Assembly (NCBI GenBank): GCA_963666345.1
Contig: OY762721.1
Span: 3,040,001 to 3,104,000, forward strand
DNA length: 64,000 nt
Reading direction: 5' to 3'
Source of the DNA: Desulfatiglandales bacterium
GTDB taxonomy: Bacteria; Desulfobacterota; DSM-4660; Desulfatiglandales; Desulfatiglandaceae
Under the pieces are notes generated by a model, which was not told the origin of the DNA, made no database searches, and saw only the letters and a program-made list of their open reading frames with translations. Shown here in pieces: positions 1 through 64,000 of the stretch. The position numbers were made by a program, and so were the translations under genes. Each line of letters starts with the position of its first letter. Within the stretch, counting starts at the first letter, position 1.

Positions 1-1
1 C

Positions 2-526
2 AGGATATATATCCCCGGCTGTGAGCCCGTATCTTTCAAGCGCGTTTCCGCTGTCTCTTTCCAGAAAAGGCAGGGTAACGGCATTTATGTTGTGGGACTC
101 GATAAAGGTCCACCACCCGGGTACTGAGTGGGCATTAGGCCAGAGGCCGGTTGCCAGGCTGGTCAGGGCGGCGGCGGTACTTGAGAGAAAAACGGTTTGA
201 AGTTTACGGGAAAAGGAGCTGCGCATGAGGCAGGATGGGGGGAGTGTTTCAAGCATCTCAAGGCCGAGCGCGTCTATAAGTATGAAGACATATCTTTTTG
301 AGGGACCTATTGTGCGACTCAGCTCCTTTGCCCCCTCCGTAGGGGGTGCCCCGGCCCCTGTGAGCAGGGAAAGGGCAAGGACCAGATCGATGAAATTGAG
401 ACTTTTATGCGAAGGCCTTATAAGTCTTCCCGATCTGAAATGGTCTTCAAGTTCTTTGAGATCCTCAGCGGTGAGAGGGCTCTTCGTATCCGCGGTTAAT
501 CCGGATAATTCACCATTTTTCGGCAT
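2..526 (-). CDS. Alkaline phosphatase / nucleotide pyrophosphatase family protein, N-terminal part (runs off window edge; not in ORF track)
   Basis: Manual translation from ATG at 526 gives ...YVFILIDALG...TVFLSSTAAALTSLATGLWPNAHSVPGW, the phosphodiesterase/AP-superfamily catalytic motifs. Confidence 0.8.
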   Translation of the reverse strand, partial: MPKNGELSGLTADTKSPLTAEDLKELEDHFRSGRLIRPSHKSLNFIDLVLALSLLTGAGAPPTEGAKELSRTIGPSKRYVFILIDALGLEMLETLPPSCLMRSSFSRKLQTVFLSSTAAALTSLATGLWPNAHSVPGWWTFIESHNINAVTLPFLERDSGNALERYGLTAGDIYP

Positions 527-559
527 TTGATTATAAAGACCTCGACTCAAGGAGAAAAT

Positions 560-847
560 CTATTCAGTGGTATTTTGCTCTTTTTCCCTTTGACTTTTTT
601 TCTCAATCTTGCCGCTGATTTTTTCGAGCACTTCAGCAGTATCTCTTACGAGCCTTTCCATCTTTTCGGATGCCTTGCGGGTGCCTGAAAGAGCTCCCTC
701 CTGCATCTGTCTTATCTCTTCATATATCGCCTTCTGGTCCGTGGTACGGTTAAGGGCGAAAAGCGATATTATAAGGGCAATCAGGGCTATTACGAGCGCC
801 AGAGTCGAGGTGGCGCCGCCCCTGTTCGACCGGTTTTCCTGAGACAT
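560..847 (-). CDS. Small hypothetical protein with N-terminal TM helix and coiled-coil tail
   Basis: GGAGG RBS before ATG 847; hydrophobic LALVIALIALIISLFAL. Confidence 0.65.
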   Translation of the reverse strand: MSQENRSNRGGATSTLALVIALIALIISLFALNRTTDQKAIYEEIRQMQEGALSGTRKASEKMERLVRDTAEVLEKISGKIEKKSQREKEQNTTE

Positions 848-1380
848 AAAGGACCTCCCTGTTTTCAATTATTTCTTTGCTTACTATTATACATCTTCCA
901 TAAACGTATGCCAACAGTGAAGCCGGAACCGGCCCGAAATGAGGTCCCCCCTGGTCTATTGGCATTAACAGGTTTGCAATTAGGAAATTAAGAGGAAAAC
1001 CTAAAGAATTTTTCTAGACAGAGCTTCTACCCTTTTGAGGGTCAGGAGCTGCCTGACCTCAATGTGCCCCTCAACCCGGCAAACACAAGAAGGGCGAGCC
1101 CGCCGAATGCAATTCTGACGGCGCCTATCACGGAAGGGGTAGCGCCTTCAGGGGCGAATGCCTGGGGCAGGTCCCTGTGGTGCCCCAGAGTACCGCCGCC
1201 GCTATAATAATGGCATAGCCGTTGTTTTTAGTTGTAAGCATCTTTAATTCAACCTAATATCTATTATTCCCGTTTCGATTTTATCTAAGACCTGGGGAAT
1301 CAGGTCTGAAGTCGAAAAATCAGTATAGGTAACATCCTATTTTGAAAATTGTTTATCAACAAGAACAAAAGGGGCCTAAA

Positions 1381-2265
1381 ATGAACAATACCCAAGATGA
1401 ACTTAAAGGGTGGTTGAAAGAGATAATCGGGGAGTTTATTATGTCGTCGTCTGAAAATACGCTCAAAGACCCCCTGAACGAAAAGGCATGGGACGGTTTC
1501 CTGCTCGGTTTTTCCAGTGGTGACGATCCCCTCTACGATGAGTACAAGGGACATGTGGGTCCTTTTCACTGGACCCCGTCCGAGATATTTTCACTCACCT
1601 ATCCGGACCTGAAATTTAAGGCCGGGGATCTGACTGTAATAAGCTGGATACTTCCTCAAAGGAAGGCGGTAAGGCATGACAACAGAGAAAGCAAGCTCTA
1701 TCCGGCGGAGCGCTGGGTAAGATCACGTATCTTTGGTGAGAAGTTCAATCAAAAATTGAGGGGGCATGTCGCAGCATCCCTTATTGAAAGGGGATATGAG
1801 GCGGTCTCCCCGATGCTGTCTCCTTTTTGGGAGAGAAGGGTTTCCGAAAAGTACGGTTATGCATCAACATGGTCGGAAAGACACGCGGCATATGCATCGG
1901 GCCTCGGAACATTCGGCCTGAGCGACGGTCTTATCACTCCGTTGGGTAAGGCGATGCGGGCCGGTTCCGTGGTGGCGAAAATCAAGATCCCGCCGACTCC
2001 CAGGCCGTACACCGACCACCACGCCTACTGTCTTTTCTTTTCACACGGCATATGCGGCAAATGCATATCCCGCTGTCCGGTAGGGGCCATAACGGAAAAG
2101 GGCCACGATAAGGAAAGCTGCAGGGAACATGTAAAGGTGACTGTGGGGGAGTACGTAAAGTCCATTTACGGATTTGACGGCTATGGGTGCGGTCTTTGCC
2201 AGACAGCCGTCCCCTGCGAAAGCAAAATACCAATGCCCGCTGATGTTGAGAATCAGGCATCATAG
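1381..2265 (+). CDS. Epoxyqueuosine reductase (QueG)-like 4Fe-4S protein
   Basis: WSERHAAYASGLGTFG, CGKCISRCPVGAI, GCGLCQTAVPC motifs. Confidence 0.8.
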   Translation: MNNTQDELKGWLKEIIGEFIMSSSENTLKDPLNEKAWDGFLLGFSSGDDPLYDEYKGHVGPFHWTPSEIFSLTYPDLKFKAGDLTVISWILPQRKAVRHDNRESKLYPAERWVRSRIFGEKFNQKLRGHVAASLIERGYEAVSPMLSPFWERRVSEKYGYASTWSERHAAYASGLGTFGLSDGLITPLGKAMRAGSVVAKIKIPPTPRPYTDHHAYCLFFSHGICGKCISRCPVGAITEKGHDKESCREHVKVTVGEYVKSIYGFDGYGCGLCQTAVPCESKIPMPADVENQAS

Positions 2266-2417
2266 GACCCGCCGTTCTATAGCCCTTTTATCCAGATATG
2301 GAAGACCAGTGATTTTCACCCGGCAGTGCGGTTTTTGTATCCATGCTTTACGATTCCGTGTATGATTCAGCCCGCCCGTTTTATGAGATCTTCCGTCAAT
2401 TGCCTGCCTCAGGATTT

Positions 2418-5400
2418 TTACGATTGTGCCTCAAGTCCAGGTGCGGCAGGTTCTGCTCCCGTGGCCAGTTTTCTTATATCGGTAATAATCATATAAAGCG
2501 AAGGCACAAGAATCAGTGTGATAACCGTGGCAAAGACAATGCCGAAGCCTAGCGATATGGCCATGGGAATGAGGAATTTGGCCTGTCTGGATGTCTCGAA
2601 TATCATGGGTGAAAGCCCGCCGAAGGTGGTAAGGGTGGTGAGCATGATAGGTCTGAATCGTTGAATCCCCGCGTCATGAATCGCTTCGAGACTCCCGGCT
2701 CCGGCCCGTCTTTTTCTGTTAGCAAAATCAATCATGACAAGAGAGTCGTTTATAACCACGCCGGATAAGGCGACTACGCCGAACATGCTCATAACGCTCA
2801 GGCTGTATCCCATCAAAAGATGCCCCAGTACAGCTCCGACAATACCGAAAGGCACACAGGCCATCACTATTATCGGCTGGATATAACTGTTAAAAGGGAT
2901 TGCCAGCATGGCGTAAATGGCGATAAGGGCCATAAGAAGCCCGTATATCAGGCTTTCCATGCTTTCACTCATGTCGGCCTGGCGGCCCTCGAAGCTGTAT
3001 GACAGCCCGGGATAATTTTCCTGCAGTTCAGGAAGAATGTCGATCTTGAGGGATTTTAAAATTTCTCCCGCCTTGCTCCTGGGCCGTACATCGGCCTGGA
3101 CCGAAACCACCCTCTGGGCGTTTCTCCTGTCAATGCTGGTGTATGCCCTTCCCCTGCTGAAGGTAACCGCCTGTCGAAGCGGGATCTCTTTTTCCGAAGG
3201 GGTTCTCAGTATCATTTCTTCCAGGTTATACTCGGAGAGCCTCTCATCAAGGGGGAGCCGCACCATGACCTTTACCTCGTTTTTGCCCCTGAGTTGTCTC
3301 AACGCCTCTGATCCGTAGTATGAACTTCGAATCTGTCTGGCTATTTCCCTTGAGTTCAACCCCAGACTGCGTGCTTCAGGTTTTACCTGAAAGTCGATCT
3401 GCTGTTTTCCGGGGGTAAATCCGTCGGCAATATCAGATACCCTCGGAAAATAGGACAAGGAATCGGCAAGTTCAGCGCTTGCCTTTTTTAATACTTCCAG
3501 GTCATTGTGTCGCAACTCAAGGGTTATAGCGGAACCCCTGCCGGGGCCGCCCACGTCGGATTCGAATTTTATCGATTCAATTCCGATGGGAGTGCCTGAG
3601 GCATTTCTCCACCGTTCTGTAAACTCGGCGGTTGAAACCGGTCTTATATCGGGATCCGTCAAATAGACCCTGACCTGGCTGTGGTTTTCGTCAATCCAGG
3701 CAAATATCCCCTTTACCAGTTTGTCGCCGCCGTTTTTCCCCGTAATCTCTTTGGCGGCGTTTACTACCTCTTGCTGGATGTCAAGGGTCTTTTGGACCGC
3801 GGTTCCATAGGGAAGGACTATCGTGGCCTGGGAGAAATCCGATTCAACCTTCGGATAGAGCTCAAACCCCATCCTGCCGCTTTGTATATAACCGATCGTA
3901 AGGATAAGAATCGCGATACCCAGAAAGAGGGTGATGTATCGATTTCTCAACACGAATCTGAGAAACGGGCCATACCTCATCCTTATGAATCTGGAAAAAT
4001 GGGTGCTGAAACCGTTTTGAATCCTTTGTATCCATCCCAGAAGCCCTTCTGATTTTTTTTCTTTCTGATGGCCGAGGTGGGCGGGAAGTATAAACAGACT
4101 TTCGATCAAAGATACGGCAAATACGCTTATGACCACGAATGGTATGTTTTTGAATATCTTGCCCATGACACCGGGGATAAAAAGCATCGGCATAAAGGCT
4201 ACCATGTTCGTCAGGACGCTGAAGGTCACGGGCATGGCAATCTCCCTGGCACCCTGGATCGCCGATTTAATCCAGGGGACACCCTTCTGACGATAATGGT
4301 ATATGTTTTCGCCGGCTACAATTGCATCATCAACCACGATTCCGAGTGCGATAATGAAGGCGAACATGGTAATCATGTTGATGCTGGCCCCGAGCGGGGA
4401 AAGGATAAGAAGAGAGCCGAGAAACGAGACGGGGATTCCAAGGCTGACCCAGAAGGCAAGGCGCATCTCAAGAAAAACGGCGAGCAGGATGAATACAAGA
4501 CCCAGTCCGATAAAACCGTTTCTTACCATAAGGTTCAGGCGCTGTCTGTAGTGGTCGGACCTGTCCCGTATTATGTCTATGGACAGGCCGGGGGCCAGAT
4601 TCTGCCTTATGGATGTCAAACGGTCTCTTGCCGCGTCCGAGACCGTGATCGGCGTCTGATCCCCTATCCTGTAAACCTCGAGCATAATGCAGGGCTTGCC
4701 GTTAAAGGTTGCGAAGTTGTCGGTCTCCTTGAAGTCGTCTTTTATCCCGGCGATATCTTCAAGCAGTACCTGGGTGCCGTCATTTGATGTTATTACGGGA
4801 ATTTTCGCGAATTCTTGTCCGTAGTACCGGCGCTCTTTCATTCGCACCAGGACGTCGCCCCCGCCCGCTTTTATGGCTCCGCCCGGAAGTTCTACAGAGG
4901 CGGTGGCTATCCTGCCGGCCACCTCGTCAAGGGTGAGATTATAGGTGCGAAGAGTCTCCTGGGGGATTTCGATACTTATTTCAAAATCGCGTACCCCTGA
5001 AAGATCAATCTGGGTGATTTCAGGGTCGGAAAGGAGTGTGTCCCGAATCTGTTCCGCCGTCTGCCTTAGTACCCAGTCGCTCTGCTCACCGTAGAGCGCA
5101 AGGGAGAGAACCGCCCTTTTCCTTCCCGCGATTGCAACGGTGGGTTTTTCAGCCTCATCCGGAAAGGAGGTTATCCTGTCCACCTCATTTTTGATGTCCT
5201 GGGCGAATCGATTAAGGTCCCCTCCCTCGATCATCTCGATACTGATATCGCCCGATCCCTCATACGCCTTGGAAGTTATTTCCTTTACTCCTTCAAGCCC
5301 CTCAACCGCCTCTTCCACCGCGAGTATTACGGCCCTTTCGACCTCCTCCGGGCTGGCCCCCGGGTATGCCACGCTTACATTGACTATATCAAGCTCAAAT

Positions 5401-5549
5401 TCCGGGAAAAGCTCCTGCTTGATCTTGCTTCCCCACAGAAAACCGCCTACGAGCAGGACTACCATCAAAAGGTTGGCGGTGACGGCATGCCTTGCCATCC
5501 ATGCTATGGGGCCCTTGCCGTTTTTATTTTCCGCCGGGCTGCTAATCAT
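2418..5549 (-). CDS. RND efflux permease (AcrB/AcrD/AcrF family)
   Basis: 1043 aa; GIVVDDAIV, RFRPIMLTTLTT. Confidence 0.95.
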   Translation of the reverse strand: MISSPAENKNGKGPIAWMARHAVTANLLMVVLLVGGFLWGSKIKQELFPEFELDIVNVSVAYPGASPEEVERAVILAVEEAVEGLEGVKEITSKAYEGSGDISIEMIEGGDLNRFAQDIKNEVDRITSFPDEAEKPTVAIAGRKRAVLSLALYGEQSDWVLRQTAEQIRDTLLSDPEITQIDLSGVRDFEISIEIPQETLRTYNLTLDEVAGRIATASVELPGGAIKAGGGDVLVRMKERRYYGQEFAKIPVITSNDGTQVLLEDIAGIKDDFKETDNFATFNGKPCIMLEVYRIGDQTPITVSDAARDRLTSIRQNLAPGLSIDIIRDRSDHYRQRLNLMVRNGFIGLGLVFILLAVFLEMRLAFWVSLGIPVSFLGSLLILSPLGASINMITMFAFIIALGIVVDDAIVAGENIYHYRQKGVPWIKSAIQGAREIAMPVTFSVLTNMVAFMPMLFIPGVMGKIFKNIPFVVISVFAVSLIESLFILPAHLGHQKEKKSEGLLGWIQRIQNGFSTHFSRFIRMRYGPFLRFVLRNRYITLFLGIAILILTIGYIQSGRMGFELYPKVESDFSQATIVLPYGTAVQKTLDIQQEVVNAAKEITGKNGGDKLVKGIFAWIDENHSQVRVYLTDPDIRPVSTAEFTERWRNASGTPIGIESIKFESDVGGPGRGSAITLELRHNDLEVLKKASAELADSLSYFPRVSDIADGFTPGKQQIDFQVKPEARSLGLNSREIARQIRSSYYGSEALRQLRGKNEVKVMVRLPLDERLSEYNLEEMILRTPSEKEIPLRQAVTFSRGRAYTSIDRRNAQRVVSVQADVRPRSKAGEILKSLKIDILPELQENYPGLSYSFEGRQADMSESMESLIYGLLMALIAIYAMLAIPFNSYIQPIIVMACVPFGIVGAVLGHLLMGYSLSVMSMFGVVALSGVVINDSLVMIDFANRKRRAGAGSLEAIHDAGIQRFRPIMLTTLTTFGGLSPMIFETSRQAKFLIPMAISLGFGIVFATVITLILVPSLYMIITDIRKLATGAEPAAPGLEAQS

Positions 5550-6795
5550 CGGCCTCAGCCCCCTGTTTTCCGGTATATGTTTCCTTCACCCTTATGGGCA
5601 TTCCCTCTACAGGTGCCGGGAGATCCGATGTGATAATCCGGTCGCCGGGTGAAAGCCCTTTTCGAACAATTACGACCTGCGCGTCTCTCCAGGGCGTTTC
5701 CACCTTTTGGATATGAAGGCTGTCATTTTTTTCCAATACCCACACATGGGTGTCGTCCCTGAGTGCCGTTCTGGGGATTGAATAGACATTTTCGAGTTTG
5801 TCTCCATCGATTTCAACCCGCACATACTCACCGATAAGCATCCGGGGCTTGTGCCTGTGCTGTTTCTTCAGCCCCAGCGGGTCCTTGACTGAAATCAGAA
5901 CCCGGGCCATGCGTCCCTCGCTTTCCAGATCGCTCAGAAGCCTGATGACGCTACCTTCCCGTACTGTGCCCCCCCTGTAATAAATTTTTGCCTTTGACCC
6001 GGAGTCGCTGGAATCCTTTGGTATGGATATCCACCTGAGACGGTCCACGGGTATTGACACCTCGACCCGGTATTCATCTGTACCGATCAATTCGGCGAGT
6101 TGATCCTGCGTGGTTATCTGGGAGCCCAGTTCAATGTCTTTTGAGCGGACAATCGAATTAAAGGGTATTCTCACACCTGTCCTGGAAAGGTTGACGTTTG
6201 CCTGTTTCAGGTTGGCCTCGGCTGCTTTAAGGCCTGCCTTCGCTTTTTCAAGATGTGGTCTTCTAAGGGCCAGTTCGGCATCCGTTTCCTTTGCATTTTG
6301 TCCGTCGTTCAACAGTTCCCATTCCCTTTTCGCGACATCCTGGTGACCCAGTTCCAATTTGAGGGAATACCTGGCTTCGGAGACCTGCGACTCCTTCTGG
6401 ATGATGTCGAGTTTGTAATCTACAGGGTCAATCCGGATTATTTCCTCTCCGGTCCTAAAGAGCCCCCCCTCCATGAATTCGGGATGTGTCCATGTGATCT
6501 GGCCTGACACCCTTGACTTGAGAGTCATATGGCGTGCGGGCACAACCGAACCCATTACAGGTACAAGGACCTTATGCGGTCCCGGATTCACCTGTCTGAC
6601 CTCTACGAGCGGTATCATCTTTTTGGGGGGTCTCTTCTTTGCCTTTGGCGCCGTGTTCTTGAAATATGTGGCGCCTGCGATACCCCCGGCAAGTAATATC
6701 ATGCAGATAACCGCCCTGATCAGGATTGACAGAGTTCTTTTTTTAGAAGAGCGTTTTTCTGATTTTTCAGGGGTTTGTGTGTTTTTCTTTTCCAT
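5542..6795 (-). CDS. RND periplasmic adaptor (membrane fusion protein)
   Basis: N-terminal TM, KSRVSGQI / IPFNSIV lipoyl halves; overlaps permease start. Confidence 0.92.
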   Translation of the reverse strand: MEKKNTQTPEKSEKRSSKKRTLSILIRAVICMILLAGGIAGATYFKNTAPKAKKRPPKKMIPLVEVRQVNPGPHKVLVPVMGSVVPARHMTLKSRVSGQITWTHPEFMEGGLFRTGEEIIRIDPVDYKLDIIQKESQVSEARYSLKLELGHQDVAKREWELLNDGQNAKETDAELALRRPHLEKAKAGLKAAEANLKQANVNLSRTGVRIPFNSIVRSKDIELGSQITTQDQLAELIGTDEYRVEVSIPVDRLRWISIPKDSSDSGSKAKIYYRGGTVREGSVIRLLSDLESEGRMARVLISVKDPLGLKKQHRHKPRMLIGEYVRVEIDGDKLENVYSIPRTALRDDTHVWVLEKNDSLHIQKVETPWRDAQVVIVRKGLSPGDRIITSDLPAPVEGMPIRVKETYTGKQGAEADD

Positions 6796-6819
6796 TTTTC
6801 TTTTATCCGGTTTTTCTTG

Positions 6820-8220
6820 TTAGGATATGTTTTGCTCTATCTCCCTCATCCATGTCCCACCCAGCGCCCTGTGAAGACTTATCCGGTCCAGTAGGAGTTG
6901 AGTCTTCTTCTGGATAAGGTCGATCTCCAGATTTTGAACCGTCAGGAGCTGGGTCAGTACGGGCAGATATTCATTGAGCCCCTTTCTGTAACGTTCCCTC
7001 GCTTCGGTTAGGGCGCTTTTGGCTGCCTCTGTCTCCCTTTGAAGCGCCTCTATGTGTTCTTTTTGTTTTGACTCGCTTATGAGTGCGTCTTCAACCTCTT
7101 TTATGGCCGTAAGAACAGTCGAGCGGTAGGCTGCGAGGTTCTCATCCGCCAGTGCCTTTTGGCGGTCCACCTCCGCTTTCCTTCTGTTTCCGTCCAAAAC
7201 AGGCGCAATCAGATTGCTCGCAAGGCCTATTATCCAGTTGTCCAGCAGAAGGTCGAGGCTTTGTGAGCTCAATTTTAAAGATGCCGTAAGATCAATGCTG
7301 GGAAGGCGGTCGGCCCTTGCCGCGGCAACCTTCCAGTCGAGCGCCTTAAGCCTCAGACCCGCGGCGCGGATGTCCGGTCTGTTTGAAAGGACATCGGCGG
7401 GTATCCCGGTAGGGGGAAGCTCCTGCAGGGTCGGAAGATCGTGACGATTGATTCCCATATCGGCATCGGGTGCCTTCCCGAGCAGGAGGGCCAGCTTGTG
7501 AATCAAAATCTTTTCCTGCGCCTCAACAAGAGGAATCTGGGCCTTGACCTTTTCCACCACCTGCTTTTGCTGGTATATGTCAAGGGCCGAGACCATTGCA
7601 TTTCTGAACCTGAGTTGTACCAGTTCAAGATAGGTCATGTTCGTTTTTAACTGGTCCTTGAGGAGCCGGTTCTGCATTCGCCGGGAGATGATGTTTATCC
7701 ACTGTTCGGTCACCTCGGCTGCGAGGGTCATTGCTACCGTGTTAAAATCCTCACGGCTCGCGGATGCCTGCAGTATGGCCGCCTCCTGCTCCGATCTTAT
7801 CTTGCCCCACAGATCGAGTTCGTAACTGCTCACAAGGCCGAGTGAATATTCCTTGACCGTTTGCCTTGAAACGGTTGCGCTTTCCCTCTTTTGTCTGGCA
7901 TGAGAAGTGCCGGCATTTCCGGTGAGGCTCGGAACAAGCGCGGAGCCGGCCTGTACGGCAAGGGCCTTTGACTGCATGAGCCTTGCCCAGGACTCTTTTA
8001 GAGACAGGTTTCCCGCAAGTGATGCCTCTATAAGATGGTCAAGCTCTTTGTCATTGAAGCTTTTCCACCACTTTTCGGGTTGAAGAGGTCCCTGGCCGTA
8101 TAATGAGAATGTCCCTGGCAGGGTCCCCTCAGGGGCGTGTCTTTTTTCGGCCTCAAAATGAGAGCATGAGGCGGTAATGAATATGGTGACTATTAATGTC
8201 AGGAGTCTTTTGGCATTCAT
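6820..8220 (-). CDS. Outer-membrane efflux lipoprotein (NodT/OprM family)
   Basis: Lipobox TASC, KWWKSFND, SYELDLWGK, RPDIRAA, ALGGTW. Confidence 0.92.
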   Translation of the reverse strand: MNAKRLLTLIVTIFITASCSHFEAEKRHAPEGTLPGTFSLYGQGPLQPEKWWKSFNDKELDHLIEASLAGNLSLKESWARLMQSKALAVQAGSALVPSLTGNAGTSHARQKRESATVSRQTVKEYSLGLVSSYELDLWGKIRSEQEAAILQASASREDFNTVAMTLAAEVTEQWINIISRRMQNRLLKDQLKTNMTYLELVQLRFRNAMVSALDIYQQKQVVEKVKAQIPLVEAQEKILIHKLALLLGKAPDADMGINRHDLPTLQELPPTGIPADVLSNRPDIRAAGLRLKALDWKVAAARADRLPSIDLTASLKLSSQSLDLLLDNWIIGLASNLIAPVLDGNRRKAEVDRQKALADENLAAYRSTVLTAIKEVEDALISESKQKEHIEALQRETEAAKSALTEARERYRKGLNEYLPVLTQLLTVQNLEIDLIQKKTQLLLDRISLHRALGGTWMREIEQNIS

Positions 8221-8717
8221 AAGCTTGAATTTATTTAATGGTAAAAATACTTGCGGGTTTCCGTCTTTCAGGTGAAAATTGAAAATCATTCATTATAGGC
8301 ACTGTAAAATTAACGTAAAAAGACATAGCCGCTGTTCAGGCCTTTTCAGATAAGGCCCGGTCCTTGACAATAACCGAATGTGCAGCATTAATTATGCCAA
8401 AAACCGGTAAAGCAATAACTACACAAAATACAACAATTTGAAAAGAAAATATAGTGAAGGCGAAAATCGGGTAGTGTAGAGAGGCAGGAAAGATTCGTCG
8501 GTTTTAAAAACATCTTTCGACACTTATGTCGAAAAGCATGGGCCTTTATCTTTGCCGACTCGGTCGGATTCCGGAGTCTTCTTCAGATAAGGTACTCCCC
8601 CCAAATGTTGATCCGTGAGTACGCCGGTCAAGAATATAGACCTATGAGATTGACTTTGAAACGTTTTTTTGCTTTTAATCCAGTGTGTAAGCATCCCTTT
8701 TATTATTGAGGCCAAAG

Positions 8718-9815
8718 ATGAAACAGATCCTTCGAAACTGGATGGAAAGATATTTTTACGACCCCCAGGTGTTTATACTGATATTTCTGCTGATCCTCGG
8801 GTTTGTAATTATTTTCTGGGTGGGCGATCTTCTGATCCCGGTGTTTGCGGGAGGTGTGATCGCGTATCTTCTGGACGGAATGGTCGTCAGGCTCAATAAA
8901 TGGCACGTCCCCCGGAACATATCAGTACTTGTTGTCTTTGTAATCTTCATGATTGTTCTTATTATCATGATGATGGGCCTTTTTCCTTTGATTTCCAGCC
9001 AGATAGGTCAGCTCCTGCATGAACTGCCTGTAATGGTCGAATCGGCAAGGAGCGAGTTAATGCTTCTGCCTGAACGCTACCCGGAACTGGTTTCAGCAAG
9101 TCAGGTGGAAGGATTCATAGGCTTTATCAGTTCAGAGCTTACAAGGCTGGGCCAGCATATATTTTCAATTTCAGTTGCATCCGTTAAGGGTTTTATTTCA
9201 ATCCTGGTATACCTTGTCCTCGTTCCTCTTCTGGTATTCTTTTTTCTCAAGGACAAGTTCAAGATCCTTCAGTGGATAAAATCGCAGCTTCCGGAACATC
9301 GCGGACTGGCAAAGGAGGTGTGGCACGAGCTGAACGACCAGATCGGAAATTATATCAGGGGAAAGATATGGGAGATCATAATCATATGGACGGCCAGTTA
9401 CATTACATTTTCTTTCCTGAATCTGGAGTTTTCCATGCTCCTGTCGTTTTTCGTAGGTCTTTCGGTCCTTGTACCTTACATAGGGGTGACGGTCATGTTC
9501 CTGCCGGTGGCCCTTATGGCCTTTTTTCAGTTCGGGCTGAGTGCGGAAGCCTTCTATATCGTACTTGCCTACACGATAATACAGCTCCTGGACGGTAATC
9601 TTCTGTCCCCCCTGCTTCTTTCCGAGGTAGTGAATATCCACCCCGTGGCAATTATTGTCGCCGTGCTCATCTTTGGAGGTATCTGGGGCCTCTGGGGCCT
9701 TTTCTTCGCCATACCCCTGGCAACCCTGGTCCATGCGGTCATAAGGGCATGGTCGTCCAAGCATGGCCGCAAAGAGACTGTTCCGGATCAGGGAAACGGA
9801 GGGAGTCCCGAATAG
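8718..9815 (+). CDS. AI-2E family transporter (PerM-like)
   Basis: Polytopic membrane protein; IQLLDGNLLSP, IHPVAII, GLFFAIPLA. Confidence 0.9.
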   Translation: MKQILRNWMERYFYDPQVFILIFLLILGFVIIFWVGDLLIPVFAGGVIAYLLDGMVVRLNKWHVPRNISVLVVFVIFMIVLIIMMMGLFPLISSQIGQLLHELPVMVESARSELMLLPERYPELVSASQVEGFIGFISSELTRLGQHIFSISVASVKGFISILVYLVLVPLLVFFFLKDKFKILQWIKSQLPEHRGLAKEVWHELNDQIGNYIRGKIWEIIIIWTASYITFSFLNLEFSMLLSFFVGLSVLVPYIGVTVMFLPVALMAFFQFGLSAEAFYIVLAYTIIQLLDGNLLSPLLLSEVVNIHPVAIIVAVLIFGGIWGLWGLFFAIPLATLVHAVIRAWSSKHGRKETVPDQGNGGSPE

Positions 9816-9821
9816 GCTGCA

Positions 9822-10394
9822 TTACTTTTCCGATTCCGTTATAACCATGGAATTGTCTTCCCATTCTCCCTCTTCCGTGGTTCCGTCGGGGTAGGTCTTT
9901 GTGCCGAATCCATTTATCTTTCCGTCGTTGAAATCCCCTGTATAAGTCCATGATCCGGCATTAACAAGCCTTCCGCGGCCTTGAAATTTGTCATTTACCC
10001 ATTGCCCCTCATATATCGAACCGTCCGGAAATCTCCTGATGCCGGAACCGTTCAGTTTGCCCTGGCTGAACTCACCCTCATCTATGATTTCGCTTTGGGA
10101 AAAGGTCTTTTTCCCCCTCCCGCTTATTTCTCCGTCCCTGAATTCACCTTCATAGGTCCATCCTTCAGGTGAGGTATAGACGCCGTTTCCGGTCATCCGC
10201 CCGTTTTCAAAATTCCCCTCATACGCACCTCCTTCAGCGAATTTTTTGATCCCATGTCCATGCATTATGTCTTCCCTGAATTCCCCTTTGTAGACAGTGC
10301 CGTGAGGGTCTGTGAGGGTGCCGAAGCCATTCATCTTTCCATCCTTTATGTCTCCCTTATAAAATCTGCCGTCAATAAATACCTTCTCCGCCAT
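9822..10394 (-). CDS. MORN-repeat protein
   Basis: Repeated YxGx(F/W)xxGxxxGxG units. Confidence 0.9.
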   Translation of the reverse strand: MAEKVFIDGRFYKGDIKDGKMNGFGTLTDPHGTVYKGEFREDIMHGHGIKKFAEGGAYEGNFENGRMTGNGVYTSPEGWTYEGEFRDGEISGRGKKTFSQSEIIDEGEFSQGKLNGSGIRRFPDGSIYEGQWVNDKFQGRGRLVNAGSWTYTGDFNDGKINGFGTKTYPDGTTEEGEWEDNSMVITESEK

Positions 10395-10703
10395 ACGGTA
10401 ACCTCCTGTAAAAAATTTTATCGAAACCGGTTTAAATAATCAGTCATTTTCACTGCTGAAATGAAGTCTTTCAAGAAAATTTTTCAACCTGATTTTGAAT
10501 ATTTGACAAAAGTTCGGCAATAAAATAAGATAAAGGTGAATTAGCATGTATTTTCTGCTAGTTAGTGCTCATTCGGAAACAGCTGTTTCCGGATGGAAAC
10601 CGGTTAAATTACAAATACTGCCTTATTCCTTTTTTTTTGAGGGGATCATTATCAGCCCCATTTCTCCGGGTGAGACTTGGGGTTTTTTTGAGGAGGTTCA
10701 GTA

Positions 10704-11105
10704 ATGAAAATCTGCCCATCCTGCGGTGAACCTGTAAATGAAACGGAAACGGTCTGCAGTGCTTGCGGACAACCGGTCGAAGGGGAGGGGGCGGTTGAGG
10801 AACTGGTAAAATACCGATCCGCCATGATAACGGGACTTGTTATAGAATATCTGGCTGAAGGGGCGATCTATCTCCAGAAGTCGGGGGTGTTTGATTACAC
10901 CCTTATCACCCAGCTGGGCACGCTTGCCTTTTACGCGGGCTTTTTAATGATACTGGTATTTACCTTCAAACTGACCAGACTGATGGGACTCAGCCTTGTC
11001 CTTTGCATTGTCGTGTCAATTCTAAACTGTTTCCTCCTTATAAATATCGGAATAACAATATATCTCAACGTCCTGTTCAAACGAATGGTAGGACTAAAAG
11101 TTTGA
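10704..11105 (+). CDS. Zinc-ribbon membrane protein
   Basis: CPSCG...CSACG then 3 TM segments; GAGGAGG RBS. Confidence 0.75.
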   Translation: MKICPSCGEPVNETETVCSACGQPVEGEGAVEELVKYRSAMITGLVIEYLAEGAIYLQKSGVFDYTLITQLGTLAFYAGFLMILVFTFKLTRLMGLSLVLCIVVSILNCFLLINIGITIYLNVLFKRMVGLKV

Positions 11106-11160
11106 AATTATTTGATACCGGTTGCAGGACCGGATCTCCTTTTTTCCGGAAGGTATCTAC

Positions 11161-11835
11161 ATGAGAGTGCTTCTTGTCGAAGATGATCTCAAGATCGCCG
11201 ATTTTATCGTAAAGGGTCTCAAAGAGGCGGGCTTTGCCGTCGATCATGCGGCCGACGGGGAAGGCGGCCTTTATATGGCATTGAACGAGCCGTATGACGC
11301 AGCCGTCATAGATCTTATGCTTCCCAAACTTGACGGGCTCTCTCTTATAGAGAAGGTGAGGGCAAACCGTATCAATACCCCGTTGATCATCCTGAGCGCC
11401 AAAAGATCGGTCGATGAAAGGATAAAAGGGCTTCAGGCGGGAGGCGATGACTACCTTACCAAGCCTTTTTCTTTTGCTGAACTCCTTGCAAGGCTTCAGG
11501 CCCTGATCAGGAGATCGACCGGAACTTCCGAGGCAACGAGCCTCACCGCCTGCGACCTCATGGTGGATCTGCTGACCAGAGAGGTAAAAAGGGGCGGGGA
11601 GGACGTTGAACTTCAACCGCGTGAATTCTCGCTCCTGGAATATCTCATGCGAAACAGGGGCCGCGTTCTCTCAAAAACCATGATCCTTGAGCATGTCTGG
11701 GACTACAGCTTCGACCCGCAGACAAACGTCGTGGATGTCCTGGTATGCAGGCTCAGAAACAAGGTGGACCGCGGATTTGAAAAGAAACTGATACATACCA
11801 TCCGCGGTGTAGGCTATGTTCTCAGAGAAGATTAA
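11161..11835 (+). CDS. OmpR-family response regulator (CusR/CopR-like)
   Basis: LLVEDD, DLMLP, DDYLTKPF, HTIRGVGY. Confidence 0.95.
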   Translation: MRVLLVEDDLKIADFIVKGLKEAGFAVDHAADGEGGLYMALNEPYDAAVIDLMLPKLDGLSLIEKVRANRINTPLIILSAKRSVDERIKGLQAGGDDYLTKPFSFAELLARLQALIRRSTGTSEATSLTACDLMVDLLTREVKRGGEDVELQPREFSLLEYLMRNRGRVLSKTMILEHVWDYSFDPQTNVVDVLVCRLRNKVDRGFEKKLIHTIRGVGYVLRED

Positions 11836-13216
11836 ACAGCTCAGAAAGACCGTTGGATTTCGCCTTATAATCTGGTACTCCGGCCTTTTTATCTTTGGTG
11901 CCCTCCTTTTTTTTTCATTCTCTTATCTGCTCCTGTCATCTTCCCTGGAAAAGAAAGACAGGGAATCGATCGAAGAAAGGCTGCTGGAACTGGAATCAAT
12001 ATACCGCAGTGAGGGGATCGATTTTCTTGAGCGTGATGTGAGCCAGGAGAAAAAATTCGTCAGGAAGATCTCTTTTTTTATCCGACTCACAGGGGGCGAT
12101 GATGACAAGCAACTGCTTGTGTTTCCCTATCAGTGGGCCGAGTTTGACATAAAGGAGCTGGAAAAGGTAAGGCCCACGAAAAAGACCATATGGATAAATG
12201 TCTCGGGCAGCGGTCCGGGAGGGGACCTGGTGGTGGCATCCAAGGGCCTTGAGAATGATTACCTGCTTCAGGTGGGAAAGAGCACCGGTGAAAGGGAGCA
12301 GATACTCGGATATTTTCGCAAGATTTTCGCCCTGGTCATGATTCCCGCCGTTATATTCGGCTTTGTCGGAGGAATCTTCCTGGCCTCCCGGTCGCTCAGG
12401 CCTATAAGACAGCTTGCCGAGGCGGTAAGGGGTTTTGCGGCCGGGAAAATGGATTCCCGTGTTCCCAGTCCCAATACCGGCGACGAACTGGACGAACTGG
12501 TAACGCACTTTAACAATATGGTGAAAAAGATAGAGGTGCTGATAAACGGCATGAAGGATTCCCTGGACAATGTTGCCCATGACCTCAGGACCCCGATGAC
12601 ACGGCTCAGAGGCACCGCGGAAATGGCACTCGGTCAGGGATCCGATGAAAATTCCTTAAGAGAGGCCTTGGCCGATTGCATCGAGGAATCAGAGCGCATA
12701 CTAAGTATGCTTGATACCCTTATGGACATATCAGAGGCCGAGACAGGGGTGATGCCGCTTGAATTACAGAGGGTAGGCGTGTCAGCGGCTGTCGAGTACG
12801 TACTCGATCTCTACGGCTATGTGGCGGAAGAAAAAAAGATCGATACAGCCGGCCTCTGCCCTGAGGATCTTTACGTATATGCCGATCCCCTCCGTCTGAG
12901 GCAGATCCTTTCAAACCTCCTTGATAACGGGGTGAAATACACGGAACCGGGAGGTAAAATCGAGATCGAGGCTGAGAGGGTGAAAGGTGATGTAAAAATC
13001 GTTGTAAGGGATACCGGCGTGGGAATAGAGGCTGAAGATCTTGATAAGATATGGGACCGTCTGTATCGCTGCGATGAGAGCAGGACTCAGAAGGGGCTCG
13101 GGTTAGGCCTTAGTCTGGTAAAAGCGGTTGTAACGGCCCATGGGGGCCGGGTCTTTGTTTCAAGCACTCCCGGAAAGGGCTCCATCTTCACTGTTTTACT
13201 TCCATCCAGGGACTGA
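11816..13216 (+). CDS. HAMP sensor histidine kinase
   Basis: AHDLRTPMT, NLLDNGVKY, GLGLGL. Confidence 0.95.
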   Translation: MFSEKIKQLRKTVGFRLIIWYSGLFIFGALLFFSFSYLLLSSSLEKKDRESIEERLLELESIYRSEGIDFLERDVSQEKKFVRKISFFIRLTGGDDDKQLLVFPYQWAEFDIKELEKVRPTKKTIWINVSGSGPGGDLVVASKGLENDYLLQVGKSTGEREQILGYFRKIFALVMIPAVIFGFVGGIFLASRSLRPIRQLAEAVRGFAAGKMDSRVPSPNTGDELDELVTHFNNMVKKIEVLINGMKDSLDNVAHDLRTPMTRLRGTAEMALGQGSDENSLREALADCIEESERILSMLDTLMDISEAETGVMPLELQRVGVSAAVEYVLDLYGYVAEEKKIDTAGLCPEDLYVYADPLRLRQILSNLLDNGVKYTEPGGKIEIEAERVKGDVKIVVRDTGVGIEAEDLDKIWDRLYRCDESRTQKGLGLGLSLVKAVVTAHGGRVFVSSTPGKGSIFTVLLPSRD

Positions 13217-13243
13217 TCCTTTTTTTTAAAAAAATCAGCCAAC

Positions 13244-13282
13244 CTTTCAAAATTGTAATGTCCCGGAAATGTGCCGGAAAGC
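13244..13282 (+). promoter_or_regulatory. Candidate OmpR/CusR-type binding site upstream of the degQ pair
   Basis: CTTTCAAAATTGTAATG followed by 11-bp-spaced GTAATG/GAAATG/GAAAGC repeats. Confidence 0.4.
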
Positions 13283-13434
13283 TTAGGCACGTATCATACG
13301 CCTGGATCATGTCCCTCCGCAGTTTTTGGTAAACAAGCAAAGGCCGATGTCTGCGGACTATGCCGGGCAGGTCTGTTCAAGGCTCAGCGAACCATTCCAT
13401 GGAAAAAGTGAACAGGAGTTAAAGGAGAAAAGAC

Positions 13435-14880
13435 ATGTATCATGTTCCAGTAATTCGTCGACCCGGGCCAAAGGTCGCTATCATGGCGCTTATGATATCA
13501 GTGGTGCTGTTTCGGTTTTATGTATCGCCTGTTTTAGCGGAAAATAAGCAAGGCGCGATGCCCGATCTCAGGACCGCCATTTCGGATGTCACAAAAAGCA
13601 ACATAGACGCGGTCGTTCATATAGAGGTCACTCAGCGCCAGAGGATTATAAGACCTCAGCTCCCCTTTCAAAATGACCCCTTTTTCAGATATTTTTTCGA
13701 TCTCCCGGAAAGTCCCAGGAGTTACGAAAGGGAACTGAAAGGTCTTGGAAGCGGAATGCTGATAGATTCTGAAGGCCATATCCTGACAAACCATCATGTG
13801 GTTGCGGGTGCCGATGAGGTGATGGTGCTTCTGGCGGACGGAAACCGGTATGAATCGAAACTCGTGGGAACGGATCCCAAAACGGATCTTGCCGTTTTAA
13901 AGATAAGCGGGGAAAAGCCCTTTCCCCATGTGAGCCTTGGCGATTCGGACAAGCTCGAAGTAGGTGAGTGGGTGGTGGCGATAGGTCATCCCAGGGGCCT
14001 TGATCAGACCGTGACCCAGGGAATAATAAGCGCAAAGCACAGAAGGGGGATAAAGGATCCCCTCAGCTACCAGGATTTTCTGCAGACCGATGCCGCCATC
14101 AACCCGGGAAACAGCGGTGGGCCCCTGTTAAACCTTAACGGTGAGGTGATCGGGGTAAATGCCGCCATAGTCTCCCAGTCGGGCGGTTATGAGGGAATAG
14201 GGTTCGCTATCCCAAGCAACATCGCCGTTTATATCTCGCGTGCCCTTATTGAACATGGGAAAGTTGAAAGGGGCTGGCTGGGCGTAAGCGCGCAGGATCT
14301 TACCCCTGATCTTGCCGGATCGTTCGGGATGTCGAGTCCCAAAGGCGCCCTGCTTTCAGATGTCAACAAGGGTGGGCCGGCCGACAGGGCCGGCCTTAAA
14401 AGGGGAGACATAGTGGTTTCCTTCGGCGGAAAGGAGATAACCGATGCCGCTTCCATGAGAAACGAGGCGGCCATAAGGCCGGTGGAAAGCAAGGTGGAAG
14501 TGACGGCCCTGAGAAAAGGAAAGCGCAGGACCTTCACCCTTACCATCGGCCACAAACAGGAAAAGATGGCCTCCATGGAGGCTAGCGTATCCGTTATGCT
14601 GGGCGCGAAGGTTCGCCCTGTTACCAGTGCGGAGGCAACGAGATACAAGATATACGAAAAAGGCGGCGTGGCCATATCAAAGGTTAAACAAAACGGGCCT
14701 CTCGGCAAGGTTGGTTTTGAGGTGGGAGACCTTATATTGGAGATAGAGGGTGAAACCGTGAAGGGGGTCGATGATTTTCTGGAAAAGGCAAGCCGGATAC
14801 AGCCTTCTCAGCGTGTGACACTGCTTGCTCTTGATCACCGGAGGGGCAGGACGGGTTATGTTCAGGTTGTGATCAGGTAA
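13435..14880 (+). CDS. HtrA/DegQ serine protease with two PDZ domains
   Basis: LTNHHV, TDLAVL, QTDAAINPGNSGG. Confidence 0.95.
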   Translation: MYHVPVIRRPGPKVAIMALMISVVLFRFYVSPVLAENKQGAMPDLRTAISDVTKSNIDAVVHIEVTQRQRIIRPQLPFQNDPFFRYFFDLPESPRSYERELKGLGSGMLIDSEGHILTNHHVVAGADEVMVLLADGNRYESKLVGTDPKTDLAVLKISGEKPFPHVSLGDSDKLEVGEWVVAIGHPRGLDQTVTQGIISAKHRRGIKDPLSYQDFLQTDAAINPGNSGGPLLNLNGEVIGVNAAIVSQSGGYEGIGFAIPSNIAVYISRALIEHGKVERGWLGVSAQDLTPDLAGSFGMSSPKGALLSDVNKGGPADRAGLKRGDIVVSFGGKEITDAASMRNEAAIRPVESKVEVTALRKGKRRTFTLTIGHKQEKMASMEASVSVMLGAKVRPVTSAEATRYKIYEKGGVAISKVKQNGPLGKVGFEVGDLILEIEGETVKGVDDFLEKASRIQPSQRVTLLALDHRRGRTGYVQVVIR

Positions 14881-14920
14881 TAAAAATGAAAAATAGATTT
14901 GGTTTGGAAAGGAGAAAAGT

Positions 14921-16378
14921 ATGAAGACAAATAGGATCTTTGGCGGAAACAGGACTTTTTTTCGGGTATTACTGCTCTTTGCGGTTATCGCCTTTACAGG
15001 GGTGGCGGTGCTTTTTCCTCCGGCCTCTGCTCAGGCAAATACGGAGGCCTTTGTTTCATCGGCACCAGGCTCATTTGCCCCTCTGGCAGAAAAGGCAAGC
15101 CCCTCTGTGGTCAACATCAGTACCGTAAAGGTCATAAAGAGCCAGGGGGTTCAACCCCAGGTGCCGTTCGGTCCCGATGACCCTTTCAAGGATTTTTTCG
15201 AACGCTTTTTCGGGGGCCAGATGCCCAAGAATTTCAAGCAGAGAAGCCTGGGGACCGGTTTTATTATCGATGAGAAAGGCTACATAATAACGAACAACCA
15301 TGTCGTAGAAAACACGGACGAGATAAAGGTGAAACTCTATGACAAGACCGAGGTCGACGCCGAGATAGTGGGACGTGATTCAAAAACGGATCTGGCACTG
15401 CTGCGCATAAAGACCGATTCAAAGCTGACGGCCTTTAAACTGGGAAACTCCGACACCCTCAAGGTAGGTGACTGGGTAATGGCGATCGGAAATCCCTACG
15501 GCCTTGGAAACACCGTGACAGCCGGCATAGTAAGCGCCAAATACAGGCAGATAGGGGCCGGACCCTATGACAATTTCATCCAGACGGACGCCCCCATAAA
15601 CCCCGGAAACAGCGGCGGGCCGCTTCTGAACACCGCGGGTGAAGTGGTGGGTATCAACACCGCCATATATTCCAGGAGCGGAGGAAGCGTGGGCATAGGC
15701 TTTGCCATCCCCGTGAACATGGCAAAGGATCTCCTGCCCCAGCTTAAAGAGGGAAAAGTCGTAAGGGGGTGGCTCGGGGTGATGATCCAGAAGATCTCCT
15801 CCGAATTGATGGACAAGTTCGACCTGAAATCAATGGAAGGGGCCCTTGTGGCCGATGTCACCGATGACGGTCCGGCCGAAAAGGCGGGGATCAAAAGGGG
15901 GGACGTAATAGTCTCCTTTGACGGAAAAGATGTGAAAGAAAGCGATGACCTCCCCTATGTGGTGGCCAATACACCAGTAGGAAAGAAGGTGGAGGTAGAG
16001 GTTATCAGAAAGGGCAAGATCAGGACTATCGAGGTGAAGATAGGAGAGCTTGAGGAAAAGGCCCCGGCCCTGAAAAAGACCGAAACCGAGCTTGATATGG
16101 GCCTGAGCGTTGAAGAGCTTACCCCTGAGCTTGCGCGAAAATTCGGCCTGTCGGAGGAAAAAGGCATCGTGGTGGTAAATGTGGATCGTGACAGCCCGGC
16201 AGGGGAGGGCGGAATAATACCGGGTGATATCATCATGGAGCTTGACCAGAAGCCGCTTGAAACAGTGAATCAGTTTAACGATATGGTCGAGTCCTACAAG
16301 GGTGGAGACACAATCCTTTTCCTTGTTAAGAGAAGAGACTCAACCATCTATCTGACCGTTAAGATTGCTGAAAAGTAA
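14921..16378 (+). CDS. HtrA/DegQ serine protease, second paralog
   Basis: ITNNHV, TDLALL, QTDAPINPGNSGG. Confidence 0.95.
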   Translation: MKTNRIFGGNRTFFRVLLLFAVIAFTGVAVLFPPASAQANTEAFVSSAPGSFAPLAEKASPSVVNISTVKVIKSQGVQPQVPFGPDDPFKDFFERFFGGQMPKNFKQRSLGTGFIIDEKGYIITNNHVVENTDEIKVKLYDKTEVDAEIVGRDSKTDLALLRIKTDSKLTAFKLGNSDTLKVGDWVMAIGNPYGLGNTVTAGIVSAKYRQIGAGPYDNFIQTDAPINPGNSGGPLLNTAGEVVGINTAIYSRSGGSVGIGFAIPVNMAKDLLPQLKEGKVVRGWLGVMIQKISSELMDKFDLKSMEGALVADVTDDGPAEKAGIKRGDVIVSFDGKDVKESDDLPYVVANTPVGKKVEVEVIRKGKIRTIEVKIGELEEKAPALKKTETELDMGLSVEELTPELARKFGLSEEKGIVVVNVDRDSPAGEGGIIPGDIIMELDQKPLETVNQFNDMVESYKGGDTILFLVKRRDSTIYLTVKIAEK

Positions 16379-16500
16379 TGTCCAATCGCGGATGGGCCCC
16401 TTGAAGGGGGCCCTGTCCGCTTTCTGCTCCTCCCTGGCATCTTTCCCCTTTTACTACATATGTAAGCCTTTATTTTCCGTGAGTAAAATCACTCGAGAGA

Positions 16501-17160
16501 TCACAATAATTCAAAGTCTCTTAAGAATCGGTGAGCGGGCAGCATTCTTACCCCATCCCTGGACTTATTCCGTTTCAGCCTGTATACGATCTGAAAAGGT
16601 TTTGTATTCCTCAATTTGTCACGAAACCGGAACAATGAGGAAGAAAAATTCTCATCATGAATTCTAAGAGACCGCTTTGCAAACGTTTCACTATCTTTTA
16701 AATATGGTTCCGGAAATCCACCTAGTTTTATGATCTTGTCCAGTGCCGTCTCAGATTTCTCACCAAGGCATGCACAGATCTTTTTAACCGTCAATGGGTG
16801 CAGGCGGTAATAGAAAAAGCGTCCGGCCAGAGATTTCCCTCCTTTTCTATAGGTATCGAGTCTTGCCGATCCTGTAACAAGCAAGGAGGGAGAAATGCCC
16901 TCGGTATCATAAATACCCTTGACCCATGATTTCCATTTCCTCATTTTATCGAGTTCATCAAAGATCACCATTTCAGCATCTCTATCCCATTCCCGCGCAT
17001 GAATGATACGCCGGTCAGGCGAAGCATCGTAATTCAAACAGACATGGGAAGCGGTCAACTGCCTTGACAGGGTAGTTTTCCCCACTTGCCTCGGACCGGA
17101 AAGGAGGACGATTTTTTCCTTCAGGTCTTTCAGGATAAATTTTTCCAGATACCGTTCCAT
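16501..17160 (-). pseudogene. AAA_14-type ATPase with in-frame internal deletion
   Basis: GPRQVGKT, IFDE, VTGSA, GGFPEP then abrupt jump to a C-terminal-like segment; 219 aa is about half the usual length. Confidence 0.7.
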
Positions 17161-17354
17161 ATGGCTATTATGAATAGAACTTCAAAAAAGCCAAGACCAT
17201 TATGAAGTAGGCTTCATTTTGGTCAGAAAGATGCCGGGGAGTTTACCACGCCCAATCTCCTCTCTTAAACTGCTTATACTGAGCTTATTTCAGGTTTTTT
17301 TGTGCTTTTTAAGTCATAAAAGGAGCGGATTGTGTTTTAATATGGAACGCTTCG

Positions 17355-18059
17355 TCAACACTGCAGGGGTGCCGGTCGTGAAGGGGGGGCATCAATAACT
17401 ATTTCAACCGCATCGGCAGGGCAGACGGTGTAGCAGTCGCCGCATACATCGCATTTTTCGTGGTCTATCAGGAACCTTTCATCCTGCTTGTAGATCGCCT
17501 TAAAGGAACAGCTTTCCATGCACTCCCCGCACAGTATGCACTCCTCTGTTATGTGCATCCCTCTGAAGGGGGGCTCTATCCCGCCGAATGAAAATGGGCT
17601 CCTTAACAACTTGTGCGAACGTTGCTCCATTTCAAAGTCAAAATCATATACCTCGCCCCATGCCCTGAATATGCAGAAGGTGGTCATGGCGGGATACCTT
17701 TCAATGTCTTTTACGGCAGGCATAAACTTCTCATTTGCCGTGGCCTTTTCCCTGAGGATGTCAAAAGGAATCTCCCTGACATCACCTGCTGCGCGTATGG
17801 TATAGCCGGGCTTAAAATAAGACATCCCATGCTCATCATGACTGACCGAGGTCTCAGGAAACATACCGCAGACGGACACCTTGCCCGTGTCTTTAATCTG
17901 GGCATAAAAGGGCTTGGTGATCATGGTTTGAAAATACAAGCCTTCATGATCGCAGGCGATCAGGTGCGCAATGCGTGTCTGGGGGATGCCCTGGTCAATG
18001 GTGGCAAAGGTGAGACAGCCTATACGGTCGAATTTTTCATAGATGGTTGATATATCCAT
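17355..18059 (-). CDS. Pyridoxamine 5'-phosphate oxidase-like domain fused to 2x[4Fe-4S] ferredoxin
   Basis: FATIDQGIPQTRI; CILCGECMESC and CDVCGDCYTVCP. Confidence 0.85.
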   Translation of the reverse strand: MDISTIYEKFDRIGCLTFATIDQGIPQTRIAHLIACDHEGLYFQTMITKPFYAQIKDTGKVSVCGMFPETSVSHDEHGMSYFKPGYTIRAAGDVREIPFDILREKATANEKFMPAVKDIERYPAMTTFCIFRAWGEVYDFDFEMEQRSHKLLRSPFSFGGIEPPFRGMHITEECILCGECMESCSFKAIYKQDERFLIDHEKCDVCGDCYTVCPADAVEIVIDAPPSRPAPLQC

Positions 18060-18249
18060 GCATCTTTCCCTCCTCTTTTTAACGGCCGGATTTTAGGCCC
18101 TTGGTGCTATATATTTGAATAAACTGAGCTTAAACATAAAAGCCTGGCCTGTCAAAGCCTTTGGTCCTTTACAGCCGGCAGGCCCTGTGTCAAAGTCTCG
18201 ATTTCGGCGATGTGTTCCTAGACAGGGACCTGGATCCGGGCTTGAGAGA

Positions 18250-18340
18250 TCAAAACAATTCAAAACGACATGGTATGCGGTCAATTGTCTTGGCAGGGTA
18301 GTCTTGCCCACTCGACTGGGAGCGTAAAGGAGGCTGTTTA
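18250..18340 (-). pseudogene. Degenerate second copy of the AAA_14 5' end
   Basis: DNA at 18279-18335 aligns by eye to 17052-17107 (RVGKTTLPRQLTA vs QVGKTTLSRQLTA). Confidence 0.6.
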
Positions 18341-18653
18341 CAACTATTTCCAAGAAAGCTTCAACCTGATTAAGGCGTTGTAAATTTGATCTAATATTGC
18401 TATTCTTTTTTAACAAAAAATGTTTTGGTGCAAAAATATGGTTATGGAGATGCCGTCATGTAAATGAAGATTATTAATGTTTTTTCAGCGCTACTCCTGT
18501 CGGTATTATTATCCGCCCCGGTTGTTTTTGCCGCTCAGCCTGATTTAAAAGGGCTCAAGGCGGATAAGGTGCTGATGCAGGTTTAACTGAATACTTATTT
18601 TATCCTGTTTTACAATGATGCGTGCGATATTTTTAAGACAAGGGAGGAACTCG

Positions 18654-20135
18654 ATGATACGACATATTATTATTCTTTCAGTCTTGATCGCCTTTAGCGC
18701 GAATGCATATGCCGACTTTAGTACCGGGATAGATGCATACACAAAAAAGGACTATGTTACCGCCCTGAAAGAATTCAAAACCGTGGCCGATCAGGGAAAC
18801 CCGGATGCCCAGTTCATGCTCGGTTACATGTATGCTTCAGGAAAGGGCGTGCTTCAAGACTATATAAAGGCCCATATGTGGTTCAACCTTTCAGCCTCTC
18901 AGGGTAATGAACGTGCAATGGAATCACGCGATAAGATCGTAAAGGCCATGACGCCGCAGCAGATTGCCGAGGCACAGAGACTTGCCCGGCAGTGGAAGGC
19001 CGAGGAAAGCCCGGAGGAGAGTACCACGATGCCCTATCCGGCTGAGCTTACGGGGAAAGATCTTGTCCGTGAGATACAGGAGCGGCTTGGGGAATTAGGG
19101 TATGAGCCTGGCCCGGCGGACGGAATGATGGGAGAAGGTACCAGACAGGCCATACGCACCTACCAGAAGCAGGCAGCGCTGACGGTTGACGGAGAACCTT
19201 CTCAGGGCCTTTTAACGCACATAAGAGAAAAAGGAGAGATGAGGGTCGCTCAAATAAATCCTCCCGAAGAAGATTTATCTAGTTCATCAGCACCCGGTGG
19301 CTCCCAGGGAATGAAAGGACCCCTTGAGGAGCAGACTCTGGAATTTATTGGACAGCTGAAAAAGATCGTCAAAAGGGGCGAAGATCAAAACAGTGCTGAC
19401 AGCGATTTCCTGGCGCTACTGCGCGAGCTGATAAATCAATATGACTGGCCATGGCCTGAACTGCTTTTTCATGACGATTTCAAGGACGGCAACCTGACCG
19501 GAAACCCGGCCTGGAATATCGTGTCAGGGGATTTCAGGGTGGATTCCGAGAGCAGGCTGATAACTCGGGTCAGAGCAGCTGAGCAAGAAAGAGACGGGTC
19601 ATTGTCCCGGCAAGATGAGGATACAGGTACGATGATAGTAAAGAGTATCCTGGGTGAACTACTGAAGGAGAAAGGGACGGAATCCAGCCCTCAGAGTCGG
19701 CCTGTGAAGGCGGAACTCTACGCGAGGTCAAATATCACCAACTCCTTTTGCATGGACATCCAATTAGCAGTTATTTCAAGCGGAGATGACGCTGTGTTTG
19801 AGGTCGGTCCCTATAAAGGCAAGCGAAGGGACAAGGGCTACAGGCTCGTCTATTACGGCGGTCAAAGGCCCAGGTTTGAACTGGCCCGTCAAAGCTACAG
19901 GAGAACTTCCATCATCGATGTCTATGAATCGGCCTCCCTGCTTAATGACGGCCGGTCCCATCGCATAAGATGGGAGCGTAACAGTGATGGAAATATCGTT
20001 GTCTCTGTTGATGGAAAAGAGATCATGAATACCATAGACAGGAGTATCAAGGGGGCGTTTGACGGCATCTCGATCATTAATCAGCAAGGGGATTATGCCG
20101 TTTCGCTTATAGACATTTTCGGCGGGCAAAAATAG
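18654..20135 (+). CDS. Secreted Sel1-repeat + peptidoglycan-binding + beta-sandwich domain protein
   Basis: Signal peptide, AQFMLGYMYASGKGV, IQERLGELGYEPGPADG..TRQAIRTYQ. Confidence 0.8.
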   Translation: MIRHIIILSVLIAFSANAYADFSTGIDAYTKKDYVTALKEFKTVADQGNPDAQFMLGYMYASGKGVLQDYIKAHMWFNLSASQGNERAMESRDKIVKAMTPQQIAEAQRLARQWKAEESPEESTTMPYPAELTGKDLVREIQERLGELGYEPGPADGMMGEGTRQAIRTYQKQAALTVDGEPSQGLLTHIREKGEMRVAQINPPEEDLSSSSAPGGSQGMKGPLEEQTLEFIGQLKKIVKRGEDQNSADSDFLALLRELINQYDWPWPELLFHDDFKDGNLTGNPAWNIVSGDFRVDSESRLITRVRAAEQERDGSLSRQDEDTGTMIVKSILGELLKEKGTESSPQSRPVKAELYARSNITNSFCMDIQLAVISSGDDAVFEVGPYKGKRRDKGYRLVYYGGQRPRFELARQSYRRTSIIDVYESASLLNDGRSHRIRWERNSDGNIVVSVDGKEIMNTIDRSIKGAFDGISIINQQGDYAVSLIDIFGGQK

Positions 20136-20495
20136 GCGCTGTCTCTTGTCCGTTACCCTGATCCGCCGCCCGCAAGCGTCTCCGGGAGTTTGCCTGGAAC
20201 TGAAACGCCATGCTCCTTCCGGAGCATGGCTTATAAGATCATTCAAAAAAACTAGTTTTATTCAACCTGAGATACATGACCTAAGCCCTATGATCGGATT
20301 GCCGGAAGCGCCCGTCTTATGATAATGTATGGTATCGAAAAATTTGGGGGGCTAATACAAACTTTTGAGTAGGATAATAATTGATGGGTCTGGTTCAGCT
20401 GATTTCAATCATTATGTGAAATCGATTTCAGGCGGCTAAAAAAGGCAATAGTACTTTTGAAATATCACTCAGGAGCGAATTCAAACTTAATTGAG

Positions 20496-21662
20496 TTAGC
20501 GCAAATATTGCTTTACATCATCGATTGGTGGTGGAATCAAAACAAATTTACCCACATGCCTTTTATCTGTGAATTCACGTTGTGCCTCAACAATATTTTT
20601 GAGTGGAAAAGTTTTAGCCAGAAGGGGCATGATCTCACCTTTTTCGATATAGGAAACAAGGTTCGGGAAAACAGGCTCATCCCATGCAGTACATCCGATC
20701 AGCGTCAAATCCTTTAAATAAAAATCGCGCATATCGAGCTCCACAATCGGTCCGGCAATCGCGCCCGAGGATACAAACCGCCCGCCTCTTTTCATTACCT
20801 TGAGCATCCCTCCAAAGCCAGGTCCTGCAACGTTGTCAACGACGACATTCACGGATTTTTTCCCCAGACTCTCCACAATGTCATCGCCACGGGCAATGAC
20901 CTGATCTGCACCCACTTCCCGCACTTTTTCAAGCTTTGCTTTTCCTGCGATAGCCGTTACATATGCCCCCCGGCGCTTTGCCAGCTGCACGGCCGCGGAC
21001 CCTACCCCGCCCGAAGCTCCTGCGATCAACACATGTTCACCTTTTGCCACCTTTGCCCGGTGGACCATATTTTCAGCCGTACCATAAGCGCACGGTATGG
21101 TGCCAAGCTCGGCGTCGCTCCACTCACAGTCCACAGGAAAAACCTCGCCAGCAGGTACTTTTACAAACTGAGCAAACGCACCGTCAAAATCAGAGGCCAT
21201 CCAGATGTTTTCCAACGAATCCCATCCTGATCCGCGCATACAGGACCGAACCAGTACACGCGAGCCCATAAGGCTTTCATCGACCCCCGGTGCAACGGCA
21301 ACCACCCGGCCGCAGCAATCCGTGCCCTGAATGAATGGAAATGGTGTCGCCTCATTCCAGCCGCCATCCCCCTGTGTCTTTGCCTCTTGTTTTTCTTTTT
21401 CGCCGGTCGTGAGCGCTTTGGTGCTCGTCGTGACCCTGGAAGAGTACCAGCCGAGGCGGGTATTGATTTCGGTATTGTTTACTCCGGCGGCAAGGACCTG
21501 CAAAAGGACTTCATCGGAGGCAAGTTGCGGGATCGGAACATCCCGGTAGCTGAGTTTTTCATAACCGCCGTTTCCGGTTGTGACGACCGCTTTCATGGTT
21601 GATCTGAAACCAGTGATATCAAAGCGGTCCTTATCGGGACCAGTTGTATCTTCCCTGTTCAT
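20496..21662 (-). CDS. Medium-chain dehydrogenase/reductase (alcohol dehydrogenase / quinone reductase family)
   Basis: GroES-like N-terminus, AGASGGVG, GKFVL. Confidence 0.88.
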   Translation of the reverse strand: MNREDTTGPDKDRFDITGFRSTMKAVVTTGNGGYEKLSYRDVPIPQLASDEVLLQVLAAGVNNTEINTRLGWYSSRVTTSTKALTTGEKEKQEAKTQGDGGWNEATPFPFIQGTDCCGRVVAVAPGVDESLMGSRVLVRSCMRGSGWDSLENIWMASDFDGAFAQFVKVPAGEVFPVDCEWSDAELGTIPCAYGTAENMVHRAKVAKGEHVLIAGASGGVGSAAVQLAKRRGAYVTAIAGKAKLEKVREVGADQVIARGDDIVESLGKKSVNVVVDNVAGPGFGGMLKVMKRGGRFVSSGAIAGPIVELDMRDFYLKDLTLIGCTAWDEPVFPNLVSYIEKGEIMPLLAKTFPLKNIVEAQREFTDKRHVGKFVLIPPPIDDVKQYLR

Positions 21663-21730
21663 GCTACCCCTTTCTGATTAAAAATATTTTTTAGGGGGAA
21701 GTTCATTCTGCCGACTGCGTCTTTGGTCAA

Positions 21731-21750
21731 AAGTGATTTTAAAATCACTT
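21731..21750. promoter_or_regulatory. Perfect 20-bp palindrome, candidate operator of the dehydrogenase
   Basis: AAGTGATTTTAAAATCACTT about 70 bp upstream of the start codon. Confidence 0.45.
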
Positions 21751-21912
21751 AAAATGCCTTTTTGCTCTTGCCATAAACAGCAACGTATAATGCCCTTTTC
21801 GGTACCAAAAATGGCGGTAGAAAACAATTTTTCAACTTTTTTTACATTTGTTTCTATTTTATTTCAAGGTGTTATCGTGGTCCGATTCCATCTCGGTCAA
21901 TGAGACCATTGA

Positions 21913-22230
21913 CTATGAGAAACGAAAAATAATCTTATCAAAATTCCTTATTTTTCCTTCATGGAACTCGATCCCCTCGTCTTCAAGCATTCTTGTTTTT
22001 TTCTGTATAGCGGCTCCTGCTGTCTTCCCCTTAAATCCCCCAATCCGACCGGATGAGGCAACAACCCGGTGTCAGGGAACCTCGGGGGCATAGGGATTTC
22101 TTTTCATGGCCTGACCGACCCCCCGATATGCTTTGGTTCCCACGGCATGGGCAATTTCTTTATAGGTCGTCACACGTCCTTCAGGCACCTTCCTTAAAAG
22201 ATCATACACCTTATCTGAAAAGGTTTTCAT
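21913..22230 (-). CDS. Single-domain O6-alkylguanine-DNA alkyltransferase (MGMT), probable selenoprotein (U53); not in ORF track
   Basis: MKTFSDKVYDLLRKVPEGRVTTYKEIA...RGVGQAMKRNPYAPEVP-TGA-HRVVASSGRIGGFKG...LEDEGI; TGA at 22074-22072 replaces C of PCHRV and the frame stays open 52 more codons. Confidence 0.85.
22036..22058 (-). promoter_or_regulatory. Candidate bacterial SECIS hairpin
   Basis: 13 nt after UGA: CCUCAUCC-GGUC-GGAU(U)GGGG, G-leading apical loop and a bulged U. Confidence 0.65.
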
Positions 22231-22311
22231 TTTCACCCCCTCTTTGATGAGTTATAGATACCATAATCTTTTATTACTTCTTCAAACATAACGATTTAAT
22301 CAGCGGCACGG

Positions 22312-22911
22312 TTAACAGTCTACGCCGAAATTGCCTTTTTGGGCGATCTTTACGATCTGCCTGTATCGGAAACAATCGGTTGTGTGGTCGTTCACCATGC
22401 CGACCGCTTGCATGAATGCATAGCAAATGGTTGAACCAACAAAATTGAAACCTCGCTTCTTCAAATCCCTGCTCATGGCGTCCGATAGCGCTGTATTCGG
22501 GGGGATTTCTGCTACGGCTTTCCTCTTGTTCTGAATGGGGATTCCATCAACGTAACGCCAGATAAATGAATCCAGAGATCCGAATTTCTCTATGATTAAC
22601 AATGTCGCACGGGCGTTCTTTATCGTTGATTCCACTTTCAGGCGGTTGCGTACGATACCGGCATCACCGAGCAGGCGGCTGACGTTCCGGGGTGTGTAGG
22701 AAGCAATTCTTTTATAGTCAAAATCGTGAAAAGCTTTCCGGTAGTTCTCTCTTTTCTTCAGAATAGTAAGCCAGCTCAGACCGGCCTGTGCGCCTTCCAG
22801 AATCAGCATTTCAAAAAGGCGTCTATCGTCATGCACGGGAACGCCCCATTCTTCGTCGTGGTAAGCAACATAAAGAGGATCGATCCCGCACCATTTGCAT
22901 CTTTTTTTCAT
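22312..22911 (-). CDS. tag: DNA-3-methyladenine glycosylase I
   Basis: RCKWC, YHDEEWG, LEGAQAGLSW, GMVNDHTTDC. Confidence 0.95.
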   Translation of the reverse strand: MKKRCKWCGIDPLYVAYHDEEWGVPVHDDRRLFEMLILEGAQAGLSWLTILKKRENYRKAFHDFDYKRIASYTPRNVSRLLGDAGIVRNRLKVESTIKNARATLLIIEKFGSLDSFIWRYVDGIPIQNKRKAVAEIPPNTALSDAMSRDLKKRGFNFVGSTICYAFMQAVGMVNDHTTDCFRYRQIVKIAQKGNFGVDC

Positions 22912-23072
22912 GTTTCTCCTGGGTCTGAAAATGGCCATATAGACCCATTTGGCGACCCTTTTTTGCATTTTTATAAGTCATACCAGATAGGTATAGTGGC
23001 TGGGCCCAAATATTCAAGGTAGCTCAGCAGGCCTGGATTTACAATCGACCTCGTGAAAGCAGATGTTCTTCC

Positions 23073-23393
23073 TCAGAGGTCAAGCTGCATTGAAATAGCC
23101 CGCTTTAGCCCCTCCAGTTCAGTATTTGAGATCGTTCCCGCTTGATTAATAAGCCGCTTTTTGCTGACCGTAGTAAGCTGATCAGCCATAGCTTTGGCCT
23201 TCTTCCCTCGAAGTGTAATATATGCCTCACTGGGATAAAGTTTATCGACACTACTTGTCAGGGGGATAACCTGGACTCTGTTAAGGAATTGATTTGCAGC
23301 ATCGTTACTGACAATAACGGCAGGTCGTTTTTTGCGGATTTCACCCCCAATGGAAGGTTCGAAATTTACCCACCAGACTTCACCCCTCTTCAT
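23073..23393 (-). CDS. PemK/MazF family toxin
   Basis: MKRGEVWWVNFEPSIGGEIRKKRPAVIVSND. Confidence 0.92.
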   Translation of the reverse strand: MKRGEVWWVNFEPSIGGEIRKKRPAVIVSNDAANQFLNRVQVIPLTSSVDKLYPSEAYITLRGKKAKAMADQLTTVSKKRLINQAGTISNTELEGLKRAISMQLDL

Positions 23394-23610
23394 GATTGAT
23401 ATCTCCAAAAGTGGCTTCAGTCCATTCGAGCGCTTCGGATTCCCTGACTTCATCATCAGCCATCTCTTTATAGGCGGCATATATATCTTTTTTAGTCACA
23501 TGAGGCCGGACTAAGTCTTCGATAAACCTGCTAATTTTTCTAGGGCCGATAACCTTCCGTAATCCTTCATAAACTTCTTCATCTACGGTAACAGTAAGTT
23601 TTTTTTGCAT
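23380..23610 (-). CDS. Cognate antitoxin (RHH-like)
   Basis: MQKKLTVTVDEEVY; overlaps toxin start; upstream inverted repeat CTATACGT-N7-ACGTATAG (23632-23654). Confidence 0.85.
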   Translation of the reverse strand: MQKKLTVTVDEEVYEGLRKVIGPRKISRFIEDLVRPHVTKKDIYAAYKEMADDEVRESEALEWTEATFGDINHEEG

Positions 23611-23733
23611 CTTAAACACCTCCACGAAAGACTATACGTATTATACACGTATAGGAGTGGGTGAGTCAAGGGGCCCTTCAATAAGGATCTGAATCGGCAG
23701 TATTCTTGAATCGAGTCATTTCCTCTTTTTCTA

Positions 23734-23805
23734 TCATAACGGTAAGGCCGACCGTCAGGGATGGAGCACAGCGGAATCCTCGTCCCGTGCAGTGTCTTGT
23801 CAGAT
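23734..23805 (-). repeat. Degenerate attC-like site downstream of tsaA
   Basis: Minus strand: ATCTGAC (R''-like) AAGAC ACTGCAC...CCGCTGTGCTCC...GTTATGA (R'-like). Confidence 0.5.
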
Positions 23806-23811
23806 ATTTTG

Positions 23812-24303
23812 TTATTTCTTGTAATTTCTTAATCCACGGACAGATGCCGTGTCATCAGAAACAGCATCCTGCCATCCTGATTGGGCATCCTTCCTTGAAT
23901 CAAACCTCTGTATATAGGGCTTTATATCGATTAAGGGCGTCCCGTCCACTATATCAATACCTTTTATATGGAGGATATTGCCTTGGATCTCTGTCAGGCG
24001 GACCAGACTCATTCCAAGCTTATTGGGCCGGTGCGGGGCGCGTGTAGCGAAAATGCCGTGCTCCTGTTCCGAAAGATACGGTTTTACACGCAGACATGTC
24101 TTCTGAGATTTATGGAAAAAATAGAACAGGTGAATATGGGAAAATTCATTAAGGTCCATTAACCCTTCGGCAAACTTTTGGTCTATGACAACAGTGCCTT
24201 CGATGTCTTTTGCAAAGACCGGCTGTATCGGAATGTCGGAAAGTTCCTTGTGCGGAGAATGGATTATGCCGATCGGCTTGAAAATGATTTTTTCTCTGCT
24301 CAT
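23812..24303 (-). CDS. tsaA: tRNA (t6A37) N6-methyltransferase TrmO/TsaA family
   Basis: KPIGIIHSP, GIFATRAPHRPN, DGTPLIDIKPY. Confidence 0.9.
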   Translation of the reverse strand: MSREKIIFKPIGIIHSPHKELSDIPIQPVFAKDIEGTVVIDQKFAEGLMDLNEFSHIHLFYFFHKSQKTCLRVKPYLSEQEHGIFATRAPHRPNKLGMSLVRLTEIQGNILHIKGIDIVDGTPLIDIKPYIQRFDSRKDAQSGWQDAVSDDTASVRGLRNYKK

Positions 24304-24895
24304 GCGTATGTCTCCTGAATTATTCCTCTTACAGTTTATGGCCAAGGACTTTCTTTTGCCGGATACAACTCCTGTTGTTTCTAATAAAAGGTCTCGGTTG
24401 TCTATGTCAAAGCATTTATTTAGAGGCTTAACAGGGAAGGCATATAAAACCTTCTGAGAAGGTGCGGAGCGCTGGAAAGGGGTTTTCTTGAAAATTGAGG
24501 CCATGAAAAAAGGAGAACTCAGTCCATCAGGGATTGATATGGTTGATAAAACAGACAGACAGTCGATTTTTACATCAGGAATGACAAACAGGTCTTTGAC
24601 CGGGAGCAGAAAGGATAAGGAACACATAATGCAATATGATCAGGCGGGGATTAAATCGCCCCGGTACCCTCTTGTGATTGCCTTTGGCATTGTTGGTTTT
24701 TATGGCTGATCGGAATATTTGGATAGGGTAAGTATTTTTAAGTTGAATTATCTCCCAACATTTCTACTTCCAATCATGTGTGTTCAGAAACACTGTAGCT
24801 AACCGATGATAAAATAGATGGAAACGTGATATTTGACAGAGAATAAGGCGTAATTTATAGTGTGCCAAACCTAAATTATTACCCAAGTAGGATCT

Positions 24896-25312
24896 ATGCA
24901 CATCAGAATCTGTCTTTTGATTTTATCCATTATCTGTTTTTCGGCTGACTCTGTTAAGGCTGGTGATAGCCCTGGCGAAACTAGTGTCTTCGAACTATTT
25001 AAGGATATGGAAGCTTCCTGGAATGCCCAGGATTCGGATGGTTATATGAAGTTTTTTCATAAAGATCTCAAGCTCAAACTTGGTAAGCCTGGTAATGTCA
25101 AATACTATTCCTGGGATGAATATGCCAAAAAACTACCCGGCCGTATGAAAAAATTTGGTCCTTTCAAAATGGTAAATCCCAAAATAATTAAGCTTGACGG
25201 CACCAGAGCCAAAGCTGAGGTGATTGTGAGGAAGAAAACCCGGGACTATGAAAATATATTCAATATGGTCTGGGAGGAGAACCGGTGGCAGATCACCAGT
25301 AATGAATGGTAA
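24896..25312 (+). CDS. Secreted NTF2-like fold protein
   Basis: Signal peptide, WNAQDSDGYMKFFH, WEENRWQI. Confidence 0.65.
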   Translation: MHIRICLLILSIICFSADSVKAGDSPGETSVFELFKDMEASWNAQDSDGYMKFFHKDLKLKLGKPGNVKYYSWDEYAKKLPGRMKKFGPFKMVNPKIIKLDGTRAKAEVIVRKKTRDYENIFNMVWEENRWQITSNEW

Positions 25313-25669
25313 ACGTTCCTCGTAATATCTATCCTGTCAGTCGGCATCAGTACCTCCTGCAATTGTTTTTGCAGAACATTACCGATGCCTGAATCAATTA
25401 TCCAGCGTCGCCACACTACAAAAGGTGGACGGAATACCTCGGAATACACGAGTATCTTGATCTCTGATAGATGGATTGAGCAGGGAGAAATTATTGGATA
25501 CCCATTAGCCCCGATAAGTTCAGGGCGTTGTCGATATCCTGATCCTTGATAAAGGCGGTGGAGGGCAGAGGCGATTTTCTTATCTGTTTAAAATGCACCT
25601 CATTTTTGCTAAGGTATGGGTCGTTACTTGAAACGCAAAAGCGTGGCTTCATGCAGAAATTGCTGAACG

Positions 25670-26041
25670 GTGAGGTGCGGGCCCTGCCGGATTCCATTGC
25701 CACCAGCGGTTTCCGGTGATCCGACCTTTTTCCTCGTTGAATTTCCCCTTCATCCGGTTTTCGCAGAAGCCTTGAAGGAGAGGGCGGAAGTCACCGCGGA
25801 AGTCAAACGTCTTATTGAAACTATATCAGGAGAGAAATCCCGACGTAAACTTCAGGAGCTTTTAGCGTTGAAACACTCTGAGAATTTCCTTAAGGCGTAC
25901 CTTTTGCCGGCGATAGAGGCCGGGTTAGTGGAAATGACCCTGCCGGACAAGCCGAAAAGCAGGCTTCAGAAATACCGGCTTACTGAAAATGGTCGGGCGT
26001 TGCAGAAATCTCTGAAAGAAGCTGTTCAGGCAAAAACATAG
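25670..26041 (+). pseudogene. Orphan C-terminal fragment with Fic-associated C-terminal HTH domain
   Basis: YLLPAIEAGLVEMTLPDKPKSRLQKYRLT; no credible N-terminus or RBS. Confidence 0.6.
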
Positions 26042-26149
26042 GGAAAAGACATGGAATAGCAAATCAAATACGGAATTGATGGTCGTGAACTTACGGTTTA
26101 CCTTGAGAAGGTATGTGTCCTTAATTTAAAAAAAAGGAGGATGTCTTGA

Positions 26150-27031
26150 ATGGAAGGTTTCAGCACGGATGAGATAATGCGGCTTGCCCTTGATCTGATA
26201 GGTGAGCCGGAGACCCCCAGGGATTCTGGAGTTCATGTGCCGGGCACAGGGATCAAGAAGCTTCTTTTTACCATGGACGCAAATGTGGGTCTCCTTCACA
26301 TGGCAAAGGAGATGGGCTTTGACTGTGTGCTGTGTCATCACCCGTGCGGCGCCCTGATAGAGCAGGGCGAGGTCTACGCAAGGCATCTTGATCTCATTGA
26401 GATGCACGGGATAGAAAAGGAAAAGGCCCTTGAAACCCTTGGAGACAGCCTTGAGCGTGCGGTCGGGAGAATAAGAAACAAGCGGGAGCGGATGCTTTAC
26501 AGGGAATCTCCCAATCAGACCGTGCTTGAAGTTGATGCGGCAAGGCTCATGGGTCTTCCCTTCATGAACATGCATAACGCATTTGATGAGGCTGGAAGAA
26601 GGATACTTCAGGCAAAAATCGATGCGGCCATAAAAGATAATCCCGATTTCACCCTGGCTCAGGTCCTTACCCTGATAAAGGAACTGCCCGAGGCGGTAAA
26701 GGCGGTCAATGATTACGCCATAACTCCTGTTATATTCATGGGTGATCCGGAAACGAGGGCGGCACGGACAGTGTTTGTCCACGGGGCCCTTTCAGCACCT
26801 CATCCTGAGATAATTGAGTGTTACTGGCAAAACGGATTTGAGACGGTCATCATGCTTCACGGCGAATTTGACCAGCTTGAAAAGCTTAAAAAGGAAAATG
26901 AAGGAAACCTTATTCTAACAGGGCATTTTCTGGGGGATTCGATCGGCATGACCCCTTTTATACGCGCCTTGAGAAAAAAGGGGGTTGAGGTGACCTGCAC
27001 CGGTGGTATAATCGATATAGACGGCCTGTAA
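26150..27031 (+). CDS. NIF3-like putative metal-binding protein
   Basis: DSG, KKLLFTMD, CHHP, MNMHN..D, GH..GDSIG. Confidence 0.7.
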   Translation: MEGFSTDEIMRLALDLIGEPETPRDSGVHVPGTGIKKLLFTMDANVGLLHMAKEMGFDCVLCHHPCGALIEQGEVYARHLDLIEMHGIEKEKALETLGDSLERAVGRIRNKRERMLYRESPNQTVLEVDAARLMGLPFMNMHNAFDEAGRRILQAKIDAAIKDNPDFTLAQVLTLIKELPEAVKAVNDYAITPVIFMGDPETRAARTVFVHGALSAPHPEIIECYWQNGFETVIMLHGEFDQLEKLKKENEGNLILTGHFLGDSIGMTPFIRALRKKGVEVTCTGGIIDIDGL

Positions 27032-27080
27032 GGCGAGCGGCCTTGCGGCTCAAAATTACCGTAAGATAAGGAGGAAGAAG

Positions 27081-27611
27081 ATGTTTGATTCTCTTATTGA
27101 AAAAAGAAGGAGCATAAGGAGATACAAGGACAGGGCGGTGGAGCAGGACAAGGTTGCGGCCCTGATCGAGGCGGCCCTTTTTGCGCCCTCTTCCATGGGG
27201 CGCACCCCCTGGGAATTCATAGTGGTTGACGATAAAGGGATGCTTGAAAAGCTTTCCACTTCAAAGGCCCATGGTGCCTCGTTTCTTAAAAACGCGCCCC
27301 TCGGCATAGTGGTCTGCGCGGACCCTGCAAAATCGGACGTGTGGGTGGAAGATGCCTCTATCGCGGCCATTTTCATCCAGCTTGCGGCCGAGTCGATCGG
27401 CCTTGGAAGCTGCTGGATACAGATAAGGGAGCGCATGCATGAATCAGGCTCAAAGGCGGGCGATTATGTAAAGAGACTTCTTGATATCCCTGATAACCTT
27501 GAGGTGGAGTGCTTTGTCGCGGCAGGCTACCCTGATGAGACAAAACCCGGCAAAAAAAAGGAAGACCTGCTCTATGACAGGGTTCATGCGGGAGTCTACG
27601 GAAAAAAATAG
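27081..27611 (+). CDS. Nitroreductase family protein
   Basis: RRSIRRY, APSS...PWEF, GLGSCW. Confidence 0.92.
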   Translation: MFDSLIEKRRSIRRYKDRAVEQDKVAALIEAALFAPSSMGRTPWEFIVVDDKGMLEKLSTSKAHGASFLKNAPLGIVVCADPAKSDVWVEDASIAAIFIQLAAESIGLGSCWIQIRERMHESGSKAGDYVKRLLDIPDNLEVECFVAAGYPDETKPGKKKEDLLYDRVHAGVYGKK

Positions 27612-27668
27612 GGTAATGAAATAAATGTTGCCTGTGCGGCAGGCAGCGGTTAAAGGAGGCGGCGGTAA

Positions 27669-29324
27669 ATGATTCATCCCCTGGCTGGAAAGCCTGTGCC
27701 TCAATCACTTTGGATAAACATCCCGAAGCTTTTGACGGATTACTATCTGAGGCATCCTGATGTGACGGAGCCTGCTCACAGGGTGGCCTTCGGCACATCG
27801 GGCCACAGGGGTTCTTCTTGTCTCTGCAGTTTCAATGAAGATCACATACTTGCTATAACCGAAGCTCTCTGCCTTTACAGGGAAAAAGAAGGGATAAAAG
27901 GGCCTCTTTTTCTGGGTATGGACACCCATGCCCTTTCAGAGCCCGCCCACTCCACGGCCCTTGAGGTGCTCGCGGCACACGGTATTGACGTCATGATCCA
28001 TGAGGACGCAGGCTTCACACCCACCCCCGTCATATCGCATGCCATTTTAAGCCATAACAGGGAAGGGGGCTCAGGGATAGCCGACGGCATAGTCGTGACC
28101 CCTTCGCACAACCCGCCTGAAAGCGGCGGCTTCAAATACAACCCGCCTGCGGGCGGGCCTGCCGACACAGCCATTACGGGCTGGATCGCGGATGCGGCAA
28201 ACAGGATACTCAAAAACAAAAACCGGGAGGTAAAAAGGATACCCTATGAAAGGGCGATAAAGGCCTCGACCACACACCCGTATGACTTTGTCACGCCCTT
28301 TGTAAGAGATCTGGAAAACATCCTTGACATGGACGTGATCCGCTCTTCCGGCGTCAGGATATGCGCGGATGCCATGGGCGGCTCAGGCATGGACTATTGG
28401 GAACCTCTGGCCGATCACTACGGGTTGAACATGGATGTCGTAAACAGGGTATATGACCCTGCTTTCAGGTTCATGACCCTTGACAGGGACGGGAAGATCA
28501 GGATGGACTGCTCTTCCGCCTACGCCATGGCGGGCCTGATCAAGCTTAAAGACAGCTATGACATCGCCTTTGGAAATGATCCCGATTTTGACCGCCACGG
28601 TATAGTCACCGGAAGCGGCGGGTTGATGAACCCGAATCATTTCCTGTCGGTTGCCGTGTGGTACCTGTTTCAGGAAAGAAAAGGCTGGCCGGAGGACGCC
28701 GCGATCGGCAAGACCCTGGTGAGCAGTTCAATGATAGACAGGATAGCCTCCGGGCTGGGTAAAAGGCTCTTTGAGACGCCTGTGGGATTCAAATGGTTTG
28801 TTGAGGGGCTTCTTGGCGGAACGTGCGCATTCGGTGGGGAGGAAAGCGCAGGCGCGACCTTTCTTCGAAAAGATGGCACTGTCTGGACGAGCGATAAAGA
28901 CGGTTTTATAATGGCGCTTCTTGCGGCTGAAATTACCGCCAGGACCGGCAGAGATCCGTCCGAGCATTACCGGCACCTTGAAGAAAGGTTCGGCTCACCC
29001 ATTTATGAGAGGATGGACGCGCCCGCAGACCGGGAGGAAAAGGAACTCCTTCAGTGCCTCTCACCCGATGATGTGGCCGCCTGCGAGCTCGCAGGTGAAA
29101 AAATAATCGCCAAACTGTCAAAGGCCCCCGGGAATAACTCTCCCATAGGGGGCCTTAAGGTGGTCACGGAGAACGGCTGGTTTGCCGCAAGGCCTTCCGG
29201 CACGGAAGACATCTACAAGATATATTCAGAGAGTTTCAAGGGGGAAGAACACCTGAAACTGATACAGGAAGAGGCCAAAGATATCATAGCAACGGCGCTT
29301 AAGGGAAATAAGCCGCCCGGCTGA
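27669..29324 (+). CDS. pgm: Phosphoglucomutase
   Basis: FGTSGHRGSS, TPSHNPP, DPDFDRH, RPSGTEDIYKIY. Confidence 0.96.
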   Translation: MIHPLAGKPVPQSLWINIPKLLTDYYLRHPDVTEPAHRVAFGTSGHRGSSCLCSFNEDHILAITEALCLYREKEGIKGPLFLGMDTHALSEPAHSTALEVLAAHGIDVMIHEDAGFTPTPVISHAILSHNREGGSGIADGIVVTPSHNPPESGGFKYNPPAGGPADTAITGWIADAANRILKNKNREVKRIPYERAIKASTTHPYDFVTPFVRDLENILDMDVIRSSGVRICADAMGGSGMDYWEPLADHYGLNMDVVNRVYDPAFRFMTLDRDGKIRMDCSSAYAMAGLIKLKDSYDIAFGNDPDFDRHGIVTGSGGLMNPNHFLSVAVWYLFQERKGWPEDAAIGKTLVSSSMIDRIASGLGKRLFETPVGFKWFVEGLLGGTCAFGGEESAGATFLRKDGTVWTSDKDGFIMALLAAEITARTGRDPSEHYRHLEERFGSPIYERMDAPADREEKELLQCLSPDDVAACELAGEKIIAKLSKAPGNNSPIGGLKVVTENGWFAARPSGTEDIYKIYSESFKGEEHLKLIQEEAKDIIATALKGNKPPG

Positions 29325-29388
29325 AAAATATCATCACGTTTGCCTTCTCTGCCTGCTTCGGAAATCCTACCCCCGGCATGAGCCGGGG

Positions 29389-29733
29389 CTACTCCTTTTT
29401 CTTGCCCTCTTTTTTCTTCTGCTTTTTCTGCTGCCTCTTACTTGCCTGGGCTTCCTCTTCAGCGGCCTTTTTGCTCTTTTTTTCCTTTTTGGGCGCGGCC
29501 AGTTTTTCGGCCTTTGTCTTTGCCATCTCAGCCGCTTTTTCCTCTTTGGCGGAAATAGCCTTTATCCTTGCTTTCACATCTCTTAATTCGGCCCTTATCT
29601 TTTTTACCGCGGAATCTTTTTTTATCTTATCCGATTCGATCCCCTGTTCTTTTAATAAAGAGATGCGTTGTTCAAGTTTTTCTTCCCAGTAGGTCTTCTG
29701 GGCAAGTCTCGCTGCTTTGTCTTTTGAACCCAT
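29389..29733 (-). CDS. Lysine-rich hypothetical protein
   Basis: Open frame with purine-rich RBS; helical K/E/A-rich composition. Confidence 0.65.
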   Translation of the reverse strand: MGSKDKAARLAQKTYWEEKLEQRISLLKEQGIESDKIKKDSAVKKIRAELRDVKARIKAISAKEEKAAEMAKTKAEKLAAPKKEKKSKKAAEEEAQASKRQQKKQKKKEGKKKE

Positions 29734-30222
29734 GTCTTTCCCCTTTCTTCTAACACACCCACACCCGATATTTTTTTGCGCCTTGAAATTTCCAGCCATA
29801 CGGCCTCAATTTAGAGTGTTCGAAATTTTCAGGCTCGGTCTGGGCTAAAGACTTGTTCTAATATCAAGAAATTCAAGAATAATAAATATAAAAATACCAC
29901 CTTGACTGTCCAGTATAAATATATGACGGGGCGGAACAGATTATGAATGCATGTTTCAACCATATTGCAGGTCGGACAGTATACGGGCTGCTATAATTAT
30001 AATATTTTACCTTAATTTAATTAAGATGTATATAATTTGATTTTTCTTGACCATATAATTCCCTTTTTCTATACTCTTTCACCATTCATGAAAGATCTTT
30101 GGCAGATGTTCGGCTTTTGGCCGTGATACCCGTTAAGAGGGTTATCTCCGTAGAATTGTGCCTGCCGGCCGGAAGCGATGCAATCACTTTTTTTAAACCG
30201 ACAACGTGATGGGAGGTCACAT

Positions 30223-31389
30223 ATGGGAAAGGTCGCTATTATCGGAGTTGGTCAGAGTGCATTTGTTCGAGGCTATCCCGGCTCAATCAGAGAACTCGCC
30301 TTTGAAGGTTTTAAGGAGGCGATGGAGGACGCCCAGCTGTCCACGGAGCAGATCGATGCCTCCATAATCTGTTCCGCCCCCGAATATGACAAGCAGAGGT
30401 CTCCTGCGGGGGTATTTGCCGAGTATCTCGGGCTGGTACCTCAGCCCACCTTTTACCTTGAAACCCTCTGCTCATCGAGCAGTACCGGCCTTAAAATGGC
30501 CTATTCCATGGTGAGCGCCGGTCTTCACGACATAGTGGCCGTGCTCGGATTTCAGAAGATGTCGGAGATATCGTCCGCCGAATCACAGGAAAGAATGGGC
30601 CGGGGCGCGGACATCCAATGGGAAAGCCCCTTCGGCACCATGATGCCCGCCTATTACGCGATGTATGCCAGGGCGCACATGGACAGATACGGCACCACTC
30701 CGGATGACCTGGCACTTATAAGGGTGAAGGCCGCAACTTACGGTCAGATAAATGAAAAGGCGGTCTACCGCAAGCCGGTCGATTTCGAGATGTTTTCAAA
30801 CCCTGAAAGCCCCATGTCCAATCCCGTGTCAAGCCCTCTGAGGGTCGGCGACTGCTGCGCCAACGCCGATGGAAGCTCATGCGTCATAGTCGCCAGCGAG
30901 GAAAAGGCCAGGTCTCTTTCAAAAAAGCCTGTGTGGATAATGGGAGTAGGGGCTGCATCAGCGGCGGTCAATATGGCCGGAAGGGATCTTTTTACCGGTC
31001 TTACCGTGGCGCAGCAGGCATCCGATGTGGCCTACAGGATGGCCGGGGTGGGACCGAAAGATATCGATGTCGCCGAGGTGCATGACTGTTTCACCATAGC
31101 GGAGATGATGGCCTATGAAAACCTGGGCTTTGCAGCCCCGGGGGAGGGAAAGGAACTTATCAAGGCCAAAGAGACCTACAGGGAAGGGAGCATACCGGTT
31201 AATGTCGACGGGGGGCTGCTGTCAAAAGGCCACCCTATCGGGGCGACAGGGGGATCTCAGATCAGGACGATAGTGCTCCAGTTGAGAGGCGAGGCTGGTG
31301 AGATGCAGGTCAAGGATCCCGAGATCGGACTGGTACACAATATCGGCGGTGTCGGTCTCTACGGTAATGTCACTATCCTGGGGAGGTAG
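30223..31389 (+). CDS. Thiolase (SCP2/archaeal-type acetyl-CoA C-acyltransferase)
   Basis: CSSSS, EVHDCF, GGLLSKGHPIGATG, HNIGG. Confidence 0.92.
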   Translation: MGKVAIIGVGQSAFVRGYPGSIRELAFEGFKEAMEDAQLSTEQIDASIICSAPEYDKQRSPAGVFAEYLGLVPQPTFYLETLCSSSSTGLKMAYSMVSAGLHDIVAVLGFQKMSEISSAESQERMGRGADIQWESPFGTMMPAYYAMYARAHMDRYGTTPDDLALIRVKAATYGQINEKAVYRKPVDFEMFSNPESPMSNPVSSPLRVGDCCANADGSSCVIVASEEKARSLSKKPVWIMGVGAASAAVNMAGRDLFTGLTVAQQASDVAYRMAGVGPKDIDVAEVHDCFTIAEMMAYENLGFAAPGEGKELIKAKETYREGSIPVNVDGGLLSKGHPIGATGGSQIRTIVLQLRGEAGEMQVKDPEIGLVHNIGGVGLYGNVTILGR

Positions 31390-31393
31390 CGAA

Positions 31394-31828
31394 ATGGGCA
31401 AGAAAAGGGAAATGGACGAAAGGTTCAAGAAATTTGGTACGGTAAGCTTTACTTCCATTACAAAGGTAAATGACTTTATCGACCACCTTGAAAATGGTAA
31501 GGTAATGGCAACAAGATGCAAGGGGTGCGGGCTGACCTTTTTTCCGCCCAGGGCGGACTGTTACAAGTGCCTGGCAAGCGATATGGAATGGACCGAGGTC
31601 TCGGGTACGGGCAGGCTTTTGAGTTACAGCAAGCTTGAATTCGCGCCGGTGGGATTCGGCGACGACCTGCCTTACTGTATCGCCCTTCTCGACTACGGCG
31701 ACTTCAAGGTGTTCGGCAGGATAGCCGACGGGCTCAAGGATGAAGATCTGCATGTGGGAATGGATATGACGACGGAGGCAAACACCCTTTCGAACGGACA
31801 GCTCAATTACGTGTTTAAGAAGGCATAG
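31394..31828 (+). CDS. DUF35 Zn-ribbon/OB-fold thiolase partner
   Basis: CKGCG..FFPPRADCYKC; 4 bp after thiolase. Confidence 0.9.
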   Translation: MGKKREMDERFKKFGTVSFTSITKVNDFIDHLENGKVMATRCKGCGLTFFPPRADCYKCLASDMEWTEVSGTGRLLSYSKLEFAPVGFGDDLPYCIALLDYGDFKVFGRIADGLKDEDLHVGMDMTTEANTLSNGQLNYVFKKA

Positions 31829-31914
31829 AGGCCTTACGGGTCCGATTCAAGTGAAAACCTATTATTTCAACTGATCCGGCGGGTAACCATATAACCTGTT
31901 CTGGGGAAAAGGCT

Positions 31915-32805
31915 TTGACAAACTCCGAAACAGAGCACCCGGGATGGCTCGAGATATCGATTGAGGCGGAGCCGACGATACTCGAGCCCCTGAGTGCCTT
32001 TTTATTTGAACTGGGCTCAAGCGGAATCGCCTCGGAAAATCTCGAGGAAAAGCGTCTTTTTGCCTACATCCCTCTTCCGGCTGATCAGGAGGATATAAGG
32101 CGGCGTATTGAGTTTTTTCTGTCTGAATTATCCGTCATCTTTCCGGACATAAGCAGGCCGATCCTTGAAATCGGCAGGATCCAAGATCAGGACTGGAACA
32201 GCAACTGGAAAAGGTTCTTCAAACCAAAGGAGGTTACTCCTGAGCTTTTGATCCTGCCGGCCTGGGAACAGGTGCCTGACAACTATAAAAAGAGGATAAT
32301 ACGGATGGACCCGGGCCCGGCCTTCGGCACGGGCCAGCATTCAACCACAAGCATGTGCCTTCGCGCGATGGAGTTGGTCCGCAGGAAGGAGGGGTGGAAC
32401 ATGCTGGATGTGGGCACGGGAAGCGGGATACTTGCGATCTACGGTGCCATGCTGGGGGCGTCCGCCGTAAAGGCCATCGACATAGACCCTGAAGCGCTCA
32501 GATGGGCTGAAAGAAATATCGGGCTCAATGATGTCGCCGGGTCAATTGCGCTTTCATCGGATTCCTTATATGACATCAGGAAAAAATACTCTGTGGTCGC
32601 GGCCAACCTGATACTGAGTGAAATAGAAAGGATGTTCCATTATCTTCATCGTGTGACGGCGCCGGGCGGGAGTATAATCCTCTCCGGGGTCCTGAGGGAG
32701 CAGGAGGCAACAGTTGAAGGTCTGTGCGGTGATTACAACCTCGTCAAAGCACAGAACCTTTATGATCAGGAATGGGTATGCCTTATCAGGGAAAGACAAC
32801 CTTGA
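31915..32805 (+). CDS. prmA: Ribosomal protein L11 methyltransferase
   Basis: MDPGPAFGTGQHSTT, LDVGTGSGILA. Confidence 0.93.
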   Translation: MTNSETEHPGWLEISIEAEPTILEPLSAFLFELGSSGIASENLEEKRLFAYIPLPADQEDIRRRIEFFLSELSVIFPDISRPILEIGRIQDQDWNSNWKRFFKPKEVTPELLILPAWEQVPDNYKKRIIRMDPGPAFGTGQHSTTSMCLRAMELVRRKEGWNMLDVGTGSGILAIYGAMLGASAVKAIDIDPEALRWAERNIGLNDVAGSIALSSDSLYDIRKKYSVVAANLILSEIERMFHYLHRVTAPGGSIILSGVLREQEATVEGLCGDYNLVKAQNLYDQEWVCLIRERQP

Positions 32806-32966
32806 CGGCTTAGTAAAAAGTCCAATCCCGCGACACGCGGGATTATGCTTCATCTTTCGTCATTGCGGCGTACTATGTGTACGCCTCATTCCTCAAGACT
32901 TGCAAGCCTTGCATTTGGAGCTTTTTCGTTTGCCGTCTGAATTTTGTTTTTTTACGAATTGATCAA
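32802..32966 (+). repeat. About 160-bp MITE-like repeat, copy 1
   Basis: Imperfect terminal IRs TTGACGGCTTAGTAAAAAG...TTTTTTACGAATTGATCAA; near-identical inverted copy at 42104-42258. Confidence 0.85.
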
Positions 32967-32998
32967 CCTCCGGCTTCGTCTGAAAGTGGATAAGTGAA

Positions 32999-33754
32999 AT
33001 GCGGCGATTTATTGTTGAAGAAATACTGGAAAACAGGTCTCATGCAAGGATAAGATCAGCCGAGGCGAGACACATTTCACGTGTTCTCAGGATGGGACCG
33101 GGCGAAAGGATCATCCTGATCGACGGTAAAGGCCTGCGCTTTGAGGCCGTGATAGAATCCGCCTCTTCAAAAGAGGTGGCTGTCCTGCTTGAAACCCCGC
33201 TTCCCGCTCCTCCCCCATCCCCTGTTGAGATTACCCTTTGCCAGTGTCTTATCAAACCGAGACTAATGGACCTGGTGGTTCAAAAGGCATCTGAGCTGGG
33301 TGTTGACTCGATAATACCGTTTACGGCCGAACGTACGGTGGTAAGGCTTGATTCGAGGAACAAGGCTGAAAAAAAGAGGCACTGGATGGAGATAACCCGC
33401 GCTTCGGCCGCTCAAAGCGACAGGGTAAGCCCCGCGCTTATTGATGCCCCTGTGCCGTTTGAAGATATGATGGAACGGTTCGGGAGTGAAGACGGATTCA
33501 AATGCATATTATGGGAACAGGAAAGATCCGTAAACCTCAAGACCCTTCTGAAGTCTTCACCTGATAAGACCCGGTTTACAGGTGTTGTGGGGCCTGAAGG
33601 TGGGTTTACGGAAAACGAGATATGCCTTGCAAGGGAGGCCGGTTTCATCTCTGCTTCACTGGGGCGAAGGGTATTGCGTTCGGAAACCGCAGGCATCGCG
33701 CTTGTGGCCCTTATCCAGTATGAATGGGGGGACCTGGGGTTGTGCGGATTCTGA
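32999..33754 (+). CDS. rsmE: 16S rRNA m3U1498 methyltransferase
   Basis: HISRVLRM, QKASELGV, VGPEGGF, LGRRVLRSETA. Confidence 0.95.
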   Translation: MRRFIVEEILENRSHARIRSAEARHISRVLRMGPGERIILIDGKGLRFEAVIESASSKEVAVLLETPLPAPPPSPVEITLCQCLIKPRLMDLVVQKASELGVDSIIPFTAERTVVRLDSRNKAEKKRHWMEITRASAAQSDRVSPALIDAPVPFEDMMERFGSEDGFKCILWEQERSVNLKTLLKSSPDKTRFTGVVGPEGGFTENEICLAREAGFISASLGRRVLRSETAGIALVALIQYEWGDLGLCGF

Positions 33755-33780
33755 TCCGACAGTCAAAGGGGGAAAGAAGT

Positions 33781-34377
33781 TTGAGAAAGCGTAAATATGA
33801 GATAACGGATCAGGTTGAAATTGAACAGATACTGTCACGCTCAAACATAGGGCGGCTTGCGACCAGGGGAGAGGACGGGTTCCCATACATTGTTCCGGTA
33901 AATTTTGTGAACATGGAGGGCAAAATCTATTTTCACTGCGCAAAGGCCGGGGAAAAGCTCGACAACATAAGTCTCGATTCCAGGGTATGCTTTGAGGTGG
34001 ATATCCCCCTTTCCTACCTGGATGCGGGTTTTGACCGGTCAGCATCCGCCTGCAGGGTGACCCAGTTTTATCAAAGTGTCATAATCAGGGGAAACGCGGC
34101 CATTGTAAGGGATGACAATCATAAGCTTTCGGCCCTTAACGCCCTGATGAAAAAGCATGAAAAAGGCCGGGGCTTTGAACCTGTTGAAAAAGGGCATGCA
34201 GGTTTCAAGGCGTGCGAGGTGGTAATGATAACTCCCGTATCGGTGAGCGCAAAGTGCAACCTGGCGCAGGCTGAAACAGGTAAAAAGAAAGAAGAGATTT
34301 CTCAATACCTTTTTGAGCGCAACCTTGAGGGCGACAGAAACACATCCGCCCTTTTGAATGAAGACGAAGAATATTAA
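33781..34377 (+). CDS. Pyridoxamine 5'-phosphate oxidase / NimA-like flavin-binding protein
   Basis: PYIVPVNF, IYFHCAKAGEK, YQSVIIRG. Confidence 0.85.
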   Translation: MRKRKYEITDQVEIEQILSRSNIGRLATRGEDGFPYIVPVNFVNMEGKIYFHCAKAGEKLDNISLDSRVCFEVDIPLSYLDAGFDRSASACRVTQFYQSVIIRGNAAIVRDDNHKLSALNALMKKHEKGRGFEPVEKGHAGFKACEVVMITPVSVSAKCNLAQAETGKKKEEISQYLFERNLEGDRNTSALLNEDEEY

Positions 34378-34391
34378 AAAGGAGAAAAGAC

Positions 34392-35096
34392 ATGTCCGGT
34401 ACTATTAGATGGCTTGGCCACGCATTTGTCGAATTTGTGACCTCTGATGACAAGGTGATTCTCTTTGACCCCTGGACCAAGGATGACGGAAACCCCTCCT
34501 GCCCCTTGAATATAGATGAAATAAGGAGGGCCGATCTGGTTCTGATAAGCCACGACCACTTCGACCATGTCTCCTCTGCGGCAGCGATTTGTGAAAATAC
34601 GGACGCGCTTCTTGGAGGTCCGGTCCAGACCATGAGGAAAATGGCGGAGGAGGGATTCAATGAAGACCGGATTGTAAACTTCGGACACGGCTACATGGTG
34701 GGAGGAGGAGTATCCCTTGACTGGGTCAAGGTAATAGCGACTCCCGCGTTTCATTCGTCTGACACGGCGTGCGCGATCGGTACTATTGTGAAGGTATCGG
34801 ACGGAACCACGGTCTATCACGCAGGCGACACGAGCGTTTTCGGCGATATGGAGCTGTTCGCAAGACTGTATCCGATAGATGTGGCGATCCTTCCGATAGG
34901 CGGCGTGTTCACCATGGACGCGTACCAGGCGGGCGAGGCGGTCAGGATGATAAAGCCCGGGACGGCGATCCCGATCCACTACGGCTCTTTTCCGATAATA
35001 GCAAAGACGGCAGATGAGTTCATAAACCAGTGCAGGGAAAAGGCCCCGGAAGTGAACGTCGCCGTTCCTGCGGCGGGAGAGGTCCTGGAGATATAA
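34392..35096 (+). CDS. UPF0173 metallo-beta-lactamase-fold hydrolase
   Basis: WLGHA, SHDHFDH, YHAGDT, PIHY. Confidence 0.9.
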   Translation: MSGTIRWLGHAFVEFVTSDDKVILFDPWTKDDGNPSCPLNIDEIRRADLVLISHDHFDHVSSAAAICENTDALLGGPVQTMRKMAEEGFNEDRIVNFGHGYMVGGGVSLDWVKVIATPAFHSSDTACAIGTIVKVSDGTTVYHAGDTSVFGDMELFARLYPIDVAILPIGGVFTMDAYQAGEAVRMIKPGTAIPIHYGSFPIIAKTADEFINQCREKAPEVNVAVPAAGEVLEI

Positions 35097-35151
35097 GCCA
35101 CTGCGGTTTAATCCCGATTGGATTATGCGCGGACCGAACAAGGAGATCCAT

Positions 35152-36381
35152 ATGAACAATGGCTCGATGAAAAAGGTCAAAGAGCTGATCAAAAAGGGCG
35201 TCGACATTCCAGGTGCCGATAACATCCTTTTGGGAGACGAGGTGGATGTGAAAAAGATCTCGGCAAAAGGTGTCACGATCTACCCGGGATGCCGAATATT
35301 CGGCCAGGACACGGTTATATCTGAAAATACCAGGATAGGTTATGAGGCCCCAGCAACGATTGAAAACTGCCGCCTGGGTCCCGGGGTTGAACTAAGGGGA
35401 GGTTTTTTCAAGGGTTCGGTGTTCCTGGAAAGGTCATACATGGGCTCGGGCGCCCATGTGAGGGAGGGATGTCTTGTCGAAGAACAGGCAGGAGGGGCGC
35501 ATTGCGTGGGATTAAAGCAGACCATCCTTTTCCCTTTTGTAACCCTGGGAAGCCTGGTAAATTTCTGCGACTGTCTCATGGCAGGTGGAACAAGCAGAAA
35601 AGACCACAGCGAGGTAGGAAGCTCGTTCATACATTTCAATTTTACCCCTGACGGAGACAAGGCAACCCCTTCCCTGATCGGCGATGTCCCGGGGGGGGTG
35701 ATGCTGAACCGGCCTCCGATCTTTCTCGGAGGGCAGGGGGGGCTGGTAGGACCGGCGAGGATCGGGTTCGGAAACGTCGTGGCTGCGGGCAGCATGCTTC
35801 GAAAGGATTTTCTTGAGGAAAACAGGCTCATAGTCACAAAACCTCACAGGGGAATCGTAACCGAGTTTTCGCCGGGGCAGTACCAGGGACTGGCGAGGAT
35901 TGTTAAAAACAACATCATCTATCTTGCAAATCTTGTTGCGCTTGAAAAATGGTATATGAACATCAGAAAACCGTTTTTCACCGCTCAGGAACTGGGGGGC
36001 CTCATGTTTGAAGGCGCACTGAAAACCCTTGTAACGGCAAAAAAGGAGAGGTCAAATAGGCTCTCGGCCATGGTGAAAATGATCCCCATTCCTGAAAAAA
36101 AGACCGGCAGGGCGGAGACGCTTTTCAGGGACCTTCATCATAATATCAAAGACATTTGCGAGGTTTTTACAGAGTATTCGCCGGACGGGCTGATCCTGGA
36201 ACTTCAGGATGAATTTTGCGGGGCCTTTGAAAGACAAATGGAAAAAGGCCCCTCCAATTACATCGACGCGGTACAAAGTCTTTCCGCAGGGCAGGTGAAA
36301 GCGGGCGTTGAATGGCTCAACCGGATCGTAAGCGATTTATGTATGAAAACCGGCAGGTATGTCCCATCCGTAAGATTCTGA
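35152..36381 (+). CDS. GlmU-related left-handed beta-helix protein (no nucleotidyltransferase domain evident)
   Basis: Hexapeptide repeats; upstream of glmM. Confidence 0.7.
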   Translation: MNNGSMKKVKELIKKGVDIPGADNILLGDEVDVKKISAKGVTIYPGCRIFGQDTVISENTRIGYEAPATIENCRLGPGVELRGGFFKGSVFLERSYMGSGAHVREGCLVEEQAGGAHCVGLKQTILFPFVTLGSLVNFCDCLMAGGTSRKDHSEVGSSFIHFNFTPDGDKATPSLIGDVPGGVMLNRPPIFLGGQGGLVGPARIGFGNVVAAGSMLRKDFLEENRLIVTKPHRGIVTEFSPGQYQGLARIVKNNIIYLANLVALEKWYMNIRKPFFTAQELGGLMFEGALKTLVTAKKERSNRLSAMVKMIPIPEKKTGRAETLFRDLHHNIKDICEVFTEYSPDGLILELQDEFCGAFERQMEKGPSNYIDAVQSLSAGQVKAGVEWLNRIVSDLCMKTGRYVPSVRF

Positions 36382-36452
36382 ATCCGATTGAAGTCGCGGC
36401 TGTGCATGTTCCTTTAAAAAAAGAAATCAGATATTTTTGAGATATCATTTGT

Positions 36453-36760
36453 GGACCATCTCCAAAAGTGTTGATCTAAATGAAGGATTCGAGGGGTCAA
36501 GGGTTCGAGGTATGAGAGGAAAACGACTTTAGGGTGTGTGAGATTTCTCTATATTGCATATGGTTCAGTCTGTGAATTGGAAACCCAGGCCATGATATCA
36601 GGTGACTTGGGTTATAAAAAAACAAAGGCTTCAGGAATTAAGAGGGAAATCGGGGATGTCGAGACAATGCTCAAAGCGATGATCAAATCCCTGGAAAGAA
36701 AACCCTTGAATCCTTGAATCCTGGAACCCTTGGACCCTTTCTCCCAACTAATTGGGAGAA
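36453..36760 (+). mobile_element. Four-helix-bundle element copy B (5' half of ORF deleted, both ends kept)
   Basis: GGACCATCTCCAAAAGTGTTGATC, octamers, 3' half of ORF near-identical to the 49112-49474 gene, CTTGAATC-type x4, TTCTCCCAACTAATTGGGAGAA. Confidence 0.85.
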
Positions 36761-36803
36761 GAACCTGATTTGTAAACTCCGGTCCAGGCAAGGAGATCGT
36801 TTA

Positions 36804-38150
36804 ATGGGTAAACTCTTCGGCACCGATGGAATAAGGGGGAAGGCCAATAAATCACCCATGGACGGGCCCACGGCCTTTAAGGTGGGCGCCGCGCTTACGC
36901 GGATACTGAAAAGGAAAAACCGGAGACCCGTAATAGTTGTATCAAAAGATACAAGGATCTCAGGGGACATGCTGGAAGGGGCGCTTGTATCCGGCATCAC
37001 TTCCATGGGTGGGGATGTCTGCCTGACCGGCATTTTCCCTACACCGGGGGTCGCTTTTGCCGCAAGGGACATGAACGCGGACGCCGGTGTCATGATTTCG
37101 GCATCCCACAATCCCTTCCATGATAACGGCATAAAAATTTTTTCCGGAAAGGGTTTCAAGCTTTCAGACGAGGAAGAAAAAGAGATGGAAGAGGGCATCC
37201 TCAACAGCTCGTTCTCAGACAGCCTTCCGGAGCCTGAGGAAATCGGGACGCTTGTGGCCGTTGAAAATTCAGGGCAAAGATACATAGAGTTTGTAAAGAG
37301 GGGCTTTCCCATGCTTTCCCTCAAAGGAGTGAGGATAGTCCTTGATACGGCAAACGGGGCCACCTTCAGGACGGCGCCTGAGGCGTTCAGGCAATTGGGG
37401 GCGCAGGTCAAGGTCATCAACGATGAACCGGACGGGCTCAATATAAACGAGAGATGCGGTTCACAGCATACCGAAGGGCTCGGAAGGGAAGTGGTGAAGG
37501 ACGGGGCCTTTATGGGGCTTGCCTTTGACGGAGACGGAGATCGTCTCATAGCGGTCGATGAAAAAGGAGACGAGATATCGGGTGATCAGTGCATGTTCAT
37601 ATGCGCCATGAATCTGAAGACGCAGGGGCTTTTGAAAAACGATGTCCTGGTAGGCACGGTAATGAGTAACCTGGGTTTGAGGCTTGCTTGCAGGGAAAAG
37701 GGGATAAAATTTCATGCCTCAAAGGTTGGGGACCGATATGTAATGGAGGACATGAAAAGTCTTGGGGCCGTACTGGGTGGAGAACAGTCGGGGCACATGA
37801 TATTCCTTGATCACCACACCACGGGAGACGGGATTATCTCGGCGCTTCAGCTTGCCTCGGCCGTGATCTCTCAGGGAAGCCCGCTGAGCAGGCTCAAGAA
37901 TATGATCCATATCTATCCCCAGAAACTGATCAATGTCGAGGTAAAGAGCAGACCGGATATCTTGAAAATACCTGAGATCGCCGCGGTAATAAGTGAAGTG
38001 GAAAAGACCCTGGGGGACCACGGCAGGGTGCTTGTCAGGCATTCGGGGACCCAGGATATGTGCCGCGTTATGGTGGAGGGCCCGGATGTGGAGATAACCG
38101 GAATACACTGCTCAAAGATAGCTGAAAAGATCAGATCGGTTTTAGGGTAG
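36804..38150 (+). CDS. glmM: Phosphoglucosamine mutase
   Basis: LFGTDGIRG, ISASHNP, FDGDGDR, GGEQSGH. Confidence 0.96.
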   Translation: MGKLFGTDGIRGKANKSPMDGPTAFKVGAALTRILKRKNRRPVIVVSKDTRISGDMLEGALVSGITSMGGDVCLTGIFPTPGVAFAARDMNADAGVMISASHNPFHDNGIKIFSGKGFKLSDEEEKEMEEGILNSSFSDSLPEPEEIGTLVAVENSGQRYIEFVKRGFPMLSLKGVRIVLDTANGATFRTAPEAFRQLGAQVKVINDEPDGLNINERCGSQHTEGLGREVVKDGAFMGLAFDGDGDRLIAVDEKGDEISGDQCMFICAMNLKTQGLLKNDVLVGTVMSNLGLRLACREKGIKFHASKVGDRYVMEDMKSLGAVLGGEQSGHMIFLDHHTTGDGIISALQLASAVISQGSPLSRLKNMIHIYPQKLINVEVKSRPDILKIPEIAAVISEVEKTLGDHGRVLVRHSGTQDMCRVMVEGPDVEITGIHCSKIAEKIRSVLG

Positions 38151-38226
38151 AGGGGGGCTCACAAGTCCAAACCTTAGAGCGGAAAATATTTGCCGGTCGG
38201 CTCAGACGAAGATGAGGCGGTACCTG

Positions 38227-38700
38227 TTATAGAAGAAAACCGTCCCAGTCTATTTTTTTGAATGTGTTGTGGAGGAAGTGGTCGTCTTCTACCACCTCAA
38301 AGGTGAGATTCTTGAATATCAAGGGGGCCGCTTCCCGTACCTTTTCAAGGGGTATGACGTCATCGTGGCTGCCGTGAAAAATCCAGGCAGGTACTGATAT
38401 CGTCCTGTTTTTCTCAGGTATGTGCTCCATCAGGTTAAGGGCCGGGGCAAGCAGCACCATCCTGGAAATTTTATCCTCATTTTCCATCGCGAACAGGGTC
38501 GCCATGAGTCCGCCGAAACTTGAACCCACAAGCGTTATCTCGGATGCATCCGAAAGAATAGAATTGAGTTTATCCATCCTCTCAGGAAGATTGCCGGTAA
38601 ATGTGGGAACTATGATATCGGCATACCTTTCGTTGAAGTATACCGACTTTGTTCCCTTATTGCTGCTTTCAAGACCGTGAATGAATATCTTTACCGGCAT
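38227..38700 (-). CDS. YqiA-like alpha/beta hydrolase
   Basis: FIHGLESS, GSSFGG, HGSHDDVIP. Confidence 0.85.
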   Translation of the reverse strand: MPVKIFIHGLESSNKGTKSVYFNERYADIIVPTFTGNLPERMDKLNSILSDASEITLVGSSFGGLMATLFAMENEDKISRMVLLAPALNLMEHIPEKNRTISVPAWIFHGSHDDVIPLEKVREAAPLIFKNLTFEVVEDDHFLHNTFKKIDWDGFLL

Positions 38701-38717
38701 TTGACCCCCAAAAGATT

Positions 38718-39185
38718 CTAGCTGATTTCTATGATTTCATAACTCAAGACCCCTGCAGGCGTTTTTGCCGTGAACTCATCACCCTCTTCTTTTCCCAGCA
38801 TTGCCCTGCCCAGGGGGGAAGTCACGGATATCTTACCCTTTTCCGGATCAGACTCATAGGGGCCTACCAGCCTGTAGGAAACCTCTTTATCGGTCTGCAG
38901 GTTCAGGAGAACTATCTTACGGCCGAAGAACGCACCGCCCCCGGTTGATCCGTCAGGCTCGATTACCTCCGCCCTGCCTATTACGGATTGAAGCTCGTTC
39001 ATCCTTCCCTCTATAAAACCCTGTCTTTCCTTTGCCGCATGGTATTCCGCGTTTTCACTGAGATCCCCGTGCGCCCTTGCTTCTTCTATCGCCTTGATGT
39101 TATTGGGCCTTTCAACCTTTACAAGGTCTTTAAGCTCCTGCTTCAGCTTTTCAAGACCCTCCCTTGTAAAAGGAACCTTTTCCAT
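38718..39185 (-). CDS. greA: Transcription elongation factor GreA
   Basis: ARAHGDLSENAEYHAAK, ISVTSPLGRA. Confidence 0.96.
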   Translation of the reverse strand: MEKVPFTREGLEKLKQELKDLVKVERPNNIKAIEEARAHGDLSENAEYHAAKERQGFIEGRMNELQSVIGRAEVIEPDGSTGGGAFFGRKIVLLNLQTDKEVSYRLVGPYESDPEKGKISVTSPLGRAMLGKEEGDEFTAKTPAGVLSYEIIEIS

Positions 39186-39221
39186 CTGAGTGCCACTCCC
39201 TGCTTGATTGTCTAAATGAGT

Positions 39222-39267
39222 AAAAAAAACCACGGGCGAGGCTAATTTCAAAAAAGCGTCCCCGTGG
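39222..39267 (-). terminator. Intrinsic terminator in the greA 5' leader (candidate attenuator)
   Basis: CCACGGG...CCCGTGG stem followed by T8 on the minus strand, ending 36 nt before the ATG. Confidence 0.6.
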
Positions 39268-39453
39268 CGGTGAATCATATTCCAGACTGATTTATTATAT
39301 TTAGCCTTATGATATTATTGTTATCTTGTCAAGTGCCTTTTGGCGCTATTGCATGAAGATTATTGAATTCTGTTTCCCCGGTCCTCAAAATTTTCCTGTC
39401 GTGTGTTTATACTGAAGTCAAATTAAGGTCACTGATTGGTTTCCGCATATAAT

Positions 39454-40248
39454 CTATCTTATCTCGATGAGATGCTGTCGAATCTGCCGATATGTCTCAG
39501 ATGCCGATACAAGCAGATGCCCGTCTATCTTGTCGCCGTTGAGATATTCATTCAGCGAGATCCCGGTTCCATCCATCTTGCGCATTTTGAGACCGGCTGC
39601 CTCGATAATCAATCCCGCGGCTGCCAGGCCCTTATATGATTCATTGGCAATTATCGCGCCTTCCGCCCTGCCGGTGGCCGCGTAGCACAGATGCGCCCCG
39701 GTGCATCCCAGGTCACGGATCTTGCCGGGGAAGGAACAGCGGTAGTGCTGATGAAATCTGGAATAGGTAAAAAGCAGGCTTTCATTATTAATATCGTTAA
39801 AAGCGGACTGATCTATTTCAACGTCTCCCCAGTGGGCCTTTTTGCCGGCCTGTGCATGAAAAAGATCTCCGGTGGCGGGCATGAAAAACAGACCGTAGAC
39901 AGGCCAGAAGTTTTCCAGCACCGCAATGGACATCCCCCAGATCGGGATACCCGCCTGGAAATTGGCCACCCCGTCAAGGGCATCGAAAACCCAGAGGTAG
40001 CGGTTTTCTTCATGCGAATATTCTCTTTCATCCTGATTGTTCATAAACATCTGATGCTCAGGGAATCTTTCATGCAATCCGGATTCAAAGCGGTCGTTAA
40101 GAAGAAGCTCCGCCTCGGTTACCAGATTTTCATCAAACTTTTTGCCCTTGTCGCCCTTGCCGTACAAGGAAAGGGCTGAATCACCCGCGCCTTTTATAAA
40201 GTCTACTGCAAAACGGGACAGCTCAACAATCGTGTGATCCTTTTCCAT
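39454..40248 (-). CDS. Inositol monophosphatase family protein
   Basis: WVFDALDGVANF, AAGLIIEAAG. Confidence 0.85.
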   Translation of the reverse strand: MEKDHTIVELSRFAVDFIKGAGDSALSLYGKGDKGKKFDENLVTEAELLLNDRFESGLHERFPEHQMFMNNQDEREYSHEENRYLWVFDALDGVANFQAGIPIWGMSIAVLENFWPVYGLFFMPATGDLFHAQAGKKAHWGDVEIDQSAFNDINNESLLFTYSRFHQHYRCSFPGKIRDLGCTGAHLCYAATGRAEGAIIANESYKGLAAAGLIIEAAGLKMRKMDGTGISLNEYLNGDKIDGHLLVSASETYRQIRQHLIEIR

Positions 40249-40295
40249 TATGCCTCCTTTTCGGGTTATCTGTTTTCCCTGGTTGTACGCAGTCT

Positions 40296-41438
40296 TTATC
40301 CCAGGATGGATCTTGATATAATTGTCTTTTCCATCTCCTTTGTGCCTTCGTAGATCTCAAGTATCTTGGCGTCGCGGTAGAGGCGCTGAACCTTGTACTC
40401 ATCTATATACCCATAGCCTCCATGAAGTTGCAATGCCTCATTGGCACAGCCGACCGCCATTTCAGCGGAAAACCATTTGGCCATCGCGATGAGTGCGGGG
40501 TCTACTTTGCCGCTGTCAACCTTCCAGGCGGCCTCATAGTAAAGGTTTTTCGCAGCCCTTATCCTGGTGGCCATCTCCGCTATCTTGAACTGAGTGACCT
40601 GGTAGGATGAAAGAGGAGACCCGAACTGACATCTGGACTTGACATGACGAACGGATTCTTCAAGGGCCGCCCTTGCAAGTCCGACCGCCTGAGCGCAGAT
40701 ATGAAGGCGCGTCCTGTTGAAAAAGGACATCAACCGGCTGAATCCCTCTCCCTCCCCGCCTATGAGCCTGTCCGGGCCGATACGCAAATCCTTAAATGCC
40801 AGCTCCGCCGTGTCCGAGGCCCTTATCCCCATCTTGCCTCTTATCTTGGTGGATTCATACCCCGGATTGTCGGAGTTAATGAGAAAAAAGCTGTGCATCT
40901 TGTGCCGGTTTTTGCCGTCCGGATCCGTGAGGCAGAAAACAATGATGTAATCGGCCAGATTGCCGTTGGTTGTAAACATCTTGGATCCGTTCAGTATCCA
41001 GCCGTCCCCATCCCTTTGAGCCGCAGTTACGGCCCCGGTTACGTCGCATCCGGCATCAGGCTCCGTGATTGCCGTTGCGATGACAGCCTCTCCCGATACA
41101 AGTCCCGGCAGTACCATCATCTTCTGCTCTTCACTGCCGAAAAGAAGGAGGAGTTCAGCCCCGAACGTGGTAGAGAGAATCGCCTGACCGATTCCCGGTT
41201 CAACCGCCCAGAATTCCTCGGTGATGAGGCAGTGTTCAAGGAATCCGTATCCGGCACCCCCGTATTCCTCATCTATGAATACACCGACAAAGCCCAGCTT
41301 ACAGGCCTCCTTCCAGAGCTCAAGGTCGAATGTTTCTTCTCTGTCGAACTCAAGTGCCCTGTCCGGGAATTCACCAAGGGCGAATTCCTTGGCAGCCCTT
41401 ACGATATCCTTCTGTTCTTTTGATAGGGTAAAGTCCAT
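40296..41438 (-). CDS. Acyl-CoA dehydrogenase
   Basis: AITEPDAG, QLHGGYGY, IYEGT. Confidence 0.95.
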   Translation of the reverse strand: MDFTLSKEQKDIVRAAKEFALGEFPDRALEFDREETFDLELWKEACKLGFVGVFIDEEYGGAGYGFLEHCLITEEFWAVEPGIGQAILSTTFGAELLLLFGSEEQKMMVLPGLVSGEAVIATAITEPDAGCDVTGAVTAAQRDGDGWILNGSKMFTTNGNLADYIIVFCLTDPDGKNRHKMHSFFLINSDNPGYESTKIRGKMGIRASDTAELAFKDLRIGPDRLIGGEGEGFSRLMSFFNRTRLHICAQAVGLARAALEESVRHVKSRCQFGSPLSSYQVTQFKIAEMATRIRAAKNLYYEAAWKVDSGKVDPALIAMAKWFSAEMAVGCANEALQLHGGYGYIDEYKVQRLYRDAKILEIYEGTKEMEKTIISRSILG

Positions 41439-41449
41439 TTTTCTCCGGA

Positions 41450-41851
41450 TTACGGGTTAATCTCTCCTGCTCCCCTTAGTGTCCCGCTGACAAGGGAAGC
41501 AGCCATGCCGCCACAGCTGAGAATGAAAAAGATGATCAAAGCGGATTTCATGCCTTTCAAGAAAAAATGGTGGTTTTGAGAGGTTATTTCAACTCTCCCA
41601 ACATACAGGGCGAATATGAGTGCAGCAACCCCCATGCTTGTCATCATTCCAACAAGACGCATGGTCCCCCCGCCTGACGCAATGACGTAGGACCCGGTTT
41701 CCACGGAACTCATGATTGCGTTAGTCTTGAATGTATCCCGGATTGCAGGAATGGCGATATTTATGGAAGAACCCATGAAGGGAGTCAGAAAGGATGTAAG
41801 TGTTGCTGTAACAAGTGCTGAATTTTTTTTAGAATTTTTGTCCGTTTTCAT
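41450..41851 (-). pseudogene. MFS (DHA2-like) transporter with large internal deletion
   Basis: TM1 (SFLTPFMGSSINIAIPAI) fused directly to the C-terminal NAIMSSV...TMRLVG segment; only 133 aa. Confidence 0.75.
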
Positions 41852-42103
41852 TTAACCTGTAAAAAAAAGAGAAAGAAAAACATGACAAATTATTATTGCC
41901 GGTCCGGGATAAATTATAGTTTCCGTATCGTCTGCAACTGAGTGGCCGTGCGTCTTCTTCAAAGAGATTGGAGAAGTATCAGATCTTCTCATTTATTGGA
42001 ATGCCTGTCAAAGTGAATATGGACCCTGATACACCATCAAGAGTTGATACGGCAATCCGCTCATTGCTCCCCGGTGCCCGCATGTCAAAATCCTGAGTCA
42101 TGT

Positions 42104-42258
42104 TTGATGACATCGTAACAAGTCAAAATTCAGACGGCAAAGTAAAAAGTTCCAAATGCAAGGCTTGCAAATCTTGAGGAATGAGGCGTACATATAGTAC
42201 GCCGCAATGAAGAAAGATGAAGCATAACGCAGCAGTTGGACTTTTTACGAAGCCGTCA
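42104..42258 (-). repeat. About 160-bp MITE-like repeat, copy 2
   Basis: Reverse complement of 32802-32966; 12-bp direct repeat GTCATGTTTGAT at 42097-42108 and 42255-42266. Confidence 0.85.
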
Positions 42259-42461
42259 TGTTTGATTGCGCCTTGATCATGTGGTGGATTCGGAAAAGGA
42301 TGGATGCCGCCGGGTGAAAAGGAAAATCTACCGGACAATGCCCGCCTCTTTAATGAAAAGGCGGGCATATGTAGGGCAGGTTTAGTGCGCCGGGCTCGCA
42401 TTCCTGACGCACAATCAGAACAAGGAGGTAAGGTTTCTCTCAAGTTCATTGACCTTATCTA

Positions 42462-42478
42462 ATGCATTTACCGTGCCG
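42462..42478 (-). promoter_or_regulatory. Candidate sigma-54 promoter
   Basis: CGGCACGGTAAATGCAT, GG-N10-GC spacing. Confidence 0.5.
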
Positions 42479-42891
42479 TTAGCGAGGTGTTTTAATTTTA
42501 CCAATAATTAATGCATGTTAGGCTTTGCAAGGAAATTCCGGTTTGTAATTTAATATGGAATATTAGAAAATCTTAGAGCTGTTTTTTGAAAAATTTCGAA
42601 ATGGCGAAGCCTTCCGCCTGTGATCTTTTCAAGACGGTGCCCGGAAATCAAGATCGTGAGTCATGATCGATTGCGCCTTGATCGGCAGGTGGATTTTGGT
42701 TTGCATATCTGTCTTGATAAGGTTGAACAATGCGGCTAATGTATTATAGTTAGAGTACATCCGGAAATACACCATTTCCGGATGTTGCTTTCAGCCGTCG
42801 GCTGTCAGCAAGGGGCCGACAAGATGATATTCCGAATGTTTTGCTGACTGCTGAGAGCTGATTGCCGATAGCGTGAGTCCATGAATTTGGT

Positions 42892-43130
42892 TCTTCTCCA
42901 ACTTGGTTGGCGAAGAGGGTCCAGGGACCCAAGGAGTCAAGGGTTTATTTTCTAAAGGCTTTATCAGCATTTTTAACAATTTATTGATCTCTGTCTGCCT
43001 TATGTTATTTGAGAATTTTTAATTTATTCTATATATCTGAAAAGCGTTCGTAGGATTTCCACAAAAGCTTTAAATCTTTGTAATGCTTTAGGGGGTTTAT
43101 CCGCCGTTTCAATGGAGCACTTGAATCCTA
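42892..43130 (-). mobile_element. Four-helix-bundle element copy C (heavily decayed)
   Basis: Hairpin TCTTCTCCAAC-TTG-GTTGGCGAAGA, octamers, remnant LKMLIKPLENKP and LKHYKDLK..WKSY. Confidence 0.7.
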
Positions 43131-43287
43131 CGAGCTCTCAGCCGCTTAAACAAGAAGGATTTCTTTATTTAGCCCTTTTTAACACCAACTGATCGGGAGA
43201 TGACCCATGAATTTTAATTTATGGACAAGCATTAGTCACACTGTCAAACAGACCGGTTTTTTTTACTGAAAAGGGGAGATCACGGAT

Positions 43288-44184
43288 ATGGAATGCGCCA
43301 CCTGCGACGATGGAATGCATTATGAAGGAAACTGCATAAGGCCGCCGAGTGAGGCCATGAGCATCCTGATTCAGGTAACTCTCGGCTGTTCCCATAACAA
43401 GTGCACCTTCTGCGGCACCTACAAGGACAAACGTTTCACCATAAAGGATGATCGCATAATAATGAGCGATATCCTTTTCGCCTCAAAATACATGAAAAGA
43501 CAGGACAGGGTATTCCTTATGGATGGTGATGCCCTGATAATACCGCAGAAAAGGCTGGTGTGGATACTGGAGAAAATAAGGGAGCATCTGCCCTGGGTAA
43601 AAAGGGTGGGGGCTTACGCGAATGCAAAGAGCATAAGGATGAAAAGCCTTGAAGAGCTTAATGAGTTAAAGGATCTGGGCCTCGGTATCCTTTACCTGGG
43701 GGTGGAAAGCGGAGACCCTGACACCCTTAAGGCAATATGCAAGGGCACCGGTGCCCAGAATCTCATAGACATGGGCAGAAAGGTTAAGCAGGCGGGAATG
43801 AAACTTTCCGTTACAGTGCTTCTGGGCATTGCAGGCAGGCAGCGTTCCCTTGAGCACGCCAGGGCCACCGGCGCCCTGCTGAGCCGTATGGACCCTGATT
43901 ACATAGGGGCACTGACCGTTATGCTGATACCGGGAACCCCTCTTTACGCGGATTTTAAAAGGGGAGCTTTTGAGCTTCCCACGGAAACGGAGCTGCTTCT
44001 GGAACTGAGAGAGATGATCGCCCACACAGATCTGACAAGGGGCCTGTTTTTTTCAAACCACGCCTCAAACTATCTTCCCGTGCGTGCCAGGCTGCCCAGA
44101 GGGAAACAGGACGCCCTTGATCTGATCGACAGGGCCTTGAAAGGGGAGGTGGGGCTGAAGCCTGAGTGGATGCGCGCCCTTTAG
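43288..44184 (+). CDS. Radical SAM protein
   Basis: IRPPSEA, GCSHNKCTFC, SNHASNY. Confidence 0.92.
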   Translation: MECATCDDGMHYEGNCIRPPSEAMSILIQVTLGCSHNKCTFCGTYKDKRFTIKDDRIIMSDILFASKYMKRQDRVFLMDGDALIIPQKRLVWILEKIREHLPWVKRVGAYANAKSIRMKSLEELNELKDLGLGILYLGVESGDPDTLKAICKGTGAQNLIDMGRKVKQAGMKLSVTVLLGIAGRQRSLEHARATGALLSRMDPDYIGALTVMLIPGTPLYADFKRGAFELPTETELLLELREMIAHTDLTRGLFFSNHASNYLPVRARLPRGKQDALDLIDRALKGEVGLKPEWMRAL

Positions 44185-44192
44185 GCCTTCTA

Positions 44193-44615
44193 TTACTTCC
44201 AGGCCCTTTCAAGGAGCGCGAATATGTCGCCCGGTATTTCAACCGCCCGGAAGCGCTGCGGGTCCGAGACATCCATGCATACCCTTTGCTCAAAGCCTTC
44301 CAGAAGTCTCAGGCCGCCTGCCGACTCAACGATTTCGTGCCTCAAAAGGATCCCCTTTTTTTCAAGTTTGTCGATCGAGGTGGTTATCCGGATCTCCTGG
44401 TGGTATTTCCCGGGCCTGAAATAACGGCATGAGGTTTCAGCCAGGCCGAACAGGATGTTCCTTTCCTTCCATAGATCTCCCATGGTGAGGTGAATGGATT
44501 CAAAAAAAAGATGGCCGCATGCGTCTATCCACTCATAGTAGCGGGGGTAGAAGACAATGCCGAGAGAGTCGAGATCTCCCCACATGATCCTTTTTTCAAC
44601 TGTGTTTGATTTCAT
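44193..44615 (-). CDS. Acyl-CoA thioesterase (4HBT family)
   Basis: WGDLDSLGIVFYPRYYEW. Confidence 0.9.
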   Translation of the reverse strand: MKSNTVEKRIMWGDLDSLGIVFYPRYYEWIDACGHLFFESIHLTMGDLWKERNILFGLAETSCRYFRPGKYHQEIRITTSIDKLEKKGILLRHEIVESAGGLRLLEGFEQRVCMDVSDPQRFRAVEIPGDIFALLERAWK

Positions 44616-44660
44616 TTATAAGGCCCTTTTTAAGCGATTGCCGGCAAGGCCGCCTCTTTT

Positions 44661-45380
44661 TCAGATGATCCTTTCCGGATGGCTGTAGCAGTTAAACCCG
44701 GCATCCCTGCAAAATCCGACGGTTGTTATCCCTGATTTTTCCCCCAGGGCAGCACCCCCCGAGGTAGCGGCTGATATGGATGCGACAATCGGTATCCCGG
44801 CAGTCACTGCCTTGGCGACCATATCCTCTGCCAGGCGACCCGAAACGGCAAGCCAGCAGCCGGACAGATCAATGCCGTTTAACAAGGCAGCGCCAATGCA
44901 TTTGTCCACTGAATTGTGCCTGGCAATGTCTTCGGACAGGCAGAGGGCCTTTCCTGATATGGAAAAGATTACAGCCGAATGGGTGCACCCGGATGTCTTA
45001 AATACCGGCATGTCTGCCAGCACCTTTATCCCCTCCAGTATGACCCCCGGTGCTATAAAGGGGCCTTCACCGCCATGGACGGCCTTTTTACCGGCATCTA
45101 ACAAATCTTCCGGGGCCGGATGGAACCTTTTGACTGAAACCAGTCCCTTGTCCATCTCAATGGTTTCAAGATCAGCCGGGCCTCTTATGAGACCCCTGGA
45201 AAAGAGCAGGCCTACGGTGAATTCCTTTATCTGGGCAGGGGATAAAACCGCCCTGCAGTAGGCATGTCCGTCCACCCGGATCGACAGGGCGTATTCAAGG
45301 GCGATCCTGTCTTGCCTTTCCTCCACCACGCCGGATGAGGAGAAGCGTTTAATGGGACACTCAATGGTCAATCCGCTCAT
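44661..45380 (-). CDS. fdhD: Formate dehydrogenase accessory protein FdhD
   Basis: SGCTHSA, EDIARHNSVDK, SGR..DMVAKA, YSHPERI. Confidence 0.9.
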   Translation of the reverse strand: MSGLTIECPIKRFSSSGVVEERQDRIALEYALSIRVDGHAYCRAVLSPAQIKEFTVGLLFSRGLIRGPADLETIEMDKGLVSVKRFHPAPEDLLDAGKKAVHGGEGPFIAPGVILEGIKVLADMPVFKTSGCTHSAVIFSISGKALCLSEDIARHNSVDKCIGAALLNGIDLSGCWLAVSGRLAEDMVAKAVTAGIPIVASISAATSGGAALGEKSGITTVGFCRDAGFNCYSHPERII

Positions 45381-45404
45381 AGGATGCTCCCCTGCTGCAC
45401 GGTT

Positions 45405-46379
45405 TCAGTCAAATATCGCCTGAACGAACCGCGCCGGATCAAAGGGCCTGAGATCTTCGACTCCTTCCCCGATTCCTATGTATTTTATGGGGATACCGAG
45501 TTGATGTGAAATGCCGACTACTATCCCTCCCTTTGCGGTTCCGTCAAGCTTGGTGAGAATTATGCCTGTGACTCCGATCGAGTTGTTGAACGTCTCTGCC
45601 TGTGAAATCGCGTTCTGGCCGGTAGTGGCGTCAAGCACGAGCCATATCTCGTGAGGCGCGCCCGGTATCTTCTTTGAAATCGTCCTCTGTATCTTCTGCA
45701 GCTCCTCCATCAGGTTGGTCCTGGTGTGGAGCCTTCCGGCCGTATCTATCAAGACCGTGTCCGTTTTTCTCGCAAGGGCGGCCGAAAGGCCGTCAAATAC
45801 CACGGCCGAAGGATCGGCGCCCGTGTCCTGCCTTATGACCTCAGCCCCGCTCCTTTCCCCCCAGATGCACAGCTGCTCGACCGCCGCGGCCCGGAATGTG
45901 TCGGCTGCAACCAGTATCACCTTTTGCCCGTCGGATATCATGCGCTTTGCCGACTTGCCTATGGTGGTTGTTTTTCCGACTCCGTTTACACCGATCACCA
46001 TTATTACCCTGGGTTCCCCTTGTAAAGGCTCGCATTGCTCCTGAGGATCAAGATGAAGGAATGAGACCATCTGCTCCCTGAGAGCCTTTTTCAGGGCCTC
46101 AGGGTCCTTGAGTTCCCTTCTGGCGATCTTTTCCTGAACCGTATCGATCAGTTTCTGAGTGGTAATGACTCCGATATCAGAGGTGAAAAGGATCTCTTCG
46201 ATGTCTTCGAGCAGGTCTTCTGTTATCTCCTTTTTACCGAGAAAAAGCCGGTCGAGCCTTCCGGCGATATTTTTCTTTGTCTTGAAAAGTCCTTCCTGCA
46301 GGGTTTTGAAAAGTCCCTTGCCGTTTTTATCCTGGCTCTCGGGTGTGTCTTTGTCTTTTTTTCTGAACAGCTTTATCAT
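45405..46379 (-). CDS. ftsY: Signal recognition particle receptor
   Basis: [35 protein letters not shown]. Confidence 0.97.
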
Positions 46380-47004
46380 TCCGTCCCTTTTTCTCCATGT
46401 TGAATTAGATAGTGCTGATCCGCAAACCCCCGCTTTTTTGCCGGTTCAGGGGAATCGGATGAAAATCAAGCCTTTAAAGGCGTAAAAATGCGTACCATGA
46501 AAAGACTCATTAGTCCAGTATCCTTTGTTCATGAACCGGGAACCGGCAATAGCTTGTAGAAATTGTGGGAGTAAGCAAATTGATATTATACAGGCAAAGC
46601 GGGCTGCCGGCCATTCGGAGGTATTGCGCCTCAGGACTCTTTTCTTCGACCTTCTCTATTTTTGACGGAGAAGTGACCGCATCCATGGGCTTCTGTAAGC
46701 TGCATCTAAACTGTTAGGGCAGCCTGGAGGGAAGCCCTGTATGCGGCCACTGCGTATTCCTGTGGTATTTTTTTGTGAGATAAGGCAGAAGAAAAGAGCC
46801 CAGAGGCGTTTGCTTGTGCACCTATACCCGTTGGTACAATAGAATGGGGAGGCTTGTGAATAAAGTGAACCGGGAACAGGCAATGAGCCTGTAAAGGTGT
46901 GGGAGTGAGTGAAGTGAAGGGAATGTGCCGCAGGCACCGGAGGTTCCGAGCGGTCAAACAATCAATAAAAAAACCGGTGCAGCCGAAAAGGTTATTTCCT
47001 GTTT

Positions 47005-48501
47005 TTAAGCCCGCATCCGTGCTGCTGCGGCCTTTTTTCGATCCATGATAAGGGGGACAGCTATTGTAAGGGCCGTCAACACGATCAGTGCCACGCATAG
47101 GGGACGGGTGAAAAGAATCCCCAGATTACCGTCGCCGAGGCTCATGGTCTCACGGAGCCGGTTCTCCATGATTTCACCCAGCACCACTCCCATTACCAGA
47201 TTCACCACAGGCCACTTGAGCCGGAGCAGGATGTATCCGAGCACCCCCATTACAATGGCCACTCCCGCGTCAAAGAGCCTTGTATTGACCGCGTATATGC
47301 CCACCACCGATATCACCATAATGGTCACGGCCAGGAGCCTGCTAGGGACCTTCACGATCATTGCAAATGGCCTGAGCCAGATTACAAGCATGACAAAGGC
47401 TGCGATATTTATGAGAAACATCGACCAGTAAAGGGAGTTTATCAGGACAGGTTCCTTTACAAGCAGCAGGGGGCCGGGGTAGATCCCGTTTATGGTAAAT
47501 ACTCCGAGTAATACCGCGCTTAAGGCATCCCCCGGGATTCCAAGGGTGAGAAGGGGGATCATGGCGCCCGCAGGCACGGCGTTGTTGCCGGCTTCAGAGG
47601 CGATGCAGCCCTCGGGGGTGCCTTTGCCGAAAAGATGCTTTTCCCTGGAAAGACGTTTTGCCGCGTCATAGGACATGAAAGAGGCAAGGATGGAGCCGGT
47701 TCCTGGAAGAAGGCCCACAAAGGTACCTATTACGCCTGAACGCAAAAGGGTCTTCCAGTAGCGAAGGGCTACCAGGAGTTTTGAAAAATCAAGGGTGCTG
47801 CGGCTCAGCTTCATCTCTTTTGATTGAAGTATTTCCCTCTCAACGAGAATAAGTGTCTGCCCTATACCGAACAGACCCAGGCATATGGGTACGATGTGCA
47901 ATCCGTTCTGCATAAAGAGGGTGCCGAAACAGAATCTTTCGCTCAATGTGGCTCCGTCTATTCCGACCGTGGAAAACCAGAAACCGAGGCCCAGAAGCAT
48001 GAGACCCTGGGCCAGTTTGTCCCTGAATGCCATCACCACAAGCACCACACCGAAAGTGGCAACCGCGAGGTACTCGGGAGGCCCGAAGCTTGCGGCAACA
48101 TGGGCAAGAATGGGGGCCAGAAAGACCAGGATTACAACACTTATTATGCCCCCGCCGAAGGAACCGAGCAGGGCCGCTGAAAGCGCGGTCTGGGCCTCTC
48201 CCCTCTGAGTGAGCGGATACCCGTCAAAGCTGGTAATCAGGGAAGAGGGAACCCCGGGTGTACGCATGAGCACGGCAGGAACGGCTCCTCCGAAATACCC
48301 CCCGCAGTAAACCCCCAGAAGAAGAGACATGGCCACCTCCGGGCTGAAGGCGAAGCTGAACGGCAGAAGTACAACCATGCCTACCATCGGGCCCAGGCCC
48401 GGAAGTATCCCAACCACAATGCCTACGAAGGTGCCGAAAACAAGCGCGACAAGATTACCTAAAGAAAAGGCCGAATAAAATCCCGCAATCAGATGTTCCA
48501 A
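47005..48501 (-). CDS. tctA: Tripartite tricarboxylate transporter permease
   Basis: GILPGLG, EAGNNA, PLLTLGIPG. Confidence 0.93.
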   Translation of the reverse strand: MEHLIAGFYSAFSLGNLVALVFGTFVGIVVGILPGLGPMVGMVVLLPFSFAFSPEVAMSLLLGVYCGGYFGGAVPAVLMRTPGVPSSLITSFDGYPLTQRGEAQTALSAALLGSFGGGIISVVILVFLAPILAHVAASFGPPEYLAVATFGVVLVVMAFRDKLAQGLMLLGLGFWFSTVGIDGATLSERFCFGTLFMQNGLHIVPICLGLFGIGQTLILVEREILQSKEMKLSRSTLDFSKLLVALRYWKTLLRSGVIGTFVGLLPGTGSILASFMSYDAAKRLSREKHLFGKGTPEGCIASEAGNNAVPAGAMIPLLTLGIPGDALSAVLLGVFTINGIYPGPLLLVKEPVLINSLYWSMFLINIAAFVMLVIWLRPFAMIVKVPSRLLAVTIMVISVVGIYAVNTRLFDAGVAIVMGVLGYILLRLKWPVVNLVMGVVLGEIMENRLRETMSLGDGNLGILFTRPLCVALIVLTALTIAVPLIMDRKKAAAARMRA

Positions 48502-48507
48502 TATAGT

Positions 48508-49002
48508 CTACCCCATGAACAGTTCCCAGAGTATAGGCGTAGGGAACCAGACATCCAGAAAATACTTGAATACCCCGTATAGAATAGCGGTTACAACTGT
48601 GGGTATTCCGAAAAGCTTGCCGGGCGAACGCTGCTCTACCAGCCACAGCCCGGTGAAAAGAAAGGCCCAGGTGGAAATCTCCAGGCCTATATAGACAAGT
48701 CCCGCCAGATAAAGCACGAGAAGTCCGAGGATACGCAGGCCCTGAAGGGGCTTACCCTGACCGTCAAGGTCCCAGGATGCACCGGCCTGCGGACGCACCA
48801 TACGCCAGATCGAAGGCAGTGCCGCTCCCAGCATCAGGGAAAGAATCAGAAGTGGAAAGATCAGAGGGCCTTTGTAAAAGGGATCCGGGCCGGTGGTGTC
48901 GACGTTCCATTTTATGGTTATTAAAAGGCCTAGGGCAAACAGGCCCAGCACCGTTCCGAAAAGATCATGTATCCTGCTGGATGAATTATACTTATCCGTC
49001 AA
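48508..49002 (-). CDS. tctB: Tripartite tricarboxylate transporter small subunit
   Basis: Several TMs, GPLIFP, FLDVWFP; position before tctA. Confidence 0.85.
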   Translation of the reverse strand: MTDKYNSSSRIHDLFGTVLGLFALGLLITIKWNVDTTGPDPFYKGPLIFPLLILSLMLGAALPSIWRMVRPQAGASWDLDGQGKPLQGLRILGLLVLYLAGLVYIGLEISTWAFLFTGLWLVEQRSPGKLFGIPTVVTAILYGVFKYFLDVWFPTPILWELFMG

Positions 49003-49065
49003 AATCGCTATTTCCTTTTGACCGGAGGGGGAAACCCCTCCGGTTTTATGGTTTCTACTTTAGGT

Positions 49066-49543
49066 CTTTCTCCCAACTAGTTGGGAGAAAGGGTCCAAGG
49101 ATTCAAGGATTCTAGGGTTTGCTTTCCAGGGATTTGATCAACGCTTTAAGCATTGTCTCGACATCCCCGATTTCCTCTCTTAATTCCTGAAGGCTCTCTT
49201 TTTTTAAATAACCTAAGTCACCTGATATCATGGCCTGGGTTTCCAGTTCACAGACTGAACCATATGCAATATAGAGAAATCTCACATACTCTATAGTCGT
49301 TTTCCTCCCATATCCTTCTGCAATATTCGATGGTATGGAAACAGCAGATCTTCTGATTTGGGAGGTCAAACCGTACCGCTCATCTTTTGGAAAACTTCTC
49401 GTTTCTTTATAGATATGTAAACAAAGCGCATACGATTTTTGCCAAACGTTTAACTCTCTATAATTTTTAAGCATTTCACTGGAACCCGCGAACCCTTGGC
49501 CCCTAGAATTTTTCTTTTGGATCAACTCTTTTGGAGATGATCC
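49066..49543 (-). mobile_element. Four-helix-bundle element copy A (intact), between tctC and tctB
   Basis: Starts right after tctC TAG with GGATCATCTCCAAAAGAGTTGATCC; ends in a 26-bp perfect palindrome at 49066-49091. Confidence 0.8.
49112..49474 (-). CDS. Four-helix-bundle protein (23S rRNA IVP-like family)
   Basis: YRELNVWQKS, FPKDERYGLTSQIRRSAVSIPSNIAEG, AYGSVCELETQ. Confidence 0.95.
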   Translation of the reverse strand: MLKNYRELNVWQKSYALCLHIYKETRSFPKDERYGLTSQIRRSAVSIPSNIAEGYGRKTTIEYVRFLYIAYGSVCELETQAMISGDLGYLKKESLQELREEIGDVETMLKALIKSLESKP

Positions 49544-50497
49544 CTACTTTATAATACCCAGTTCCTTCATGATCGCGCCGAAGTTGGCCAGCTCACTGTC
49601 CATCTGTTTGCGGGCCGCTTCCGGGCCTGTCGGGTGGGGGATAACTCCCACCTTTTTGATGACATCCTTTATATCATCCATTGCCATGACCTTGAAAAAG
49701 GTATCGCTGAGTTTCTTGGCTATATCATCAGGGGTTTCGGCCGGCACGAACGCACCGAACCAGATCGAGTAGGCGTCACCGAAGCCCTGTTCCGTAACGG
49801 TTTGCGCGTCCGGATAATTAGGGAGCCTGTCGGGAAGCATGCAGGCCAGGATCTTTATTTTTCCGGCTTCAATATAATCCTTCAGCGCGGGGGTGGAAAA
49901 GGTTATTACATCGGCATCACCCTTTACAACAAGCAGGGGGTTAAGTTTCTTATAGGCTGTTTCTTTCCATTTGAAGCCCCCGATCTTGGCCGCATTCATC
50001 GCGATAAGGGTTGGCACGGCCCCAAGTCCCCAGTGGGCGAGCTTCAATTCATGATCTTTTCCATATTCCGAGAGCTCTTTCAGGTTGCTGTAGGGGGCGT
50101 CCGCCCTGCAGGCCAGTGTGAAAGGGGAAGACCAGATAAGGCCCAGGGCCTTCAGGTCCTGATTTTTGTAGGGGGTCTTTCCCCTCAAGACCTGAGTGAT
50201 CATAGGGCCGATAGAGATAAGGCCCAGGGTATAGCCGTCCGGCCTGCTTTTGGCCAGTTCATTGGTCGCGAGGACCGCCCCTCCGCCCGGTTTGTTGACG
50301 ACCTTTACCGGCACACCCAGTTCCTTTGCCATATGCGGCGCCATGGCATTAGCCACCATGGTGGAAGGATCATTTCCCGCAGGCCATGGGATCATGATCT
50401 TTATCGGTTTTTTCGGCCAGTCCGCCGCTGCGGGACCTGCAAAGGACAGGCAGATAAAGGCTGCAAATACTGCTAAAGCTAACACACGTCTGGACAT
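49544..50497 (-). CDS. tctC: Tripartite tricarboxylate transporter substrate-binding protein
   Basis: WPKKPIKIMIPW, VVNKPGGG, PDGYTL. Confidence 0.92.
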   Translation of the reverse strand: MSRRVLALAVFAAFICLSFAGPAAADWPKKPIKIMIPWPAGNDPSTMVANAMAPHMAKELGVPVKVVNKPGGGAVLATNELAKSRPDGYTLGLISIGPMITQVLRGKTPYKNQDLKALGLIWSSPFTLACRADAPYSNLKELSEYGKDHELKLAHWGLGAVPTLIAMNAAKIGGFKWKETAYKKLNPLLVVKGDADVITFSTPALKDYIEAGKIKILACMLPDRLPNYPDAQTVTEQGFGDAYSIWFGAFVPAETPDDIAKKLSDTFFKVMAMDDIKDVIKKVGVIPHPTGPEAARKQMDSELANFGAIMKELGIIK

Positions 50498-50723
50498 AAA
50501 TTCCTCCTTTAAAATTGAGTTAAGCTGATTTGGTTATAACGCTTTCAATTTATTTCACAGTCATTTTATTATATTTAAAGGGGTCATACAATCAAAATTA
50601 AGAATTCCAAGGCAGTAAATTGTCAATAGGCGTTGAAAATTGACCCATCATCGGCGTCCAAAATTGACCCACCCCTGAGAAAAAAATATGGTTAAATAGT
50701 TGAGTAGTTGATCCCTTCTTTAT

Positions 50724-51455
50724 CTATGAAGCTGCGTGTTTCATTCTCCAGCTTTCGTTACCTGTTTCTATAATTTCACAATGATGAGTCAACCGATCAA
50801 GCATGGCCGTAGTCATTTTTTTATCTCCAAAGACTTGGGGCCATTCACCGAAGGTCAAGTTGGTGGTGATTACTATGGATGTCTGTTCGTAGAGTTTTGA
50901 TATAAGATGAAAGAGCAGTTGACTGCCGTTTTTGGAAAAAGGCAGATAACCCAGTTCATCGAGGACCACAAGATCAAATCGAAGTAGTCTTGCTGTGATT
51001 TTGCCGGCCAATCCAATCATTTTCTCCTGCTCAAGCTCATTTGCCAGATCCACCAGGTTATAAAACTTGCACTTCCTGCCATTCCTTATGGCCTGGGCCG
51101 CTATAGTTATGGCTAAATGGGTTTTGCCCGTACCGGTGCCACCTACAAAAATCAGGTTGATATGTTCGGCTATAAAATCACCCTGATAAATAGACCTAAT
51201 CTGGGCTTCATCAACACAGGCCCCGTTAAAATCAAAGCCATCGATATCTTTAAGGACAGGAAACCTGGCCTGTCCCATACGATATCGGATACTCCTTATA
51301 TATCTTTCGGCAGCTTCAGCCTTGAGCAGTTCCAGGATTACCTTTTCAGGCGTTGAATGGCTCTTGCGTCCATTGGAGACAACTTCATCATAAATGGACT
51401 GCATACCCCGCAACTTTAGTTTTTCCATCTGGTCCATGATATCATTGCGCAGCAT
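50724..51455 (-). CDS. istB: IS21 helper ATPase
   Basis: [24 protein letters not shown]. Confidence 0.96.
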
Positions 51456-52959
51456 GGTATCCCTCCCTTACCAAACGTTCATAGCGGCGGCAGTCTGCTA
51501 TGGGCTCTTGCTTGAGAATCAGATGGGAGGGGATACCCAAATCAGGCGTGCAATCCTGATCCTGATCCCTGTTTAAAAGATTGAGAACCACCTCTTTACT
51601 TACGGCCCTTATCTTTAGGGCCTCCTTACAGGCTTTACTTACAGCCTCAAGTCCGTAGAAAGGAACAGCATTTAGAATGGCCACAAACTGACGGTCCCAG
51701 TCGGAAAAACGGTTTTGAAGCCCATTTAGGACGCCTTCGACAGGATCGGGAAGTTGCCAGTCTTTAAAGGGGGCTCCATTACGGAGAGCCCCGGGCTTAC
51801 GTTCAAGGACCGGGACATAATGCCAGGGATTAAAAATAGTCTTGTTCTTTCCAAAATGCCTATCATGCTCTCCTACGATACAACCGTTATTTACTATCAC
51901 TATCCGATCGGCATATACTCTCATATAGACCGCTTTACCCACCTGGCTGCAATTAACGCTGTATCGGTTCCGGTCATAGGTTACAAGTGAGCTGGGGGTA
52001 ACCCTGGCTGGACGTTGTGCATATCCATCAAAGAGAGGTGGTAGATTTATCAGATAGGGTCTCTCTTCACTGTAGACCTGCCAAACCGTCTTATCAGATA
52101 TTGTTGGATGCTTACGGGTCTTTGCCCAGGTGATGCATTGTTCTCTAAGCAGCTCGTTTAGGTGTGTGAAATCCCTGGCCTTGATTCGGGGAGTGAAAAA
52201 TCTCCTTCTGACCACACCTACCTGGTTTTCCACCTGACCCTTTTCCCAACCTGCAGCAGGGGTGCAGCTTACCGGTTCAAATAAATAATGGGAACACAGT
52301 TGGCTGAAGCGGCTGTTGAACTGTCTTTCCCTTCCTCCCAGGATCTTGTTAACCACTGTTTTGAGATTGTCATAGATGCCTTTACGGCAAACTCCCCCAA
52401 AAAACTCAAAGGCCCTGATATGGGCATCAAACACCATCTCCTGGGTTTCTCTGGGGTAGGCAATACAAAGGAAGTAGCGGCTGTGACATAACCTTATATG
52501 TGCAACCTTTGCCTTTACTCTGCTTCCGTCCAGATCTACCCACTCATGACTCCAGTCAAACTGAAAGGCTTCTGCAGGATCAAATACCAAAGGTATAAAT
52601 ACCTCCTTTGGCAAGCTCCTTTGATCCTGGCGCCATCTTTGAACATATCTCCGTACGCTGTCATAGCCACCTTCGTAGCCGTTGAGTTGCAGCTCTTCAA
52701 AAAGTATCTGGGCTGTCCTGCGCAGTTTTTTGGGCAGTTTCTCGTCTTCTTCCAGAAAGCCTTTCAGCATGTCTATAAACGGCCCCAGCTTGGGTCTTGG
52801 CTGGTTGCTTCGTTCGTACTGAAAAGATGTTTCTCCGCTCCTTATCGCCTTTTTTACTGTATTTTTGCTAAGGCGCAGATCCTTCGCTGTCTGACGTATG
52901 GATTTGCCATCTCTGAGAACAGCTAATCGTATCTTACGGATTGTTTCCACTGTGAGCAT
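51442..52959 (-). CDS. istA: IS21 transposase
   Basis: FQFDW, YDNLK, EKGQVE. Confidence 0.96.
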
Positions 52960-53660
52960 CCCTTTCCGCCTCCTTCTACCATAGTCACAGCAGAATAGAA
53001 GGCTTTCAGGGGTGGGTCAATTTTGGACGCCGATTCGCCCTATAGGTGGGTCATTTTTGCATGCCGATTCACACAGTAAATAATATCCATTACCATTTCT
53101 CTGTCAACCATTTTAGCAGAAAACCCCTTTTATTGCCTCCGTTAAGGATTCGTTTCCTTGTCTGCAGGCGTAAGGGTCTTTAAGCGGAGCCCGGGGGATA
53201 CCTTTTCCCTCTGGCCTAAGAGGCATAACCGGTGAAGCATTATTGCAGATTCACCTGTTTCAGCATCTTACAATTAAACTGTTCAAGATTCATATCATTT
53301 ATTGAAGAAGAACGCATGGCCCAGGATACTGCCTGTCCGCACCGGGCATGTCACCATCCTGTACTGATAAGCAAAGTACGTACCATCAGGTTCGCCAGAT
53401 TTATTGATTCGCTATGCTTCGAAAATACAGCCTGTTAGGCTGCTATCCTCCCCATGATGTAATTGGGGTAACCGTTTGCACGTGTCAGTTTTTTTAACAT
53501 GATGAAAAAAAATGATAAGGCCTGAAGCACGGGGAGATAAAAGTCTCTTCTCCCCGTGATGAATTGTCTGCTCCGGGCATGTCTTTTTTTAACGATTGGG
53601 CAAAATTCAATCCCCGGACATTGCCCATAAAACCGGTTTCTCCTTTTCAAGCCTGTTTGA

Positions 53661-55076
53661 TCAGCCGATCGGCTCAAAGCGGGCCTGGAAAAATCTCAGA
53701 TATTCCGGCTCGTAGACCATTTTCAAGCCCCTTGTCTGCTCCCGTTTGTCGTAGACGGCCTTGATGCTCTCGGCAACTACATCCATGTGGGCCTGCGTAT
53801 AGACCCTGCGCGGAATGGTTACACGCGTCAGCTCCAGGGCGGGATGCCTGTGATCCCCCGTCTTTTCGTCACGGCCGGCGCTTACAATGCCCCGCTCCAT
53901 GGTGCGCACGCCAGAGTCCAGATAGAGCTGCGCGGCAAGGGTTTGGGCGGGGAACTGCTCCTGAGGGATATGGGGATAAAATCGCCTGGCATCCAGGAAT
54001 ATGGCGTGACCGCCCACTGGTTCGACAATGGGGACCTCCCAGTCGAGGAGCAGTTCCCCCAGATAGCGGACCTGCCTTACACGTGATGCCACGTGTTCAT
54101 CCTGCACCATTTCCTCGATCCCCAGGGCCACCGCCTCCATGTCGCGGCCCGCCATTCCCCCGTAGGTATGAAGGCCTTCGTAGACCACCACCATGTTTCT
54201 GGCTTTTTCAGCCACTTCAGGATCATTGACCGCCAGCCAGCCGCCTATATTGACGAGATTGTCCTTTTTTGCGCTCATCCAGGCCCCGTCAGTGTATCCG
54301 CAGAATTCACGCAGGATCTGGGCGATGCTCTTTTCCCTGTAGCCTTCCTCCTGCTCCTGGATAAAAAAGGCGTTTTCAGCCATTCTTGTGGCATCCAGAT
54401 AAATCCTGATGTCGTAGCGGTCGCAGAATCGACGCAACTCCTTTACGTTTGCCATGCTGACCGGCTGACCTCCAGCCATGTTAACCGTGCCTGCAAGACT
54501 TACATAAGGGATTTTACCGGCACCGACCTTGTCGACAAGTGCCTGAAGTTTATCCAGGTCGACATTGCCCTTGAATAAGTTCCGGTTGGCAGGGTCGTGG
54601 GCCTCATCTACGATAACATCCACAAAGGTCCCTCCGGCCAGTTCCTGGTGAAGCCGGGTGGTGGTGAAATACATGTTGCCCGGTATATAGTCGCCTTTGG
54701 AAATAACCGCGCGGCTTATCAGGTGTTCCGCTCCGCGGCCCTGGTGGGCCGGGATGACATTTTGATATCCGTAGTATTTCCTGATGGCCTCTTCGAGGTG
54801 GTAGAAGTTGCGGCTGCCCGCATAGGCCTCGTCACCAAGCATTATGCCGGCCCATTGACGGTCGCTCATGGCGCTTGTGCCGCTGTCTGTAAGCAGGTCG
54901 ATGTATACATCTTCCGAATGCAGCAGAAATGTATTGTAACCGGCCTGCTGGATCGCAAGTTTGCGGGCTTCGGGGTGAAGCATGCGGATCGGTTCGACCA
55001 TCTTTATCTTCCAGGGCTCTGCCCAGGACCTGCGTCCGTATTGCTGCCCCATGGTTTTGTATATTGATTCTGACAT
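53661..55076 (-). CDS. tpl: Tyrosine phenol-lyase (tryptophanase family)
   Basis: DLLTDSGT, GDEAYAGS, MSAKKD; C-terminal LRFFQARF matches TPL rather than tryptophanase LRHF. Confidence 0.8.
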   Translation of the reverse strand: MSESIYKTMGQQYGRRSWAEPWKIKMVEPIRMLHPEARKLAIQQAGYNTFLLHSEDVYIDLLTDSGTSAMSDRQWAGIMLGDEAYAGSRNFYHLEEAIRKYYGYQNVIPAHQGRGAEHLISRAVISKGDYIPGNMYFTTTRLHQELAGGTFVDVIVDEAHDPANRNLFKGNVDLDKLQALVDKVGAGKIPYVSLAGTVNMAGGQPVSMANVKELRRFCDRYDIRIYLDATRMAENAFFIQEQEEGYREKSIAQILREFCGYTDGAWMSAKKDNLVNIGGWLAVNDPEVAEKARNMVVVYEGLHTYGGMAGRDMEAVALGIEEMVQDEHVASRVRQVRYLGELLLDWEVPIVEPVGGHAIFLDARRFYPHIPQEQFPAQTLAAQLYLDSGVRTMERGIVSAGRDEKTGDHRHPALELTRVTIPRRVYTQAHMDVVAESIKAVYDKREQTRGLKMVYEPEYLRFFQARFEPIG

Positions 55077-55111
55077 AAGACCTCCTGGATTTTGAGTTTT
55101 AGGTGCTACCG

Positions 55112-55570
55112 CTATTTTACAGGAATCTCAGTAGAGCTTTTGACCTCGTTGAGCACAAGACTGGTATAGATGCGGGCCACCCCGGGTATGGGCGTCAACC
55201 TATTTACCAGAAAATCCTCCAGGCCCTTGGTGTTTTTCGCCACCACCTTGAGGAGGTAATCATAATCCCCTGTTACATGGTGGCATTCAAGAACCTCGGG
55301 CATCTGTTGAACCGCCTCGTGAAAACCGGCAACCTGCTCCGTATCGTGCAACTGCAGGCTTATACGCACGAAACAGCACATGTCATAGCCCATGCGATGC
55401 CGGTTCACCAAGGCCGCATATCGGTCAATAAAGCCGGATTCTTCCAGGTGCCTCACCCGTGCCAGCGTGGCCGGCGGAGACAGATTCACCCGCCTCGCCA
55501 GCTCCGCGTTACTGATTCGCGCATCCGTCTGTAAAATTCCCAAAACAGCGATATCTATTTCATCAAACAT
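55112..55570 (-). CDS. Lrp/AsnC regulator
   Basis: LQTDARISNAELA, VTGDYDYLLKV. Confidence 0.93.
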   Translation of the reverse strand: MFDEIDIAVLGILQTDARISNAELARRVNLSPPATLARVRHLEESGFIDRYAALVNRHRMGYDMCCFVRISLQLHDTEQVAGFHEAVQQMPEVLECHHVTGDYDYLLKVVAKNTKGLEDFLVNRLTPIPGVARIYTSLVLNEVKSSTEIPVK

Positions 55571-55972
55571 GATTACCTCCGAAGAATTAAATGAAAGACA
55601 CGGCTTATTGTCAATAATATTATTAAGATTGCTAAAAATTAAAAATAATAAATTGTAAAATAGAAGGTTAACCGTATATTGTTCCGATGTCAATGCTTGC
55701 AGCCGGCAATACGCAAAAGAATAGCAGGCGGTTAATTTTGACGGCTCTGTAAGAACTCCGACTTCTCGGTTAGGTTTAACCTTTCCGGTTCTTCTTCAAT
55801 CTAGCTGTGTAAAAAGGTGGTGTTGCTCTGAGATTGTCTTGACCAACGAGGTCATCAGGGCTTTGCTTTTTTTGCACATAAATCTGTGCTTGAATGCACA
55901 TGAAATTGTGCAATTGCCACAAAGCCCCTGTATCCTTAATCCCTTATTAACCCCTTTAAATAACCCCTTAAT

Positions 55973-56568
55973 CCACCAGTTTTACTGGTGGGTCCCAGCT
56001 ATGCTAAGCGGGTAGCGTGGTGGTGACAAAAAAAGAATACCTCCATAATATCGGGGTAGGTGACCCTGAAGATAAAAGGAGGTATTCAATGAATGATTTT
56101 AGAAAATTAGCACATGCGATCTGGGATTGCAAATACCACATAGTTTGGTGCCCGAAATATCGATTCAGGATTCTGAAAGGTGCAGTAAGAAAATCAGTCT
56201 GTGAAATTATAAAGCAGCTGTGCGAATGGAAGAAGCTTGAAATTCTGGAAATGAATGTCCAGAAAGACCATGTGCATCTTGTGATATCAATACCACCGAA
56301 GTTATCGGTTTCGGAAGTAACAGGTTTTTTGAAAGGCAAATGCGCCATAAAGATCTTTGATAGGCATCTGGAGTTGGAAAGGCGGTACTGGGGAAGGCAT
56401 TTTTGGGCGAAGGGATACTGTGTCAGTACCATAGGACTGGATGAGGAGAAGATCAGAAAGTATGTCAAATGGCAGTTGGAAAAAGATAAGCGCATGTAAT
56501 TGCCTAGTATAAGGATGTAAATGTTACCCTTTTAGGGTCACCTTTTAGTCCACCCCTTTTAGGGGTGG
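55973..56568 (+). mobile_element. IS200-like element (tnpA only)
   Basis: Subterminal hairpins CCACCAGTTTTACTGGTGG and CCACCCCTTTTAGGGGTGG flank tnpA; exact ends uncertain. Confidence 0.8.
56089..56499 (+). CDS. tnpA: IS200/IS605 Y1 transposase
   Basis: YHIVWCPKYR, DHVHL, FWAKGY, IRKYV. Confidence 0.95.
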   Translation: MNDFRKLAHAIWDCKYHIVWCPKYRFRILKGAVRKSVCEIIKQLCEWKKLEILEMNVQKDHVHLVISIPPKLSVSEVTGFLKGKCAIKIFDRHLELERRYWGRHFWAKGYCVSTIGLDEEKIRKYVKWQLEKDKRM

Positions 56569-56620
56569 TTGTTAAATTACCGGCTTTTGCTGAAATACAA
56601 TCTAGTGGCATACCTCTTGA

Positions 56621-56863
56621 ATGCTATTTCTTATAAAGGGGGTGATGAAAATGACGGGATGGTATGGGGATCAGCTTCTTTCAGAGCGTGAAAGGACTAT
56701 TGAATACAACAGGGGTCTTAAGATGGGCCTTTGGCTTCTTAAAAAGAGCAAAATCCTGCCCCTGGATTTTCTGATCAATGCCCTGGAAGAAGAAATCAAG
56801 AACAGTGAGCTTGAGCATACTGAAATGCTTTTGAGGTTTCACTTAAGAGATCCGTTACACTGA
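56621..56863 (+). CDS. Small hypothetical protein
   Basis: Open frame with GGGGTG RBS before internal ATGs; no family recognised. Confidence 0.45.
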   Translation: MLFLIKGVMKMTGWYGDQLLSERERTIEYNRGLKMGLWLLKKSKILPLDFLINALEEEIKNSELEHTEMLLRFHLRDPLH

Positions 56864-56912
56864 AAAGGAAGACTCATTCAATGATTTAAGAGAACAATGA
56901 GCTTACTTTTAA

Positions 56913-57049
56913 TATCTTCACAAAAAGGCATTAAAGTATAAGTATATCAAGCGTTCATTTATTTATGCTTGTTGCATTAAATAAATACAACCGGAGTCAC
57001 CCATGAAGTAATCAGACCCCGTTTCTCGGATAGAGAGGTGGGGTTTTTT
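56913..57049 (+). repeat. About 135-bp direct repeat copy 1 (promoter-hairpin-terminator unit)
   Basis: Near-identical to 60484-60617. Confidence 0.85.
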
Positions 57050-57111
57050 ATTTTTATAGGCGAATACCCTCTAAGACATAAACTGTTGAATAATGAAAGA
57101 ATGATTGAATT

Positions 57112-57264
57112 TCAAATACTGCCAGGCACTGCTGAAGGTGCGCTACGACGTCCGCACACTCCAGAGACTTTCTTGGCCATACTGATGGCAAATCGACGAT
57201 GATTTACACCCATGTGCTTAATCGTGGACCATCCGGTGTTAAGAGTTCCGTCGATGAATTTTGA
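57112..57264 (+). pseudogene. intI: Integron integrase C-terminal remnant, frameshifted
   Basis: YDVRTLQ / LGHTDGKSTMIYTHVLNRGPSGVKSSVDEF*, the IntI-type C-terminus. Confidence 0.85.
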
Positions 57265-57392
57265 GATAATTAACAAGGTTTTTATACGGGTCCGTATATA
57301 CAATGTTGGAAAGCCATAGCGTTAGTTCAAGGCTTTCCGAAATTTCAGTTTACAATCTCAGCATTTTCTTTCTGAGGTAATTTAAAATCGCC

Positions 57393-57419
57393 TTGACAAT
57401 CTGTATCCTATAGGAAACA
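57393..57419 (+). promoter_or_regulatory. TA promoter/operator
   Basis: TTGACA followed by near-palindrome TGTATCCTATAGGAAACA. Confidence 0.6.
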
Positions 57420-57427
57420 CTTAGGGC

Positions 57428-57727
57428 ATGAAATTCAGACTCCGAAGTACGAAACAATATGACAAGTGGTTTTCCAAACTGAAAGAGTCAACGGCAAAAA
57501 TAAGGGTTTTGGCCAGACTCAATCGAGTTGAAAACGGCAATTTCGGAGATTTTAAGCAAATCAGCCCCAGCGTGTTTGAGTTGCGCTTTTTCTTTGGCGC
57601 TGGTCTCAGGATTTACTACACAATCCAGGACAGCAAGGTGGTTTTGCTACTGGCCGGTGGTAACAAGTCCAGCCAGGAAAAAGATATTGAAAAGGTCTCT
57701 GAGCTTTTGAAAGAATTGGAGGATTAA
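57428..57727 (+). CDS. RelE/ParE-superfamily addiction-module toxin
   Basis: GNFGDFK, ELRFFFGAGLRIYY, LLLAGGNKSSQEKDI. Confidence 0.9.
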   Translation: MKFRLRSTKQYDKWFSKLKESTAKIRVLARLNRVENGNFGDFKQISPSVFELRFFFGAGLRIYYTIQDSKVVLLLAGGNKSSQEKDIEKVSELLKELED

Positions 57728-57730
57728 ATC

Positions 57731-58009
57731 ATGAAACTTAAAACAAAATCTTTTGATATTGCCGAACATTTGAATACCCCTGAAGAGATTCGCGGTTTTC
57801 TGCAAGAGGTTGCTGCTACTGGCGACGAATCCGACTTCATCCACGCTTTGAATACCGCTGCCAGAGCAATAGGCATGACCGAGGTCGCTAAAAAAGCCGG
57901 AGTCACCCGCGCAAGCCTGTATAAATCTCTTGCCGAAGGCGGCAATCCAAAATTTATCACAATCAGCAAAGTAACAAAGGCCCTTGGCTGTAAGATAGCT
58001 GTTTTGTAA
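57731..58009 (+). CDS. Addiction-module HTH antidote
   Basis: FDIAEHL, GMTEVAKKAGVTRASLYKSL..GNP. Confidence 0.9.
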   Translation: MKLKTKSFDIAEHLNTPEEIRGFLQEVAATGDESDFIHALNTAARAIGMTEVAKKAGVTRASLYKSLAEGGNPKFITISKVTKALGCKIAVL

Positions 58010-58020
58010 AGGGTATGTGG

Positions 58021-58059
58021 GGTAATGCCGTAGATGTCAATTATGAAGATTATCATTAG
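58021..58059 (+). pseudogene. HigB toxin 3' remnant
   Basis: [12 protein letters not shown] directly before higA. Confidence 0.65.
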
Positions 58060-58061
58060 AG

Positions 58062-58358
58062 GTGAATGCCATGCGTATGCACAATCCACCACATCCTGGA
58101 GAAATAATACGGGAAATGTGTGTTGAGCCCCTTGGATTAACAGTAATCGATACTGCCAAAGCGTTGAAAGTGACACGAAAGACTCTTTCAGGCTTGTTGA
58201 ACGGCAGAGCGGGAATTAGTCCCGGGATGGCACTACGGTTATCAAAAGTTTTTGGACGTACACCGGAGGGCTGGATGCGTCTGCAGTTGCAGTATGATTT
58301 GTGGAAGGCTGAACAGTCCTTCGACATAAGTGGCCTGAAACGTATCAAAGCTGCGTGA
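58062..58358 (+). CDS. higA: HigA family antitoxin (orphan)
   Basis: [30 protein letters not shown]. Confidence 0.92.
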
Positions 58359-58372
58359 CTATAAGCAGCATC

Positions 58373-58500
58373 AGATAACCAATCGCTCGAGAGGGACCGG
58401 GCTTACCGTGCGGCGTTTTCGGAAAAATACGGTTTTAAAAAATGAAAATATTTATTTGAGGTCTCTGGGTTAAAGAAGCCCGGCCCCTCAGCTCTATTGA
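58373..58500 (+). repeat. Long attC-like site, R' degenerate
   Basis: AGATAAC CAATC GCTCGAGAGGGACCGGGCTT...AAGCCCGGCCCCTCAGC. Confidence 0.65.
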
Positions 58501-58573
58501 TGGCACGGACGCTACGCGCCGTGCCATCGGCCCCGCGTATTATCATCCGCATGCTGTCCGGCGCTGCGCGCCG

Positions 58574-58656
58574 GCCATCAAGCGGATGCAGCGGTCGGTC
58601 ATCCACGCGAGCAAGCTCGCGCGTTCGCCCGCCGCTGATCCGCGGGGCCGTTGGGT
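58574..58656 (+). repeat. attC site, R'' degenerate
   Basis: GATGCAGCGG...CCGCTGATC then GTTGGGT 4 nt before ATG 58661. Confidence 0.75.
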
Positions 58657-58660
58657 TTTT

Positions 58661-59437
58661 ATGAAGAAATTGCGAAACAGATACATTTTCTTGGGAATTG
58701 TAATATTTATTACAACGACAGGATCTCTTTTATACCCTAAATATATTAGCCTGAAGGCCAAACTTACTCATGAGTTCGATTTGACGGTTCAAGGCGCTTC
58801 TTTAGCCTTTAATGAGTCAGTTAACAGGCATGTAGATTATCTTAACCAAAACCTTGATGAATCATTTAGAAATCTTGAGTTGTCATTGATTAGCCAGTCA
58901 GAAGAGCTGGATAGTTACCTGAGCAGAATGTCCCAGGGAGAACCCGATGTTATGGAAAAAGTGTCAAATACATTTGAGGCAGCTTATAAAAAGCATATTT
59001 ATCCTGCCATCGTTGATTTTGAAAAATCATACGAAAATGAACTTGCCCAACTGGAAGAGGGATTGTTAATACGTTTGAATCATTCAATTTCGATTGGTAG
59101 TTTTAAGACTAAATCTATTGGATTGAATCAACCTACATTAAGAGTTACAAATATTCTTCGATCCCCGAAGGGTCTAATCATAAAGGTAGTTGATGATTCC
59201 TTTGAATGGGTTCCTATAGTTGGTGATGCATGGGGATTTCTAAAGATAGTATATGATCCGCGAAAAGAAAATATTGAAAATAAGATTGTTGAGGTTACAG
59301 ATGCTCTCAGATCTTCAATAAATCACAAACTCTTAAAATATTCTACACTTACCCCCTCCCATATAGAGAAGGTTTGTAGGGATTCTTTTAATGGTAAATC
59401 TGCAGCTATTTATTATATATATCTGACTTATTTTTAG
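58661..59437 (+). CDS. Cassette gene: membrane-anchored helical protein of unknown function
   Basis: N-terminal TM; low GC; starts right after R'. Confidence 0.7.
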   Translation: MKKLRNRYIFLGIVIFITTTGSLLYPKYISLKAKLTHEFDLTVQGASLAFNESVNRHVDYLNQNLDESFRNLELSLISQSEELDSYLSRMSQGEPDVMEKVSNTFEAAYKKHIYPAIVDFEKSYENELAQLEEGLLIRLNHSISIGSFKTKSIGLNQPTLRVTNILRSPKGLIIKVVDDSFEWVPIVGDAWGFLKIVYDPRKENIENKIVEVTDALRSSINHKLLKYSTLTPSHIEKVCRDSFNGKSAAIYYIYLTYF

Positions 59438-59449
59438 GAAATAATCCCT

Positions 59450-60223
59450 ATGCTTAATCAAGTAAATAAAATGGGTTTCCTCCGAAGAAGTATTATTTAT
59501 TTTTCGGCATTTTTCATGCTTGTTGGATTTAGCTATCCAGCAGAAGCTGGATTTTTGTCAAAAATAGGAACGGGAGTTTTAAAGATATTTACCAAGTTTA
59601 CAAAGAAAGAAGCCGACGAGCTGGGTGAAAAAGGAGTTAAGAAATCCGTGAACAAACATACAGATGATGTCGTAAAGAAGGGAGCAATAGGGCATCCTGC
59701 AAAGGTTGGCAAAAAGGAATTCTATCCGAAGGGCGAAGAGGCACTTAGGTCTAAAGGTTACAGATATCTTGACGGTGATAAAGCCATAAAGGGTAAAGGA
59801 AGAGCTCATCGTAGAAAGCCCGACTATATTGCAGAAAAGGATAATAAAGTTGTAATTGGTGAAACGAAGTCCCCAGACGAACCGCCAACTTCTTCTAGCT
59901 GGAGGCATCGACAGCCTAATGATAGCCAAGAGATGGCAAATGTACGTGCAGATGTGGCTGCAAGTGAGAAGGCCGGAAAGCTTGATCCAGAGGTAGGCGG
60001 GCATGAGATTATTATTAGAGGACAAATTCCAGACTATGCAAAAAACATAGGGAAGACATATGATATGCCTGTTGATGCAGCAGGGAAAAAGATTATGGGA
60101 GGTTATACTGTTGATGCAAGCCAGGGGAAAAATGTCGAGCAAGCCTTAAAGAACTGCGGAAAAAAAAGTTATGAAAAGATTGATAATGGAAATGGGTCAA
60201 TTACATATGTATTTAAGTTATAA
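59450..60223 (+). CDS. Cassette gene: exported protein with possible PD-(D/E)xK motif
   Basis: Signal peptide (PAEA), RKPDYIAE...VIGETKS. Confidence 0.65.
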   Translation: MLNQVNKMGFLRRSIIYFSAFFMLVGFSYPAEAGFLSKIGTGVLKIFTKFTKKEADELGEKGVKKSVNKHTDDVVKKGAIGHPAKVGKKEFYPKGEEALRSKGYRYLDGDKAIKGKGRAHRRKPDYIAEKDNKVVIGETKSPDEPPTSSSWRHRQPNDSQEMANVRADVAASEKAGKLDPEVGGHEIIIRGQIPDYAKNIGKTYDMPVDAAGKKIMGGYTVDASQGKNVEQALKNCGKKSYEKIDNGNGSITYVFKL

Positions 60224-60228
60224 GCAAA

Positions 60229-60294
60229 ACTCAACAAATAAAGGATTAGTTCCGAGTCGAGGAACGAGTGCTCGGAACTAATCCATGGTTCAAG
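60229..60294 (+). repeat. attC-like site
   Basis: ACTCAAC, 14-bp IR GGATTAGTTCCGAG/CTCGGAACTAATCC, GTTCAAG. Confidence 0.6.
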
Positions 60295-60483
60295 AAGCGG
60301 CGGAGTATAGGGAAAAAGGTTGATAGTTGCAGGACGGTTTTGCAGGTCAGGTCATGGAAAAGATCCAAAAGAAAATTTTTAAGAGACGGTCGATGCCAAA
60401 TCAAGTGATTCATAGACATAAAAATCCTGATTAAATCGGTTAAAAACCGGCATCCGGGCACAGAACAATCAACTTGCTTTTGG

Positions 60484-60617
60484 TATCTTGACAAAAAGGC
60501 ATGAAAGTATAAGTATATCAAGCGTTCATTTATTTATGCTTGTTGCATTAAATAAATACAACCGGAGGCCCCATGTGGAAATCAGACCCCGTTTCTCGGA
60601 TAGAGAGGTGGGGTTTT
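60484..60617 (+). repeat. About 135-bp direct repeat copy 2
   Basis: Near-identical to 56913-57049; has TTGACA. Confidence 0.85.
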
Positions 60618-60656
60618 GTTGTCTATGCCTTTGATTTTAACTTACAAAGCTATTCT

Positions 60657-60898
60657 GGATCATCTCCAAAAGAGTTGATCCAAATAACGGGTTCTTTGCT
60701 CCGCTTACGCTTCGCTCAGTCCCACTACTTCGTAGCGGGTTCCCGGTTTCAACGGGCCAAGGATTCAAGGTCCCCAGTGGCATACTTTGAAATTGCAGAG
60801 AGTTAAACGGTTGATAAAGAACGTATATGCCTTGCTTGCATATAACAAAACGTTTTTTTTAAAGATGACTGGTGCGTTTTGAACTCCCAAATCATAAA
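60657..60898 (+). mobile_element. Four-helix-bundle element copy D (left end plus decayed 5' ORF)
   Basis: Exact GGATCATCTCCAAAAGAGTTGATCC; GGGCCAAG GATTCAAG GTCCCCAG; AGAGAGTTAAACG...CTCCCAAATCA with stops. Confidence 0.8.
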
Positions 60899-61061
60899 GT
60901 TAAGAAGGTACCGTAAATATGATCGGCGAATTTGCACAATTTTCAGGGCAACTGTGCACAGGTTTTTGTGCAAAGGCTTGTTCCAAAGTGGTGCAGAAGG
61001 ATTCAATAAACGGGGAATAATTCTCACTACTCACTAGTTAGCCCGAAAAAGAGGAATTAGT

Positions 61062-61715
61062 ATGAGACAGAACGTTAAAGACTTTGCAAGCATAGTAAGC
61101 ATAACGTTACCAACCCTTGAACCTATATATGAATTTGGTTCATTTCAAGTACCTGAGCAGATAGGGTTTGCGGATTTGCGTCCGTTATTCCGCAATAAAG
61201 AATATATTGGTTGTGACATGCGAGAAGGCCCAGGCGTTGATAAGATATTGGATTTACATGCGATTGACATCCCTTCTGAATCCGTTGGAACAGTTTTGTG
61301 TTTTGATACACTGGAACATGTTGAATATCCCCGTAAGGCATTAGAAGAGATACATCGAATACTTAAACCTAATGGAATTGCAGTAATTAGTTCTGTTATG
61401 GATTTTCCTATTCACGATCATCCCTATGATTATTGGCGATTCACACCTGAAGCATTCAAATCAATTTTGAAGCCCTTCGATAAGTCTTTCGTGGGATTTC
61501 AAGGTAATGAGAGTTTTCCTCATACAATAGTAGGAATTGGCTTTAAAAATGATAAGCCTTCTTTAACAGAGTTTACAGAAAAGTACGCAAAATGGCAGAA
61601 AGCCGATAAAAAATCGATTAGACAAATAGTTCTAAAGCTGACACCGCCGATATTTATTCCAGTAATAGCAAGTCTTTATAGAACCGTCACTGGGCTAACA
61701 AGGCGCTCCACCTGA
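61062..61715 (+). CDS. Cassette gene: class I SAM-dependent methyltransferase
   Basis: YIGCDM..GPGVD, DTLEHV, ILKPNG, DYWRFT; cassette bounded by GTTAGCC (61037) and GGCTAAC (61693). Confidence 0.9.
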   Translation: MRQNVKDFASIVSITLPTLEPIYEFGSFQVPEQIGFADLRPLFRNKEYIGCDMREGPGVDKILDLHAIDIPSESVGTVLCFDTLEHVEYPRKALEEIHRILKPNGIAVISSVMDFPIHDHPYDYWRFTPEAFKSILKPFDKSFVGFQGNESFPHTIVGIGFKNDKPSLTEFTEKYAKWQKADKKSIRQIVLKLTPPIFIPVIASLYRTVTGLTRRST

Positions 61716-61753
61716 CCGCTACTCCGCTGCGCTACATAGCGGCAGGTGATCTC
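61693..61753 (+). repeat. attC site interrupted at R' by a group II intron
   Basis: GGCTAAC AAGGC GCTCCACCTGACCGCTA...TAGCGGCAGGTGATC. Confidence 0.88.
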
Positions 61754-62682
61754 GATGCTAGGCATGGCATGTGACTAGCAGGGTGAAAGTCCCTGTACCA
61801 GGTGTTCGCGGAGCCTAAGGTTAGGAGAAGGGCAAGGGCGTCGTCGTGAGGCGGGGTCTGGAGGAAGCCCAATCCAAAAGCGCGGGGCGACGTATCACGC
61901 CGTTGGCGTGACGCAAGCGCTCACCGGATCTGAGGTGTGGTACGTCCGGGGCGAGTGGGCACGTGACCACGAAGCCCTCCATCCGCAATCGGGGCGTGCT
62001 TTATAAATCCGGCGTTTACGCGCGGAAAGCTCTGTGTCTTACCCCGGGAGGTCTCCATTGTGCCTTTTGAGAAGTCGCGTGCGACGGAATTTTGGCTGAG
62101 AATTGAGCAATCAATTCTGACCGCAATGGAGAAGTCAGCAGAGGGCATAGTAGTCTAGGAAGTCACGCTAATGCATGATTGGGAACGAGCTGTGAAAGAG
62201 CGGAGGATTCACCCGACGAAGGCCCGAACGGTTAGAGAGAGCAAGTAGGCGTTCGTGCAGTAGACATTAGCTTACCGGCGCTCAAGCGTGGTCGCTTACT
62301 GTTGAGTGAACAAATTGTATGCTGTGCTGAATTAACTGAAAACTCAATGGTTGGTCGCTGTTTGTTTATATTTGCATGCAGGAAAAGGGCTTTCCACTCC
62401 TGATCGGTAAGGAAAGTTGAGCAGGGTGTTGTCGGATCGGTACGAGCGATCAAGGTAATCATGAAGATCCTCCAAGCTACAATGCTCATAACTGTGAGGT
62501 ATTTTGCCAGCCGATCGGCATGCCCTAGCCGACATGATTCGACCCTAATGAAGTACATTTCAATTCGCCAGCGTAAGCAGTACCACAAAACTTTTTCATA
62601 AGCACCGAACCGCCGTGGTACGTGATCCGTATGCCAGGTGGTGTGGGAGGGGGGAGGCCGTGAGGCCCCTCCCTATCCCGAT
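61754..62682 (+). mobile_element. Group IIC intron without RT ORF
   Basis: GGCATGG...AGGGTGAAAGTCCC, GGAGGAAGC, CTTACCCCGGGAGGTCT, GAGAAGTCAGCAGAG, GAAGGCCCGAAC; DV/DVI GAACCGCCG...GGTGGTGTGGGAGG...CTATCCCGAT; 5' end uncertain. Confidence 0.9.
62350..62588 (-). pseudogene. IS4/IS50-type transposase fragment inside intron domain IV
   Basis: WYCLRWRIE, SIVAWRI, ARTDPTTPC..FLTDQEW. Confidence 0.75.
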
Positions 62683-63027
62683 TAGTGCCCAGAAGAGATG
62701 AATTGTTCCGCAGCTGCTGCGAGGAGTTCAGAACGTTTCAAACCATGTTTTCCCCTATACTCATCTACATCATTGAGAAGAGATTCAGCCAGGGAAGATG
62801 ACATTAAATCGTTTTTTGGGTTCATTGATAATTTGGCTTTTTGGCTTAGGAATCGGTTTACCATGTTTTTTGGCAGTCTCGATCCATAATTTCATAGCTG
62901 TTTCTATTTCTTTAAGAGCTTCTTCTGGAGTTTCGCCAAAAGCTGAGCATCCTTTAAGCTCTTCGATTTCAGCTATGTAATCACCATCGCCTTCGGGGTC
63001 GGGGAAAATTTTTAAGGTATATTCCAT
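62682..63027 (-). pseudogene. hicB: HicB antitoxin split by a frameshift before its C-terminal DNA-binding part
   Basis: ELKGCSAFGETPEEAL..IPKP; ESLLNDVD..KRSELLA lies in another frame; apparent 4-bp insertion near 62787-62790. Confidence 0.8.
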
Positions 63028-63233
63028 AATTACTCTCCACGTTTCAATAATTTTAATCGCTTGCTTTACCTGATAAGTTTTAGATCCATAATTTCAGTGA
63101 GCATCCTTTAAGCTCTTCGATTTCAGCTATGTAATCACCATCGCCTTCGGGGTCGGGGAAAATTTTTAAGGTATATTCCATAATTACTCTCCATCAATAA
63201 TTTTAATCGCTTGCTTTACCTGATAAGTTTTAG
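62881..63233. repeat. Imperfect tandem duplication across the hicA/hicB junction
   Basis: 62881-63083 repeated at 63083-63233 with about 50 bp missing. Confidence 0.9.
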
Positions 63234-63420
63234 CAGTGCCATCTCTCTTTTTTTGGATATTAATAGGTGTTTCGATAACTGGATGAACAAAAATATGATG
63301 ACTCCCACTTACGCGATCAAGGGAAAATCCATTATCTTCCAGCCAGCTTATAAGATCTTGGAATTTTACGTTTTTCGGATTCCTTCTGATCTTTCGATGT
63401 TTTTTATCAGTTTTTGTCAT
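63184..63420 (-). CDS. hicA: HicA toxin
   Basis: NPKNVKF, GF..RVSGSHHIF, AKTYQVKQ. Confidence 0.9.
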   Translation of the reverse strand: MTKTDKKHRKIRRNPKNVKFQDLISWLEDNGFSLDRVSGSHHIFVHPVIETPINIQKKRDGTAKTYQVKQAIKIIDGE

Positions 63421-63454
63421 AATTTAAGAAATAGGATTTTCCATTTTTCAGATA

Positions 63455-63483
63455 ATTATAGTGTGTAATTACACATTTGTCAA
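63455..63483 (-). promoter_or_regulatory. hicAB promoter with operator
   Basis: TTGACA-N17-TATAAT with palindrome TGTGTAATTACACA in the spacer. Confidence 0.85.
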
Positions 63484-63502
63484 AATAATAATCACAAAGA
63501 AG

Positions 63503-63566
63503 CACTAACATCCTGCTGCAAGGGGTGGCGCATAAAAATGCGCCACCCCTGGGAAGACCGTTATCT
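63503..63566 (+). repeat. attC site closing the hicAB cassette
   Basis: CACTAAC...AGGGGTGGCGCAT-AAAA-ATGCGCCACCCCT...GTTATCT; R'' complements TTAGTG at 62682. Confidence 0.85.
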
Positions 63567-63595
63567 GATTAATATATGGAAAGTGTTTGGAAAAA

Positions 63596-63988
63596 ATGGA
63601 AATTGATTATCGAAACTTTTTTAAGGAATGGAAAAATTGGGAGGAATTTGAACCACAAATTGATGGTATCAATGGAGTGTATGCATTTCGATTAATGAAA
63701 GCCTTTGGCAGGCTTAATGGTAAATCGAGCATTTTGTATATCGGAAAGGCAGAACAGAATCCCGAAAGGAACAAAAGACCCGGTATCTGGCACCGCTTAA
63801 AGAATTACCGGCAAAATAATAAGGGTGCATCAGAAAGATTGAAGGAGATAGAGGCTCATTTTGAAGGTAGACAGTTTATAGAATATGCTTATGAAATTTC
63901 CGGAAATCCACGTGATACAGAAAAAAGTTTATTGGAAAGCTATTACAAAATGCACTTAGAGTATCCGCCACTTAACAGGAACTCATGA
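63596..63988 (+). CDS. Cassette gene: GIY-YIG-like nuclease
   Basis: GVY...ILYIGKA...RLKNY...E..LL...PPLN. Confidence 0.7.
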   Translation: MEIDYRNFFKEWKNWEEFEPQIDGINGVYAFRLMKAFGRLNGKSSILYIGKAEQNPERNKRPGIWHRLKNYRQNNKGASERLKEIEAHFEGRQFIEYAYEISGNPRDTEKSLLESYYKMHLEYPPLNRNS

Positions 63989-64000
63989 ATTTAGCACAAT

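Follow-up and report, generated by a model that had tools for sequence, protein, structure and literature searches.

The unit that separates tctC from tctB in this stretch of DNA is, in our reading, a non-autonomous cut-and-paste transposon, that is, a mobile insertion cassette or cargo-bearing MITE, with ISL3-family ends and an IVS-type (intervening sequence) cassette as its cargo, and we put the probability of this reading at roughly 0.85. It measures 481 bp and occupies window positions 49063–49543, minus strand (the window being the whole 64,000-nt stretch that was analysed). Under this reading, an ISL3-type DDE transposase acting in trans would recognise imperfect terminal inverted repeats of about 24 bp and insert the unit into A/T-rich 8-mers, which would thereby be duplicated. 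The cargo is a four-helix-bundle gene (PF05635, Avd-like) held between a G-rich array before its ATG and a complementary C-rich array after its stop codon. The copy between tctC and tctB would have landed on the tctC stop codon after its strain had split from closely related strains that keep the empty site, and the other ~47 copies of the family would be decaying or internally deleted, some of the deleted ones having gone on transposing. Finally, in read-through transcripts of the tct operon the two arrays may pair as a long stem, which RNase III could cut as in the IVS of 23S rRNA, thereby releasing the gene RNA and splitting the operon transcript.

As a mobile element the unit is of an ordinary kind; what is unusual is its cargo and its two-layer build. 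The locus provides a clean, countable case: the gene and its repeat arms ride on a transposon whose ends and target duplication are defined, for which empty alleles exist and whose transposase family can be identified. It thereby shows one concrete way in which the PF05635 gene family moves around genomes, and makes the spread of this gene an experimentally tractable question.

Boundaries and ends of the element

Read on the minus strand, the DNA that follows the tctC stop codon consists of a 25-nt hairpin-like end, three to four octamers, a 120-aa ORF, three complementary octamers and a 26-nt palindrome, in a setting of tctC, tctB and tctA as flanking genes (Table 1). These motifs had all been quoted in an earlier, sequence-only reading of the same DNA, and all of them are present: the 25-nt hairpin at 49519–49543, the 26-nt palindrome at 49066–49091, the octamers on both sides and the 120-aa ORF. 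The upstream octamers conform to (T/G)(T/C)C.(A/C)GGG and their array stops 3 nt ahead of the ATG. For both end motifs, 0.00 matches are expected by chance (100 shuffles).

The outer limits needed revision. That reading had the unit start at 49066; the 8-bp direct repeat CTACTTTA (49055–49062 and 49544–49551) lies directly outside the ends, and the element is therefore 49063–49543, 481 bp. The claim that it begins exactly after the tctC stop codon holds insofar as the duplicated 8-mer includes the TAG. When the 27 longest copies in the genome were aligned together with 120-nt flanks, their edges were sharp and their flanks unrelated, with consensus edges of GGATCATCTCCAAAAGAGTTGG... at the gene's 5′ side and GGTTCTTCTCCAACTTAGTTG... 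at its 3′ side, read inward. The two consensus ends match one another at 16 of 24 positions in the main subfamily (n = 27); in a second subfamily (n = 12), whose 5′ end is a variant, the figure is 18 of 24. The subfamily count took in 42 elements, three of which fit neither. A short palindrome lies inside each terminal inverted repeat, and the perfect 3′ palindrome of the copy between tctC and tctB is a minority variant, most copies having two stem mismatches. Given these consensus edges, the two ‘hairpins’, which had been taken for distinct left and right ends, are imperfect terminal inverted repeats of ISL3 type. Such inverted ends together with an 8-bp duplication suggest that mobility would come from a DDE transposase acting in trans and not from the hairpins themselves.

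Table 1. Coordinates, strand and character of the element, its neighbours and its further copies in the window.
Feature	Position	Strand	Remarks
Target-site duplication, tctB side	49055..49062		CTACTTTA on + strand; the two flanking 8-mers are identical
3′ terminal inverted repeat (gene orientation)	49063..49091	-	GGTCTTTCTCCCAACTAG... inward; perfect palindrome 49066-49091 inside
Downstream octamer array, C-rich arm	49092..49117	-	CCTAGAATC CTTGAATC CTTGGACC, gene strand; family D3
Four-helix-bundle gene (23S rRNA IVP / TIGR02436), intact, 120 aa	49112..49474	-	PF05635; stop codon included
Upstream octamer array, G-rich arm	49478..49504	-	TTCTAGGG GCCAAGGG TTCGCGGG TTCCAG, gene strand
5′ terminal inverted repeat (small hairpin, 25 nt)	49519..49543	-	GGATCATCTCCAAAAGAGTTGATCC
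Target-site duplication, tctC side	49544..49551		CTACTTTA; contains the tctC stop codon (TAG, gene strand)
tctC, gene upstream of the insertion	49544..50497	-	PF03401 E 1.3e-40
tctB, gene downstream of the insertion	48508..49002	-	PF07331 E 3.8e-12
Second copy, 313 bp	36453..36765	+	both ends, gene dead; positions 59-231 of the full element deleted (173 nt)
Third copy, 318 bp	42889..43206	-	both ends, gene a remnant; variant-5′-end subfamily (GGGTCATCTCCCG...)
Fourth copy, truncated	60657..60897 (right bound approximate)	+	5′ end, extra ~55-nt arm module, arrays, decayed gene start; without 3′ end

Copies in the window and in the genome

Three more copies with the same end motifs had been proposed for the window, and this proposal stands in part. 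The second copy has both ends and a duplication that reads TCATTTGT/TGATTTGT; the third also has both ends, flanked by the perfect duplication ATGAATTT, but its 5′ end is of the variant type; the fourth has the 5′ end only.

Searched against its own 4.16-Mb genome, the unit matches about 60 places (blastn). For a genome-wide census the end motifs were paired, a pair being kept if its ends were good or its flanking 8-mers agreed, which gave 54 pairs; six of these were dropped (two pairs with weak ends separated by over 2.7 kb, and four that reused an end already paired), leaving 48 end-paired elements of 105–603 bp. The flanking 8-mers are identical in 27 of them, differ at one position in 15 and at more in six. 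Because this census was partly selected by the duplication, the count was redone on ends alone. It yielded 46 adjacent inward-facing pairs, 90–700 bp apart, with identical 8-mers in 24 and a single mismatch in 11, whereas control 8-mers taken 12 nt further out agree within two mismatches in none of the 46. The duplicated 8-mers are 83% A+T, as against 52% for the genome. None of the 48 copies has a transposase inside it; an ORF of at least 110 aa occurs in the copy at 49063–49543 only, and this single long ORF is the 120-aa PF05635 gene.

Could such a family have grown by segmental duplication, or be an immobile structured intergenic repeat of REP-like or regulatory type? Most copies are indeed intergenic and hairpin-rich, as this explanation would have it. 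However, their flanks are unrelated to one another, contradicting the large segmental duplication that the sequence-only reading had weighed against mobility, and 35 of the 46 end pairs carry the 8-bp duplication with at most one mismatch. Precise empty alleles exist, and these ends are also present in records that bear the label of other phyla (both described below). We consider this explanation extremely improbable.

Empty alleles and propagation of deleted forms

Four public runs provided evidence in the form of assembled contigs, not reads, and in two of them tctC is found without the element beside it. Specifically, run X8 has a contig of 576 nt that connects 49054 with 49544 and skips 489 nt, that is, the element plus one 8-mer; eight ambiguous letters at the joint fit either side and correspond to one duplication 8-mer, and the shorter side of the contig is 255 nt. 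A contig of the DNA run X7 joins 49053 to 49548, with five substituted letters and the stop codon TAG changed to TAA. The two contigs come from two studies; in the flanks, each is about 2% different from the window, and they have several of these differences in common. As tctC is joined precisely to tctB in both, the insertion is polymorphic, and the precise empty sites that had been looked for between these two genes exist. The cleanest empty-site contig (X8) comes from an RNA library, and the absence of the element from related DNA is shown most safely by X7. These empty alleles prove only that the insertion took place since strains about 2% apart diverged. In a further run, X5, depth over the element is 10–25 times that of its flanks and the assembly is broken at the element edges. 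Contigs of the RNA run X8 cover parts of the element.

Movement is also recorded in the copies that have lost internal sequence. The junction left by deletion of positions 59–231 is identical in four copies at different loci, including the copy at 36453–36765 in the window, and two further deletion junctions, one of 55 nt and one of 144 nt, are each common to two copies at different loci. Since identical junctions recur at different loci, the deleted forms were copied after the deletion, and thus without a working gene. The paired ends, 8-bp duplications, empty alleles and unrelated flanks bear out the original view of the unit as a discrete mobile element that lacks a transposase.

The probable mobilising transposase

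Elements of the ISL3 family generate 8-bp duplications and have ends that begin with GG. We confirmed these traits on resident and metagenomic ISL3 copies, which have perfect A/T-rich 8-bp duplications and ends that begin GGTTC. The resident copies are three ISL3-family elements, identical and 1349 bp long, each with an intact transposase gene; their ends (GGTTCATCCGGCAAATGCCGGGGT) match those of our element at 10–12 of 24 positions, the common part being the outer 8 nt only. We therefore rejected them as the cognate IS, and cross-mobilisation by them is possible. No cognate-ended transposase was found in the genome, where PF01610 has three matches, all of them to this other, resident subgroup, and no end pair more than 1 kb apart in the genome has a duplication. 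Similarly, the ISL3 loci of 40 relatives contain no full IS with matching ends, only a remnant in one of them (G013), and among five element-rich genomes, all draft assemblies, three lack a PF01610 match and one full ISL3 copy, with other ends, was seen. Two large candidate parent elements among the 80 exact-5′-end loci described below were also discarded: in L089 the 3′ palindrome holds a nested IS110-like fragment, and L093 has no duplication.

Closer ends were found in metagenomes. A scan with the resident transposase returned 46 loci, among which four distant relatives (L235–L238; 33–37% identical) have a length of 1349–1351 bp and a PF01610 match at E 6.8e-73. The ends of these four, GGTTCTCATCCAATAAAGTTGGTT and GGTTCAACTCCCAAAAAGTTGGTT, match the 5′ end of our element at 17 and 19 of 24 positions; the higher figure belongs to the right end of L236 and L237, and L237 has a perfect 8-bp duplication. 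For the copy between tctC and tctB, comparison with the right end of this metagenomic ISL3 element gives 18/24 at the 5′ end (49519–49543) and 16/24 at the 3′ end. The relative G013, which has 12 element matches, carries a 38-aa C-terminal transposase fragment that is 74% identical to L237 and adjoins an end, and 20 of 24 positions of this end agree with the 3′ end of the element. Because of the similarity of the ends and the length of the duplication, mobilisation in trans by an ISL3 subgroup of the L237 type is indicated, and we infer that the mobilising enzyme is a transposase of this subgroup.

The four-helix-bundle gene

The 120-aa ORF is a full member of its family by profile scores, with matches to PF05635 (E 4.9e-40, 136.5 bits; cut-off 33.8), TIGR02436 (136.2 bits; cut-off 24) and NF008911 (152 bits). 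It is most like a solved Xanthomonas protein (PDB 2gsc, E 4e-28; five chains in the entry), and this likeness supports a putative four-helix-bundle pentameric ring. The helix face R-x3-S-x3-N-x2-E is present in the translation (...IRRSAVSIPSNIAEG...), with the leading G off the offset stated for the family motif, which is given as GxxRxxxSxxxNxxE in the available text of PMC3936711. Members of the PF05635 family are described inside rRNA genes, CRISPR-cas loci and operons (PMC3936711, PMC11270868), and their protein is called uncharacterised (PMC11270868, PMC10053308), in those parts of the papers that are accessible. A PADLOC search gave no match, and an Rfam search gave nothing near the gathering score.

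Where the gene is intact, it is under purifying selection. Among intact octamer-type genes, dN/dS is 0.06, 0.10 and 0.12 in three of ten pairs, the other seven pairs being dS-saturated, and comparison of the copy between tctC and tctB with six dead copies of the genome gives 0.34–0.73, as would be expected of one constrained and one free branch. These values indicate that the source lineage of this young insertion has kept its gene and that the daughter copies decay.

Inverted arrays and a predicted RNA stem

The arrays around the gene are not peculiar to this element. Six other intact PF05635 paralogs in the genome lack these ends, and each has a tandem array of 7–8-nt units upstream and its reverse complement downstream; the array units of the paralogs differ, for example GGAACGC/GCGTTCC, TTGATGA/ATCAACA, CGGTGAT/ATCACCG and CTAAAGTGA/TCACTTTAG. 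A wider sample was taken from other families of the phylum (28 loci). RNAduplex energies of the flanks did not separate gene loci from shifted controls, so alignment scores were used. Inverted 7–8-nt arrays flank the PF05635 gene in 25 of the 28 loci, above every one of 20–40 shifted controls, and the inverted-match score is at least 30 in 22. There are three exceptions: two loci whose upstream and downstream arrays run in the same sense (L054, L062), and a weak one (L065). The period is 7 in most sampled loci and 8 in this gene's own subgroup, and the sequence of the unit varies between loci and gene lineages. The inverted arrays belong to the gene and not to the transposon. As the transposon ends are swappable and the arrays are constant partners of the gene, it is in the arrays that function is to be sought.

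What might the arrays do? In the predicted RNA fold of the element (−149.5 kcal/mol, z −5.17), a 5′ hairpin is followed by a long array–array stem, which encloses the ORF and extends to the start codon, and then by a 3′ hairpin. A folding-out of the ORF from transcripts would fit this predicted structure and also, by analogy, the intervening sequence of Coxiella. No promoter-like site was seen ahead of the gene within the element, those elements that lie between co-directional genes share their neighbours' orientation in 18 cases against 5 (with crude ORF calling), and the genome has an RNase III gene; given these three observations, read-through transcription followed by RNase III cutting is a reasonable model.

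Alternatively, the arrays might be sites at the level of DNA, either paired protein sites or the arms of single-stranded DNA hairpins, with complementarity kept for that reason and not for an RNA stem. Mismatches between the arms comprise 32 transitions that are G-U-compatible on the sense strand, 32 that are so on the antisense strand and 85 transversions; there is thus no excess on the sense strand and no RNA-strand signal. Tandem repeats with a fixed period of 7 or 8 are typical of protein-binding iterons, and the change of unit sequence with gene lineage would suit such sites as well. However, the arms are strongly polar (G exceeds C in the upstream arm at 28 of 32 loci) and abut the start and stop codons, the end of the upstream arm usually lying within about 20 nt of the start codon. 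The orientation of elements between co-directional genes, as counted above with crude ORF calling, and the cutting of the homologous Coxiella arms as RNA by RNase III, described in the accessible part of PMC4990558, likewise point to transcripts. On balance, a DNA-level role for the arrays (protein sites, single-strand hairpins) in place of an RNA stem seems to us the less likely.

Distribution in other genomes and a possible contribution of the gene to spread

Element DNA was matched in 12 of 40 relatives of other genera. At least 111 stretches of a species-representative genome collection contain the exact 21-nt 5′ end; among the matches listed, most are Desulfobacterales or Thermodesulfobacteriota MAGs and some are labelled Aminicenantes, Acetothermia and others, with the proviso that phylum labels of binned genomes can be wrong. 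Eighty loci were fetched among the matches listed. A gene remnant is present in 18 of these and absent from 62, and the gene is apparently intact in one. A recognisable 3′ end lies within 3.1 kb in 29 of the 80, which gives sizes of 121–479 bp plus two larger ones, and rRNA was found in none of the 80. Two further genomes, G005 and G143, the latter from another family, have gene-bearing copies, intact or almost intact, that possess these ends. The end motifs therefore do co-occur with the gene or its remnants, both across the genome and in other genera, as the first reading of the sequence had supposed. The gene also occurs apart from them: a locus in G003 (L188) has an intact gene and arrays without these ends, and PF05635 is present in 86 of 151 sampled genomes of the phylum.

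With an intact gene in only one of 48 copies here and in one of 80 loci elsewhere, the cargo is clearly dispensable for persistence of the DNA. It has been suggested for intervening sequences that the ORF encodes a component of mobility (Ralph and McClelland, 1993, as quoted in the available text of PMC4990558), and the four-helix-bundle protein might itself be required for spread, as an accessory factor that binds the arrays at both ends like iterons, the single intact copy being the autonomous master and the other copies its non-autonomous dependants. One intact copy set against 47 defective ones would agree with this, as would the constraint on the intact lineage, the array unit proper to each paralogous gene lineage and the lack of a cognate transposase among the genes of this genome. 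Nevertheless, terminal inverted repeats combined with a duplication of constant length (8 bp) are the hallmark of a DDE transposase, there are ISL3 elements whose ends nearly match, and 62 of the 80 exact-5′-end loci among the matches listed have no gene remnant. Intact genes with arrays also occur without these ends, in L188 of G003 and in the other paralogs of this genome, and to our knowledge the PF05635 family has neither a known function nor a known catalytic motif. We judge a requirement for the protein unlikely and retain transposition in trans by an ISL3-type enzyme as the better account.

Comparison with known mobile and intervening sequences

In mobile insertion cassettes, for example MIC231, a passenger gene is enclosed by inverted ends of IS type and a target duplication, and mobilisation is in trans. 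Our element is like them in its inverted IS-type ends, target duplication and passenger gene, but its passenger is an orphan intervening-sequence protein and not a metabolic or resistance gene, and it has many gene-less derivatives. Another close parallel is the 187-nt ISL3-derived MITE of Microcystis aeruginosa PCC 7806, which, in the portion of PMC11448079 that is available, is described as transposase-less, with imperfect inverted ends that start GG.TC.TC as in ISL3 elements, 8-nt direct repeats, dozens of copies and a stem-loop RNA fold, all features found here as well; one of its copies lies in a 23S rRNA gene (PMC11448079). In contrast to that MITE, the full-length form here carries a PF05635 gene with its own inverted arrays, the end sequences differ, and the cognate IS has turned up only in metagenomic sequences and, as a remnant, in one relative.

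The cargo has its nearest counterpart in the 23S rRNA IVS of Coxiella burnetii. There, according to the accessible text of PMC4990558, tandem GACAGAT heptamers precede the S23p ATG, the termini are complementary and pair as a 28-bp stem, and the first repeat is where RNase III cuts. The two share the protein family, tandem 7–8-nt repeats before the start codon, complementary arms (here a predicted stem) and decay of the ORF. Unlike the Coxiella sequence, our element lies between transporter genes, tctC and tctB, and not in rRNA; the single 23S gene of its genome, at 3023 nt against a 2925-position model, has no large insertion. Outer transposon ends with an 8-bp duplication are not described for the Coxiella IVS in that part of PMC4990558, where the origin of IVS is called unclear and transposition figures as a hypothesis only.

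It is tempting to speculate that protein-coding rRNA IVS are such cassettes, delivered by IS-ended vehicles, and that the protein also acts as a ring on its own 7–8-nt arrays, so that the cassette is cut from host transcripts or its ends are brought together. This idea, which we hold only tentatively, would explain why the source gene is selected and the daughters decay. In the openly accessible literature we found no paper that links the PF05635 family to MITEs or ISL3, or that places the gene on a transposon. Convergent arrays of a similar kind are on record from Xanthomonas, with about 70 pairs of GGGAATC heptamer arrays (PMC4692102), and we found no mention of the PF05635 family in the accessible part of that paper.

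A last comparison concerns Avd, the accessory protein family of diversity-generating retroelements. Among the ORFs called in the 47–52 kb part of the window, and judged mostly by reading their translations, none resembles a reverse transcriptase, and the 120-aa protein reaches 25.5 bits with the Avd equivalog model NF033474, whose cut-off is 80. Nevertheless, it resembles Avd in belonging to a related four-helix-bundle fold family (PF22296, E 1.3e-05).

Modules, possible stray arms and a nested insertion at element copies

About half of the long copies of the 481-bp transposase-less element carry an optional GC-rich module of ~55 nt (...GCTCAGTCCCACTGCTTCGCAGCGGGTTCCCGG) between the 5′ end and the inverted arrays. 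Copies with the module also contain its reverse complement on the 3′ side, so that the potential stem becomes longer. The module recurs beside an intact PF05635 paralog that has no transposon ends (position 2066743 of the source genome, G000). One PF05635 paralog has arms made up of TTTAGTCAC(T) nonamer arrays, and such arrays also directly adjoin an unrelated transposon copy, which suggests that the latter are single arms left over from other cassettes.

In another genome (locus L089), the 3′ palindrome of an element copy is split by an insertion of ~800 bp, and the outer 8-mers of this copy still agree at seven of eight positions. The insertion encodes what appears to be the C-terminal part of a putative transposase, which, on reading of its sequence, looks like the IS110 type.

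Locations of repeats, modules and putative mobile elements
Feature	Location	Remark
Element copy with split 3′ palindrome	L089:3000-4124	another genome
GC-rich ~55-nt module	window 60688-60745	example in the truncated copy; many further copies in G000
TTTAGTCAC(T) nonamer arrays	G000:C1:3013889-3014291 (flank); 1645777-1646064 (flanks)	
Putative IS21-like element	window 50650-53035	two ORFs between perfect inverted repeats
29-nt perfect inverted repeats	window 50650-50678; 53006-53034	bracket both IS21-like ORFs
124-nt inverted repeat	window 32843-32966; 42104-42227	arms 90% complementary, 9.1 kb apart
Second repeat pair	window 32797-32825; 42236-42264	close to the 124-nt repeat
~157-nt direct repeat	window 56891-57047; 60462-60617	92-94% identity, copies 3.57 kb apart
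Tandem duplication	window 62944-63233	perfect, period ~150 nt
Repeat run	G000:C1:2455625-2459485	outside the window; at least 24 repeats, 61-nt spacing
PF05635-like ORF	G000 2453592-2453807	27.6 bits

A CRISPR-like array and neighbouring repeats

Elsewhere in the source genome, a run of regularly spaced repeats looks like a CRISPR array, and ~2 kb upstream of it lies an ORF with a weak, below-cut-off match to PF05635. Members of this gene family are reported from within cas loci (PMC3936711).

Within the window, the upstream side of tctC is adjoined by a putative mobile element with ORFs of 505 and 243 aa, the second of which contains a Walker-type GGTGTGKTH motif; we refer to it as IS21-like from the translations of these ORFs. 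The 124-nt inverted repeat and the repeat pair close to it may mark the two termini of some larger element; alternatively, they may be a different repeat present in two copies. The ~157-nt direct repeat has a hairpin and then a run of T at its end, and its second copy lies a short distance upstream of the truncated element at 60657. Finally, the tandem duplication consists of blocks of 96 nt and 40 nt, each present twice at 100% identity.
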